Virus record (IMG/VR): IMGVR_UViG_3300037384_000074
Span: 84,112 to 136,484 of that record
Origin: a virus
Taxonomy: Duplodnaviria; Heunggongvirae; Uroviricota; Caudoviricetes
Direction: 5' to 3' (one strand)
DNA: 52,373 nt
A program made the translations under genes and the position numbers. Below the pieces are notes generated by a model. The model saw only the letters and a program-made list of their open reading frames with translations, was not told where the DNA came from and searched no databases. This document shows, in pieces, positions 1 to 52,373 of the stretch. How positions within the stretch are numbered: position 1 is the stretch's first letter; the number at the start of each line of letters is the position of its first letter.

Positions 1-2
1 CG

Positions 3-1148
3 GTGGGCGGGCGGCGGAATTTGCTGACGTATACAGAGGACCTGTTGAGTTCCCGGTGGAGCAAATTGCAAGTGTCAGTGGTGCTTAGCGGGATGCCTCT
101 GCCGAGCGGTGTCGCGGCAGCGTTTAAGCTGACAGAAACCACCTCAGACTCCACCCACTCTACCTTTCAGCAATTCAGCTTTGTGGCGGGCGTAGAATAC
201 ACGATATGGACGAGAGCCAAATTTGACGGCCGCCACCTACAGCTTATACCACCCACGGCAGCTTTGGCTGGAGGGTATGCCAACTTCGACCTCCAGACCG
301 GAGTAAAGGGTCCATTTGGTGGATCGGGCCTGACGAGTGAAATGATCCCCGAGAGCGACGGGTGGCATCTTTGCTCGATCACCTTCACTGCTACTGGTTC
401 AACGACTGGCTCTCCTACATTCTTATTGGTCCCATCTCCCGAGTCCACTAGGTTGCAGCCATATACAGGTGACGGTGTGAGCGGCGTCTACCTGGGCGGG
501 CCTCAGATCGAAGTGGGTGATCGAACTCCTTACCAGCGCGTCACCTCCGATTGGGACGTGACTGAGGCCGGTAAGCGTGACTGTTGGTATCTCGGTTTCG
601 ATGGTGTCGATGACTTCATGTCATCTATCGCAAATCTCGACCTCACTGCTTCTGATAAGCTCACTATCTGGGCAGGACTCGAGAAGTTGTCAGACACGCC
701 AACTGGTATCTTCTTCGAGACTTCGCCAAGTGTTCTCTCGGCATCGTATCCGGGTAGTGCTGGATGGGTAATTCCATCCGTTAGCGGAGCTACGAGTGCT
801 GGATTCAATGTAAGAGGATCCGCGGCTATTTGTGGAAGAACAGGGTCATGGAGTCCGGCTCCTGCACGTGCAGTTCTATCTTCCGCTTATGACATTGCTG
901 GTGCTATACAAGCTGACGAGGTCTTTCCTCGGATCAATGGTGTGATTCCTACTCTAGTCTCCGTTGGTTTACCGTCAGGAACCGGCGACTTTGGGAACTA
1001 TAAGTCTTACCTCGGTCGTAGAGGAGAAGGGGGACTCTCTTTCAACGGTCGTATGTATGGGTTGATTGTTCGTGGTAAAAGTGCTACATCTGCTCAAATC
1101 AATTTTGTAGAACAAATTCTAGCTTATAATACAGGAATTACAATATGA
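3..1148 (+). CDS. Tail fibre/receptor-binding-like protein (5' truncated)
   Basis: NLLTYTEDL start motif, GGPQIEVG and YLGFDGVDDFM motifs, beta-rich LamG-like C-terminus typical of phage fibre proteins; NLLTY...Q.E.G motifs shared with 15139..16404. Confidence 0.6.
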   Translation: MGGRRNLLTYTEDLLSSRWSKLQVSVVLSGMPLPSGVAAAFKLTETTSDSTHSTFQQFSFVAGVEYTIWTRAKFDGRHLQLIPPTAALAGGYANFDLQTGVKGPFGGSGLTSEMIPESDGWHLCSITFTATGSTTGSPTFLLVPSPESTRLQPYTGDGVSGVYLGGPQIEVGDRTPYQRVTSDWDVTEAGKRDCWYLGFDGVDDFMSSIANLDLTASDKLTIWAGLEKLSDTPTGIFFETSPSVLSASYPGSAGWVIPSVSGATSAGFNVRGSAAICGRTGSWSPAPARAVLSSAYDIAGAIQADEVFPRINGVIPTLVSVGLPSGTGDFGNYKSYLGRRGEGGLSFNGRMYGLIVRGKSATSAQINFVEQILAYNTGITI

Positions 1149-1546
1149 GTGAAACTGTCAACATCACAATCGCTGTACCACACAACCTCGTCGACGATGC
1201 AAATCAACTTGCACGTTGCGTAGGATATGGCCCTGAAGACGACAGAACTTTCCAAGGAAATACTTGGCAGGATGTGGATGGTAACCTATATGCTGTCGCC
1301 TCAGGCCCAGTATGGCCAGCATTTATGGAAAATGCTCTTGCACCATTAGTAGAACCTCAATGGGGTGCAGATTTAACTGCCGCGACACGTGCCCAGATGA
1401 ATCTTGTTGTTTTTGATCTACGTATTCCAGAAACTGAAGTCACTCCTGCTAACCATACACTAATTAATGCAGTCGTAGGAGTTGAAGGTTTATATGCTTT
1501 ATCACTACTCGGTATTGCAGCAGTTCCAGAGTTGACTTCCGAATAA
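1145..1546 (+). CDS. Small protein coupled to fibre gene (putative fibre assembly/partner protein)
   Basis: ATGA-type overlap with upstream ORF; same position as 14732..15142 behind the other fibre-like gene. Confidence 0.45.
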   Translation: MSETVNITIAVPHNLVDDANQLARCVGYGPEDDRTFQGNTWQDVDGNLYAVASGPVWPAFMENALAPLVEPQWGADLTAATRAQMNLVVFDLRIPETEVTPANHTLINAVVGVEGLYALSLLGIAAVPELTSE

Positions 1547-1566
1547 TATACAACTAATCTGTTCCG

Positions 1567-1791
1567 ATGAACAATATTCTCGGAACACAAATTATCATCA
1601 ACGATTTATTGGTTGATACTGTTGAAGATTGGTCACAGTGCCGATCTAGATCTCGTGCCGAACGTCGAAGACGTAAGGGGCACCATCAGCGCGTAGCTAC
1701 CAAATCCATACCGAGTACCAAGATCCTGAATTTCGCAGGCAAACTCGTCATGCACTCTTCAATGTATAAACTTCTTAGAGATCAAACTTGA
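1567..1791 (+). CDS. Hypothetical protein
   Basis: ORF overlapping next start; RSRSRAERRRRKGH basic motif. Confidence 0.5.
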   Translation: MNNILGTQIIINDLLVDTVEDWSQCRSRSRAERRRRKGHHQRVATKSIPSTKILNFAGKLVMHSSMYKLLRDQT

Positions 1792-2024
1792 AACCACATA
1801 TTGATATTGCGGCCGTTTGTCGTGAACTATGCACTCGATATTATCCGCACAATTCTTCAATCCAAGATCAAATTCGCTCTGGCAAATTGGACTATCAATT
1901 CGATGTGTATTATGCCATTTTAGGAGCTAAAGCTCTTCTTGCAGAATTGAAAAGACAGCAAATTATCTCTGATGCCGTCGAAATTGTTGACAATTCGCGG
2001 TTTTCAGACGATATTGGCTTGTAG
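1788..2024 (+). CDS. Hypothetical protein
   Basis: TTGA overlap with upstream stop. Confidence 0.45.
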   Translation: MKPHIDIAAVCRELCTRYYPHNSSIQDQIRSGKLDYQFDVYYAILGAKALLAELKRQQIISDAVEIVDNSRFSDDIGL

Positions 2025-2035
2025 GAGTAATACAC

Positions 2036-2830
2036 ATGAGTAAGACATTTGCAATTGCCGATCTTCACGGGAGATTCGATCTCCTATTGATGGCTTTGCG
2101 TGAAATTGACAATCGCGCTGAAAGCGGCGATACGGTTGTCTTCACAGGAGATTATATCGATCGTGGGCCCGAAAGTGCGAACATTCTCACGACTCTGATT
2201 GAAGGCCCTGTGAAATATCATGGTAAGGATCGTGATATTACGTGGGTTTGCCTCAAGGGTAATCATGAAGAAATCATGCGTCTTTCCGCGACGCAGGACA
2301 ATGATGCTCTCACGCATCATATGGGGTCGTGGTGGGTCAAGAATGGTGGCGGTAAGACGTTATTGTCGTATGGAGCTCCCAGCAATTCAACGATAATCGA
2401 CGCTATCAAGTTTATCCCCCAGTCTCACGTTGACTGGATCTCAAATCTGAACCATGTTCACGTCGATGAACATCGAATCTTCGTGCATGCTGGTCTCAAT
2501 CACAATGTGAGTCTCGAAGATCAGGATGAAGAAACTCTGATCTGGAAGATCAACCACGAAGGTGATGAGCGCGATTATCGTGGACTCCATATTGTTCATG
2601 GTCACGATCAGTTCGCGGAAGGCCCGATCTTGCTCAAAGGTCGGACTGATCTCGACACTTTTGCCTGGGCAACTGGACGAATTGTTATCGGCGTTTTTGA
2701 TGACGATATTGCTGGAGGACCTGTTGATCTGATCGAAGTGAAGGGCGATCCTCACGCTTCTTATTTCGCACCAAAACAGTCTGATTTGGTTGTTGGTGGA
2801 TCTGCGTACCTAAGAGGTCGTGATGGATGA
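2036..2830 (+). CDS. Calcineurin-like metallophosphoesterase (NinI/PrpA-like Ser/Thr phosphatase)
   Basis: ADLHG, GDYIDRGP, LKGNHE, FVHAG, VHGH motifs; SD AGGAG upstream. Confidence 0.9.
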   Translation: MSKTFAIADLHGRFDLLLMALREIDNRAESGDTVVFTGDYIDRGPESANILTTLIEGPVKYHGKDRDITWVCLKGNHEEIMRLSATQDNDALTHHMGSWWVKNGGGKTLLSYGAPSNSTIIDAIKFIPQSHVDWISNLNHVHVDEHRIFVHAGLNHNVSLEDQDEETLIWKINHEGDERDYRGLHIVHGHDQFAEGPILLKGRTDLDTFAWATGRIVIGVFDDDIAGGPVDLIEVKGDPHASYFAPKQSDLVVGGSAYLRGRDG

Positions 2831-2991
2831 GACTTATTCTAAATGGCTTCGAATCCAGTATCTAATTTCTAAGGTTTCATGTATGGAAGATGAAATCTTG
2901 AATCCTCTTGAACGAGTGTGGAAGACGCGTCAGCTTGAAAGGTCGGCGCGTCTTCTATGGTCTCGATATTCGAACATCGTATGGTGCTGAA

Positions 2992-3558
2992 ATGACGTAT
3001 GAAATTGATTTCGAGAAGGTAAATCGTGCGATTGTATGGGCACGCCAGCGACATGCCGGCCAGACACTCAAGAGTGGCGAGGATTATTTCGAGAATCATG
3101 TCATTCAGGTCTACACTCACGTTCTTGATAATGTAACAATTTTCAAGACTGAGAACGCCACTGACATCGTTATTGCAGCTCTTCTGCACGACGTTCTCGA
3201 AGATACGTCTACGACGTGGCAGGAAATTGCTTGCGAATTTGGTGACTACGTTACCGAGCTCGTTGATCGAGTCACTGATGAACCTGCTCCAAATCGTAAG
3301 GAGCGGAAGCTCACTTCCTATTGGAAGATTCGTGGAGATGAAAACGCGCTTGTGATCAAGCTGTGCGATCGGATCGTTAACGTCAACTTGTGCATTGGAT
3401 CGAATCGTGAGTTCGGCAAGATGTACCTCAAGGAAGCGTATGTGTTCAAGTGCGCGGTGTGGTCTCCTGAGCATGGTGCTCGCATTGGCAATCTGTGGAA
3501 CCATCTCGAGAATCAGTATAATCTACTCGAACATATGATCAAAATGGATTCCAAATGA
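2992..3558 (+). CDS. HD-domain (p)ppGpp hydrolase-like protein (SpoT-HD/Mesh1, small alarmone hydrolase)
   Basis: HAGQ..KSGEDY..H, AALLHDVLEDT, IKLCDRI.N motifs; ATG 2992 preferred over track start 2908. Confidence 0.85.
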   Translation: MTYEIDFEKVNRAIVWARQRHAGQTLKSGEDYFENHVIQVYTHVLDNVTIFKTENATDIVIAALLHDVLEDTSTTWQEIACEFGDYVTELVDRVTDEPAPNRKERKLTSYWKIRGDENALVIKLCDRIVNVNLCIGSNREFGKMYLKEAYVFKCAVWSPEHGARIGNLWNHLENQYNLLEHMIKMDSK

Positions 3559-3953
3559 TCTTTATCGCCCTAATTGTCGTTATGATTGCCCATTATGCAG
3601 GTGATTTTCTGTTTCAAACACGTGAAATGGCGGAAAATAAGAGCCGAAGCATAATGGTTCTACTCGACCATGTGTTCGTATATACTAGGACTCTTGGATC
3701 GATCATCATTGGCACTTTTATTGCTGCATTGTTGATTTTTCCAGGATTTCTAACGATTTTCATGTTGCCAATGATCGGCGCTTACATGATTATCAATGGT
3801 GTACTACACTTTGCAGTTGATTATGTCACTAGTAAAGTGTCAGCATATTACTTTCGCGTCGACAACATGAAGGCGTTCTGGAACACGATTGGCTTAGACC
3901 AGTTTCTACATGCGTCATGTTTAATCGGAACCGCTGCTCTTCTCACACTTTGA
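3555..3953 (+). CDS. DUF3307-like membrane protein
   Basis: HYAGDFLFQ, DHVFVY, HFAVDY, GLDQFLH motifs with hydrophobic segments. Confidence 0.75.
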   Translation: MIFIALIVVMIAHYAGDFLFQTREMAENKSRSIMVLLDHVFVYTRTLGSIIIGTFIAALLIFPGFLTIFMLPMIGAYMIINGVLHFAVDYVTSKVSAYYFRVDNMKAFWNTIGLDQFLHASCLIGTAALLTL

Positions 3954-3962
3954 GGTAACATC

Positions 3963-4571
3963 ATGGCTAATCCTGTTCCTGAATATCTCCGTGAATTGAT
4001 CGGAAAGTGCGTCCGTTTCAATAAGAAGGCCGAGGATCTCGAGTCCTACGTTGAATTGAATGTCTGTGGTCGAATCACCGATATCTTTCTGAATCATTAT
4101 TCCGATGATCCTAATGAACAGGTGTTCATGGTCATTGTCGATTTCTCTGAATTTGATGAGATGAACCGTCAGTTTGAATCTCGGAACTATTACGATAGTG
4201 ACGGCAACCCGACCAAGAATGCACGTGAAGCAGGATATTACGAAGTCGTCGATCACCTTTGGGTCGGACCCAATTTCAATGAAATGGTTGAGGTGATCGC
4301 AGAACCAGTCACTGAAACGATCGTCGGCGTCTCCATCATGCGTGATGGTATTCCGGCCTCGCTTCCGAAGCCGTATCGTCATCATCACCTCATCCTGATG
4401 CTAGCTTCTATCGGCGAAGATACTCCTATCACGGGCGAACAAGGATTCTGGACGAGTAATGGACGTTTTGTCGATCGAGTCGAAGGAAAGAAGATCGCAG
4501 TTGCAGCTGGACAATACAAGGCCGCAACTGATCCGGATTTGGTCGATCTTTACTCCGAAGACCTGTGGTGA
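3963..4571 (+). CDS. Hypothetical protein
   Basis: SD GAGG upstream; long ORF. Confidence 0.65.
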   Translation: MANPVPEYLRELIGKCVRFNKKAEDLESYVELNVCGRITDIFLNHYSDDPNEQVFMVIVDFSEFDEMNRQFESRNYYDSDGNPTKNAREAGYYEVVDHLWVGPNFNEMVEVIAEPVTETIVGVSIMRDGIPASLPKPYRHHHLILMLASIGEDTPITGEQGFWTSNGRFVDRVEGKKIAVAAGQYKAATDPDLVDLYSEDLW

Positions 4572-4639
4572 TCTGTTGACTTAATGATCTGAACGATAGA
4601 TCATTATCTCCAGATCAACCGAGCAGCTCTGGAGAGCTT

Positions 4640-4840
4640 ATGTTGTATACTCTGACGGATCCGAATAACTTCTACTGCGGCCAAGATGTTGTGGTGACGG
4701 GCGCTCCAGCCGATCTTCCGATGTATCGGAGTGTACGACTGGTGGAAGGTCATGACTCATTCTTCGTAGAACCGAGGCATCTGGAGCCTAATCTTCAACC
4801 TTTCGACATGATTCCGCTACCTCCTCTAGAGGAGCGGTGA
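4640..4840 (+). CDS. Hypothetical protein
   Basis: TTGACT-type promoter at ~4576 and SD GGAG upstream. Confidence 0.55.
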   Translation: MLYTLTDPNNFYCGQDVVVTGAPADLPMYRSVRLVEGHDSFFVEPRHLEPNLQPFDMIPLPPLEER

Positions 4841-4844
4841 TATT

Positions 4845-4920
4845 GAGTCGGTAGCTTAATGGGTAAAGCGAGGGACTTTTAATCCCGAGACTGTGGGTTC
4901 AAGTCCCACCCGACTCACCA
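4845..4920 (+). tRNA. tRNA-Lys(UUU)
   Basis: GAGTCGG/CCGACTC acceptor, loop CTTTTAA, GTTCAAGTC T loop, encoded CCA. Confidence 0.92.
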
Positions 4921-4926
4921 TTTTTC

Positions 4927-4952
4927 AAAAGCCCTGTCTAGACAGGGCTTTT
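4927..4952. terminator. Perfect 26-bp palindrome, bidirectional intrinsic terminator-like
   Basis: AAAAGCCCTGTCT-AGACAGGGCTTTT. Confidence 0.8.
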
Positions 4953-4959
4953 CCTGTTG

Positions 4960-4966
4960 ATAAATA
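4960..4966 (+). promoter_or_regulatory. T4-type late promoter (ATAAATA) 4 nt before ATG
   Basis: ATAAATA-GTTG-ATG; the same box precedes structural genes. Confidence 0.75.
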
Positions 4967-4970
4967 GTTG

Positions 4971-5636
4971 ATGATTCCTTTCAAGCAATATATCACCGAA
5001 TTATCCAAGCCAAATGACGTAGACCTCGTGAAAGCAGCTTTCAGAGATCTACGGGATGAAATGGGGCAGGAGTATTTTACTAACACGTTTTATCGCTTTG
5101 GGGTGTGGCATTCTCCCTCTACTATGAAACGTAAAATTGAAGCTCGAAGTGTAATGAAGCGGGCACTTGGAAAATATGGTTTCGAATTAATTGGAGCCGG
5201 TGCTAAAGGAGCAGCCTTTGCTCACGACAAATACCCATATATTATCAAGATATTTAGCTATGATGATGGATATATGGATTATTTGAGATTCGCAGCAAAA
5301 CATCCAAACAACAAATATGTTCCTAAATTCAAGGGGCAAGCAACAAAAATTTTCGACGAAATATATTATGTTCGGGTAGAAAAACTTGAAGAAATTGCAA
5401 GTCTTACGCCTAAGCTAGTTAGTATTATGAGTGAATTTGAGGATATTTCAAGGTTGCTGCGCAAGTATGGCGAACGTGCACTGACGGAAAAAAATCTCCG
5501 TGTTGAGAAAGACATGTTGGAATTTTGCAGGTACTTATCCAAAGTCCCCGAAAATTTTGGAGTTGATCTGCACGATGGCAACTTCATGCAGCGTCCTAAT
5601 GGACAGATTGTAGTGATTGATCCCCTCATTGGGTGA
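4971..5636 (+). CDS. Protein-kinase-like fold protein with capsid-targeting-like N-terminus
   Basis: MIPFKQYITE; GAGAKGAAF Gly loop, IIKIF Lys, DLHDGNFM catalytic loop, VVIDP. Confidence 0.75.
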   Translation: MIPFKQYITELSKPNDVDLVKAAFRDLRDEMGQEYFTNTFYRFGVWHSPSTMKRKIEARSVMKRALGKYGFELIGAGAKGAAFAHDKYPYIIKIFSYDDGYMDYLRFAAKHPNNKYVPKFKGQATKIFDEIYYVRVEKLEEIASLTPKLVSIMSEFEDISRLLRKYGERALTEKNLRVEKDMLEFCRYLSKVPENFGVDLHDGNFMQRPNGQIVVIDPLIG

Positions 5637-5802
5637 TTGACTTTTCGCCGAAATGATCTATGATTCCTCTAGTAATGGAGGATACTATGGCCGATGTTAT
5701 TGACATGATTATGAGTTTGATCGTTCTGTTTGCGATCCTCGGCTTTTGCTGGGGATTTCTTGTTGGTATGGTCAAGGGGATCACTAAGTTCTTCAGGGGT
5801 TG

Positions 5803-6264
5803 ATCATGGTTTCACTTGTTCCAAAACGAAAGCATCCTGATCAACTCGGCCCTTTGAAAGTGGCACTCGGAACTCCTCCTGATACAGGTTGTTGTGGAAT
5901 TGCTGCAGTTGCTGCCGTATCAGGAGTTGATTTTCCAACTGCGTTCAGATTCTTCCGAGCTGGACGTTCCAGAAAATATATGGGTCGGACTAATCATTAT
6001 GACAGAGTCCGTGCGCTTAATAATTTCGGGATTGATTACACGGATCTAACAGACAAAGTTCGTGGTAAGCTGCCATTAGCGTCATGGGTAAGACATTTCG
6101 CTGACAAGAACGCTACATACCTTGTTACGACCAGAAATCACGCTCAAGTGATTAGTGGTGACTATGTTCTTGATCAAAGTGGTGTTCGACCAGTCTATAA
6201 TGATTGGACTGGTAGCCGTGGAGTATTGTCAGTGTTGGAGATTCACAATGCTCGATTCACGTGA
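5803..6264 (+). CDS. Hypothetical protein, possible papain/C39-like Cys-His fold
   Basis: CCGIAAVAAVSG and HAQVI..DYVLD motifs. Confidence 0.45.
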   Translation: MMVSLVPKRKHPDQLGPLKVALGTPPDTGCCGIAAVAAVSGVDFPTAFRFFRAGRSRKYMGRTNHYDRVRALNNFGIDYTDLTDKVRGKLPLASWVRHFADKNATYLVTTRNHAQVISGDYVLDQSGVRPVYNDWTGSRGVLSVLEIHNARFT

Positions 6265-6467
6265 ACTAGCTGCATTCGCAAATGTCTGCAGTATCAAGGG
6301 ATATCTAAAGGACGATAAAGCTCAGGAAATCACTGATCAAATCAACCGCGATATGAAACTTCGTGATCGTGCAGCTCTTTCCGAGTTCATCGACAACAAA
6401 CTCGCTGGAGATGCATTTTCACGAACTGATTGTCTGACTATCACAACTTGGATTCTAGGAGAAGTCA

Positions 6468-6890
6468 ATGGCGATTAATTCGTTCTCGGGAAAATATCAC
6501 TTTCTTTCCAACTTCTATCCTGTCAAAATCTCACTCGATGAAGTCGTCTATCCGACGGTAGAACACGCGTATCAGGCCGCAAAGACGTTCAGTGAAGACC
6601 AGCGGGCGGCTATTCTGAAGAGTGAAACGCCTGGTATAGCGAAGCGTCTCGGCCGACTCGTCACTTTGCGGAACGACTGGGAAGACGTCAAATTCCTTTT
6701 GATGAAGGAACTAGTAACCCAGAAATTCTGCTATCCTGAGCTTGAGGATCTGCTTAAGAGCACGTATCCTCATGAGCTGATCGAAGGAAACACATGGGGT
6801 GATACTTACTGGGGCGTTTGCAACGGTGTAGGACACAGCCATCTTGGAAACATCTTGACTGAGATTAGATTCCGCCTTATGTTCACTTAA
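6468..6890 (+). CDS. NADAR (YbiA/DUF1768) family N-glycosidase
   Basis: FLSNFY, YPTVEHAYQAAK, AKRLGR, LIEGNTWGDTYWG, LGNIL. Confidence 0.93.
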   Translation: MAINSFSGKYHFLSNFYPVKISLDEVVYPTVEHAYQAAKTFSEDQRAAILKSETPGIAKRLGRLVTLRNDWEDVKFLLMKELVTQKFCYPELEDLLKSTYPHELIEGNTWGDTYWGVCNGVGHSHLGNILTEIRFRLMFT

Positions 6891-6898
6891 TCAAATTC

Positions 6899-6973
6899 GC
6901 TCACGTGGTCCAAAGGATGGTCAGCAATCTTCTAAATTGCCCTATGTAGGTTCGAGTCCTACCGTGAGCTCCA
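6899..6973 (+). tRNA. tRNA-Arg(UCU)
   Basis: GCTCACG/CGTGAGC acceptor, GCAAT-CTTCTAA-ATTGC anticodon arm, CCA; weak D stem. Confidence 0.85.
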
Positions 6974-6987
6974 TCATAAATACCGAA

Positions 6988-7036
6988 AGGATGGGATAGA
7001 CCCATCCTATAACATAATTCGAAGAGGTTTCGAATG
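6988..7036 (+). promoter_or_regulatory. AUAGA-loop hairpin plus SD-occluding hairpin upstream of NadM-Nudix
   Basis: AGGATGGG-ATAGA-CCCATCCT, then TTCGAA-GAGGT-TTCGAA overlapping ATG; CATAAATA at 6975-6982. Confidence 0.6.
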
Positions 7037-8092
7037 ACTAAGAAATATGATTACCTCGTGTTCATCGCGAGGATGCAGCCTTATCACATCGGGCATCATG
7101 CAATTATCGAGCGAGCTCTCGAATTGTCCGAAAATGTGATTATTGTGCTTGGCTCGCACAATTCCTCTCGCACAATCCGCAATCCACTAACCTGCTGGGA
7201 ACGTGAACAGCTCGTTATCGCTGCTTTTGACGATAACCTCCCAGCAGGTGGACGGCTGATCTTCCATTATCAGGAAGATCACATGTACAATGATCAGCGT
7301 TGGCTCGCTGAAGTGCAGAGTGCGATTCATCGGATTGTGTACAGTCGTTGGCAGGCTGGCCCATACAGGATTGGCCTGATCGGACATGAGAAGGACGCGT
7401 CGAGCTATTACCTCAAGCTATTCCCTGAGTGGGAAGCTGAAGGCGTGGCACCTGTTCTACTCAATGGAGCTGTAATCGATTCGACGAAGATTCGCGAAAT
7501 CACATTCGGCGGTCTTGAATTCAACAAAGAATCTGTCCTCAATCCGATGTTTCCGAGTCCTCTCGTTCACGCGTATTGGTATCATTTTCTCCAAGATACC
7601 AAACTGTTTGAGGAATATGAGTTCGTCCTCAAGTACAAGGAACAGTGGAAGCATTCGCCATATCCGCCAACGTTCGTCACCGTTGACGCAGTTGTGACTA
7701 TTTCCGGACACGTTCTACTGATTCGTCGTGGTGCAATGCCTGGTTTGGGTCTGTGGGCGCTTCCTGGCGGCTTTCTTGAACAGGGTGAGCGAGTCCGTGA
7801 CGGTGCGATTCGTGAGCTCTATGAGGAAACGAAGCTCGCTGTCCCTCGTGCAGTGATTGAAGGTTCGATCGTCGGAATAAAGGTATACGATCACGTTCAT
7901 CGCTCTTCACGTGGAAGAACTATCACTCATACGACGCATGTGGCGTTGAAAGATGCCACAAAGTTGCCTAAGATCAAAGGATCGGATGACGCTGCGAAGG
8001 CCAAGTGGGTGCCTATTGGTGAAGTACTCAACATGAAGCATCTCTTCTTCGAAGATCATTACTCTATGTTGGAAGACACACTCGGTCTCTGA
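7034..8092 (+). CDS. nadM: Bifunctional NMN adenylyltransferase/Nudix hydrolase (NadM-Nudix)
   Basis: ARMQPYHIGH (HxGH), DSTKIRE, TVDAVV, WALPGGF...ELYEET Nudix box, GSDDA, FFEDHY. Confidence 0.95.
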   Translation: MTKKYDYLVFIARMQPYHIGHHAIIERALELSENVIIVLGSHNSSRTIRNPLTCWEREQLVIAAFDDNLPAGGRLIFHYQEDHMYNDQRWLAEVQSAIHRIVYSRWQAGPYRIGLIGHEKDASSYYLKLFPEWEAEGVAPVLLNGAVIDSTKIREITFGGLEFNKESVLNPMFPSPLVHAYWYHFLQDTKLFEEYEFVLKYKEQWKHSPYPPTFVTVDAVVTISGHVLLIRRGAMPGLGLWALPGGFLEQGERVRDGAIRELYEETKLAVPRAVIEGSIVGIKVYDHVHRSSRGRTITHTTHVALKDATKLPKIKGSDDAAKAKWVPIGEVLNMKHLFFEDHYSMLEDTLGL

Positions 8093-8099
8093 GGGTATC

Positions 8100-8756
8100 A
8101 TGAAACACGTCCTTATTTCGATCGCAATCGGCACGATTCTGACTGCAATTTCCTATTTTGTGGGAATCCATTATCTGTGGATCACGGAGGTCAACTGGCT
8201 GGAAGTATTCAGCGTCTTCACGGCGTATGCATGTACGTATCTTTGTGTGCAACAGTCGAGAAACAACTATTTCTTCGGAATCGTCTCAGTGGCGGCGCTG
8301 TCTCTTCTTTTCTATCAGGCAGAGTTATTCTCGTCTATGGCGCTCAACATCTACCTGTTTCCGACTCTGGTTTACGGGTATTTCTTCTGGCGTCCTGACG
8401 ATAACACTCGACCGGTAACGAGTATTCGGGATTATTCCAATCTTTGGGTCGGAGCATTCACTGCACTCGTTGCTGCTACATATGGCGTAGTGATTCTCGT
8501 GTCGAGTCAGTTTGGAGCGGCTCTTCCCTTCGCAGACTCAGCGATTCTTGTGCTTAGCATAGCAGCTCAGTTTCTACTCGATCGCAAGATCAAAGAGACG
8601 TGGATCGTCTGGATTGCTGTTAACATTATCTCGATTCCAGTGTATATAAGTGCAGGACTTCCTCTGGTGGCATTCCAGTACGTTTTCTTCCTGTTCAACG
8701 CCATCTGGGGATTCAAAATGTGGAATGAATCGCAGAGGAAAATGAATCATGCTTAA
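8100..8756 (+). CDS. pnuC: Nicotinamide riboside transporter PnuC
   Basis: Multi-TM protein with NNYFFGI, FADS, AQFLL.RK..ETW.VW motifs; adjacent to nadR. Confidence 0.9.
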   Translation: MKHVLISIAIGTILTAISYFVGIHYLWITEVNWLEVFSVFTAYACTYLCVQQSRNNYFFGIVSVAALSLLFYQAELFSSMALNIYLFPTLVYGYFFWRPDDNTRPVTSIRDYSNLWVGAFTALVAATYGVVILVSSQFGAALPFADSAILVLSIAAQFLLDRKIKETWIVWIAVNIISIPVYISAGLPLVAFQYVFFLFNAIWGFKMWNESQRKMNHA

Positions 8757-9822
8757 GACTGTGTTCGTCCTCGGCACTTTCATGCCGCTTCATATCGGAC
8801 ATGAGCAACTTCTGCGATTTGCAGTCAAGATTGCGTCGCAGCAGGAATCTCCGACGCGCGTTAACGTCTTGATCAATACACGTGATTGTGAACCGATCCC
8901 ATCTCATGTAAGAGAATGGGCGCTCCATCAATTGATGGAGCGCCTGGACCGAGAGAACTCCACCAAGTACAAATCAGTCGTGTCGTGCTACCACGGTGAT
9001 GTGCCGCAGAATCCTTCGGAAGCAGATTCCGAGGAAATGTTCTGGGAGATTTGGAAGTTTCTTCTCCTGAAGAACACGTTGGTTCGCCCAGGTGACATCA
9101 TCGTTGGTTCAGAGACGTATTGCATCAAGCTTGCCGAAGTGATGAGGTGCACGTTTCTGCCATACGACGTCGGGCGCAATACGAACCAGATTTCCGCGAC
9201 TGAAATCCGCAAGAATCCGTACAATCATTTCAGCAAGATTGTGCCAGAAGCTCGATCCTTCTTCCAGACAAAGGTCACTCTGTTTGGTGCCGAATCAACT
9301 GGGAAAAGCTCGATGACAGCTCGTTTGGCATCGCGCATATTCCCAAATGTGGTAGTTACTGAGTGGGCGCGCCCATATCTTGAAATGTGTGGAACGGAAC
9401 TGACTCAGGATAAGATGAACGCAATTGAAAAGGGACAGTATGCTGTGCAGTGTTGTGCAGCGTCCAATCCCGAAGCAATGTTCATTTTCCAAGATACCGA
9501 CCTGATCAGCACGTTTGGATATCACAAGATATTCAATAGTGTTCCAGGGAAGTGGCTGTACTACAACATGGTAGAAACTATCTCCGATTTGTATGTCGTG
9601 ATGAATGATCAGATTCCCTTTGAAAAGGATCCAATTAGGTATGGTGGCGACGTTCGTCAGTCCAATACCGATTTCTGGGTTGACCTTTTACAGGAATTTG
9701 GATGCAATTATATGGTCGTGAAATCAGTTGATCCTCGCGAACAATTCGACGAAATTACGACTGCAATCGATGATTTGATTGCACCCAAATTCAATAAACT
9801 CGCTGAATTTCAGCGAACCTAA
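8749..9822 (+). CDS. nadR: NadR-like NMN adenylyltransferase/ribosylnicotinamide kinase (no HTH)
   Basis: GTFMPLHIGH, ISATEIR, LFGAESTGKS Walker A, EWARPY, QDTD, D.IRYG. Confidence 0.9.
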   Translation: MLKTVFVLGTFMPLHIGHEQLLRFAVKIASQQESPTRVNVLINTRDCEPIPSHVREWALHQLMERLDRENSTKYKSVVSCYHGDVPQNPSEADSEEMFWEIWKFLLLKNTLVRPGDIIVGSETYCIKLAEVMRCTFLPYDVGRNTNQISATEIRKNPYNHFSKIVPEARSFFQTKVTLFGAESTGKSSMTARLASRIFPNVVVTEWARPYLEMCGTELTQDKMNAIEKGQYAVQCCAASNPEAMFIFQDTDLISTFGYHKIFNSVPGKWLYYNMVETISDLYVVMNDQIPFEKDPIRYGGDVRQSNTDFWVDLLQEFGCNYMVVKSVDPREQFDEITTAIDDLIAPKFNKLAEFQRT

Positions 9823-9824
9823 CC

Positions 9825-9875
9825 ACTGTAGAGATAGACTTTACAGTTTCAACCGCAAAGGAATTTTGCAAAATG
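9825..9875 (+). promoter_or_regulatory. AUAGA-loop hairpin plus SD-occluding hairpin upstream of NAMPT
   Basis: ACTGTAGAG-ATAGA-CTTTACAGT, then GCAAA-GGAAT-TTTGC just before ATG. Confidence 0.6.
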
Positions 9876-11276
9876 ACTAACCTGAACAATTGTCTATTGA
9901 ATATTGATTCCTACAAAATTTCGCACAAATCTCTCTATCCCGATGATCTGGAGTTTGTTAGCTCCTATATCGAATCGAGGGGCGGACGCTGGGGGCATGT
10001 GATGTTCTTTGGTCTGCAGATGTTTCTGCAGAAGATGAAGCCGTTCACGGCCGATGATATCACAGAATTCCATATCGTGTCTTCGATGCATGGGTTTGAT
10101 GTGAAGGATCTGGTGCAGGATTTGCGCAAGATTCTTACTCGCTACGGCGGACATTGGCCTGTTGAAATCCAGGCAGTGAAGGAAGGGACGATCGTTCCTA
10201 CTGGAAACGTGTTGGTTCAGATTCACAACACCGATCCCGAATTCCCTTGGGTCACTCAGTTTCTCGAGACTGAGTTGCTTCGAGCAATTTGGTATCCTAC
10301 AACTGTTGCGACTCTGTCGTACCACATCAAGCAATCTTTCAAGGATGCTCTTGATCGGACATCTGATATCGGCGACGCTGTGCTCAGCACTCGTCTGCAT
10401 GATTTCGGTGCACGTGGAGCAACTTCAAGGGAAGCTGCAGGTATTGGTGGCGTCGCCCATCTTGCTAATTTCATCGGCACCGATAATATGACTGCGCTGA
10501 TGTATGCTCAGAAGTTCTACTCTGAGCCTATGGCTGGCTTCTCGATTCCTGCGACTGAACACAGCATCTCCTGCTCGTTCGGCCAGGATAATGAGCTCGG
10601 ATACGCGCAGCAGGTTGTTTCGCTGCTCGAAACTGGGAAATACCCGTATGTTGCGTGTGTTTCTGACACTTACAACGTGTATAACTTCGTTTCAGACGTA
10701 ATTGGCACGCAACTGCGTGAACGGATTATCGCTACTGGAAAGACGCTCGTTATTCGTCCTGATTCGGGCGATCCGACGATCGTTCCTCTCGAGATCATCG
10801 AAATCCTCGGTGACAAGTTTGGATACACTACGAATTCGAAGGGGTTCAAAGTGCTCCACTCTGCCGTTCGAGTTGTTCAGGGTGACGGGATGAATGAAAA
10901 GAAGATTGGCATTCTTCTCGCCAATCTTGAAGTTGCAGGCTGGTCGGCCGAGAACATCGTTGTAGGTATGGGTGGCGGTTTGCTTCAGAGCGTTAATCGT
11001 GACACCCTGAAGTTTGCTCAGAAGGCCTCTGCTATCCGTAAGCGTTGCACTCAAATTGAAGGTATTTCGAAGGATCCGATTACTGATCCTGGCAAAACTT
11101 CCAAGAAAGGATGTCTTGCTTTGGTCAAATCAAACGGTCACTTCGAAACTGTGGTATGCAATCCTGGTGACGAGTATCTGATCCAGAACAACCTTCTTGA
11201 CGATGTCTGGACGAATGGTCAGCAGCTCCGTCATCAGACTCTTGCAGAAATTCGTGCTCTTAGCGAATTATCTTGA
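9873..11276 (+). CDS. nadV: Nicotinamide phosphoribosyltransferase (NAMPT/NadV)
   Basis: IDSYKISH, ETELLR.IWYP.TVAT, LHDFGARG, SIPATEHS, IRPDSGDP, VVQGDG, GMGGGLLQ..NRDT.KFA.K. Confidence 0.96.
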   Translation: MTNLNNCLLNIDSYKISHKSLYPDDLEFVSSYIESRGGRWGHVMFFGLQMFLQKMKPFTADDITEFHIVSSMHGFDVKDLVQDLRKILTRYGGHWPVEIQAVKEGTIVPTGNVLVQIHNTDPEFPWVTQFLETELLRAIWYPTTVATLSYHIKQSFKDALDRTSDIGDAVLSTRLHDFGARGATSREAAGIGGVAHLANFIGTDNMTALMYAQKFYSEPMAGFSIPATEHSISCSFGQDNELGYAQQVVSLLETGKYPYVACVSDTYNVYNFVSDVIGTQLRERIIATGKTLVIRPDSGDPTIVPLEIIEILGDKFGYTTNSKGFKVLHSAVRVVQGDGMNEKKIGILLANLEVAGWSAENIVVGMGGGLLQSVNRDTLKFAQKASAIRKRCTQIEGISKDPITDPGKTSKKGCLALVKSNGHFETVVCNPGDEYLIQNNLLDDVWTNGQQLRHQTLAEIRALSELS

Positions 11277-11292
11277 GTATGATAAATACTGG

Positions 11293-11895
11293 ATGAAATC
11301 GTTCAATCAGTATATCACAGAAATGCCATATTTTCTCGGTAACCTGTCGTCACTCACTGCTGACAATGAGATAGAGCAGCAGTTCCTAAATCAGGAAGCG
11401 AGACGGTTAGGAAGAAAAGTCGGCACCGTTAACGGTGCCGATTTTTACCTAGCAAAAGTTGGAAATGAAATGAAGTTTATCGCTGTTAGAGGCGAACGCG
11501 AGGTTGTATTTCAAGTTTACTATAGTATCACCACTAAACCAAATCGTTGGGAACCATTTAAAGGTTTACGCATTTTAACCCAGTCTTATATCGAGTTGAT
11601 TGATAAAAGCTGGAATCGAGAAATCCTCCTTACAATTCCTACAAAGTATCTGACTAAAAATAGGTGCGCAATTCTAACTGATCGTGATCAGTCTAGTGGT
11701 GGACGTAATTTATGGATTCGAATGATGCGTAAATTTTCCGCCGAAGGCCATCAAATTGGATGGTGTTATCATGGCGGTGAAAGTTATCAGATCAAGCCTG
11801 ACGACGTTGACTTTGACGCTTGGATCAAGGACAATTACTTCTGGGGTCAGGAGACTCGATATGAATACTACCAGTATTTCATACTTCCTAAGTGA
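11293..11895 (+). CDS. Hypothetical protein with capsid-targeting-like N-terminus, possible GNAT-like fold
   Basis: ATAAATA-CTGG-ATG; MKSFNQYITE; ILTDRDQSSGGRNLW motif. Confidence 0.6.
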   Translation: MKSFNQYITEMPYFLGNLSSLTADNEIEQQFLNQEARRLGRKVGTVNGADFYLAKVGNEMKFIAVRGEREVVFQVYYSITTKPNRWEPFKGLRILTQSYIELIDKSWNREILLTIPTKYLTKNRCAILTDRDQSSGGRNLWIRMMRKFSAEGHQIGWCYHGGESYQIKPDDVDFDAWIKDNYFWGQETRYEYYQYFILPK

Positions 11896-12112
11896 TGAAA
11901 CGCTTGATTACGATAGTTTCAAGCGTCAAATCCTCACAGCTCCCAATCCAAACAGAGCGCTATACGACTTCATCATGATCGCAGGAAATCCACTTGCGCT
12001 TGCATCGACTGAATTTGAGATTCGGGACGATTTTGATCGAAAGATCGACGACTACAAGTTCCGCGTCGCGAACTACGTGGACAATGTCAGGAAGCTGGTC
12101 TTTGGAGGTTGA
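11861..12112 (+). CDS. Hypothetical protein
   Basis: ATG 11861 with AGGAG SD inside upstream gene. Confidence 0.4.
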   Translation: MNTTSISYFLSDETLDYDSFKRQILTAPNPNRALYDFIMIAGNPLALASTEFEIRDDFDRKIDDYKFRVANYVDNVRKLVFGG

Positions 12113-12166
12113 CTTCTTCCTAGATTTCAGTAGTATGTCAGTATCGCAACATCTAGGAGATTCCAA

Positions 12167-12688
12167 ATGGTCTCGCTTGATTATAAAGTAATTCGTCCGC
12201 ACGATAAGGTCGAATATGAGTTCAACGGCATGCTCAATTACGAGCGAGCTGTAACCATTCTCAATGAGATTGGATATGCCGTTGACATTCCATCTCCATA
12301 CAGCTTGTACAATCTCATTCGCAATGATCCAACCGTGAAGATGATCTCGGCAAAATGGATGGGTAGTGATGCTAAGTTCAAGAATCGTGATCCCGACATG
12401 AAGAATGACAACACGTATGAAGAATGTGTTGTGATCAGACTATTTTCCTATGAAGGGACTCAGATCGGCATTCGCGTTGACGTGTGGGACGGCGATTCTT
12501 GTTATGGTTATCCGACGACTCGCCGCTCGTCGTATGAGTGCGTAATCACCGAATATCGAGCTTGGATCGATCATATCATGCTTCAGTTGTTGAATCTGAA
12601 GGCACTGGCTGCCGTCATTGCTGAAGAAGAGATCGAGCGACTTGCTAAGATCGCGCTTGCGCGGGATAAGATTCTCAGGAATCTTTGA
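12167..12688 (+). CDS. Hypothetical protein
   Basis: TTGACT..TAGTAT promoter and AGGAG SD upstream. Confidence 0.65.
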   Translation: MVSLDYKVIRPHDKVEYEFNGMLNYERAVTILNEIGYAVDIPSPYSLYNLIRNDPTVKMISAKWMGSDAKFKNRDPDMKNDNTYEECVVIRLFSYEGTQIGIRVDVWDGDSCYGYPTTRRSSYECVITEYRAWIDHIMLQLLNLKALAAVIAEEEIERLAKIALARDKILRNL

Positions 12689-12731
12689 CCAGTTGATTAA
12701 TAAATATAGTGCAGTATACTGCACTATAACT

Positions 12732-12816
12732 GGGGATATGGCGTAATTGGTAGGCGCGGAGCACTCAAAATGCTCTGATGAAAGTCGTGTCGGTTCGAGT
12801 CCGACTATCCCCACCA
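12732..12816 (+). tRNA. tRNA-Leu(CAA)
   Basis: GGGGATA/TATCCCC acceptor, CTCAAAA loop, long variable arm, CCA. Confidence 0.92.
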
Positions 12817-12831
12817 AATTTATTGAGTATC

Positions 12832-13239
12832 ATGAATAGCCAGATTTTTGACGCACTGTTTGCCGTTGCGAAGAATACTGACCGTGTAGCAAACGCTAAA
12901 ATGGCTGCCGCGGTTGTAAGACGCAACAAAATCGTATCTATTGGTGTAAATTCACGCAAGTCTAATCCATTCACAACTGATTTTCAGAAACATCCTGAGG
13001 CTATCTTCCCTCATTGCGAGGTTGACGCGATACGTATTGCCCTTCGCAATATTTCGGAAGAAGACATCAGTAAATGTGATCTGTATATCTCACGAGCCAA
13101 GCTCAATAAACGTGGCGGTGAGTATGTTACAGGGTTGGCAAAACCGTGTGAAGGGTGTATGAAAGCGATAATGAAATATCGCCCGCGAAATGTGTTCTAC
13201 ACAACTGAAACAGATGAGATTAAATCTCTGGATTATTGA
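12832..13239 (+). CDS. Zn-dependent cytidine/dCMP-deaminase-fold protein
   Basis: HCEVDAI and AKPCEGC motifs; ATG 12832 downstream of tRNA. Confidence 0.8.
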   Translation: MNSQIFDALFAVAKNTDRVANAKMAAAVVRRNKIVSIGVNSRKSNPFTTDFQKHPEAIFPHCEVDAIRIALRNISEEDISKCDLYISRAKLNKRGGEYVTGLAKPCEGCMKAIMKYRPRNVFYTTETDEIKSLDY

Positions 13240-13250
13240 GGGAACACGAG

Positions 13251-13382
13251 ATGAAAAAGCGAAGCAAACGTCGTCGTACCAGCTCCGCTATCAAGCGTGA
13301 CCTGTTCTCTCCGAAATATCGGACCCGTGTTGTTAAGTCAAAGCGCAAGTACACCCGTAAGGATAAGCATAAAGATGGATAA
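13251..13382 (+). CDS. 43-aa basic protein, ArfA-like (missed by ORF track)
   Basis: SD GAGGG; MKKRSKRRRTSSAIKRDLFSPKYRTRVVKSKRKYTRKDKHKDG; stop overlaps next ATG. Confidence 0.55.
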   Translation: MKKRSKRRRTSSAIKRDLFSPKYRTRVVKSKRKYTRKDKHKDG

Positions 13383-13974
13383 GTCTACCAAGAAAAACGA
13401 TATTATTTGGCTTGATACGGCCAAATTTTATGCAAATAAGAGGTCTAAGGATCCGAGTGTAAAGGTAGGCTGCTTTATTATTCGGCCTGACAATACACTC
13501 GCATCCGCTGGATACAATGGGTTTCCCAAGGGATATCCCGATGTAAACTACGAAGACCGTGAGTACAAGCGTAAGCGTGTTGTGCATGCCGAAGTGAATG
13601 CAATATTGCATTCACGTGAATCGCTCAATGGATGTACTCTGTATTCGAGTGTGGCTCCTTGTGGGCGGTGCATGACACAGATTGCTCAGGTTGGTATCAA
13701 GCGAATTGTATCATATGATCACCTGCTTTTTCGCGAAAGTTTGGACCATGATGTGACAGTCGACTTGTGTTCGAAGCTGGGTATTGAACTCGTCGTATGG
13801 CACGATCGAGATCTACTCAATCCGTCTAATGATCACGTTTTGGTTTATCATGTGTGTAAGGACCTCAGTTGGCCATACGTCAATAGGCTCTGGGACTATA
13901 GGGAATGCTATGAAAAGACCGGCAATCTCAACCACGACTGGCTCACCTCATGTGGTGAATTTGGTTGTTGTTAA
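13375..13974 (+). CDS. cd: dCMP deaminase
   Basis: RSKDPSVKVGC, GYNGFP, VHAEVNAI, APCGRC, GIKRIV. Confidence 0.92.
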   Translation: MDKSTKKNDIIWLDTAKFYANKRSKDPSVKVGCFIIRPDNTLASAGYNGFPKGYPDVNYEDREYKRKRVVHAEVNAILHSRESLNGCTLYSSVAPCGRCMTQIAQVGIKRIVSYDHLLFRESLDHDVTVDLCSKLGIELVVWHDRDLLNPSNDHVLVYHVCKDLSWPYVNRLWDYRECYEKTGNLNHDWLTSCGEFGCC

Positions 13975-14524
13975 GGTCAATAGACGGTTGTGGATCAAGG
14001 TCGTAGAAACTGATGACCTTGTCTACACTCCACCCGATTTTATATTGTCCAAATTAAGTGGACGAGAACCTCTAATTGAACTCTGCAGGGTCGCTTCAAA
14101 CGATCTTGCGGAGAATATGATTGAACATATCATGAATTTCGAGAGTCGAATGCAGAAACATGTTGCATCCTCGATCGAAAATATCCGACAATCAATTTAT
14201 GAAATTGTTTCGTCTGTTCCTGACTGATCTAATTGTGTTTGGCACAGTCGGTGTTCTGCTGTTCACCGATCTCGGAACGACGTTACTAAACTACATTCTG
14301 GTTTATATGCTGTTTGGTTCGCTTGACGTCACACACTTCCATTGGTAGGAACTGAAAATGATTACCCGCTTGATGTCTAACATCCTATCGGCTATTTTGA
14401 TCGGATCCTTCATTGCTCTGATTATATTCATCGGAACTTCCGCGTACAAATGCGGATATATGACATTTGTTTACCAAGAACGTACACCTATTGTATACCT
14501 AATCGGCCTTTGTGAGAAAATTTA

Positions 14525-14758
14525 ATGGGCACTGTAAACGATATTATGCGGAGAAACGCTCTTCGTAATTCTACGATCGTCGGCTATGTAAATGATGTTG
14601 TCATTTTTGTCGGCAAGACATATTCGTTTGTCGATAATTCGGTCGAGATCGAAGTTATCAAGGGATCAACTGGAAGTGAAAAGGTCCGCATTGAGATTGC
14701 GGACCCTAACCTAGTTCAGATGGGTGACAAGCTATTCTTCTGGAACAATGACCGGTGA
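14525..14758 (+). CDS. Hypothetical protein
   Basis: Last ORF of plus-strand run, abutting minus-strand cassette. Confidence 0.4.
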   Translation: MGTVNDIMRRNALRNSTIVGYVNDVVIFVGKTYSFVDNSVEIEVIKGSTGSEKVRIEIADPNLVQMGDKLFFWNNDR

Positions 14759-15142
14759 ACCGAAGGGGTAGGCCGAACCCGCAAATGTGGGCTCGAGATA
14801 TAGCGTCGCCAGATCCTCCGGCGTGGTGATGGTGTAGAGTACCGCACCAGTCTCCCGATCGCCGATCAGCACACAGGCCTCGCCCTCAAGCGCCGCGTCG
14901 CGCGCCGGCCGGGCGATGATGAGATACCAGCCCGGCAGATACTCCCGGATCTCGCGCTCGTAGCTTCCGCCCATGCCGTCATCGACGCTCTCCGTGCCGG
15001 TGATACGGTAGGCTTTGACGTCAGGGATGATGCAGGTCATGTCCCAGATCAGGACGCCGGGCTCGATGCCCTCGCTCACATAGGCCGGCAGCGCTGCCAT
15101 GGCCGTCGCCTCGCTGTCGAAGCGGAGAAGGTGGTCGATCAT
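14732..15142 (-). CDS. Fibre partner/assembly-like protein, GC-rich
   Basis: MIDHLLRFDSEATAMAALP start, coupled to upstream fibre-like gene; much higher GC than flanks. Confidence 0.55.
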   Translation of the reverse strand: MIDHLLRFDSEATAMAALPAYVSEGIEPGVLIWDMTCIIPDVKAYRITGTESVDDGMGGSYEREIREYLPGWYLIIARPARDAALEGEACVLIGDRETGAVLYTITTPEDLATLYLEPTFAGSAYPFGSPVIVPEE

Positions 15143-16404
15143 AGCGCGCTAATCTCCCGCATCTGGGCGTCGCTGAACGGCGTGCCCTTCCAAACGGCGA
15201 CCCGGCTGATGGTCGAGTTCCACTGATTGCCGCCGTTTACGCTACCTACTTCAAATCGCGTCATACCTGTGGGGATAGAACCTGTTAGAACGGTAGAAGA
15301 TACAGCATCTCCGTTTTGCGAGAGCGCAATAACACTTGGAGTAATTCTCGTAATAATTCTTCTCCTTTCTCTTGCAACAAACGGCCTCGTTAAAGGCGGT
15401 GCCCATGCGCTGCCATTTTGATTAAAACCTCTCGCATATACTAGGCCACCAGAGCAGTACGTCTGTATGCGATTGAGAATTACAGGGTCTGATGATTTAA
15501 TTGAATAAGCTATGGGCGTTGATTCTGCTGACACAGGCAAAACACCGTCCCAAAGAATAGTCAGGCCTTCATCAGCCGGATCAAATGGCATCGGCGCATA
15601 AAGCCGCTCCGCAGCCCTCGTCACGGCGCTCGCACCCGTGACGATATAGGAGGAGGCGACGGCACCAGCTTCAACCTGATAGCCCGTTACGACAACAGGC
15701 GTAGCCGACTGAGTTGCCAGCTTCGCCACGCCGAACAATCCCGAGCCCGTGGTGGTAGGAGTATGGGTGCCGACCACTCGGTAGAGCCCACCGCCGAGAT
15801 GATCAATGTGCGACGGCATCACCCAGCTTGAGGCAACATTAATGATTGCATCGGTTCCGGCGACACCTGCGCTGAAAACTGGAGGTGTTGTTCCGTCGCC
15901 AAACTGCACAAAGGAGGTGAAGGCGTAGGAGGTGCCGGCTGTTACCGGCACAATCTTATATGCCCAACTTGAGTCAGCACCCCGTTGAATGAGGATTGCT
16001 CCCGCGAAGCCGCTGAGGGCTGTCGCAGACACCAATCCACTGCGCGATGGCGCATCAGTGACGCCATTCTGGAACTCGCTATAGGTCAGAAGATTGTTCC
16101 CCGCCACCTCCATCCGCACGCCAAGCGGCTCCCTTGTCACCGGGTTGTGGTCGTAGCGCAGCACGCCGCTGCCCACCATCTCATAGGGGCCGGCCTCCGG
16201 CCACCGGCCCGCTGCCGAGGCGCGGGAAAATGTCGTATCTGCTTCCACTGAGCCCCAGCGTGGGACATTGTTTGCATCTCGAAAAGCATACTTCTGCTCA
16301 ACGAAGTCAAAAACGGCTGCTGCGCCGTTCAAACCTTTTGACGCCATCCAAACGTCAACTTCCGCTGGACGTCGAGCTAAATTAAGAGCTGATCCTAGGA
16401 ACAC
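15139..16404 (-). CDS. Tail fibre/receptor-binding-like protein, mosaic GC
   Basis: FSRAS.A, LRYDHNPVT.EPLG...E...NLL.YSE, QVEAGAVASSYI.T.....TRAAE motifs. Confidence 0.7.
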   Translation of the reverse strand: MFLGSALNLARRPAEVDVWMASKGLNGAAAVFDFVEQKYAFRDANNVPRWGSVEADTTFSRASAAGRWPEAGPYEMVGSGVLRYDHNPVTREPLGVRMEVAGNNLLTYSEFQNGVTDAPSRSGLVSATALSGFAGAILIQRGADSSWAYKIVPVTAGTSYAFTSFVQFGDGTTPPVFSAGVAGTDAIINVASSWVMPSHIDHLGGGLYRVVGTHTPTTTGSGLFGVAKLATQSATPVVVTGYQVEAGAVASSYIVTGASAVTRAAERLYAPMPFDPADEGLTILWDGVLPVSAESTPIAYSIKSSDPVILNRIQTYCSGGLVYARGFNQNGSAWAPPLTRPFVARERRRIITRITPSVIALSQNGDAVSSTVLTGSIPTGMTRFEVGSVNGGNQWNSTISRVAVWKGTPFSDAQMREISAL

Positions 16405-17010
16405 TTAGCTTACAGCTCCCTCTACGATCCACTCCACATTAGTGCCGGTATTGACGATCACAGTAAACACTACTGCGGTCTTAGGAGCCGCAATTCTAGT
16501 GCCTGCTGGATAAGATGAAACTGTTGCACCTGAAGCTGCAGACCAAGTCACGTTTGCAGTTGTCATTCTACGACCGACGAAGTAATCTCCTACTGATAAA
16601 GTAGTATCATTTGGCAGTACAACTGATACTGCCGTATTGCTTGTAAAATGTCGCTCACGGTAATCCATTGTAGACGGAGACCACGTGTTCGCAGAAACTA
16701 CTTCTGGACCAGTAGAGATCTGAGCCCATACAGTCTGAACAAACTGAGCCTGTTCAAGATAAACTTCCCAAGCTTCTGGAGCAAGATATTCTGCCAATGC
16801 GGATCCAACCGTATTAGCGGGATATGTCGTTGTAGGATCATACCCTACAAGCGCTGCACCAGTCGAGTTATTTGAGCCGGCCAATACTGGCAGGACATTG
16901 TCAGTAACGAACGTTGTTACTTCTTGACGTCCCCAGAGATCTGCTGCGTTATGCCCAACAATATGAGTAAGTTCTCTGAGTGTGGCCGCTTCTATCTTAC
17001 CTGGCATCAA
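16405..17010 (-). CDS. Virion/fibre adaptor-like protein
   Basis: GAALVGYD..T...TVGSAL motif typical of tailspike/fibre N-termini. Confidence 0.5.
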   Translation of the reverse strand: MMPGKIEAATLRELTHIVGHNAADLWGRQEVTTFVTDNVLPVLAGSNNSTGAALVGYDPTTTYPANTVGSALAEYLAPEAWEVYLEQAQFVQTVWAQISTGPEVVSANTWSPSTMDYRERHFTSNTAVSVVLPNDTTLSVGDYFVGRRMTTANVTWSAASGATVSSYPAGTRIAAPKTAVVFTVIVNTGTNVEWIVEGAVS

Positions 17011-17294
17011 ACACCTGTATATGATGAGCCATAATTAGCTCTCACTACTACAATATCATTCGGCTGGTCATTAGCCGAGCGAGCCCAACACTGCGATCCA
17101 ACCTCAACCTCAAAGTTGTAAATCCACGGATTGCCGTTATTTACTACCATAAAATGTACTGTATCATCAGCAGGTTTAGTATTGCCGAACGCAATACGGA
17201 CAGACCGACTATTAATTGGCTGGATTACCAAATTCGTCTTGTCTTCCGATATATTCACATATGTCGCAGTGAGTGTAATTTTTTCTGTTTCCAT
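17007..17294 (-). CDS. Hypothetical late protein
   Basis: First gene of cassette; ATAAATA late promoter at 17316-17322 (minus). Confidence 0.55.
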   Translation of the reverse strand: METEKITLTATYVNISEDKTNLVIQPINSRSVRIAFGNTKPADDTVHFMVVNNGNPWIYNFEVEVGSQCWARSANDQPNDIVVVRANYGSSYTGV

Positions 17295-17392
17295 TGATGA
17301 AACCCTTTGTTCTTATATTTATCATTTCAGAATGCCTGTTGTCCTACGTTCGTATTTGTCCTATGATCGTTTATCAACTGAGGGAGATTCCG

Positions 17393-17623
17393 ATGTACAA
17401 TTTCGAACGGAACCTTGAAGCGAAACAGACTCGGCGAATGAAGGCTGAGGATCGATACATTACTCGTCTTGAGCGACTTCAGATTAAGGCTGAAGAGATG
17501 ATTGGCGCAGTGATGCGTAATGGAGTAGAAGTGTTCTACGTCTTTCCTGAAGGTGGCAAATACCGTGAAGGACGTTTTTCGGAACTCGTGGATTTCCTGA
17601 TCCGCAACAAATATGTCTGTTGA
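17393..17623 (+). CDS. Hypothetical early protein
   Basis: TTGTCC-N17-TATGAT promoter, ATCAACTGAGGGAG leader, ATG 17393. Confidence 0.65.
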   Translation: MYNFERNLEAKQTRRMKAEDRYITRLERLQIKAEEMIGAVMRNGVEVFYVFPEGGKYREGRFSELVDFLIRNKYVC

Positions 17624-17674
17624 CCATTTCGGTATAAAGGACTAATATCCTTTATCAACTGAGGGAGAGATCAA

Positions 17675-18481
17675 ATGTTCACGCCGAAGCTTTTCATCTC
17701 TGTGGGTGCGACTGGCGCAATGTTCACCCTTCGCGAAACATATCTCCACGAAGTACACACTGAGGTTCGATCGTTTCATCATTACAACCTTGGTCAAGAT
17801 CCTGACGAAGCGTTTGTGAAGGCGCAGGAAGCTTCTGAACGCATGGGTCTTGAGCTCAAGACGACTCGTGAAAACCTGACTCAGGAACTTCGTGATATCA
17901 AGCGCACGAACGCTGAAGAAATGGAAAAACGGCGCCAGGCGCAGCTCATCCTAGACGCTCAGTGGGAAGCTGAGCGTCTCGAGCGCCGGTTGATGCAGAT
18001 CGACATGGTCGATCTCGATGGCGTGTTCGCGAATGGTCCGTATATTGGCACTAAGATTGTGGATTGCAATGACAAGGCGTATCTCAACTGGATCGTCAAG
18101 ACGAAGGCGAAGTTCGAGCAGGGATCGCTGATGCAGCACACTGCACTCAAGATCGAAGAGCTGATCGCTCAAGGTAAAATCGAACTTCTTCCGGAAGGTG
18201 ATCCTGAGCGATATTTTGGTGCTGAGGGTCAGCGTTTTGAAGCTGTAGTGACGGTCACTTTCGTGACTTCCTTCCAGCGTCAGGGCTACGGATCGTACGA
18301 CTCAAGCACTGCTTACGTCGTCAACATGGTCACTAGCACCGGCGAGACGTTGGTATCGATCTCTGATCGATTCAAGGCGAAGGTTGGTGATAAGATCAAG
18401 ATCAAGGGCACTGTGAAGAGCCATGACCAATATAAGGGTAAGGCTCAGACGAAGGTGCAACGGATTAAAGTCCTTAACTAG
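17675..18481 (+). CDS. Early protein with C-terminal OB-fold-like domain
   Basis: TTGACC-N17-TAATAT promoter, same ATCAACTGAGGGAG leader; KVGDKIKIKGTVKSH..YKG..QTK motif. Confidence 0.65.
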   Translation: MFTPKLFISVGATGAMFTLRETYLHEVHTEVRSFHHYNLGQDPDEAFVKAQEASERMGLELKTTRENLTQELRDIKRTNAEEMEKRRQAQLILDAQWEAERLERRLMQIDMVDLDGVFANGPYIGTKIVDCNDKAYLNWIVKTKAKFEQGSLMQHTALKIEELIAQGKIELLPEGDPERYFGAEGQRFEAVVTVTFVTSFQRQGYGSYDSSTAYVVNMVTSTGETLVSISDRFKAKVGDKIKIKGTVKSHDQYKGKAQTKVQRIKVLN

Positions 18482-18498
18482 CAGAGGGAGAGATTCTG

Positions 18499-18672
18499 AT
18501 GAAAGATGCCCAGAAGAAGTTGGCCGATCTCAGCTATAATGAGTTGATAGATCGAGTGACGATCAAGTCCCTGGAATCAATTGTCAGCGGTACGCCGCTG
18601 AAGGACATTCAGCAACTAACAATCGATCTCACGATTGCGTGGCTTCGTGAGAAGGGCAAGCTAAAGGGATAA
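18499..18672 (+). CDS. Small hypothetical protein (missed by track)
   Basis: SD GAGGGAG; 57-aa ORF whose TAA overlaps the next late promoter. Confidence 0.45.
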   Translation: MKDAQKKLADLSYNELIDRVTIKSLESIVSGTPLKDIQQLTIDLTIAWLREKGKLKG

Positions 18673-18679
18673 ATACTCG

Positions 18680-19210
18680 ATGTTATCCTTTAAAGAATAT
18701 ACCAAGCTCCATGGAATGAAGAATTATTTGTTTCATGGAACAACCGCAGAAAATATGAATAGGATTCTTAAAGAAAACGCCATGCGAGGCTCTACTGCTC
18801 GTGGGTTTGGAAGTTCTGTAAGGGTCGACAAGCCATCAATTTTCTTTTCTCGTTCGCATCGAATGGCGCTTTGGTTTATTCGTGATTTTCGCTATGAACG
18901 TCATCCCGTGATACTCACTCTCGATCGAACGCTGCTCGCTCAAAAATACTCGATTATGCCAGTTCAAAACAATTTACGTCGTGACAACGATCCAGATTTT
19001 GATCGAAACGGTGCACGTGCTGGGCACCGTGGGATACTCGAAGAAGAGGTTATTATCGGGGATATCACCAACATCTCCAAATATATTGTAGCAATTGACG
19101 CCGTTTACGACCAGACATACGAGCAGATTACTCGGACCAAATCCAAATACACTTACATTAAAAAGAGTGGCAAATTTAGGTTAAACGAAAGGGCGCTAGA
19201 TCTGATCTAG
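18680..19210 (+). CDS. ADP-ribosyltransferase-fold-like protein with capsid-targeting-like N-terminus
   Basis: ATAAATA-CTCG-ATG; MLSFKEY; YLFHGTT, IFFSRS, EEEV motif order. Confidence 0.55.
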   Translation: MLSFKEYTKLHGMKNYLFHGTTAENMNRILKENAMRGSTARGFGSSVRVDKPSIFFSRSHRMALWFIRDFRYERHPVILTLDRTLLAQKYSIMPVQNNLRRDNDPDFDRNGARAGHRGILEEEVIIGDITNISKYIVAIDAVYDQTYEQITRTKSKYTYIKKSGKFRLNERALDLI

Positions 19211-19221
19211 CGCCCTTTCGT
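19185..19221. terminator. 18-bp inverted repeat, bidirectional terminator at convergence
   Basis: ACGAAAGGGCGCTAGATC-T-GATCTAGCGCCCTTTCGT. Confidence 0.8.
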
Positions 19222-19236
19222 GGCTGGGGTGGAAGA

Positions 19237-19310
19237 TGGTCCTGGCCCATAGAGTCGAACTATGATCACCCGATCCACAGTCGGGCGCTCTACCATTGAG
19301 CTAAACCAGG
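19237..19310 (-). tRNA. tRNA-His(GUG), A73/no G-1 type
   Basis: CCCGA-CTGTGGA-TCGGG anticodon arm; discriminator A; base -1 is A. Confidence 0.9.
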
Positions 19311-19317
19311 TAAAAAG

Positions 19318-19396
19318 TGGAAGTTGGGTGTAGTGACGTATATACCCACATTCTCTTTCGAGTACTGCTCACTCATCCTTTCGGTAGAGTGCTTCC
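19318..19396 (-). ncRNA. 79-nt structured non-tRNA RNA inside tRNA array
   Basis: GGAAG/CTTCC closing stem + A, two GAAA tetraloop hairpins and a TGGGT/ACCCA stem. Confidence 0.5.
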
Positions 19397-19401
19397 GTGT
19401 T

Positions 19402-19476
19402 TGGTGCCCCAGTAACGACTTGAACGCTCTTCTGTAGCTTACAAAACTACTGCATCACCATAAATGCTTCAAGGGC
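19402..19476 (-). tRNA. tRNA-Thr(UGU), somewhat degenerate
   Basis: GTAGT-TTTGTAA-GCTAC arm, TTCAAGT loop, CCA; mismatches in acceptor and T stems. Confidence 0.75.
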
Positions 19477-20146
19477 TTAGGCACTTCATTTTCATCGTTC
19501 GGCCTTTATGCCATCCTTCTGGAATGGTTTGACCCTTAAGTACTTTAGCATTTCGTAGACCATCTGTTATCCAAAATGAACCGTAATGAGGGTTGTTGTT
19601 TTTATCAGATAGTCTTATTCGTTGCGTTTGGGAAAGCTTTTTATAATCTTCAGGAGAACGTCGTCCTCCTTTTCCTTTACCATGGTTACCCATGCCGAAC
19701 TTCTTTTGATTCGTTTCTCGAGTACGTTTGGCAATATCGGCTTTCCTTTTAGGGTCTTTCCACACTGAAGCCATAGATTGGCTTACCTTCTTCCGATTGT
19801 CACCCATATCTAGAAAATTTCTAAGGTTGTTATTACCTAAACCTTCTCGATTAATATAACTGAATCCACCATGTCCGCCAACACAAAGATTATAGGTATC
19901 TTTGCGAAGACAGAACTCCTCTGTTACTAGTTCTTTTTCGCGCCGATTGAGAGCTTCCTCAGTATCAAACCACTCAAGGATCTTTATTTTGAAATTTTCA
20001 GTTCCATACTTTGCAATGGCTCGTTTCAGGTGCTTACCTGATCCCATATAACCGTCGTTCAGTTTCTTAGTCTTGTGTTTGCCGATGTAAATCTTGCCAT
20101 TCACAATATTGGTCGTCTGGTAAATATAAAAGAAGTAGGTCGTCAT
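19469..20146 (-). CDS. GIY-YIG homing endonuclease (Seg-like) in tRNA cluster
   Basis: YIYQTTNIVNGKIYIGKH, YMGSG..LKRAI.KYG..NF, YNL..GG.GG, WITDG...EGW.KGR. Confidence 0.93.
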   Translation of the reverse strand: MTTYFFYIYQTTNIVNGKIYIGKHKTKKLNDGYMGSGKHLKRAIAKYGTENFKIKILEWFDTEEALNRREKELVTEEFCLRKDTYNLCVGGHGGFSYINREGLGNNNLRNFLDMGDNRKKVSQSMASVWKDPKRKADIAKRTRETNQKKFGMGNHGKGKGGRRSPEDYKKLSQTQRIRLSDKNNNPHYGSFWITDGLRNAKVLKGQTIPEGWHKGRTMKMKCLSP

Positions 20147-20198
20147 CGCAAATAGTCTTATCCCTTTCGGAGCTATTTATGCGATAACGACCAGCATG

Positions 20199-20269
20199 CA
20201 GGAGCTCAGAGGATCGAACTCTGGCTAACGGAGTTGGAAGCCGTTGTGCTACCTCTACACCAAACTCCT
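20199..20269 (-). tRNA. tRNA-Trp(CCA)
   Basis: AGGAGTT/AGCTCCT acceptor, TTCCAAC loop, CCA not encoded. Confidence 0.8.
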
Positions 20270-20276
20270 GTAGTAA

Positions 20277-20352
20277 TGGTCTGGATGGCTGGACTTGAAC
20301 CAGCGACCTCAAGCTTCCAAAGCCCGCGCGCTACCAACTGCGCTACACCCAG
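20277..20352 (-). tRNA. tRNA-Pro(UGG)
   Basis: CTGGGTG/CATCCAG acceptor, TTTGGAA loop, CCA. Confidence 0.92.
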
Positions 20353-20372
20353 TAATTCGTTAGTTATTTATC

Positions 20373-20819
20373 TCAATATTCCCAGACAATGTCAACAGGA
20401 AGCTTCGCCTTACGAAGAAACATGAAGATTGACAGCTCGTCATAATCGCCCGATTCAACCTGATCCTTGGTGTATGACTCTGCATCTTCTATAGTGAAGA
20501 ACTTCGCTAGCAAATCGTCGTTAACAGGGTCAACTACAAGAAAACTGACATTGCCTGACGCGGTGTTGGAAACAACGTTCTTAGCATCCTCAGCGATTGC
20601 TGGTACAAAGTACATTGCCTTGTTACCTAATGTACCGCCAACAAGTTCGGTATAATTCGCGTCTGTGTAAAGACTGATTAGCTGTCCGGAAACACCACGT
20701 GAGACATTCCCAACGTAATAACTGCGGTTATTTTTAATACTATAAAAAGTCTTCCCAGGTGCAACCTTTACCCAGTCGCCCACATTAAATTTAGTATCAT
20801 AATTCATGTTTAGTTCCAA
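20373..20819 (-). CDS. Hypothetical protein
   Basis: ORF in minus-strand run. Confidence 0.55.
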   Translation of the reverse strand: MELNMNYDTKFNVGDWVKVAPGKTFYSIKNNRSYYVGNVSRGVSGQLISLYTDANYTELVGGTLGNKAMYFVPAIAEDAKNVVSNTASGNVSFLVVDPVNDDLLAKFFTIEDAESYTKDQVESGDYDELSIFMFLRKAKLPVDIVWEY

Positions 20820-21118
20820 TCTATTTCGTCATATTTGCGGTAAGTGCGAGCTTCGGCATCATCCCAAAGCAATTCGCCGCTTTTTACAAGATTATAGGGT
20901 TGAGCAATGAACCGTATACCATCGATAAACGATGAAATACTGGTAATTTGGGCCTTTCGGCCCTGATATTTGCCTCTTAGAATCGTGACGTCACGTCCTA
21001 TTAAGCCTTTGACTTTGGAGAGAGCATATTGCTGGTGTGCAGCGACATACTCACTCCATTCTTTCGGACCACCAAAAATCATATCGCCTGGTGGTCTATA
21101 TGAATTTTTCACTGCCAC
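20810..21118 (-). CDS. Hypothetical protein (KOW/SH3-like)
   Basis: IGRDVTILRGKYQGRKAQI resembles KOW motif. Confidence 0.5.
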   Translation of the reverse strand: MAVKNSYRPPGDMIFGGPKEWSEYVAAHQQYALSKVKGLIGRDVTILRGKYQGRKAQITSISSFIDGIRFIAQPYNLVKSGELLWDDAEARTYRKYDEIDWN

Positions 21119-21120
21119 GT

Positions 21121-21315
21121 TTAGACTACAACTTCGTTAAGGACGTCGATACGATATACATTCGCCGCAAGAAATAGTGAAAAATTTTCTGTTACACTAT
21201 TATCATCGTATAGTCGCACGTAAATCGAACCAATGTCCAAATCTGGATCTAGCCATCCATTTTCTGTTACGGTGATACCGGCATGAATAGATGTGACAAT
21301 TACGAAATTCATCAA
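21121..21315 (-). CDS. Hypothetical protein
   Basis: Coupled ORF. Confidence 0.45.
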   Translation of the reverse strand: MMNFVIVTSIHAGITVTENGWLDPDLDIGSIYVRLYDDNSVTENFSLFLAANVYRIDVLNEVVV

Positions 21316-21590
21316 CTAAGCATCCCAAGAGAACGCATGTATAATTCGACGATTGCTTCGTGCTCAGCACGCTGGTCAGCATCTTCCTTGCGCATCTTTA
21401 GAATCGCCCGCAATGCTTTAGGGCAGAACCCAGTACCCTTAGCTTCCGCAAAAACATCCTTGATATCGTCAGCAATCGTCTTCTTTTCTTCTTCTAATTT
21501 TTCTACTCTTTCTACAAACGACTTAAGTTGCTCTTTAGCAAACCCAGCCGCTGCGTCAGATAGAGGCTTGTCGTTAGGGATATCAGACAT
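21312..21590 (-). CDS. gapR: GapR/DUF2312 (UPF0335) nucleoid-associated protein homologue
   Basis: EQLKSFVERVEKLEEEKKTIADDIKDVFAEAKGTGF..KALR.ILKMRK. Confidence 0.92.
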   Translation of the reverse strand: MSDIPNDKPLSDAAAGFAKEQLKSFVERVEKLEEEKKTIADDIKDVFAEAKGTGFCPKALRAILKMRKEDADQRAEHEAIVELYMRSLGMLS

Positions 21591-21686
21591 TATTTCCTCA
21601 ATAAATTAGGTTGAAAATTCGTTCGGCCAATGCTAGCCAAACTGTACCAGAAATTGACATTGTGTCAATATAAAATGCACTATTGA

Positions 21687-22187
21687 TCATATTGTGTTAA
21701 ACCTCAACAGAACTCTTGCTACTGGAAAGACACATTCCATAAATTCTGCAACGTCTCTCGGTGAACAATAGTCCAAATTATCTGTGACTACTAGATCAAG
21801 ATTATATCCTCGAAGTCCACGAAAAGACTGAATACCAAAGATTGGAAACATCGGCTGCTTATGATGAGCAATAATTGGTTTAATATATCTGACGTCATCC
21901 TGACGTCTTACAACCATTGCCACAGAATATCCGTGGTAGGTTAGAAATCCACAGACGCGCACGAGTGCAGTTGTACACCCAGATTGACGCATGAGGTGGT
22001 AGTTCTTGACATCCTTATGAGTTAGGTTAGCATATTGGGCGTACCACTCGCGTAGGATAGAAATTTCTAGTTCAATATTGTCAGATTTAATATAGTCTCT
22101 AAACGTATTGATTACATCGTCCATACGTTTGAACTCAGTTTTTGGTCCTAGTTGCAAACTCGATTCCTCGTTCTCTAAACAGTTCAA
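21687..22187 (-). CDS. Degenerate P-loop/terminase-like ATPase fragment
   Basis: MRQSGCTT Walker-A-like and LVVTDN Walker-B-like. Confidence 0.4.
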   Translation of the reverse strand: MNCLENEESSLQLGPKTEFKRMDDVINTFRDYIKSDNIELEISILREWYAQYANLTHKDVKNYHLMRQSGCTTALVRVCGFLTYHGYSVAMVVRRQDDVRYIKPIIAHHKQPMFPIFGIQSFRGLRGYNLDLVVTDNLDYCSPRDVAEFMECVFPVARVLLRFNTI

Positions 22188-22725
22188 TTATTTGAGTAAA
22201 ATGAACAGGATAATAATCTGTTTCTTCCACGGATATATTCAAATACTTTGGATTATCAATTTGACCCTTGTGAATATGACCGTGACAACAAGCCAGCATT
22301 CTAGTATCGTCACTAGAAATATACAAGGGATAATGTGAAAATATTAGCCCATAAATGGGTCGCCACGATACCAACACTTTCTGGAAGTGTTTCTCATAGA
22401 AACGCATCTTGAAACCATCATGATTGCCAAGTATCAGTCTCTTTCTACCATTGAAACGAGGTAATAGTTCATCCAGTACATTTTGGTTAAACCCAACGTC
22501 GCCTAGAAAATACACTTTGGCGTTTGAAGGCACTAAAGAATTATGACGAGAGATCATGAGCTCGTTCATTTCTTTAGTTGAACCAAATCCAGGTCGCAAC
22601 GGTACGTCGTTGTCATCCTTAAATTTAAGGATGTTATGATGTTCCAGATGATGATCTGATGCAAACCACACATCTGGAACACCATTTATTACCTTCGTCG
22701 GATCATACTTAGGCCATTCAATCAT
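22135..22725 (-). CDS. Calcineurin-like phosphoesterase
   Basis: WFASDHH, YFLGDV, LILGNHD, FSHYP, CHGHIH, NISVE; ATG 22725 overlaps upstream stop. Confidence 0.9.
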   Translation of the reverse strand: MIEWPKYDPTKVINGVPDVWFASDHHLEHHNILKFKDDNDVPLRPGFGSTKEMNELMISRHNSLVPSNAKVYFLGDVGFNQNVLDELLPRFNGRKRLILGNHDGFKMRFYEKHFQKVLVSWRPIYGLIFSHYPLYISSDDTRMLACCHGHIHKGQIDNPKYLNISVEETDYYPVHFTQIIELFRERGIEFATRTKN

Positions 22726-23071
22726 AAGGTGCCCAGTCGTTGTCGTTACCGTACTGATAATTGTTACCGGCACGATTTTTGGCGCAATATGTGTTGTACT
22801 TTCCGTCCGGAGACTCGAAGATAAACATCATATCGTCATCACCAAGATTGGGGTAAGAAATGCGAAATGATTTCGACTTCGCCCCAAAAACAGATCGGAT
22901 ATGTCCGATTTCGTCCTTGACGCAGGCACCCATTTTACCGTACTGTTTTACGACACGATTGATCTCACTTTTATCCATTGCGCTCAGAGGAACAGTGTCC
23001 GCTGAAGCAGCACTGAAACTGGACAACACAATTGCTCCAATCAAAATCGGATAGAATAGAACTTTACGCAT
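22718..23071 (-). CDS. Exported/membrane-anchored hypothetical protein
   Basis: Signal-peptide-like MRKVLFYPILIGAIVLSSFSAASA. Confidence 0.55.
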   Translation of the reverse strand: MRKVLFYPILIGAIVLSSFSAASADTVPLSAMDKSEINRVVKQYGKMGACVKDEIGHIRSVFGAKSKSFRISYPNLGDDDMMFIFESPDGKYNTYCAKNRAGNNYQYGNDNDWAPYD

Positions 23072-23072
23072 T

Positions 23073-23552
23073 TCAATCTCCTGTTGTAGGATACCTAACG
23101 AGGTTATCCGGAGATATATTATCCGTCATTTCTTTCGAAGCAGCAACAAATCTGATCGTGCATCCGCTTATATTGATTTCATCATTCGGCTTGACATATT
23201 CGTCCATAAGGACGCGAAACGCGTCTCCGGTTTCATTGTCAATTAATAGGAGCTTGACTCCTCGTCCGAAAAGCTGAGCGTGAATCAATAATTCGATTAC
23301 TGGATAATGAATATCGATCCTGCGCTGCTGACGTGGATACGTCTTATAAGGATCTACTCGAGGTTTAGCTGGTGCCGGAGCAAAATTGCCGGTCTTGTTC
23401 TCTATACGACTTAGGAGATCATCATACTCTCGCTGCATCTCTTGAAAGACCTCAGTGTTACCTCCGAGGTCTGGATGAAGCTGCTTTGCTAGCACTTTAT
23501 GTTGTGCTTTGAGATGGTCGATCGTCAGATTATACAGTACGAAGAAAGCCAT
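23073..23552 (-). CDS. J-domain (DnaJ-like) protein
   Basis: LKAQHKVLAKQLHPDLGGNTEVFQEMQREYD with HPD. Confidence 0.8.
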   Translation of the reverse strand: MAFFVLYNLTIDHLKAQHKVLAKQLHPDLGGNTEVFQEMQREYDDLLSRIENKTGNFAPAPAKPRVDPYKTYPRQQRRIDIHYPVIELLIHAQLFGRGVKLLLIDNETGDAFRVLMDEYVKPNDEINISGCTIRFVAASKEMTDNISPDNLVRYPTTGD

Positions 23553-23758
23553 TAGACAGAGGCTTCTTCTCGATTCTCATGATGTCGAGAGCGATTCTCT
23601 CGAGTCGGAGCCGGTTCGTCGTACACGATATTTAGCCGACGAAGAGTTTCCCAGGTCTTGGTCGGCTTCTCGCCGTTAACACCAGTACGGAAAGTTTCAT
23701 TACGACGAGTCTGACGATAGGTGGTTGCTACACGTGCCTTAGACATAAAAATCCTCAA
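23552..23758 (-). CDS. Hypothetical basic protein
   Basis: Coupled ORF. Confidence 0.45.
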   Translation of the reverse strand: MRIFMSKARVATTYRQTRRNETFRTGVNGEKPTKTWETLRRLNIVYDEPAPTRENRSRHHENREEASV

Positions 23759-24014
23759 ATTCTTCTACTATATATACCTTCTTGATGAAAGTATCTGTGT
23801 TATAAATGTGGTGTTTACGATCGTTTGTGATTGTAATTCTACCAGTGAATATCATTGCTGCAAATAAAGCTGCTGAAACTTTGAGCTCTGTCGCGTCTCT
23901 GAAGACAAACTCAAACTGATCTAGTTTCAACTTCCAGTAATCAGCAGCAAGATCGCCAGGCTTGTCAAAGAATTCAACAGTCATGAATTCAGTTTGGACA
24001 ATGAATTTATCCAT
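23739..24014 (-). CDS. Hypothetical protein
   Basis: Coupled ORF. Confidence 0.5.
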   Translation of the reverse strand: MDKFIVQTEFMTVEFFDKPGDLAADYWKLKLDQFEFVFRDATELKVSAALFAAMIFTGRITITNDRKHHIYNTDTFIKKVYIVEEFEDFYV

Positions 24015-24015
24015 A

Positions 24016-24393
24016 TCAGTTGACTTGGATTATGATATCTTGATCTGGATGGTACGCTAGTCGGATCTTGAGACCGAACAGCCTATCCGCATCCTCCTTG
24101 AAATTTCCATCGCGGTCATATTCTCTTGCGACAATTCCAAGAACATCATAAATCAAAATTGTACCTTTCTCTGGAAAGGTAGTATTGAATGCGTTAAAGA
24201 TGTCGCCTTCAATTTTACAGGCTCGAGTTTTTACCTGCAAGTTTGTCTTAGTTCCATCGTTTGTCGTGACCGTAACATTTGTCCAGTTCACCACTTCAAC
24301 GCGAAATCCGTCCCTTTCGAGAAAGGTTTTGAACATGTCGATAAGTTGATAATTACGACCAGGATCAACCCAGTCCATTTTTAGAGATGGCAT
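24016..24393 (-). CDS. Hypothetical protein
   Basis: SD AGGT upstream, follows tRNA-Gly. Confidence 0.55.
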   Translation of the reverse strand: MPSLKMDWVDPGRNYQLIDMFKTFLERDGFRVEVVNWTNVTVTTNDGTKTNLQVKTRACKIEGDIFNAFNTTFPEKGTILIYDVLGIVAREYDRDGNFKEDADRLFGLKIRLAYHPDQDIIIQVN

Positions 24394-24409
24394 TATTTTA
24401 CCTGAAAGT

Positions 24410-24484
24410 TGGAGCGTCCGGTCGGGATCGAACCGACGACATCCTGAGTGGAAATCAGGAACTCTACCGCTGAGCTACGGACGC
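24410..24484 (-). tRNA. tRNA-Gly(UCC)
   Basis: GCGTCCG/CGGACGC acceptor, TTTCCAC loop, U73, CCA. Confidence 0.93.
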
Positions 24485-24485
24485 A

Positions 24486-25163
24486 TTATTTCTTAACAAT
24501 AAATTCTAATGAGCCTAGATTATTGCTGATCCAAACGATTTTGTCAACAGGAATATCACGCTCTAACACTATTCCTTTTGTGTATTTCTCTTTACGTGAG
24601 GTGTCCCATTCTTGGTCATTTTTCAATGTTTCCATAAAATCTTCTGGAAAATTACCATCAGTGACCATTTCTCTGCCACTGTAGATGTTGTAGTATTTGG
24701 GATTAGATCGAGAGCGGACGTATTTATTCTGACGATACTTGATATAGCCAGTTGAAGCAAACTGCTTATATAATGCAGCAATTTCAGTGTCTGTCAGAGG
24801 TTCATTGTAGCGAATCCTGCCTGATCGAGACGCACGACCTGCGAAATATTCTGCCTCCTTTCGTTTCAACGTCCACGAATAAAGGTATTTGCTATCTTGG
24901 TCAAATTCGCCGTCTAACTGGACGCCTCGATACAGTTTAATCGTCTTAGTTTTGAATGAATCCCGAATTGGCTGGAAAGCTCGCTCGATTTCTTGTGCAA
25001 CGGCGTCATTAGCCTTAATATGTCGAACAAGTGGACCATTGTTCCAATTCATACTCTCCCAATCTTCAATAGCGCTTTTAGCCTCATATGAGAGGCTATT
25101 CCACGCCTTTTTAGCCATTCCAACTTGGATTGATTCGGTAATAAATTGAGAGAAAGTTTGCAT
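24486..25163 (-). CDS. ADP-ribosyltransferase-like protein (R-S-E motif order) with capsid-targeting-like N-terminus
   Basis: ATAAATA-ATCG-ATG; MQTFSQFITE; IKLYRG, YSWT...AEYFA, EFIV. Confidence 0.6.
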   Translation of the reverse strand: MQTFSQFITESIQVGMAKKAWNSLSYEAKSAIEDWESMNWNNGPLVRHIKANDAVAQEIERAFQPIRDSFKTKTIKLYRGVQLDGEFDQDSKYLYSWTLKRKEAEYFAGRASRSGRIRYNEPLTDTEIAALYKQFASTGYIKYRQNKYVRSRSNPKYYNIYSGREMVTDGNFPEDFMETLKNDQEWDTSRKEKYTKGIVLERDIPVDKIVWISNNLGSLEFIVKK

Positions 25164-25190
25164 CGATTATTTATGCAAAGCTTCTCACTC

Positions 25191-25475
25191 TCAGGGAAGT
25201 GCAACCTTCGCACCTAACAGGTCAAGCTGAACAAACTTGTCACCTGCCTTACAAAACAGGGGCAGACGATTGATGTTGAAATGGAACTCTTCAGCGTGAG
25301 CCTTCAGGAACTCCTCGATCTTCGCCACATCAGCCTTGCGATCAGTAACAGGAAACCAGCCCGACACGAGAACCTCTCGATGGTCACGACGCTTCCAGGC
25401 CTTATCCATGCGAACAGACACAAAACCGAACGACTTCAGAAGGTTTGTGAGGTCTTCAAGATTACGGTAGCTCAT
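25191..25475 (-). CDS. Hypothetical early protein
   Basis: TTGATA..TAAGAT promoter and ATCAACTGGAGG leader. Confidence 0.65.
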   Translation of the reverse strand: MSYRNLEDLTNLLKSFGFVSVRMDKAWKRRDHREVLVSGWFPVTDRKADVAKIEEFLKAHAEEFHFNINRLPLFCKAGDKFVQLDLLGAKVALP

Positions 25476-25699
25476 GTGAGTTCCTCCAGTTGATGAAGGA
25501 TCTTACCATATTCTCAAAGTTTATCAACAAAAATGTGCGAAGATTGTTATCGGACAACCCCGCAAAACCGGCGATTCCTAGGATCGCACTCTTAACACTT
25601 GGACTCGCTGCACGTCTCGGGAGAGATTTTATCGGCTTTGCCAGCAGCTTTGATATCCAGTCGGCCGAGTTGTCCCGTTGCTCTCAGCCTAGTGTTAAA

Positions 25700-25775
25700 T
25701 GGTCCAGGGAGTTAGAATCGAACTAACCACACCACGATCTTCAATCGCGTGCTCTACCAAATGAGCTATCCCTGG
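25700..25775 (-). tRNA. tRNA-Phe(GAA)
   Basis: CCAGGGA/TCCCTGG acceptor, TTGAAGA loop, CCA. Confidence 0.92.
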
Positions 25776-25790
25776 GTATGCACTAAATTC

Positions 25791-25867
25791 TGGACTCGCA
25801 GGTCGGATTCGAACCGACGTTTCCCTGACTGAAAATCAGGTATCCTGGACCACTAGACGACTGCGAG
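25791..25867 (-). tRNA. tRNA-Glu(UUC)
   Basis: CTCGCAG/CTGCGAG acceptor, TTTTCAG loop, CCA. Confidence 0.9.
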
Positions 25868-25868
25868 G

Positions 25869-25940
25869 CTGGATCGGCAGGATTCGAACCTACATCTTTC
25901 AAGTTAACAGCTTGGAGCATTACCGTTATGCTACGATCCA
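25869..25940 (-). tRNA. tRNA-Asn(GUU)
   Basis: TGGATCG/CGATCCA acceptor, CTGTTAA loop; abuts tRNA-Glu, CCA not encoded. Confidence 0.88.
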
Positions 25941-25951
25941 AAAGGCACTTT

Positions 25952-26036
25952 TGGAGGAATGCAACAGAATCGAACTGTACACCTATCGGTGCGAACTCTT
26001 TAGCAAAGAGTCTTGGTCCCAGACACACTACATTCC
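25952..26036 (-). tRNA. tRNA-Ser(GCU), 8/4 configuration
   Basis: GGAATGTA/TGCATTCC 8 bp, ACAG/CTGT 4-bp T stem, TTGCTAA loop, long V arm, CCA. Confidence 0.8.
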
Positions 26037-26050
26037 ACGTCTCTTCTCAG

Positions 26051-26138
26051 CGGAGGGTAGGCAGAATCGAACTCCTGGCCACTTAAGGCTCCAGCGGTTT
26101 TCAAGGCCGCGTGCACATCCCCGGTACAATTACCCTCC
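26051..26138 (-). tRNA. tRNA-Ser(UGA), 8/4-like, inside extended flanking stem
   Basis: GGAGGGTA/TACCCTCC, CTTGAAA loop, long V arm, no encoded CCA. Confidence 0.75.
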
Positions 26139-26200
26139 GCTCAGAAGAGCTATATCTAGGTGAGCAGAGCACTGCTCTATAGTAGCCTAGTCCACTTTAA

Positions 26201-26277
26201 TGGTTGCGATGCCTCAGGATTGAGCTGAGTTTTTTCGGCGCATGAAGCCGATGAGATGACCACACCTCCCGCCCGCA
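26201..26277 (-). tRNA. Atypical tRNA with CAU anticodon (Met/Ile2-like)
   Basis: TCGGC-TTCATGC-GCCGA, CTCAG-CTCAATC-CTGAG, CCA; bulged acceptor. Confidence 0.6.
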
Positions 26278-26332
26278 TCAGATTAGTTTGTGAGATACTT
26301 ATCTCTTAATTGTCTCGATATGTCAACAATTA

Positions 26333-26839
26333 TTATTCTTTCCACTGAGTTTTACGAGAGTTTTTCCAGTTACGATCGTAATGATCGGACCGATTGATAT
26401 CGTCATAAGAGGTACGAAGGTTCCTACGAGTCCTCACATTGAAACCATCAAGCTCCTCAAAATCAATGTTCTGATTCTGACGACGCTCATTGGTGGTGCG
26501 AACCCGCCGATACCAATGTCCCCATCTACGTCCACCAATGCCCGGAACGGGCCCGCGACGAAATTCGTAGTTCTTAGTACGTCGAAACTTAGGATTCAAC
26601 CTAGAGTCACGAGCCTTATCATAGGCTCGCTGAATCGTTTCGATCGGCACAGGGAGGTGCAGGTCATCATAAACAACCAGCGGATCGCCCAGTCTAAAAC
26701 TGTAATCGAACATCCCACGCCAGTGATTACGAAGGAAGCCATATTTCAGTCTGGAAACGTCATACCAATTGTGTTGGATAACATCATTCAGCGTTTTATG
26801 CTCAGAAACGCCATGGTAGTAGTGCTTTACGGTGTACAT
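26333..26839 (-). CDS. Conserved-looking basic phage hypothetical protein
   Basis: RRGPVPG, RTTNERR, YDDI.RS...RNWK..RKTQW. Confidence 0.65.
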   Translation of the reverse strand: MYTVKHYYHGVSEHKTLNDVIQHNWYDVSRLKYGFLRNHWRGMFDYSFRLGDPLVVYDDLHLPVPIETIQRAYDKARDSRLNPKFRRTKNYEFRRGPVPGIGGRRWGHWYRRVRTTNERRQNQNIDFEELDGFNVRTRRNLRTSYDDINRSDHYDRNWKNSRKTQWKE

Positions 26840-26894
26840 TTAGTCCTCCATCGATGTAACTTAATCGACGGCGAACTTAGGATCCTTACCCATG

Positions 26895-27227
26895 TTAATT
26901 CCTCACAAAATAGGTTATCGTGCGAATTTCTCGGTCAGATCTCGAATCTGGCTCGAGCTTTCTATACACCTTTTCAGCATCAGTCAACGAATCTCGTGAA
27001 TTGATATTACCCACGAATCCATATTTAGGCATCTTGGTGAATTCACCAGACGAATTATATAATACACGCTTGAGACTAGCATATTCAAATGGAAAATCAA
27101 GTGCAAAGGTTTCTAGCTTTGCTTCGTCGATCATAAACACATTTGAATAATATTTTCGAGGAGTATTATCCGAGTCCCACTTACAAGGAATCTGTTCAGT
27201 TACCTTGAAAATAATAGGCTCACGCAT
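26895..27227 (-). CDS. Hypothetical protein
   Basis: Coupled to upstream ORF. Confidence 0.55.
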   Translation of the reverse strand: MREPIIFKVTEQIPCKWDSDNTPRKYYSNVFMIDEAKLETFALDFPFEYASLKRVLYNSSGEFTKMPKYGFVGNINSRDSLTDAEKVYRKLEPDSRSDREIRTITYFVRN

Positions 27228-27852
27228 GGATCACATTGTGGTCGAGATCGAAGCCAAGATAATTGCGAACATATCGGAACAGAGTAGACATCGAGTCCAC
27301 TTCATATGAACCGAAGTTCTTGCCACGAGGTGAATGTGTCGGATTGCCGATCACTGCCATGTAAGCATCGTTATGGATCTTATGAGGAACGAAAATATCA
27401 CCCATCGATCGTACGATGAACTCAACCTTGTCCTGAATCTTGGCAATTTTCATTGCAGCAACGTTGAACTTCTTGTTCCATCCATGGGCCGCCTTACTCT
27501 TGCCATACTCACCCTTGACATACGCTCGCTCGCGACCCACGAACATCCAATCATTGTCAGGCATCTGATTGAGTAGGTCCATTTTGGCTTTAGCTGCACT
27601 CTCAGAGTCCGGATAGACCTCTGCGATTTCAGATCGCTCCCAACCCTTATAATCGGTGTTGATCAGAGCCATCATAAAGCCGCCAATACTGGCTTTGCCT
27701 TCGCCATTCTTAATCTTAGCGTATTCGCTTTTGGCTCTTCCATAGTTTGCCCTAAGCGAACTCGATATTTCGAACTTCGGGCCTACGTTATATCCTCCGA
27801 TATAATAGAGCTTGAATTCATTGTGGGTGTATAGAACGAGCTTCTGTTCCAT
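27220..27852 (-). CDS. Hypothetical protein
   Basis: SD AAGGAG upstream. Confidence 0.65.
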   Translation of the reverse strand: MEQKLVLYTHNEFKLYYIGGYNVGPKFEISSSLRANYGRAKSEYAKIKNGEGKASIGGFMMALINTDYKGWERSEIAEVYPDSESAAKAKMDLLNQMPDNDWMFVGRERAYVKGEYGKSKAAHGWNKKFNVAAMKIAKIQDKVEFIVRSMGDIFVPHKIHNDAYMAVIGNPTHSPRGKNFGSYEVDSMSTLFRYVRNYLGFDLDHNVIHA

Positions 27853-28018
27853 ATCGACTCCTTAAATATAGGGAGCTCAGCGCTCCACCTATTAACATGA
27901 TTGCCAGAGCATAATCCGTTAGCACACTCATGAAATCAACGGTAAGTGCCAGAAAAATCCCAACAAAAATATACCACCCTAGTGGTACAGGATTTGGATC
28001 CATGATGTTCTCTAAGGT

Positions 28019-28112
28019 TGGTGGCTATGCTAGGAATCGAACCTAGGCCGCGCCCTAATCCGGGGCATACCTCGTTTATAAAACGAGCGCACTACCATTA
28101 TGCTACATAGCT
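28019..28112 (-). tRNA. tRNA-Ile(UAU) with long variable arm
   Basis: CTCGT-TTTATAA-ACGAG, 24-nt V region with GCCC/GGGC stem, CCA. Confidence 0.75.
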
Positions 28113-28122
28113 AAAAAGAATT

Positions 28123-28280
28123 TGGATCCGCCTCGAGGATTCGAACCTCAAAAATAATGGCATAGATCGGGAGGCTGGACTCGAACCAACATAACCTTCA
28201 CGGTCTCTGCAATCAGAATGCAGGATGTTACCATTACACCACTCCCGATCTATGCCATCACAATATTCCACCAAGGCGGA
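28123..28280 (-). ncRNA. tRNA-like shell (acceptor + T arm + CCA) enclosing another tRNA
   Basis: TCCGCCT/AGGCGGA-T-CCA, TGAGG-TTCGAAT-CCTCG; anticodon arm replaced by a long stem holding tRNA-Gln. Confidence 0.6.
28166..28248 (-). tRNA. tRNA-Gln(CUG) with long variable arm, nested
   Basis: TCGGGAG/CTCCCGA, CTGCA-TTCTGAT-TGCAG, GTTGG-TTCGAGT-CCAGC; followed by CTA not CCA. Confidence 0.72.
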
Positions 28281-28284
28281 TCAA

Positions 28285-28374
28285 TGGTGGGTTTTGAGGG
28301 AATTGAACCCATCGCCACCCTTCTGTCTATTATCAAGGCAACCGTTTTACAGACGGCCGACAGAGACAGAACCC
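28285..28374 (-). tRNA. D-armless tRNA-Tyr(GUA)-like RNA
   Basis: GCCGT-CTGTAAA-ACGGT, TTCAATT loop, ACCA end; no D stem, long V region. Confidence 0.6.
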
Positions 28375-28382
28375 ATTGTTAT

Positions 28383-28811
28383 TTATAGCGTATATATCAC
28401 GAAGACAACATTATATTTGTCTTCAATCTCACAGTAAATTGGCTCCACTTCTTCCCACGTTAATCCACCAAGCCCACATCCAATCTTAGGACTTGCGATT
28501 ACTGTAGCGAATGTACTCTCGATAAAATCGACGAGAGCGTCGTAAATCCATTCCACCTGAGCATATTGACCGATAAGACCATAACCTGACTGGGTTAATA
28601 GATTCCCAATCACGTATCCTCTTTCGTCATGCGCAATTATCGCTTGACCAAGAGCTTTGGTCTTATATTCTGATATATATTGGGTATACGCGTTAGGAAA
28701 CGCCTGGCGGATAGCCTTCGCGACTCCCTTATTGAACACACCTTTATCATTGCAACCATGCACAATGAATTCAAGATGAGTGTTGGTGATATCTCCAGAA
28801 AAATATTCCAT
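28383..28811 (-). CDS. Macrodomain (ADP-ribose binding/hydrolase) protein
   Basis: GDIT, IVHGCN..G.F.KGVAKAI...FP, SPKIGCGLGGL.W. Confidence 0.92.
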   Translation of the reverse strand: MEYFSGDITNTHLEFIVHGCNDKGVFNKGVAKAIRQAFPNAYTQYISEYKTKALGQAIIAHDERGYVIGNLLTQSGYGLIGQYAQVEWIYDALVDFIESTFATVIASPKIGCGLGGLTWEEVEPIYCEIEDKYNVVFVIYTL

Positions 28812-28992
28812 AGATTATATCACAATTAATGTGAGCGCTAAAGAAACCAGCACCAACATTATAACAAGCCTCCAAGTAGCAAGCCTCATAACAATCCCCT
28901 GACTCAGCTCGTTTCAATATCTTCATAATCGAAGAAGAATGAACTGAGCTCGAAAATGATTATCACTCCCAATACCATTACTACAAGGTAAA

Positions 28993-29307
28993 TCATGTCC
29001 ACGGAGAATCGCGATTAGGGTCATGAAGAGCTTCATGAAGCATTTTGACCTTTTCATTGGCCTTCTTCAGTGCCAACTGAAGGTTTGCGTTCTGCTCGTT
29101 TAGATCAGCAATCTCTTCAAGAATCGCATGTTCTTGATCGAGCACTTTTCTCATGATCGAGCAGATCTTTTCTAGCTCAGAGCGACTCGGAATCCATTTT
29201 GGAACGGACAATTTTGAATACGCGTCCACTACAGACGAAACTGCTTCCGTCCGCACAGTAAGGATATCGTCGATGTTCTTACGCATAAAGAAACGCACTT
29301 TCTCCAA
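28993..29307 (-). CDS. Hypothetical coiled-coil protein
   Basis: Heptad pattern in C-terminal half. Confidence 0.5.
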   Translation of the reverse strand: MEKVRFFMRKNIDDILTVRTEAVSSVVDAYSKLSVPKWIPSRSELEKICSIMRKVLDQEHAILEEIADLNEQNANLQLALKKANEKVKMLHEALHDPNRDSPWT

Positions 29308-29323
29308 GTTGTTCTAAACGTTA

Positions 29324-30061
29324 TCACGTTTTCATCAGAATGTCAACTGAAGTGCGATTGCGGCCATGCCGTTTGAGGATTGTAGATTCGAAAAAACGAA
29401 GTCCATATAATTTTGCAGTCGCAATAAGTGAACTCGCTTCGTAATCCAGAAATTCGATCAGTAGGATCATATATGTCGTTAGCCATTCAGGACCATGACC
29501 TTCAAGCGCGTCCATATCTGAATTTAGGAACGCATCGAAAATAATTACATGAGCCAGCTCATGTACCATGATTGAAGGTTTCATGTGGTTTGCGATTATG
29601 CTGATCGAATAACCGCGCTGTAGTGATTGCGTACCCTTATTCGGAAAAATCAGCCGACATTCATCCTCAGGTAGCTCGAAATGTTCAACTACGTCATCGA
29701 ATATCTTCTTGAGAGCAAAGTCGGGGACGATGTCGTCATCATCTACGAAAATTCGATCTTCCCACTCATAGACGGCTTTCCTCTGACGATCTGGCATGGT
29801 GAGTCCCTGATATTCACGTTTTTTGAAAGCGAAGTGTTCTGACGGCGTATTAAGTTTCGTAATTGCTTCCTCAAGTGAATCTACACTCGCCAGAGGTTCG
29901 CAACGCGGGGAACTCAATTTCTTAAACCAGCATATATCATATGCTTTTTGACCATTCAACTTAAAATTATCGCTGATTCCTAGGTACCCGTCTGCATAGT
30001 TTACATGGTGGTACCAGTACCGATCGTTATGATCGGTATAATTTCGAGTAATATATATCAT
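29324..30061 (-). CDS. Zincin/SprT-like HExxH protein
   Basis: MVHELAH and EGHGPEW. Confidence 0.65.
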   Translation of the reverse strand: MIYITRNYTDHNDRYWYHHVNYADGYLGISDNFKLNGQKAYDICWFKKLSSPRCEPLASVDSLEEAITKLNTPSEHFAFKKREYQGLTMPDRQRKAVYEWEDRIFVDDDDIVPDFALKKIFDDVVEHFELPEDECRLIFPNKGTQSLQRGYSISIIANHMKPSIMVHELAHVIIFDAFLNSDMDALEGHGPEWLTTYMILLIEFLDYEASSLIATAKLYGLRFFESTILKRHGRNRTSVDILMKT

Positions 30062-30330
30062 TAATTTTAAAGCGCTCGTAAATTAGATGGCAGTAATTCA
30101 TCCCAGATCAACTTTAACTAGGTGGGAGCTGGCCGCTTGATATGCGACATACTGCTAATATTGAGAATGTCTAGACTAGATCATCTAGATTGAATTTCAA
30201 GCTAAATCTCGTCCTCAAACGTCCTAAAAATCGATGCGTTATATACCCCTATCTCAGCGAAACTCAAATCATTGATTTTGCAGGAGAAATAGGAAAAATG
30301 AGTTTTTGGAGGAATTTTCGGATTTTTATG

Positions 30331-30359
30331 TTGACGTGGAGACGCGGTTGGCCTAATCT
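30331..30359 (+). promoter_or_regulatory. Sigma70-type early promoter
   Basis: TTGACG-N17-TAATCT. Confidence 0.65.
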
Positions 30360-30408
30360 CCACTCATCAGATCGGGGTTAACCAACCCAAACAACCAGGA
30401 GAACTACA

Positions 30409-30768
30409 ATGACCAGCAAGATTGAAATCGCCAAGAAGATCTTCGAAGCCAATCAGGGCATCGCCCGTAAGGACATGATCGCCAAGTTCATGTCCGAAGC
30501 CAACCTGACTCAGGCAGGTGCTTCCACCTACTTCGCCAATTTCAAGAAGATCGCTGATATGACCAAGGTCCTCACCAGTGAGACTCCGATGAGCCCGAGC
30601 GAGCAGGAAGCGGCCCATGAGGCGGCGCGTGAGCGGCAGGAAGAGTCCGAGGTCGCTGAAGAGCAGACCAAGAACGAGAAGGTCGTGGAGCAGGTCTTTG
30701 CGAAGGCCGATTCCAAGCCGAAGGCGGTTCGTGGTCCTGGTGGCCGTTTCATCAAGCAGACGGCGTGA
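30409..30768 (+). CDS. Early protein, AGASTY family paralogue 1
   Basis: K.EIA..I....G..RKD.I.......LT.AGASTY domain; SD AGGAG. Confidence 0.8.
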   Translation: MTSKIEIAKKIFEANQGIARKDMIAKFMSEANLTQAGASTYFANFKKIADMTKVLTSETPMSPSEQEAAHEAARERQEESEVAEEQTKNEKVVEQVFAKADSKPKAVRGPGGRFIKQTA

Positions 30769-30869
30769 AAAGAATCAAGTCCATGAGCGGTTGTTTTAGC
30801 GATTAGAAGCGTTATATAACCGCTCATGAGGCTGATCAAAGCCGATTAACAGTAAACAGGAGTACGATT

Positions 30870-31229
30870 ATGCAGACGAAGGTTGAAATTGCTCGCGAAA
30901 TCATGCAGAAGAATCCTGGCGTTCGTCGGAAGGATCTCATCGGCATGCTGATGGACAAGGCTGATCTCACCCATGCTGGTGCGTCAACCTACATCCACAA
31001 TATCCGACACGGAAACGCAAAGGGCACGAGTGAAACTCGTCGTCCTGGTCGGCCCCGCAAGGATTCCACTGTGATGCCGGCTCTGACGCCCGCTCAGTTG
31101 ACTGAGGCCGTCAAGAACTACGCCGGAGAGCATCCCGATATCGTGATGGAGAATGCTCGTGCGATCGCAGATTCTCCGGCGTTTTCGAATGCGAAGGCTT
31201 CCAGCCGCCGCACTCGTAAGGCTCGCTGA
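30870..31229 (+). CDS. Early protein, AGASTY family paralogue 2
   Basis: Same N-terminal domain plus RRPGRPRK AT-hook-like motif. Confidence 0.8.
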   Translation: MQTKVEIAREIMQKNPGVRRKDLIGMLMDKADLTHAGASTYIHNIRHGNAKGTSETRRPGRPRKDSTVMPALTPAQLTEAVKNYAGEHPDIVMENARAIADSPAFSNAKASSRRTRKAR

Positions 31230-31246
31230 TCAAGCTCAGCGCAATT

Positions 31247-31280
31247 AAAAGGGCGGATCAAACGTTTGATCCGCCCTTTT
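31247..31280. terminator. Perfect 34-bp palindrome terminator
   Basis: AAAAGGGCGGATCAAAC-GTTTGATCCGCCCTTTT. Confidence 0.85.
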
Positions 31281-31349
31281 TCTTTGTCTGGACGTTGACC
31301 TTAAATCCAGGATATGCTAATATCTTTTATCAACTGAGGAGTACTTCAA

Positions 31350-31754
31350 ATGACCAAGCTTGAAATCGCCCGTCAGATCTTCCTTGCTTCTCCTGGCCTC
31401 GTTCGCAAGGATATGATCAAGAAGTTCGTTGCCGAAGTTGGTATGACCGAAGCTGGTGCGTCGACGTACTACGCAAAGATCAAGTCTGAGACGAAAGACA
31501 TCGTCGGCGAACTCAAGCCGCTCAAGAGCACTGAACAGCTCAAGCAGGAAATTGCTGAAGGTAAGGTCAAGGTCACTGTGTTCGGTAAGAAGGATTCTTC
31601 TGAGGTTGAATCCGCCACCAAGGCTATCGAGATCAAGGAAGTTCGTTACGTCGGTATTCCGATGATCAACGGAAAGCCTGGTCACTCGAACTACACTGAG
31701 CGTTTCGAGAATGGCGTTCTGTTTCGCACTGCTCATGGCTATCAGGCTTCGTGA
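31350..31754 (+). CDS. Early protein, AGASTY family paralogue 3
   Basis: Same domain; TTGACC-N17-TAATAT promoter and ATCAACTGAGGAG leader. Confidence 0.8.
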   Translation: MTKLEIARQIFLASPGLVRKDMIKKFVAEVGMTEAGASTYYAKIKSETKDIVGELKPLKSTEQLKQEIAEGKVKVTVFGKKDSSEVESATKAIEIKEVRYVGIPMINGKPGHSNYTERFENGVLFRTAHGYQAS

Positions 31755-31793
31755 ACCACAGGAGATTCAAAGATGGAACTGTAGGAGAGTGAA

Positions 31794-32087
31794 ATGTTGC
31801 CGCACGAATATGCTCAAGAGCTCGAATTCTATTATGGAGACGTTGACGGATTCAATCCTTCCTATTCGGCAGTTTACATGTTTGTCAACTTCGGATTTGA
31901 AGACTCTCATATCCTTTTCATACTCGAAAAAGAAGGGCAATATTATGAGTTGGAGGAATTCTGCGGGCCAATGTGTGAATATGAGCCCCGCCAATGGAAT
32001 CCGCAACGAATACACTACGACTACGCGATCCAGCGCATGATTGAGATTGAGGGTGATATTCAACGAGGGTATCTGCCAGAGCAATGA
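31794..32087 (+). CDS. Hypothetical acidic protein
   Basis: SD AGGAG upstream. Confidence 0.55.
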   Translation: MLPHEYAQELEFYYGDVDGFNPSYSAVYMFVNFGFEDSHILFILEKEGQYYELEEFCGPMCEYEPRQWNPQRIHYDYAIQRMIEIEGDIQRGYLPEQ

Positions 32088-32119
32088 AAAGGGATCTCAA
32101 ATAATTGATAAGGGATCAG

Positions 32120-33562
32120 ATGAAGACAGTCAGATTTATTGAGAACGCAGTTAAAGTTCACGGCAACAAATATTCGTATACTGATTCGATCTACGAATCC
32201 ATCCATAAGAAATTGGATATAATTTGTCCAGAACACGGTAAGTTCTCAGTAACTCCTGCGAATCACGTTAATAACGGTTCTGGCTGCCCCCAATGCTCTC
32301 GGATATTCGATTCTAAGAACAAGACGCATTCACTTGACAAGTTCATAGAGAAAGCGCGGCGGAAGCACGGTGATCGGTACGATTATTCACTCGTGAAATA
32401 TGTCAATGCAAAGACAAAAGTGGAAATCACATGCCCTGATCATGGATCGTTCTGGCAGGAGCCAAACTCTCATACAAGCACTGGAGTTGGATGTCCTGAA
32501 TGCGGCTTGTTAGCCGCATCAATCAAACTTCGTGGGTCTAATGACGACTTCGTGGATCGATCTAAAATCATCCACGGATCGTATAACTATGAAACTACTG
32601 AATATATCAACACTAACACGAAGGTGGAAATCACGTGCCCAGAACATGGGTCGTTCTGGCAGACTCCTAGCAATCATCTTCACTTGAAGCATGGATGTCC
32701 TAAATGTGTTGCAGTCAAGGAATCAAATGGCGAGAAAGAACTCGTCAGTTTTGTAATGTCACTTACGTCTGAGGAAGTGATTCTACACGATCGATCGCTT
32801 CTCGGCCGCAGTGAGGTCGATATTTATATCCCATCTTTAAAGGTTGCTTTCGAATATAATGGGATGTACTGGCATAGCGACATCCACGATCGAATCACTC
32901 GCAATTATCACTACAATAAGTGGAAGCAGCTATCTGACCAAGGAATTAGGCTGATCTCAGTGTATGAGAATGTATGGAAGGATCGTAATGATCAGATCAA
33001 ATCGATCATTCGAAATGCACTCGGAACTAATCCGGATAAGGTAGCTGCACGCAAATGTGATATCAAAAGAATCGATAATGGTAGGCAATTCTTCATCGAT
33101 AATCACATTCAAGGATATGCTCGATCATCCGATACGTATGGACTATTTTATGGAGATAATCTAGTAGCAGCTCTATCGATCAGTAAGCCGAGGTTTCGCA
33201 ATGACTTCGATTGGGAGATTATCCGTTTCGCCACCAATCTTAATACAACAGTGATAGGTGGTTATTCGAGGCTTCTAAATCACGTCTTCAAAATGCATCC
33301 CGGATCTTATATATCATACTCGAATAATGATTATTATACCGGTAGTACATATCAAGCTGCGGGATTTGAGAATGTTGGCCAGACTGGACCAGGGTACTTC
33401 TATTGGAAAGGTGGATCAGGAATTCCATTTTCGATTAAAACACGGTTCCAGGCAAGAAATCGTGATAAATCGATCCCTGAAGACGTATATATGAAGTCAG
33501 TGGGGTATCTTAGAATATTCGACTGCGGAAATACCGTTTGGACAAAAGAAAAGGCGGGTTAA
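32120..33562 (+). CDS. Hef-like homing endonuclease (DUF723-like Zn repeats + Vsr/PD-(D/E)XK-like nuclease + GNAT-like C-terminus)
   Basis: Three HG..Y.Y....Y.N...KV.I.CP.HG.F.Q....H....GCP.C repeats; EVDIYIP..KVAFEYNG.YWHS; ARKC...NH.QG...IFDCG. Confidence 0.8.
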   Translation: MKTVRFIENAVKVHGNKYSYTDSIYESIHKKLDIICPEHGKFSVTPANHVNNGSGCPQCSRIFDSKNKTHSLDKFIEKARRKHGDRYDYSLVKYVNAKTKVEITCPDHGSFWQEPNSHTSTGVGCPECGLLAASIKLRGSNDDFVDRSKIIHGSYNYETTEYINTNTKVEITCPEHGSFWQTPSNHLHLKHGCPKCVAVKESNGEKELVSFVMSLTSEEVILHDRSLLGRSEVDIYIPSLKVAFEYNGMYWHSDIHDRITRNYHYNKWKQLSDQGIRLISVYENVWKDRNDQIKSIIRNALGTNPDKVAARKCDIKRIDNGRQFFIDNHIQGYARSSDTYGLFYGDNLVAALSISKPRFRNDFDWEIIRFATNLNTTVIGGYSRLLNHVFKMHPGSYISYSNNDYYTGSTYQAAGFENVGQTGPGYFYWKGGSGIPFSIKTRFQARNRDKSIPEDVYMKSVGYLRIFDCGNTVWTKEKAG

Positions 33563-33575
33563 CCCGCCTTTTCTT
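33546..33575. terminator. Perfect 30-bp palindrome, bidirectional terminator after gp23
   Basis: AAGAAAAGGCGGGTT-AACCCGCCTTTTCTT. Confidence 0.85.
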
Positions 33576-33598
33576 AATCTTGCTAACCTGTTGATAAC

Positions 33599-34912
33599 TC
33601 AGATTAAATTCTGAATTATGGAACGCCTATAGTACACATTTGCGTTAGCCTCGAGTACACCATTCGATACTGCAGCGCCCTTCGAGAAGGGGTTTGTAAC
33701 CATACCATAACGAGTCTTGAAGCCCATGACTGGCGAGAGCGAGTCAGTGTGGACAGCGCGGACCTGCTGTAGTGGGGTATACGGGCAGTAGAACATACCA
33801 GCATCCCAAGAGTTCGAACCCTTATAACCAAGGACGGCGTAGTCGACGGTTGCATAAGGATCGATGTAGACGCGCATCTGACCGATATTGCCGATGTAGG
33901 TATTACCGGTGTCATCAATCTGAAGAGCAGCAGCATCAGTAACATCTAGAACCTTGGCCATCCGAAGAGCCGAAGCTACGTTCGAAGAGACGATTAGGAT
34001 GTTGCCCTTACCACGACGGGTAGACTTGGCTAGGTCATTCGACTCGAGGTCGAGATGGAAGTGAAGGCCTACGAAACGCTCTGCTGACCAACGACCGTTT
34101 GTATCGGTGTCGCAATCGATGATACCAGCAGCGGTAACACGAGAAGAAGGCGAACCAGTTACGGCTGTGACGTAGATCGAACGAATCATCTCACGGTTGA
34201 TTTCAGCAATCAACTCGGTTGAAAGTACATTCGAAAGCTCACGAGCAGCATCAAGACCGTGGATAGCACGTAGATCCTGAGCAAATTCGTGGGTGTATTC
34301 AGCCTTAAGAGCACGTGACTGAGCTTCGACCATTACCTTCTCGATTGAGACGGCCATTTCGCGCCAAGCAGCGTTTCCAGAAGTACCAAGAGCTTCTGCC
34401 TGAGCTAGTGACATGCCACCGGCGTAGTTGTATGCCTGAGCATTGCCAGAAGGTGTGGTGCCTACGTTAAGGGTGGCGTCGCCAACAATTGCAGTGTTAC
34501 CACCATTAATTGTCGAGTGGCCAGTATTAGCCTCACCGTAGAAAGCTTCGGCACCAGTCTGGTTCGTGTAACGTGAGCGGAGAGCAAAAATCTGGCCGGT
34601 AGGACCAGTCATTGGCTGAACGCCCATTACATCGAACGAGATTAGCTTAGGAGCTGACCGACGAATAAGATTGATTAGAACCGGATCATAGTTCTGAACG
34701 CCACCAGTGTTATTGGTAGGAGCAGCTTCCTGTAGACCCTGTAGTGGATGTGGGATAGATTCGATCAGACCCTGGGCAACTGCTTCCTCGGTGTTCTCGA
34801 GCAACTGAGCAGTAACCACCTTCTTCTCGAGAGAAGAGATCTTCGGATAGGCGCTATCCTCGAGGATAGGATCCCACTTCTGAAGAAGCTCGGACTTGGT
34901 TAGGCGTGCCAT
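33599..34912 (-). CDS. gp23: Major capsid protein
   Basis: KWDPILE, YDPVLI.LIRRS.P, GVQPMTGPTGQIFALRSRY, SRALKAEYT.EFAQDLRAIHGLDA, FYCPY.PL, KTRYG; late promoter CATAAATA. Confidence 0.98.
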   Translation of the reverse strand: MARLTKSELLQKWDPILEDSAYPKISSLEKKVVTAQLLENTEEAVAQGLIESIPHPLQGLQEAAPTNNTGGVQNYDPVLINLIRRSAPKLISFDVMGVQPMTGPTGQIFALRSRYTNQTGAEAFYGEANTGHSTINGGNTAIVGDATLNVGTTPSGNAQAYNYAGGMSLAQAEALGTSGNAAWREMAVSIEKVMVEAQSRALKAEYTHEFAQDLRAIHGLDAARELSNVLSTELIAEINREMIRSIYVTAVTGSPSSRVTAAGIIDCDTDTNGRWSAERFVGLHFHLDLESNDLAKSTRRGKGNILIVSSNVASALRMAKVLDVTDAAALQIDDTGNTYIGNIGQMRVYIDPYATVDYAVLGYKGSNSWDAGMFYCPYTPLQQVRAVHTDSLSPVMGFKTRYGMVTNPFSKGAAVSNGVLEANANVYYRRSIIQNLI

Positions 34913-34968
34913 AATTGGTATTCTCCTGTGTTCTTTTTATTATTTATGGTTTCTGGACTCGCGGCGAG

Positions 34969-35847
34969 TCAGGCGCCGCGAGCTACTGCTAGATACTGCT
35001 GCATAAGAGGTGATACAGAAGGAGCTGTAGGAGCTGGTGTAGTAACCTGCTCGGTGAGTTCCTTAGCTGAATCTACAACTGGTGTAGCTGACTCGGTTAG
35101 AGATTCCTTTAGAATCGAAGCACGTGACTTGAACTCTTCGACATCAGAAAGGGTCATAATGCTCTCTGTTAGCTTCTTGAGACGATCACGACCGGCTTCA
35201 GTGAGGCCATTCGAAACTTCCGCAAGAGCTTCCGAGATCTGATACTTCCGAACCTGATCAGCGAGCTCAATATTCTTCTCAAGAGCTTCGTTAAGATTGG
35301 CTTCGATTGTAGCGATTTCTTCCTGGGCAGCTTCTGCGATCTGAATCTGGTCGTCTGGAAGAGCAACACCGGCGGACTCGACAATAGCGACAGCGCTCTT
35401 GACAATCTGCTCAGCGAATTCAACCTTAATGCCGGTATCAATGGCGATCTGGTTTTCTTCCATATACTGCTCGACGACGTAATTCATATACGCGTCAATC
35501 TTGCTACCGAAATCTTCGGAAAGGTTTTCGTAAGCTTCCTCAATGCGAGTATCATACTCAGTCTCAAGCTCTTCGCGTAGCTCAGAGACTCGAGCTGAAA
35601 CAGCACCTTCAAATAAGGTTACAGCTCTAGGAGCGAAATCTTCGCTTAGACCTTCAACGCTAGCAAAAAGAGCCTTAATTTCGTCTTCAGCTACCTTACC
35701 AGCCGGAAATACTGCTACAGGCTTTGCGACAGAAGTGTCTGCAGTCTTGTCGCCCTGATCCTTATCACGGGGACGCTTGGTTGAACCAGTATCAACCGGA
35801 CCGTCAAAATCGGTATCGTCCTGGTGGGTTGCCTTGGTTTTTGACAT
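34969..35847 (-). CDS. gp22: Prohead core scaffold protein
   Basis: LSEDF...A.TLFE.AV, ID.YMNYVVEQYM.EN..AI..GIK.E motifs; position between gp21 and gp23. Confidence 0.92.
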   Translation of the reverse strand: MSKTKATHQDDTDFDGPVDTGSTKRPRDKDQGDKTADTSVAKPVAVFPAGKVAEDEIKALFASVEGLSEDFAPRAVTLFEGAVSARVSELREELETEYDTRIEEAYENLSEDFGSKIDAYMNYVVEQYMEENQIAIDTGIKVEFAEQIVKSAVAIVESAGVALPDDQIQIAEAAQEEIATIEANLNEALEKNIELADQVRKYQISEALAEVSNGLTEAGRDRLKKLTESIMTLSDVEEFKSRASILKESLTESATPVVDSAKELTEQVTTPAPTAPSVSPLMQQYLAVARGA

Positions 35848-35893
35848 AGTTAATCCTCTGTTTAATCTATTTATCTTTGTTGGTATTTATAGT

Positions 35894-36544
35894 TCAAAGT
35901 GCGTTAATGAACTTCTGCCAGTTCTTAAGAATGACAGCTTCATCTAGCGTTCTACTACGGATGTTGGCGTTGATGTCCGTCTTAATCTCTTCAAGTGCCT
36001 TCTGACGAAGTAAACCACCTTCCCAGATCCATTCTGCACTCTCGTAGATTCCATTTACCCAAGCATCTGGAGCAGATGGATTAATAACGATATCGGCACA
36101 AGTTGAAAGCATGAAGTCTTCGCAAACTTCCATTGCATCACCTGAACGCTTCAACGAACCAATGCCACGTGAAGAGACGGCAAGCTGTCCACCCTGTTCC
36201 ATAATATTCCGAGCGATGCTACCAACAGGCGTATCGAACACAAGTGCTTTACCGATGTAGTTGTTACCATCTTCGACAAGGCTAACTGTCATATGTGAGA
36301 TACGATCAGGGTTGATCGTAGGCCCTGCTGGATGTCCGAGCTCGCCATATGCATTCTTACGCATGACATGTTCCTTGACATATCGACGGACTTCCTTTTC
36401 CATGATATGCTTAGGATAGCGCCGACCATTCTTGTTCTTTAGTTCAGACTGTAGGAACACGCCTTCGATATACATGTTCTTTTTGCCGTTATTCTCTTCC
36501 AAAAGGAAGTTAACGTCTTCAATCTCTTCTGTAATCAGTTTCAC
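35894..36544 (-). CDS. gp21: Prohead protease
   Basis: MYIEGVFLQSE.KN.NGR.YP, GELGHP, VSSRG.GSL, DIV.NPSAPDA. Confidence 0.97.
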   Translation of the reverse strand: MKLITEEIEDVNFLLEENNGKKNMYIEGVFLQSELKNKNGRRYPKHIMEKEVRRYVKEHVMRKNAYGELGHPAGPTINPDRISHMTVSLVEDGNNYIGKALVFDTPVGSIARNIMEQGGQLAVSSRGIGSLKRSGDAMEVCEDFMLSTCADIVINPSAPDAWVNGIYESAEWIWEGGLLRQKALEEIKTDINANIRSRTLDEAVILKNWQKFINAL

Positions 36545-37545
36545 TGCGTGTCCTCCTTAAGGGATTTAGCAAAATCCAGGAGCGCATTAAACTCCTTCAG
36601 GTTCTTTTTTAGTGTCTTGTCAAGTGAGTCCTTACTCTTGGTACCGCTTGACATTCTGTTAAGGCATGAAGCATCTTTCTCTGAAAGAGTTACAGAGCTG
36701 CCGTCTGCAAGCTTCATTTCACCAGCCGAATAACCTTCAGAAAGTTCCTTTTTATCCATTGTGGCAACAGCACGAGAGATACCCTTCTTGCGATTCCTTT
36801 CTAGCCGTGCCCAATACTTCTGCTCATCACCGCTTGTCTGACGCTTAGCGAAGTTAGCCATATCGTGATCAGGTACAGCTCGATTAATATATCGCTGAGC
36901 CTTTTCTTTAGATGTTTCCTGGAGATCTTCCTCAGCTAACTTATCGACAGCACGTGGGATACCCTCATATCGGTTGACTTTCTTAGTTAGGTTCTTCTTA
37001 GCACGATCAGCCCAGAACTTAACATCGTATTTATTATTCTGATGCTTTGCCATCTCAATCGAAGAATTGGCGATTCTATCCCTTTCAGGAATGTCGTTGA
37101 TAGCCTTCTTGACATAGGATGCGAGTGTTCCCTTCGACAATTCCTGGAGATCTTCTTCTGAAACTACTGCCTCATAGTCACTACCAGTTACTCTAGGAGT
37201 AGCGGTTAGAATTTCATCACGAAGAGTGCGAAGACGTCCTACCCACGAAGGCAAAGTATCGCTAGTTACAAGTGAATCCAGACCCATAGCAGCTAGATTA
37301 TTGAAAAGATCCTCGATCTCACCAATATATTCACGGAATTCGTCGATGTAGATCATTCTAACATCGTTATTGTCCTCTTTGACAATTGCTGAGGTATCTT
37401 TTGTAACTCCCTTCGTTAAAACGAAGTTGTCATCATCTTCGTTTGGGTCAGGAACTACTTCGATTGGATGCAATACGTTAAACACGTAATCGTAATACGG
37501 GGAATCTTGAATCTCTTCCTGAAACTGCTTAAACTTCTTTCCCAT
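36541..37545 (-). CDS. Prohead core/internal protein with repeated L.E.SK...Y..KA units
   Basis: ATG 37545 with SD; MGKKFKQFQEE; repeats LQELSKGTLASYVKKA and LQETSKEKAQRYINRA. Confidence 0.6.
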   Translation of the reverse strand: MGKKFKQFQEEIQDSPYYDYVFNVLHPIEVVPDPNEDDDNFVLTKGVTKDTSAIVKEDNNDVRMIYIDEFREYIGEIEDLFNNLAAMGLDSLVTSDTLPSWVGRLRTLRDEILTATPRVTGSDYEAVVSEEDLQELSKGTLASYVKKAINDIPERDRIANSSIEMAKHQNNKYDVKFWADRAKKNLTKKVNRYEGIPRAVDKLAEEDLQETSKEKAQRYINRAVPDHDMANFAKRQTSGDEQKYWARLERNRKKGISRAVATMDKKELSEGYSAGEMKLADGSSVTLSEKDASCLNRMSSGTKSKDSLDKTLKKNLKEFNALLDFAKSLKEDTQ

Positions 37546-37546
37546 T

Positions 37547-38044
37547 TCAAACCTTCTTAGCGGCCTTCGCGGCTCTACGTTTTGCAATCAATCTTTTGGC
37601 TGCATCTGTTAATTTCTTGGCACCGTGAACGGCAGCGCCAGCAGCAGCGCCATACACTGCACCACCTACAGCTCCAGCAAATGCGCCGGCAGCGTGCTGA
37701 CCATGAGTAGCTGCTGCGATTCCAGTACCAATAGCGGCACCGGCGGCAGCACCTACTTTAGCGCCCTTCTTAACGGAACTACCTAGCGACTCAACTAGTT
37801 CCTCGAGTTCTTCGTCGCTCATAGCCTCAAGGATACTTAAGTCTCCCTCAGAAATCTCGTCAGACTCATCTTCCGATTCTTCATCAACTTCCTCGTTGAT
37901 TCCGAACATATTACTGACTACCTGTGTGCGGCGAAATGCAACTGCTTCGCCTACACGACTACCCAGTTCGTCACGAAAAGCCTTCATAAAGGCTGCGGGA
38001 TTGCTCTCACGAGCTGCACCTAGCATTGTTACAATATTTGACAT
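37547..38044 (-). CDS. gp67-like prohead core protein with added glycine-zipper tail
   Basis: Position after portal, helical N-terminus + acidic tract as in gp67, then GxxxG-rich segment. Confidence 0.65.
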   Translation of the reverse strand: MSNIVTMLGAARESNPAAFMKAFRDELGSRVGEAVAFRRTQVVSNMFGINEEVDEESEDESDEISEGDLSILEAMSDEELEELVESLGSSVKKGAKVGAAAGAAIGTGIAAATHGQHAAGAFAGAVGGAVYGAAAGAAVHGAKKLTDAAKRLIAKRRAAKAAKKV

Positions 38045-38061
38045 AATTACCTCTTACCTAT

Positions 38062-39753
38062 TTATTTGGAGTTAGATTGCGCTGCTGTTACTGTAGGGGT
38101 CGTAGGGCCGCTAGTTGGTTTACCAGCGGCCTGCGGTTTTGGTTTACTTGCGTCGTTACCGATTACTCTCATCACGTCCGGATCGTCTCCAGCCAAGGCC
38201 AGATTCTCTGCCTCGTCATAGACTCCTGCATCCTTTTCAGCTTCGATCTCTTCTGCGATCTCGTCGATTAGTTCCTGAGACTGCTTAAGGACGTTACGCT
38301 TGATATATTCCATCGACCAATACTGACCTTTGTAGGTATTGACGCGGTCAAGTAGATCCAATCTTGCAGAGAATATTTCATTTTCAAGCAATTCAGCCCA
38401 GTGGTTATCAGCTTTCCACTCAAACGAGATTTTGTTTCTAACTCGGTCAAACTCATCAGGGTTCATAATACCCTTAAGAGCAAGTTGACGACGTAGAAGA
38501 TCTAGAAGTATACTTGAAAACTGGTTGCGTAAGCGTTCAATAAACTTGATGAAGAATACTTCATCACGTGTGATCTCAGTAGATCTACCAATAGAGAAGC
38601 CCGTGCTCGGATCAAGTCTAGTGATAGGAACGTTTAGAGAATTGTATAGTTTATTCAGGAAGAATGTGACTTCTTCCATCTGACCTAGATTCTGACCGCC
38701 CGGAAGCGTATCAATCTGAGTTGCCTTACCGTCACCAGTACGTGGTAGCCAGAAATCTTCAAGCATTGTGAGCTGCTTGCTGTCACTCTTAATAGTGCCA
38801 GATGCGGAGTCGTACACTACTTTATTACGATACTGCTGCATCTGTCGACGGAGATGCTGTTCCTGTTTACCAACTGGAAGATTTCCAACATCGATATAAA
38901 ATACGCGACGTTCTGGTGCACGTGAAATACGATAAATTAGAGTCGCATCTTCGAGTCCTCTGAGCTGGTTTAGAGGACGGATAGCTTTATGTAGATACGA
39001 TAAAATAACTGTGTTTGAAGGATTTAGTAGACCGGAAGTAGCTTGAACTACAGATTCCTTCGATAGTTTAGTACCTTCATTGTTAGTAGGTAATGATCCA
39101 CTAGTATTGAAAGTTAGAGCGTCAGTGTGGAACCCATTTTCCGAATAGAGATAGAATTCGTCACCTTCCTGGTAGAGATCGACGCCAGTACGAGGATCCT
39201 TCTCAGCTTTTAATACTCTAACCTTCTTGATCTTACGCGGGTCAATGTATTGTAGCTTACCGATTCCCTGCTTAGCATACTGCTTCTGGTCGATGATTAC
39301 CTGGTAGTGCCAACGGCCGTCTACATACCATCTCTTAAGGATGTTCCATCCGTTATGGTTGAAATCCATCAATCCCAAGACAACATCGAATTCTTCAGAA
39401 ATTGTCTTTTTTAGACTATCTCCGTAGTCGAGGTTGTCGAGATCAATAGTAACCAATTCATTGTTGTCTGAGGAAATCATCTCATTAATGATGATATCCA
39501 CAGCCTTCTCTACTTCAGGAAGTAGAGCAATTTCTCGATATTTTGTAATTAACTGCTGTTCGGATACAATCGACGGATCGACATCAAATGACATGGTGTG
39601 AGAGACTGCATCTCCTACACCTGTAGTCACGAAAGTCGTGTCCATCGAACCTACGGTAACAACAGCAGATCCATCGTTGACGTCCGCTGAAACCGACTTC
39701 AATACCGGCTCATCACGTCTGTTAATTAGGTAGTCAAACCCTAAAAGTTCCAC
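38062..39753 (-). CDS. gp20: Portal protein
   Basis: WYVDGR..Y, YIDPRKI.KVR, YLHKAI.P.NQLR.LEDA..IYRISRAPERRVFYIDVGNLP, MLEDFWLPR, TLPGGQNLG. Confidence 0.98.
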   Translation of the reverse strand: MELLGFDYLINRRDEPVLKSVSADVNDGSAVVTVGSMDTTFVTTGVGDAVSHTMSFDVDPSIVSEQQLITKYREIALLPEVEKAVDIIINEMISSDNNELVTIDLDNLDYGDSLKKTISEEFDVVLGLMDFNHNGWNILKRWYVDGRWHYQVIIDQKQYAKQGIGKLQYIDPRKIKKVRVLKAEKDPRTGVDLYQEGDEFYLYSENGFHTDALTFNTSGSLPTNNEGTKLSKESVVQATSGLLNPSNTVILSYLHKAIRPLNQLRGLEDATLIYRISRAPERRVFYIDVGNLPVGKQEQHLRRQMQQYRNKVVYDSASGTIKSDSKQLTMLEDFWLPRTGDGKATQIDTLPGGQNLGQMEEVTFFLNKLYNSLNVPITRLDPSTGFSIGRSTEITRDEVFFIKFIERLRNQFSSILLDLLRRQLALKGIMNPDEFDRVRNKISFEWKADNHWAELLENEIFSARLDLLDRVNTYKGQYWSMEYIKRNVLKQSQELIDEIAEEIEAEKDAGVYDEAENLALAGDDPDVMRVIGNDASKPKPQAAGKPTSGPTTPTVTAAQSNSK

Positions 39754-39775
39754 TATTATTCGCCTCTAAAAAGAA

Positions 39776-39806
39776 AACTCGTCGAGTATTTATGACTCGA
39801 CGAGTT
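39776..39806 (-). terminator. gp19 terminator hairpin with late promoter in its loop
   Basis: AACTCGTCGAGT-CATAAAT-ACTCGACGAGTT followed by U-tract on minus strand. Confidence 0.75.
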
Positions 39807-39836
39807 CAATACGGTCAGGACTATTGATGGAAGTTA

Positions 39837-40385
39837 TTAGGCGCCAAAAGCCGCGCCTGTAACGCCATCGAGTAGAGTGAAATCAGACATTGCAAATGTT
39901 ACCTGGAATTCTGAAATAGTATCAGTAGTTTCCCAAGCAGTTTCAATGCTGCCTACAGTCATCGGAAATAGGCCATGCATTTCATACTGACGAATTACAT
40001 TTCCTGCACGATCAAAACAAACAAGAATTGCCTGCGCGAGGTATGTATTTGGATCGACACCAGCCAATGCTAGGTTGCCCTGATAAGAATTGATCGTGTT
40101 GGACCAACGCTCTAGAGCATCACGTACCTGGAAATCGTTGTCATTCATGACTGTACAGGTCCAGTCTTCAACTACACGATCACCTGGGATCGGATACTTG
40201 CGACCGAAGTATGGAACCTCAATCTTACCAACAGTAACTGCTGGAATTGAAGCCGCCTTACACATGAAGGGCGATTTATTGTCCGCCTGGGCAGCGAACG
40301 GGTAAGAGATGATTACCTGGAAGTGGGAAGGTCTCCAGCCGCCTCCGGCAAGCTGTGCCCTCATCTCGTTAATATTGAATGGAAT
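39837..40385 (-). CDS. gp19: Tail tube protein (probable ATT start at 40385)
   Basis: CKAASIP....G.I.VPYFGR.....GDR...DWT.TV.ND.DF..R..LE.W, FP..VG.I..AW....I.EF.VTF. Confidence 0.96.
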   Translation of the reverse strand: MPFNINEMRAQLAGGGWRPSHFQVIISYPFAAQADNKSPFMCKAASIPAVTVGKIEVPYFGRKYPIPGDRVVEDWTCTVMNDNDFQVRDALERWSNTINSYQGNLALAGVDPNTYLAQAILVCFDRAGNVIRQYEMHGLFPMTVGSIETAWETTDTISEFQVTFAMSDFTLLDGVTGAAFGA

Positions 40386-40443
40386 AGTCCTGACTCCTCT
40401 TTTATTCTATTTATGCAACTAGCATGTTAACACTTTAATCGTT

Positions 40444-41934
40444 ATGATATATACGTATACAATGAATAAACGTAATTTGATTCGACGTCCCGTAGATCCT
40501 AATTTTAAGCAATACTATTTAGAATTACAAAATACTGGCGAGCTTTCTTTAAAGAGACTGCTACTTAAGTTTCCAAACACGAACCCCGTCACCATACGTT
40601 CGTGGTGCAATCAAACTGAATTACCATATCAGTTTGAGCGACACACTATAGCTGTACCCAAAGATTTGAAAGAAAAAATCGAAAATCGAGAATTCGCATC
40701 TCGTAACTCTATAGCCAAACGCTATAGAGTTACGATTGGAGTCGTGAATAGGTGGATAAAGGATATCAACGTTTCTCTGGAAAGCTATTCGAGCCCTATT
40801 AAAGGCAAAGAAGAAATTATTATTTCGTTGATAAACGAAAAGAAAAGTCTACGTGAAATTGCACAAAATCTCGATTTAGAATATCATCACGTATGTCGTT
40901 TTGTCAATAACAATTCAATCGAACGCCAAACCGATTTTGACCATATTGATCGTGATATGCTTTTTGATTTACATGTAAATCAAAAATTGACGCAGCATGA
41001 AATAGCTGAAAAATTAGGGATACATCAAACCACGGTTTCCATTTATTTTAAAAAATACGGAATTGCGGCTATTAAATGGAAAGGACCTTCTGCTGAAGAG
41101 AAGCAGGTTCTCGAAGTAGTTCGACAATATTATCCTACAGCATACAACGGTGTCAAATTTGGGTTTGAATACGATATAATCATTGAAGAACGCAAAGTTT
41201 TAATTGAATACTGTGGACTATATTTCCACAGTGAACGACACAACAGCGATAAAAATAGACACTATAAGAAGTTTTTAGCGGCTTCAAAAAATGGATGGAC
41301 ACTTTTAACAATTTTTGCAGACGAGTGGTACAATCGACGAAGTATAGTTGTATCTTCGATAAAGGCAAAAATTAATGCCGTAGATAAACGTGTATTTGCG
41401 AGAAAGTGCGACATTAGAGAAGTTGATTTACAAATTGCGAACGCTTTTTTTGAGGATAATCATTTACAAGGTAAACCGCACCGAACATCTCATATTTTTG
41501 GACTATTTTACGGAGAAATACTCGTTGCAGCAATGGCGTTTGGTAAACACCCTAGAAACAATGAGTTGACTCTTTCTAGATATGCTACTCTAAATGAGTG
41601 TTTAGTAGTAGGCGGTCCATCGAGATTATTATCGCATGCCGTTAAAAACATTCAATTTCAATCGATTGTGACTTGGTCAGATAATCGATGGGGAACTGGA
41701 AACATGTATGCTCAAATTGGTTTTAAACTTGAAAGAGAATATCCACCAGGTTATAGTTACGTAGTTCCAAATTGTAGAGAGCGCGTATCCGCACAGTCTC
41801 AGCAAAAACGATTCACCGGATGCCCAAAAGAAATCTCCGAGAAAGATTTCTCGGAGATTAACGGATTATACAGAATTTGGGACTGCGGGAAAATCAAGTG
41901 GATTTATCAGCCGCCGTACTTGCCTACGACGTAG
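40444..41934 (+). CDS. Hef-like homing endonuclease (HTH repeats + Vsr/PD-(D/E)XK-like nuclease + GNAT-like C-terminus), antisense between gp18 and gp19
   Basis: EYDIII..RKVLIEYCGLYFHSE; FARKC...NHLQG, GG.SRLL, SDNRWG.G..Y...GF, IWDCG. Confidence 0.8.
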   Translation: MIYTYTMNKRNLIRRPVDPNFKQYYLELQNTGELSLKRLLLKFPNTNPVTIRSWCNQTELPYQFERHTIAVPKDLKEKIENREFASRNSIAKRYRVTIGVVNRWIKDINVSLESYSSPIKGKEEIIISLINEKKSLREIAQNLDLEYHHVCRFVNNNSIERQTDFDHIDRDMLFDLHVNQKLTQHEIAEKLGIHQTTVSIYFKKYGIAAIKWKGPSAEEKQVLEVVRQYYPTAYNGVKFGFEYDIIIEERKVLIEYCGLYFHSERHNSDKNRHYKKFLAASKNGWTLLTIFADEWYNRRSIVVSSIKAKINAVDKRVFARKCDIREVDLQIANAFFEDNHLQGKPHRTSHIFGLFYGEILVAAMAFGKHPRNNELTLSRYATLNECLVVGGPSRLLSHAVKNIQFQSIVTWSDNRWGTGNMYAQIGFKLEREYPPGYSYVVPNCRERVSAQSQQKRFTGCPKEISEKDFSEINGLYRIWDCGKIKWIYQPPYLPTT

Positions 41935-43919
41935 TTAAAGTCAATATCAGTACCAACTGCGACGAAGTCGAGAGTGATATAGTTGATTGACTTAGCAGGC
42001 TTAATGAAGATTGCCCCAATGAATTCATTTCGGTCAATTACAGTACCAGTGTTGTTGGACGTATCACAAACAACCTTGAAGTCCTGAATGCCTCGACGAC
42101 CCTGAACGTCACGTAGGAATGGGGTTACCATATTACGGAAACGAGCGCGGGTGAATTCATCGTTGAACTCGAACAATAGCTCACGAGCTGCCTTAGAAAT
42201 GGCCTTCTCGAGAACAATGAACAAACGCCGTACGTTGATTCGATCAAATGCACTTGGTGAGCCAAGTAGAGTCTTATCACCGTACAGAAGAGTACCAGAA
42301 CCCTTCATAGTAACAACAGGGTTAATGTCGTTCTTATAAAGGAAGTCACGAGCGCTCTTGTCTGGATTATATCCAAGCTTGATGATATTCTTGTAGATAC
42401 CACGGCTGTGACCAGCAGGAGACCACCAAGCATCACGCTGAAGATCGGTACGAGCCATTAGACCGGCGTCGTCACCGCAACCAGCAACCCAACGGTACTT
42501 GTCAAAGTACTTGTCATACTGCCACTTATACGAAGAAGTTAAGAATGCATATGAACTCTTACGAAGTGAGTGTCTGAATGCAGACAGATCATCTTCTTCC
42601 TGGAATGGATTGTTGACGACGTCAGTCAAAGCAGGAGAGATTGTTACAACGCAATCCTTACGATATTCGATGACGTTATCGATGATATAGTTGGCCAGAG
42701 CTTCACCGTGAACGCCACCGTGAGCCTTACCTGCGATTAGGATTGACACGTCAATATCTTCAGGAGACTTGAACTTGTCATAAGCGCGTGCAAGAGCTGC
42801 TAGGGAAACGCCTGATTCACTTGAAGTTGCAGTTCCACCTGTAAGTGAGATGGTCAATGGTTCAGTGGTAATCGGAGCCATCGTCGAAGCTGGTCCGGAT
42901 ACTGCGCCTGCTCTATCGCCTGCAGCGTAAATGTATGTTGAAGAGTTGAACAATACATCCTTGTAGTACTTCGAAGCGCCTTCCAGTACAACATCAGTTG
43001 CACGTGAAAGAGCCTGCCAAACTTCAAGAATCGTACCAGGAGTACCAGTGAACTTGCCACCTTCGTCAACAACTACGATGTGAAGTTCGTCACCAGAACC
43101 GCCACGATCAGCAGTATAAGTTGAAGTGCCTGGAGCACGATCTACGGAATCATAGAATTCCCAAAGACGAGCGAACTGATTGACCTCAACGTCCTCAGCA
43201 AGCTGGAAACGATTATTGAAGGTTAGAGTTGCTCTAGCTACACCAGCGTTAGCAGTAGGAGCTCCGATTGTAGTAAGCTGTAAGTTCTGAGATCCTAGCG
43301 ATCCACTCGACACGTTGATATAGTCACCAATTACTAGATCGTCTAGAATACTAGTGATCAAAGTATTTGCAACAGTAGCATTGGAGCCGACTGCGTCAGT
43401 TACACTGAGAATTGCTGTGAATTCGTCACGAACCAATTCGAGTTCTACGCCACGAGCTGAAGTATTGGCATAAGTCTTGCGGAAGGCATTAGCTGAATCG
43501 CAGACAGATACCTTGAGAGAGTTACCGAGATCAGAAGGGAATCGAGCGTAGAAAACAGCGCCTGCAGGCAGAGTGGCCTGCTTAACGATGAAATCAGTAT
43601 CGTTCTTGATCTGGACTGGGGTTACGTTCGCCGTAGCTGCTACGGCGTTATAAGCATTTGCATCGGCTGCACGAGACACATAAAGTGCATCTGAGTACGC
43701 CAAGAAATTTGCGGCAATATGGAATGTCTCGTAGTTATATTCTGTTGGCTTACCAAAGCGAAGAGCGAGCTCACCTTCACTAGAAATGAGCTCAGGAGCT
43801 TCTACAGGTCCCCACGAAAATACACCACCAATACCGGCTTCAGTCGTTGATACGCCTGGGACGTACGTTGAAACGTCCCATTCGCGAACTACGACTCCCG
43901 GGCTGGTCTGAAATGCCAT
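41907..43919 (-). CDS. gp18: Tail sheath protein
   Basis: FQTSPGV.VRE.D, WGPV, FGKP, YKWQYDKY.DKYRWV, WWSPAG..RG, LYGDKT, FDRINVRRLFI, FIKPAKSINYITL.FVA; TATAAATA at 43947-43954. Confidence 0.98.
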   Translation of the reverse strand: MAFQTSPGVVVREWDVSTYVPGVSTTEAGIGGVFSWGPVEAPELISSEGELALRFGKPTEYNYETFHIAANFLAYSDALYVSRAADANAYNAVAATANVTPVQIKNDTDFIVKQATLPAGAVFYARFPSDLGNSLKVSVCDSANAFRKTYANTSARGVELELVRDEFTAILSVTDAVGSNATVANTLITSILDDLVIGDYINVSSGSLGSQNLQLTTIGAPTANAGVARATLTFNNRFQLAEDVEVNQFARLWEFYDSVDRAPGTSTYTADRGGSGDELHIVVVDEGGKFTGTPGTILEVWQALSRATDVVLEGASKYYKDVLFNSSTYIYAAGDRAGAVSGPASTMAPITTEPLTISLTGGTATSSESGVSLAALARAYDKFKSPEDIDVSILIAGKAHGGVHGEALANYIIDNVIEYRKDCVVTISPALTDVVNNPFQEEDDLSAFRHSLRKSSYAFLTSSYKWQYDKYFDKYRWVAGCGDDAGLMARTDLQRDAWWSPAGHSRGIYKNIIKLGYNPDKSARDFLYKNDINPVVTMKGSGTLLYGDKTLLGSPSAFDRINVRRLFIVLEKAISKAARELLFEFNDEFTRARFRNMVTPFLRDVQGRRGIQDFKVVCDTSNNTGTVIDRNEFIGAIFIKPAKSINYITLDFVAVGTDIDFNYVVGKYGG

Positions 43920-44023
43920 CACTATTCTCCTAATCGTTCTTTTCTATATTTATAGGAACTGGAGTTTAAGAGTTGACTTACACGGGTTTACATATATAAT
44001 ACTGGCACTAATAGGAGATATTT

Positions 44024-44185
44024 ATGGCCCCTGAGAATATTATTGCACAGCTTAAGGACTCTGCGGAGTACCTAAGGAATCGACTTAACAATAAGAACCT
44101 AAATGAAGCAGACGAGACTCAGCTTCGTAAGGAGCTTAACGAGGTCGAGTCTCAGATTTCGAGACTTACCACTATTTGTGGGTGA
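44024..44185 (+). CDS. 53-aa coiled-coil protein, antisense to late cluster (missed by track)
   Basis: TTGACT-N16-TATAAT promoter, AGGAG SD; MAPENIIAQLKDSAEYLRNRL... Confidence 0.65.
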   Translation: MAPENIIAQLKDSAEYLRNRLNNKNLNEADETQLRKELNEVESQISRLTTICG

Positions 44186-46846
44186 TTAATTTCGCATCCA
44201 TTGGTCGAACCAGTCGCCACTAACTGCCTTAACTACAGTGATGTCATCATCCCAAGGATCGATGCCGTTACTAACAATACCGAAAAATAGAAGTTGATCA
44301 TCGATATCCTCTTCACTTTGCTCACGCAATAGTTTGTTGATATCTGAGTCAGTTAACTGCTTGAAATAATCCTGGTTTGATAACCACCCAAACCATACAA
44401 AAGGCATGACAGTATCGTCATGTTTTCCTGGTTCAGCTTGATACTTCTTGCCCTTCAATGAGAAGGTCTTAAACTCGTCAATTGTCCATTTGTCATTAAT
44501 CTTCAACTGCTGTTGCTCGATTAGTGACTTAAGCAACATACAGCCCGCGTTACGAGTGACTTCTGACGCGGGCATTCCTCTATCGATTTTCTTGCCGTGA
44601 CCTGATGATACACGTCTACCTGCTCGCCCTGCCGCTTCTGTCATCAGCAGATGTTCATATTCATACTCCATGAACAGGATATCGACGAGCTGACTTCCGA
44701 GATCGTTTAACTCAACAAGTGTATTCGCATTGTTATAGTGAACAGCCAACCTGAATACAATTGATGCGTAATCAGGTACCGTGATTCTGTTATTCCTGAA
44801 TGTGCATACCTGTTCATATGGTCTTGTTGAAATATCAATGATCTGGAAACAATGATAGTCTAACATCTTGCCTCTAGACGTATCAACTGTCATAATGTAT
44901 GTGTGGTCTTTTTGAGGTTCCACAAATATACGTAGGTTAAGATCCTGCTTGATAGGAGTAGCTTCACGCATCAATTTCAAGGCGGCGCCGCTGATCAGCG
45001 TGCCTGAACTACCCATGAATTCGACGGAGTATTCCTGAGCGAATTTCTGTTCATCGTAGTTTAGTTCTGCGAGAGTCTTTTCTTTCCACTTTTCATCACG
45101 GCCTGGAACTAACCACCACGGTACTTCAATATAGTCAAAATTAGACTTCTTCTCTTTGGCTGCCTCACAGTAGTAGAAGAAGTGGTTGAGACCATTCGGA
45201 GTAGAAGTGAAGATGATTTTCGACCCACTTACCGATGAAACGGTAGGTAGAACCGACTGCGAGAATGTATCCCAATCTTCAACGAATGCTGCTTCGTCGA
45301 CGTACAGTAGATAGATCGACTTACCGCGAATCGAGTTACCTTCAGAGGCGTCAGCAAATATCCGAGTTCCATTTTCGAACTTAATTTCACCTTCATTCCA
45401 CTTAAGAATGCCGCCCTTCAACCAGTCAGGAAGGTATTCGTAAGCAGTCTTGATTCGAGATAGAATTTCTCGAGCAGATGAGAGTTTATTTGCCAGTAGT
45501 GCGATGTTTTTGTTTTTGTTGAACAGAGCTTCGTGTAGAATAATTACGGTGATACTGGTAGTGTTATGTGTAATTAGGTAATTACGAGATGTGGCATACA
45601 GGCTATCAACTGCATCGACCTGGATGCATTGCGTGGGTATAGTATTGATCTCCTCGATGTTCTGGATCGTGCGAGAGTACACGTATCTTTTACGTTGGAG
45701 ATTATGTCTGATTTTAACGAGTTTATAAGGCAGTCGACACACGTCGAAATCACTGCCGTCAGGAGTGAATGACAATCTCGTTGACGAAGTCGGTGTCTTG
45801 AAATTGGAATTCAAGAAAGTTTTACGTGTTACTTTGAAACCAAGAGACGTCAGCAGTTGGTATACGTCTTCTATTAACCGAGGAACTTTGTTGGTGAGTT
45901 GGATCTGAACATTGCCATTGGAGTCAACATGTCCATCAGTATCAATTATGCCCTGCAATAGTGCTATACGTTGGCCTATATCACCGTACATATAATCGTC
46001 CGGAATATGTTTGTTACCAGTCACTCCATAATGTTTCAGAGAGCCACTAATTCCTTTTATCGTGTTGTCAAATACATTTTCCTGCCCAGGAGTTCTATTG
46101 TAACTAGTCTGACTACAAAATTCAATTCCCTGCGACTCAAAGAATTGTTTCTGGTTTACGTGACAAAAGAATCTACCACCGTGTTTTGACCCATCACCAA
46201 GCCATGCCCCTAATATATAGGGGTCAATTAATTGTTCACGGGTGTTATATTCGACCGGTTTAACATTTGGAATATAATATGCATACTCTTGATATCCACG
46301 ACTATTATTACGGCGCCAAACGCTGTTAAAGAGTTGTTCAGTTGTGATTGTTTCTTCTCGATGAGATCTGAATCTATTTTTAACGGTCCACAAATGGTCC
46401 ATGCAAGCATTGATACTAGTGTCGTCGTCAAAGGTGATTTTATATGTTTTCTTATAATGTACCTGTGACTTGAAGAGAACGTTCGTAGAGCGGCCATTAG
46501 ACCCCACGATTTTATCACCGACTTTAAGATCTTTAAGTTTCTTGAATCCCCCACTAGCTAGAGGGATTTCTGTTTCAACATCGATTGCCTTACCGCTCTG
46601 TCTCGAAGCTGCCATGATTAATTTACCAGATTGGTAAAATTTCCGCACAGCTTCCTTCTGGTAATCATAGAAATCCATAGGAATTAGACCATGATCCTGA
46701 TGGACAATCTGGAAATATTTCTCTCCGAAATACACCGGATCCATCATGCACTTGGCAATTTCTACCTGTTGTTCTTCTGTGATTTCCTTAAGAGTACCTG
46801 CCTTAGGCAGGAATGAGTTACCCTTGTAACTATTTTGCTCGCTCAA
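44186..46846 (-). CDS. gp17: Terminase large subunit with intein
   Basis: SRQSGK|TT Walker A split by intein, YVDEAAFV, STPNG.NHFY, FAQEY..EF.GS.GTLI, HDD.VM. Confidence 0.97.
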   Translation of the reverse strand: MSEQNSYKGNSFLPKAGTLKEITEEQQVEIAKCMMDPVYFGEKYFQIVHQDHGLIPMDFYDYQKEAVRKFYQSGKLIMAASRQSGKAIDVETEIPLASGGFKKLKDLKVGDKIVGSNGRSTNVLFKSQVHYKKTYKITFDDDTSINACMDHLWTVKNRFRSHREETITTEQLFNSVWRRNNSRGYQEYAYYIPNVKPVEYNTREQLIDPYILGAWLGDGSKHGGRFFCHVNQKQFFESQGIEFCSQTSYNRTPGQENVFDNTIKGISGSLKHYGVTGNKHIPDDYMYGDIGQRIALLQGIIDTDGHVDSNGNVQIQLTNKVPRLIEDVYQLLTSLGFKVTRKTFLNSNFKTPTSSTRLSFTPDGSDFDVCRLPYKLVKIRHNLQRKRYVYSRTIQNIEEINTIPTQCIQVDAVDSLYATSRNYLITHNTTSITVIILHEALFNKNKNIALLANKLSSAREILSRIKTAYEYLPDWLKGGILKWNEGEIKFENGTRIFADASEGNSIRGKSIYLLYVDEAAFVEDWDTFSQSVLPTVSSVSGSKIIFTSTPNGLNHFFYYCEAAKEKKSNFDYIEVPWWLVPGRDEKWKEKTLAELNYDEQKFAQEYSVEFMGSSGTLISGAALKLMREATPIKQDLNLRIFVEPQKDHTYIMTVDTSRGKMLDYHCFQIIDISTRPYEQVCTFRNNRITVPDYASIVFRLAVHYNNANTLVELNDLGSQLVDILFMEYEYEHLLMTEAAGRAGRRVSSGHGKKIDRGMPASEVTRNAGCMLLKSLIEQQQLKINDKWTIDEFKTFSLKGKKYQAEPGKHDDTVMPFVWFGWLSNQDYFKQLTDSDINKLLREQSEEDIDDQLLFFGIVSNGIDPWDDDITVVKAVSGDWFDQWMRN
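45563..46588 (-). mobile_element. Class 3 intein (342 aa) with LAGLIDADG homing endonuclease
   Basis: Ala1 (AIDVET), HLWTV block B, TQCIQV block F, ITHN/T end; LGAWLGDG and LQGIIDTDG motifs. Confidence 0.92.
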
Positions 46847-47274
46847 TCGTCACCAATAGTTTTGTTCTTATTTGCTTCCATTACATTTCTGATTTGTTCA
46901 ATTACATCTGTAGTGGTTGCAATAAGGACATTAGTTCCAATAGTGTTGGTCTCATTACCTATAGGTTTACTGCCGTCTGAACGACTGGTGTGCAAATCCA
47001 TTTTAGCTGTAATTGCGAGAGCTGCTTCTCGGTTTACTTTAGCTCCAGCAACAATCATTCTTGATAGCGAATCATACATATCAGGATGTTGAGCCGCATC
47101 TGCCAAAGCTGCGGCAGTTTTAGTACTTTTGTGAGCTACATCTGCAAGATTTTTAAGGTTTGAAATAACCTCGTTAAGCTCATTTTCAGCAACATCAATC
47201 TTCGTCATATCGGAGTCGACTAACTCCATATGATTGGAGGAAATAGTCGTTACCGCTTTACTTTCATCACTCAT
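46843..47274 (-). CDS. gp16: Terminase small subunit
   Basis: Position; A.A.QHP..YD..S..I, TNV..ATT.DV motifs. Confidence 0.8.
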   Translation of the reverse strand: MSDESKAVTTISSNHMELVDSDMTKIDVAENELNEVISNLKNLADVAHKSTKTAAALADAAQHPDMYDSLSRMIVAGAKVNREAALAITAKMDLHTSRSDGSKPIGNETNTIGTNVLIATTTDVIEQIRNVMEANKNKTIGDD

Positions 47275-48061
47275 CTAAATCCTCAAATTTCACTATGTAT
47301 GCCCAATTGTCAGTTTCATTGATATCTGCAAATGGTATTGTTTCATTAATATCTGTAGTAGGATCGCCGTCTTCTGTCAATCCTGGCTGAATTGTAACCT
47401 GATGAGTTGGATTGGATCCATAAGGTCCTAGATGAGTATTTACTTCAATATGCTTGATTACTTTGCGAGTCTGCTTAGGACCATATAGCCATGCTTTCAT
47501 CGTAAAATCAATTGACCACGTCAATGCACGACGTGTTTGAAAATCGCTACCTTCATACGTGTCTTGATGTGAGATACCATTATAAACAATAGGCACATCT
47601 TCTTCGATTTGATCTACTTCGCTGATCGCACGGATTGTTAATGTTACTTCGGGCTGGAAGTAAATTAAAATCTGTTCAACAATAGCAAGTGCGTCAGAAT
47701 CAGTCTTGGCAATTATATTCAGTTGGAAATTGATATTCCAAGGAGCAGGATGAAGAATTTTATTCTCATTGACTCCACGATACTTCGACCTACTTACTCC
47801 GCGACCGGTTGGATCATACTGTAAACCTGTAATCTCAAAAGCCATGCGAGGAAGTTGAATAGCCTTGGTCTTGCCATCAGGTTTCTGCTTCAACATAGCC
47901 CAGTATTTTTCACGAGGCGCGTATGATATTGGAACCTTGAAAAACTGCTTCTTTGGATCAGTTCCATCAGATCGTGCAATGTAGATGTCGTTGAAAATCG
48001 TACCAAATACTGAAACATACTTGGCAATTAGATCATGCTGGAAATGAGTTCCGATAGTCAT
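47267..48061 (-). CDS. gp15: Tail sheath stabiliser/terminator
   Basis: FGTIFNDI.I.R, KVPISYAPREK, LPRMAFEITG.QYD, QIL.YFQP, W..DFTMKAWLYGP. Confidence 0.95.
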   Translation of the reverse strand: MTIGTHFQHDLIAKYVSVFGTIFNDIYIARSDGTDPKKQFFKVPISYAPREKYWAMLKQKPDGKTKAIQLPRMAFEITGLQYDPTGRGVSRSKYRGVNENKILHPAPWNINFQLNIIAKTDSDALAIVEQILIYFQPEVTLTIRAISEVDQIEEDVPIVYNGISHQDTYEGSDFQTRRALTWSIDFTMKAWLYGPKQTRKVIKHIEVNTHLGPYGSNPTHQVTIQPGLTEDGDPTTDINETIPFADINETDNWAYIVKFEDLDE

Positions 48062-48711
48062 ACTGTTCCTCCAAATGGGTCTAATTCTTCGAAGTCTAGC
48101 ACATCTTCACTCTTATCCTGAAAAATCTGATTTTGCGCGTTGTCATCGTATGACTCAAGATCATAGTCAGGATCATCAGCATGATCATATGACTTATACT
48201 TGTCGTCGATTTCAACTATACCTGTGTTAAATTGATCATTAGTAACTTCATACATCTCACACACTAGTTCCCAAATGTATAGCTTACCAAAAGCGTAAAA
48301 TGTTGGAGATGAGTTGACATAAGAAATTTGAAAGGCTGTCCCTAACATTGGGATAAAGATCACATCACCTTCTTCGGGACGAGACTTGCCAGTAGTTGGC
48401 TGCACGAACTCCGTGAAGGACCTTTTTGTAACGATCAAAGTCATTTGGTCGCGCACCTCGAGACCAAATTTACTTAGCAGTTGGCCTTCACCTTCAAACG
48501 AGTCAAAATTCTTGATGTAAAGTTCGAGGTCACATGCAGTATTGTACTCACTATATGCATATGAATTCAAGGTTTCGTCAAAGTTGATTCCGGTCCGCGG
48601 CAAATACTTCATATCGTGAGCAAATATACGCACAGACTCTACAACAAGATCTTCGTATAGATTTTGCTCGCCGGTATGGTTGTAAAAGTTGAAATAAGGA
48701 TTAGTCGCCAT
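48058..48711 (-). CDS. gp14: Neck protein
   Basis: NPYFN, EQNL.EDLV.ES, YLPR, LSKFGLEVRD..T, RP.EGD.I..P. Confidence 0.95.
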   Translation of the reverse strand: MATNPYFNFYNHTGEQNLYEDLVVESVRIFAHDMKYLPRTGINFDETLNSYAYSEYNTACDLELYIKNFDSFEGEGQLLSKFGLEVRDQMTLIVTKRSFTEFVQPTTGKSRPEEGDVIFIPMLGTAFQISYVNSSPTFYAFGKLYIWELVCEMYEVTNDQFNTGIVEIDDKYKSYDHADDPDYDLESYDDNAQNQIFQDKSEDVLDFEELDPFGGTV

Positions 48712-48720
48712 GTATACTAA

Positions 48721-49473
48721 TCAACCTGTTTGATCACGTGGACGCAGTGAGTAATTAGATATAATCTCATCTTCATAGGATTGGATCTCAGCATTAGCGT
48801 CATCTAACAATTTAGTGCCATCAAACTGAACACCGCCCGGTAACTGCATTCCTACGAATTTAGACACATTTGTGCCCCAGATTCTCTTGATCTTAGCAGT
48901 ACAATACTTAATTAGCCAGCGATCATTCCACACATCACCGGTAGAATCGGGGTCAATAACATTATACCCGTCAACAATTACAATATCTCCAACGGCATAT
49001 CCGGACATTTTGTTGTCAATGTGAACTTTATTAGTATGACGATTGAAGCGAATTGCAGTCATGCCGTACAAGACCTGAGAAATCAGGTTGTAATACTGCT
49101 GATTCATATAGTATGTGACAAGTGACCCTGAAGAAACGTTGAAGGCTAGATCTACCATAAATTGATAACCTTCTGGCGCCTGAGCTAGAGATGAAGCAAA
49201 TGATCCTGTCTTCGATGAGTAGATATCAACAACAGAAATCAAAGATTCAGGCACTGTAAATGATCTAGTGTCGATATCTTCCTGAGTAAGGATGTGGGTG
49301 TAGTATACGTGTTCCGATCCATCATAGTGGTAATCTGCGAAGAATTTAAGAGATTCTTCAACGCAGTCGAACACTTGATCTTCTGTTACGTTGATCTGAA
49401 GCATCGGACTACCAAGGTTCCTCATGCATAGGTCAACAAATTCATGTTTGTTGGCAGGCCGATGCTTACTCAT
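48721..49473 (-). CDS. gp13: Neck protein
   Basis: LG.P.LQINVT.DQ..DC, DYH.DG, W.D.WL..Y.TA..K..WG.N..KF.G.QLPGGV. Confidence 0.95.
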   Translation of the reverse strand: MSKHRPANKHEFVDLCMRNLGSPMLQINVTEDQVFDCVEESLKFFADYHYDGSEHVYYTHILTQEDIDTRSFTVPESLISVVDIYSSKTGSFASSLAQAPEGYQFMVDLAFNVSSGSLVTYYMNQQYYNLISQVLYGMTAIRFNRHTNKVHIDNKMSGYAVGDIVIVDGYNVIDPDSTGDVWNDRWLIKYCTAKIKRIWGTNVSKFVGMQLPGGVQFDGTKLLDDANAEIQSYEDEIISNYSLRPRDQTG

Positions 49474-49479
49474 TTACTT

Positions 49480-50220
49480 TCACCCAAACAACTTAGCTTC
49501 AGTCTTCGGACCAAGAACGCCATCTGGAACGAGATCATTGAGCTTCTGGAACATTTTCACAGCAGCAATCGTCTTCTCGCCCATCTTACCATCGACTACG
49601 AGGGAGAACCCGTGTGATACTAGAGCATTCTGAACTTGACTGACGGTGTACTTTTTCTTGGTTACGATCGATCCTGAATCCGAATCAACCTTAAGGGCTT
49701 TAACGCCGAAAATCTTCTTAGCTTTGTTGAGCTTGTTCATCCGGTCGTCTAGACCATTGTAACCGCCATTGATTGACTTGGTAATTGCCCGTACATTATC
49801 TTCGTCGGCTAGACGATTGAGATTACGTGACTGCCAATACCATACTGCACCCAGAAATGCCCAAACGAACTGAGCTGCCTTGTCACGGCCGCGAGCAGTG
49901 AAGAATTCAGGGACGTCATTAAATCCCTGCTCAACGCACCACTCATAAAAATCGATGTAGTTAGCTTCCCACGTAACCTGGATTAGCCCTCGGCCAAACC
50001 AAGGTGCATATCGCTTTGAGGATCCCCCATATTCAACTGTGGTCTTGAAGGAATCACTCTCATGAGCGATCTGAGCTAGAAAGTGCGCTTTCCTTAGCGG
50101 AGTGTTGATTTCACACATCTCAGCATATTTGTTGAATGCAGAAACTGTGTTATTAATGATCGCATCATTGCCGTATGGTTCAACGAGCGACTTCACCTGA
50201 GCAAATGTAATGTCGGTCAT
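49480..50220 (-). CDS. GH19 chitinase-like endolysin with C-terminal PG-binding domain
   Basis: AHFLAQIAHES, FGRGLIQVTW..NY, TKSINGG.NGL.DR, VDG..G.KT..AV..FQ....L..DG..GPKT. Confidence 0.92.
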   Translation of the reverse strand: MTDITFAQVKSLVEPYGNDAIINNTVSAFNKYAEMCEINTPLRKAHFLAQIAHESDSFKTTVEYGGSSKRYAPWFGRGLIQVTWEANYIDFYEWCVEQGFNDVPEFFTARGRDKAAQFVWAFLGAVWYWQSRNLNRLADEDNVRAITKSINGGYNGLDDRMNKLNKAKKIFGVKALKVDSDSGSIVTKKKYTVSQVQNALVSHGFSLVVDGKMGEKTIAAVKMFQKLNDLVPDGVLGPKTEAKLFG

Positions 50221-50246
50221 AATAATATCCTTTCGGATATTTATAG
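50221..50246 (-). promoter_or_regulatory. Late promoter overlapping SD-sequestering hairpin of endolysin
   Basis: TATAAATA overlapping AATATCC-GAAA-GGATATT, then ATTATG. Confidence 0.75.
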
Positions 50247-50254
50247 TATAATGA

Positions 50255-50929
50255 CTAGCCCCAAGACACTATTAGTTCGCCACGTGCACCAGCACCACTA
50301 TTAGCAGTAACGGCTGCGATCGTTCCTGCTACTTCAATAGTAATGGATGATCCTGGCACGAGATCACCATGGTTATAGGTTCGCTCAAAATAACCACCAC
50401 CACCGCCACCAGATGCGTATGAAAACCCGCGACCGCCACCACCCGGTGCCGTGCCATCTTTGTTTCCGTTTGAGTTTGAGCCTCCAGCTCCTCCGCCACC
50501 AGCACCATCACCACCGGCCGTGACACTTCCACTGCCTCCAGTTATATTGGTTGACCCACCTGAAGCCGTACCACCAGCGGCGGTACCGCCGCCTTGCTCT
50601 CCTCTAGCGCCACCATTGGCAATCAATGTTCCAAATTTGGTTGGTTGTCCAGCAGTACCGTTGAATGCAATTGATAGGTTGTTATAGGCGCCCGATCCAC
50701 CGCCGCCCCATCCCTTAACAGTTAAGAAATTTTCGTAGTTAGGAACAATGAAACTTGAAATGCCTGCAACTGTATATGTAATGCTGCCTGGATCGTCAAA
50801 CGTCTCAGTTACGATATACCAAACACCGGCATGATTGACATACATAGGTGCCTGTACCCATACACCACCGCTCTTAATATATGGGATTCCATCTTTCCAA
50901 ACGCCGCTATGACGAACTTTTACCGGCAT
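50255..50929 (-). CDS. Glycine-rich fibre-tip/adhesin-like protein
   Basis: Three GVW repeats at N-terminus; GWGGGGSG, GGGGG tracts, GARGELIVSW. Confidence 0.65.
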   Translation of the reverse strand: MPVKVRHSGVWKDGIPYIKSGGVWVQAPMYVNHAGVWYIVTETFDDPGSITYTVAGISSFIVPNYENFLTVKGWGGGGSGAYNNLSIAFNGTAGQPTKFGTLIANGGARGEQGGGTAAGGTASGGSTNITGGSGSVTAGGDGAGGGGAGGSNSNGNKDGTAPGGGGRGFSYASGGGGGGYFERTYNHGDLVPGSSITIEVAGTIAAVTANSGAGARGELIVSWG

Positions 50930-51990
50930 TATGGAACCTTAAACCACAAATCGCCGTTAACGCCGCCACTTGGATCTGACGTACTAATCGTCAGAGATCT
51001 ACCAACAACTGATCCAAGTGCGGTAAATGACGCACTAACGTTTGATTCAAGCGTGCTAACATTTGATGAAAGTGAGCTTAAATTTGATGATAGCGATGTC
51101 ACATTTGATGATAGCGATGTTACGTTACTGCTAATTGGATCGGTGACACTCTTTACGAATGCAGTTGTAGCAACCTTAGTAGAGCTATCACTAGAGGTTA
51201 ATGTTGGAGCTACTACGTTTCCTGTGAATGTTGGATTGGCAATAGTAGCATATATTGACCCCAATACTGTTTTAATATTGGCCCAAGTTATACGCTTTAT
51301 AGCGTTTGAAGCGGCGCTGTCCTGTATGACAACCTGATCGGCGTCGACAATTGAATCCTTCGTATTTGCCGCATTTGTTCCTGTTTGGACTGTAACGGTA
51401 GCATTCGAATTGATCGAATTAAGCTTGCTTGCCATAGTTGAAGACATGAAGCCGTGAACAGTCGTGTTGGCTAACTGGTGTAAATCTGGATCAGTCTGGA
51501 TTCCATGCTGAGAAGCATTCACAGAACCAACCATATTACCCATATCTAGGTAAAATCCACCATTTTCACCATCCAACAAATCGCTATCGATTCCTGAACC
51601 GGCGCCGTCGATCAACAGTATTTCTGTGATCAGAGATGTGGGAAGTAATTTTTGGGTAGCAGTATCAACTGTTAGAAAATTATGAGTAGTGTTTGCTCCT
51701 AGAATAGTAATATTTGAAGCAAACCCTAAAGAAACGTTGGCACTAAACGAAACATTGCTAGTTACAGCAATGGTGTTGGCATTTGAAGTACGGATCGTAT
51801 CTACTTGTGCAATTGATCCCCTTAACGTTCCAGCACTAAATGTTCCTGTGATTGACGCATTACCTGTCGCAGTGTTACTGTTTGTAGTAACAGCATAGTT
51901 CGACAATACATCGAATGCAATGTTGGTTTTATTAAGCCAATCAATAAAACTATCAGTATTTTTGACAACTGGGGAAATTGCAACAGTCAT
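50929..51990 (-). CDS. Tail fibre/whisker-like protein
   Basis: DSDLLDG, PTFTG...APT......STKVATTAFV, SSNVTSL heptads, PSGG.NGDLW C-terminus. Confidence 0.7.
   Translation of the reverse strand: MTVAISPVVKNTDSFIDWLNKTNIAFDVLSNYAVTTNSNTATGNASITGTFSAGTLRGSIAQVDTIRTSNANTIAVTSNVSFSANVSLGFASNITILGANTTHNFLTVDTATQKLLPTSLITEILLIDGAGSGIDSDLLDGENGGFYLDMGNMVGSVNASQHGIQTDPDLHQLANTTVHGFMSSTMASKLNSINSNATVTVQTGTNAANTKDSIVDADQVVIQDSAASNAIKRITWANIKTVLGSIYATIANPTFTGNVVAPTLTSSDSSTKVATTAFVKSVTDPISSNVTSLSSNVTSLSSNLSSLSSNVSTLESNVSASFTALGSVVGRSLTISTSDPSGGVNGDLWFKVP
51064..51130 (-). repeat. 21-nt tandem repeats encoding SSNVTSL heptads
   Basis: tgatga(t/a)ag... units at 21-nt spacing. Confidence 0.7.
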
Positions 51991-52232
51991 GGATTGTCCT
52001 TAGTAGATACTAGACTCTTGACAAGAGTAAGCATTTCTGCAAGAGTGCCTTCCATACTACTTATACGTGTTTCCAATTCATCCATTTTATTTAATTTACT
52101 GAATCGCTGTTTCATTGATTTGTATGTGGTTAGTGCGCTATTATCAGTATTGACAAGAGCGCCCTTATTGTGAGGGCTTCTTTCGAAGCCCTCATAGTCA
52201 GCTTTTAATTGATGTATCAATTTGATTACCAT
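51987..52232 (-). CDS. Small T4-like virion-region hypothetical protein
   Basis: GALVNTDNS...Y motif plus short coiled coil. Confidence 0.6.
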   Translation of the reverse strand: MVIKLIHQLKADYEGFERSPHNKGALVNTDNSALTTYKSMKQRFSKLNKMDELETRISSMEGTLAEMLTLVKSLVSTKDNP

Positions 52233-52371
52233 AATATTTTCTACACATAAATCCTTTATGTGGCTTACTACTATTTACAGCCCCCAACATATTACTATAT
52301 CCTAAATTATTAGTTTTGCAAAATTCAGTCAAATTCTTGATCACAAATTCTTCACCTTGAGGGTCTATTAT
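52198..52371 (-). CDS. C-terminal fragment of probable homing endonuclease (start outside window)
   Basis: IIDPQGEEFVIKNLTEFCKTNNL...HKGF resembles DNA-binding tails of phage HNH/GIY-YIG endonucleases. Confidence 0.5.
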   Translation of the reverse strand: MIDPQGEEFVIKNLTEFCKTNNLGYSNMLGAVNSSKPHKGFMCRKYYGNQIDTSIKS

Positions 52372-52373
52372 AA

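Follow-up and report, generated by a model that had tools for sequence, protein, structure and literature searches.

A tRNA-Gln(CUG) enclosed in a tRNA-like shell is encoded on the minus strand at positions 28123–28280 of the window, that is, of the whole 52,373-nt stretch of DNA analyzed here. We consider it likely that this arrangement arose when a foreign tRNA-Gln replaced, in place, a resident tRNA-Gln of identical anticodon, with the shell being a leftover of the resident gene rather than a designed carrier. The replacement was probably associated with a nuclease, and the leftover probably still directs RNase P and 3′-end processing. The window comes from an uncultured T4-like phage, the IMG/VR record of which is 136 kb long; 16 tRNA genes were recognizable in this record, and the inner tRNA is its sole tRNA-Gln. 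The nested locus is the middle member of a three-RNA unit, where it is preceded by a Tyr-like RNA (28285–28375, minus strand) and followed by a tRNA-Ile(UAU) (28019–28112, minus strand). A putative sigma-70-like promoter upstream of this unit (28410–28438, minus strand) was assigned by a consensus match only, at 10/12 positions, and the same applies to a terminator-like hairpin followed by a T run past the tRNA-Ile (27970–27989, minus strand; consensus match only). The genes flanking the unit are the macro-domain gene P0001 upstream, and P0002, the family of which is unknown, downstream.

The original prediction described the nested layout, and all its elements were found in this region, on the minus strand. 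The inner tRNA-Gln (28248–28165, 84 nt), with the anticodon CUG at 28216–28214, was called by ARAGORN as tRNA-Gln(ctg), and its cloverleaf was also assigned by Rfam to RF00005 with 51.4 bits, which is above the gathering score of 29. As predicted, this tRNA has a long variable arm, consisting of a 4-bp stem and a 5-nt loop, and is not followed by an encoded CCA; its acceptor end contains the U1–A72 pair and the discriminator U73. A repeat search recovered the expected perfect inverted repeat, with two arms of 17 nt (28157–28173 and 28242–28258), which are 100% complementary to each other and separated by 68 nt, and its inner 7 bp are indeed the acceptor stem of the tRNA-Gln. Outside the acceptor stem the repeat forms a clamp, in which a 10-nt leader extending the inner acceptor stem (5′ arm, 28249–28258) faces a 10-nt trailer that starts from the inner discriminator U (3′ arm, 28157–28166). 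Three added pairs, G·U, U–A, and G·U, bring the clamp helix from 17 to 20 bp, and this GUG/UAU pairing behind the 20-bp clamp is present both in the minimum free energy (MFE) fold and in the count of leader/trailer extensions. For that count, 46 ARAGORN-called tRNAs from the genome of the window, its relatives, and T4 were compared; the pairing past the acceptor stem extended over 13 bp in the inner tRNA-Gln and over 0–2 bp in all others.

The outer acceptor stem UCCGCCU/AGGCGGA was found with 28280–28274 paired to 28133–28127, and it is followed by the discriminator U (28126) and by the CCA sequence (28125–28123), in agreement with the prediction. The outer T arm, UGAGG-UUCGAAU-CCUCG at 28150–28134, is also present, but the description of this arm as perfect did not hold, because its stem consists of four Watson–Crick pairs and one U·G, which is the first pair of the stem. 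The outer part contains neither a D stem nor an anticodon arm; it gave no separate Rfam hit as an RF00005 tRNA, and the core is absent in the alignment. The nested fold is far beyond chance. The MFE of the 158-nt RNA was −72.8 kcal/mol (z = −6.6), and none of 200 shuffled sequences was as stable. A hand-written nested structure had an energy of −67.3 kcal/mol, and it deviated from the MFE fold only around the outer T arm. Sub-threshold Rfam matches, which were to SpF41, a miRNA, and mascRNA, were at chance level only. The tRNA-like domain of a tmRNA was considered and rejected, as the shell has a C3:G70 pair and not the G3:U70 alanine pair, and ARAGORN reported no tmRNA; the Rfam scores for tmRNA were only 6.9 and 10.5 bits, and they were located elsewhere in the region.

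Homologues of P0002 and P0001 served as the route to related metagenomic contigs. The Logan contig L011 is identical to the window (100%) over 5277 nt, and in the ENA contig L003, with a P0002 homologue of 98% protein identity, the nest differs by one base, which is located in the loop of the variable arm. Hence, the nested allele is present in three independent assemblies, which are the window, L011, and L003, and its occurrence on independent Logan and ENA contigs shows that it is not an assembly artefact. The carriers of the nest belong to one lineage only, and they are found in two states, with and without a nuclease gene. Four further contigs (L004, L005, L006, and L012) represent a sister lineage, in which the P0002 homologue has 69% protein identity and the DNA is about 66–72% identical. 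The order of genes in the sister lineage is the same as in the window (macro-domain gene, Tyr-like RNA, tRNA-Gln, tRNA-Ile, P0002 homologue), and the slot between the Tyr-like RNA and the tRNA-Ile(UAU) is occupied there by an ordinary, 75-nt-long tRNA-Gln(CUG). Annotated tRNA-Gln genes of Streptomyces, Mycobacterium, and Sinorhizobium phages can be aligned to the L004 gene along nearly all of its length, which indicates that the L004 gene is a normal tRNA-Gln, and the inner tRNA of the nest gave only short generic matches to cultured phages.

The alignment of the 75-nt gene with the shell showed that the first 8 nt (8/8) and the last 27 nt (27/27) are identical, as are the spacers around the slot, of 4 nt before and 6 nt after it. 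The 5′ remnant (28273–28280) corresponds to nucleotides 1–8 of the gene in all four contigs of the sister lineage, that is, to the 5′ strand of the acceptor stem, UCCGCCU, and U8. The 3′ remnant (28123–28149) contains the T stem from G50 and the T loop (GAGG-UUCGAAU-CCUCG), the 3′ strand of the acceptor stem (AGGCGGA), the discriminator U73, and CCA. Between these two remnants, the window has lost about 40 nt of the core of the old gene, which comprised the D arm, anticodon arm, and variable loop, and has a segment of ∼123 nt instead. This segment consists of 14 nt of linker, 102 nt of clamp and inner tRNA, and 7 nt of U-rich linker. The 14-nt linker (GGUGGAAUAUUGUG, 28259–28272) is absent from the L004 gene and came with the insert; it provides no D stem, and its last 3 nt can lengthen the clamp. 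The U-rich linker has the sequence UAUUUUU (28150–28156), and its final U, which is base 1 of the outer T stem, is aligned with a C in L004.

Because these ends and spacers are identical to those of an intact gene at the equal position in the sister lineage, the shell is, on the evidence of the alignment, composed of the two surviving ends of a resident tRNA-Gln(CUG) gene, and the same comparison indicates that the intact 75-nt state is ancestral. This base-for-base match bears out what had been put forward as a fallback, namely a tRNA inserted into another tRNA. The first choice of the original prediction, in which the shell serves specifically to carry or store the inner tRNA or acts as a two-headed decoy, received no direct support; the shell is a remnant, and it is split by 556 bp in L003. 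The identity to L004 was 100% for the shell ends, 77%–79% for the tRNA-Ile and the Tyr-like RNA, and 95%–97% for the tRNA-Asn and tRNA-Ser(GCU). The complete identity of the shell ends may reflect continuing selection on the shell. Against a present use of the shell are the high identity of the tRNA-Asn and tRNA-Ser(GCU), its splitting in L003, and the chance that the insertion is recent.

The sequence of L003 contains a 556-bp insert, which follows the U run of the linker and precedes the AGGTTCGAATCC sequence of the old T arm. In the alignment this site corresponds to 28148–28150 of the window, with G28149 replaced, and it coincides exactly with the border of the GGTTCGAATCC motif of the T arm. 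The inserted gene, P0007 (L003:5387–5950, minus strand), is on the strand opposite to the nest, so that the shell is split by an antisense nuclease gene, one pair of the T stem is broken, and the stop codon of the gene lies within the T arm of the inner tRNA. The 187-aa P0007 protein contains, according to Pfam, an N-terminal HTH_7 domain (E = 1e-7) and an HNH domain (PF01844, E = 1e-4), and no GIY-YIG domain. It is of full length when compared to its homologues, and the closest database relatives are merely 45%–47% identical. No homologue of P0007 was found in the genome of the window (G000), and L011 also has no gene at this site. The fact that the window keeps the ancestral G in the T stem suggests that the HNH gene arrived later, at an already nested site; from the compared sequences it looks like a second event, rather than the vehicle of the first insertion. 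Averaged over each of the two sides of the HNH gene, the window and L003 are 98.1% and 92.8% identical, respectively, with a profile that is patchy on both sides. This break was considered as a proof of homing and was downgraded, as the sliding-window profile is patchy, and it would at most hint weakly at homing. In the wider comparison of these two contigs, the identity dips to 64%–87% at 27000–27300 and to 89%–92% at 28650–28950 of the window, while it is 98%–100% elsewhere, and such patchy drops mark the region as a recombination mosaic. A difference in length is also seen for the macro-domain gene, which encodes 142 aa in the window and 163 aa in L003.

One of the closest known systems is that of T4 SegB, a free-standing GIY-YIG homing endonuclease of the T4 tRNA cluster, which recognizes the GGTTCRANTCC motif of the T arm and drives the inheritance of the tRNA region (PMC2330249). 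More generally, nuclease genes often mark the boundaries of exchange between phages (PMC10448857). The resemblance consists in the T4-like tRNA cluster, in a nuclease gene which, as in a SegB-like cassette, is present or absent at one site between close relatives, and in the insertion in L003, which adjoins the GGTTCRANTCC motif recognized by SegB. In the SegB system, neighboring tRNA sequence is transferred together with the nuclease gene during homing. On the other hand, P0007 is a putative HTH-HNH nuclease and not a GIY-YIG one, and the window itself has no nuclease; also, the SegB system as described includes no complete substitute tRNA within the gene that is broken, which is the striking feature of the nest. 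We regard the nest as a probable case of nuclease-associated turnover in phage tRNA clusters.

In the explanation that we prefer, an ordinary class-I tRNA-Gln(CUG) was once located between the Tyr-like RNA gene and the tRNA-Ile(UAU), and, as the comparison shows, its core was overwritten by a different tRNA-Gln(CUG), which has a long variable arm, no CCA, and a leader/trailer clamp. The first 8 and the last 27 nt of the old gene survived and, still able to pair, form the shell. The most likely way of arrival of the insert would be the repair of a nuclease-initiated double-strand break or homing within the tRNA cluster. The insert would have persisted by supplying the decoding function that its insertion destroyed; that it has the same anticodon as the overwritten gene and is the only tRNA-Gln in the record suggests that it was tolerated as a substitute.

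The acceptor/T minihelix, T loop, discriminator, and CCA are sufficient for bacterial RNase P and 3′ trimming. As the shell keeps a 12-bp minihelix of this kind together with the T loop, discriminator, and CCA, RNase P would be expected to cleave the operon transcript at the former +1 position, and trimming to the old CCA would then give a 158-nt species, which likely exists at least as an intermediate. The inner tRNA would be freed by a cut in the 17–20-bp clamp by host RNase III, which is the obvious candidate, or by a similar enzyme, and it would subsequently undergo RNase P cleavage, 3′ trimming, and CCA addition. No RNase III gene was found in the phage record, which, like the paired state of the inner leader, speaks against this pathway. 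Because sequestration of the leader blocks RNase P (PMC7897497) and the inner leader is fully paired, the cut in the clamp is probably needed first. The phage also has a 431-aa candidate ORF of the CCA-adding type, with a PolyA_pol match (PF01743, 53.5 bits) at G000:C1:44814–45221, outside the window, which would be relevant to its CCA-less tRNA genes.

A clamped tRNA is also found elsewhere in this phage group, as the well-formed tRNA-Ser(UGA) of L004 is enclosed in a similar leader/trailer helix, the arms of which are conserved in the window, and by analogy to this tRNA the clamp is compatible with function. In a pattern scan, the chromosomal tRNA-Gln(CUG) genes of many Verrucomicrobiaceae shared the D arm and the CUG anticodon loop with the inner tRNA. 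This fits a real, host-adapted tRNA-Gln, and the similarity is a possible clue to the host of the phage or to the source of the tRNA. The long variable arm has no counterpart in the tRNA-Gln(CUG) of Verrucomicrobiaceae. The pattern covered 28231–28213 of the window (minus strand), and the matches included Prosthecobacter and Haloferula.

A more far-reaching proposal, which we hold only tentatively and regard as rather doubtful, is that selfish cassettes enter the tRNA clusters of phages and replace tRNAs there, whereby a clamp-armed isoacceptor, with or without a homing nuclease, destroys the resident tRNA gene and becomes indispensable because it has the same anticodon. Owing to the shell and the clamp, maturation would then have to proceed in two steps, with a stable 158-nt tRNA-in-tRNA in between, which could be used to time or protect the supply of tRNA-Gln, for example against tRNA-targeting host nucleases. 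It is somewhat less probable that the composite has been exapted as a whole, with the 158-nt tRNA-in-tRNA itself as the functional product, which would store or meter tRNA-Gln or decoy a tRNA-binding host factor. Several properties of the shell would be consistent with such a role, as it retains a minihelix of 7 + 5 bp, a canonical T loop, U73, and CCA, has a gap of 5 nt where the variable loop would sit, is part of a very stable fold, and has ends that are 100% identical to those of a lineage which is otherwise only ∼70% identical. There are also RNAs of similar design that persist in cells, because T4 rnaC, in which a canonical T arm and acceptor-like ends surround long hairpins, accumulates (PMC3014915, PMC9697503), and engineered tRNA-scaffold chimeras are stable (PMC3753655, PMC3401473). 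However, the shell is demonstrably a remnant, in L003 it is interrupted by the 556-bp antisense endonuclease gene with the loss of one T-stem pair, its conservation is confined to one lineage, and it has C3:G70 together with U73. The latter combination is a misfit to the acceptor-end identity elements of the synthetases that charge tRNAs without reading the anticodon.

We find it distinctly unlikely that the repeat works at the level of DNA, with its 17-bp arms as the terminal inverted repeats of a non-autonomous mobile element (a MITE-like or hairpin-ended cassette with a tRNA) and with the RNA helix as a side effect. The same applies to a variant of this explanation, in which the arms were produced by a template switch (quasipalindrome) that started from the repeat of the acceptor stem. 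The pairing of the arms is perfect and includes no G·U within the 17 bp, as would be expected for a young repeat formed in DNA. However, the element is present in a single copy in the genome, and no other copy was detected in the scanned collections; moreover, a clean target-site duplication is absent, and the event was a replacement with a loss of ∼40 nt rather than a simple insertion. The conservation of the tRNA-Ser(UGA) clamp between lineages that are ∼70% identical also points to use at the RNA level; the clamp may be a helix for RNA processing. Even less probable is a dead locus, in which both the shell and the inner tRNA would be debris and the phage would make no working tRNA-Gln. This would agree with the fully paired leader, the lack of an encoded CCA, the long variable arm, which is unusual in tRNA-Gln, and the neighboring Ser(UGA)-like gene of the window, which was missed by ARAGORN and Rfam, but it is at odds with the perfect cloverleaf (51 bits), with the location of the sole change between the window and L003 in the loop of the variable arm, with the anticodon, which equals that of the replaced gene, and with the predicted gene for a CCA-adding-type enzyme. 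Practically no weight can be given to an intron-like or split tRNA, in which removal of the insert would restore a tRNA, because, even though the insert is at the usual position of tRNA introns, its excision leaves neither a D arm nor an anticodon arm. A search for a tRNA intron using ARAGORN with the intron option called only the inner tRNA-Gln and the tRNA-Ile, and nothing for the outer part.

In a full-text survey of the literature on nested, interrupted, or replaced tRNA genes this arrangement was not described, and the claim that there is no described equivalent holds within the literature searched, with T4 species 1 RNA and engineered scaffolds as close analogues. The T4 species 1 RNA (rnaC), the role of which is unknown (PMC3014915, PMC9697503), is similar in that it belongs to a T4-type tRNA cluster and that its canonical T arm and acceptor-like ends enclose long hairpins, which occupy the positions of the D and anticodon arms. 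It differs in that its core is not a tRNA and its acceptor-like stem is imperfect, while the shell of the nest can be traced to a known tRNA gene. The T arm of rnaC (L015:1409–1547, minus strand) has the sequence CCGGG-UUCGAAU-CCCGG, and the terminal acceptor-like pairing is imperfect. No T4 match was obtained when the region was compared by blastn to a phage collection that contains T4, and by eye the two RNAs share only the generic T loop. It may be that rnaC, too, is what remains of a tRNA gene after its core was overwritten. In engineered tRNA scaffolds, an RNA replaces the anticodon arm and makes use of the processing and stability of host tRNAs, and their topology is that of the 158-nt RNA (PMC3753655, PMC3401473). 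These scaffolds are, however, man-made, they keep the D arm, and their cargo is not a tRNA that needs later release. Integrative elements that target tRNA genes bring along a duplicated 3′ segment, by which the gene hit by the insertion is made complete again. The likeness to such elements is that incoming DNA hits a tRNA gene and compensates the damage, but the nest has neither an integrase nor att-type direct repeats, and the whole tRNA is supplied anew.

If the replacement took place as proposed, the locus would provide a dated and base-resolved case of a phage tRNA gene exchanged for a structurally different isoacceptor without a functional gap, for which the “before,” “after,” and “after plus nuclease” alleles are all at hand. 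Phage tRNAs are now viewed as counter-measures against tRNA-cutting host nucleases (PMC10264068, PMC11464382, PMC13096335), which makes a route for swapping variant tRNAs relevant to this arms race. The locus also suggests a mundane origin of tRNA-shaped stable RNAs, such as T4 species 1 RNA, as the shells of tRNA genes with overwritten cores.

No donor of the inner tRNA or of the clamp came to light in searches that covered IMG/VR, JGI metagenomes, GTDB genomes, and cultured phages, which speaks against the preferred explanation. The exact and degenerate patterns for the 3′ part of the inner tRNA, the 3′ end of the shell, and the anticodon arm with the long variable region gave no matches in IMG/VR, JGI metagenomes, and GTDB. 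A looser pattern of the D arm and anticodon loop returned only ordinary class-I tRNA-Gln, mostly of Verrucomicrobiaceae, and six viral contigs, which contained no clamp and no nest. When proteins were used as the starting point, P0001 alone as a query matched nothing in IMG/VR, an alignment of the P0002 family led to two distant IMG/VR records without tRNA genes, the relatives of P0005 and P0006 had no tRNA-Gln at the site, the surroundings of the HNH homologues gave no further information, and the neighborhood of the macro gene in Sinorhizobium phage phiM12 contained no tRNA genes. Using megablast and blastn, no close DNA relatives were detected among cultured phages, and the only partial match was between the tRNA-Ile and Lactobacillus phage LpeD.

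The RNAs located near the nest were also compared between the lineages. The Tyr-like RNA, which corresponds to L004:2964–3054, lacks a D arm and has a GUA loop and an ACCA end. It is 79% identical to its counterpart in the sister lineage, with several paired changes in the long-range stem and the anticodon stem, and these make it look like a real structured RNA. The tRNA-Ser(UGA) of L004 (L004:5139–5252) has an encoded CCA and an 11-bp leader/trailer helix. In its window counterpart (26041–26149, minus strand) the clamp arms are conserved, while the body has 66% identity with gaps, and this extent of divergence explains why it was not called by ARAGORN and Rfam. All three lineages have retained the tRNA-Ile(UAU) with its long variable arm (28019–28112 on the minus strand of the window, L003:6025–6118, and L004:3146–3241). 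The acceptor stem of this tRNA contains a compensatory change between the window and L003, and the stretch that it shares with Lactobacillus phage LpeD is 75% identical.
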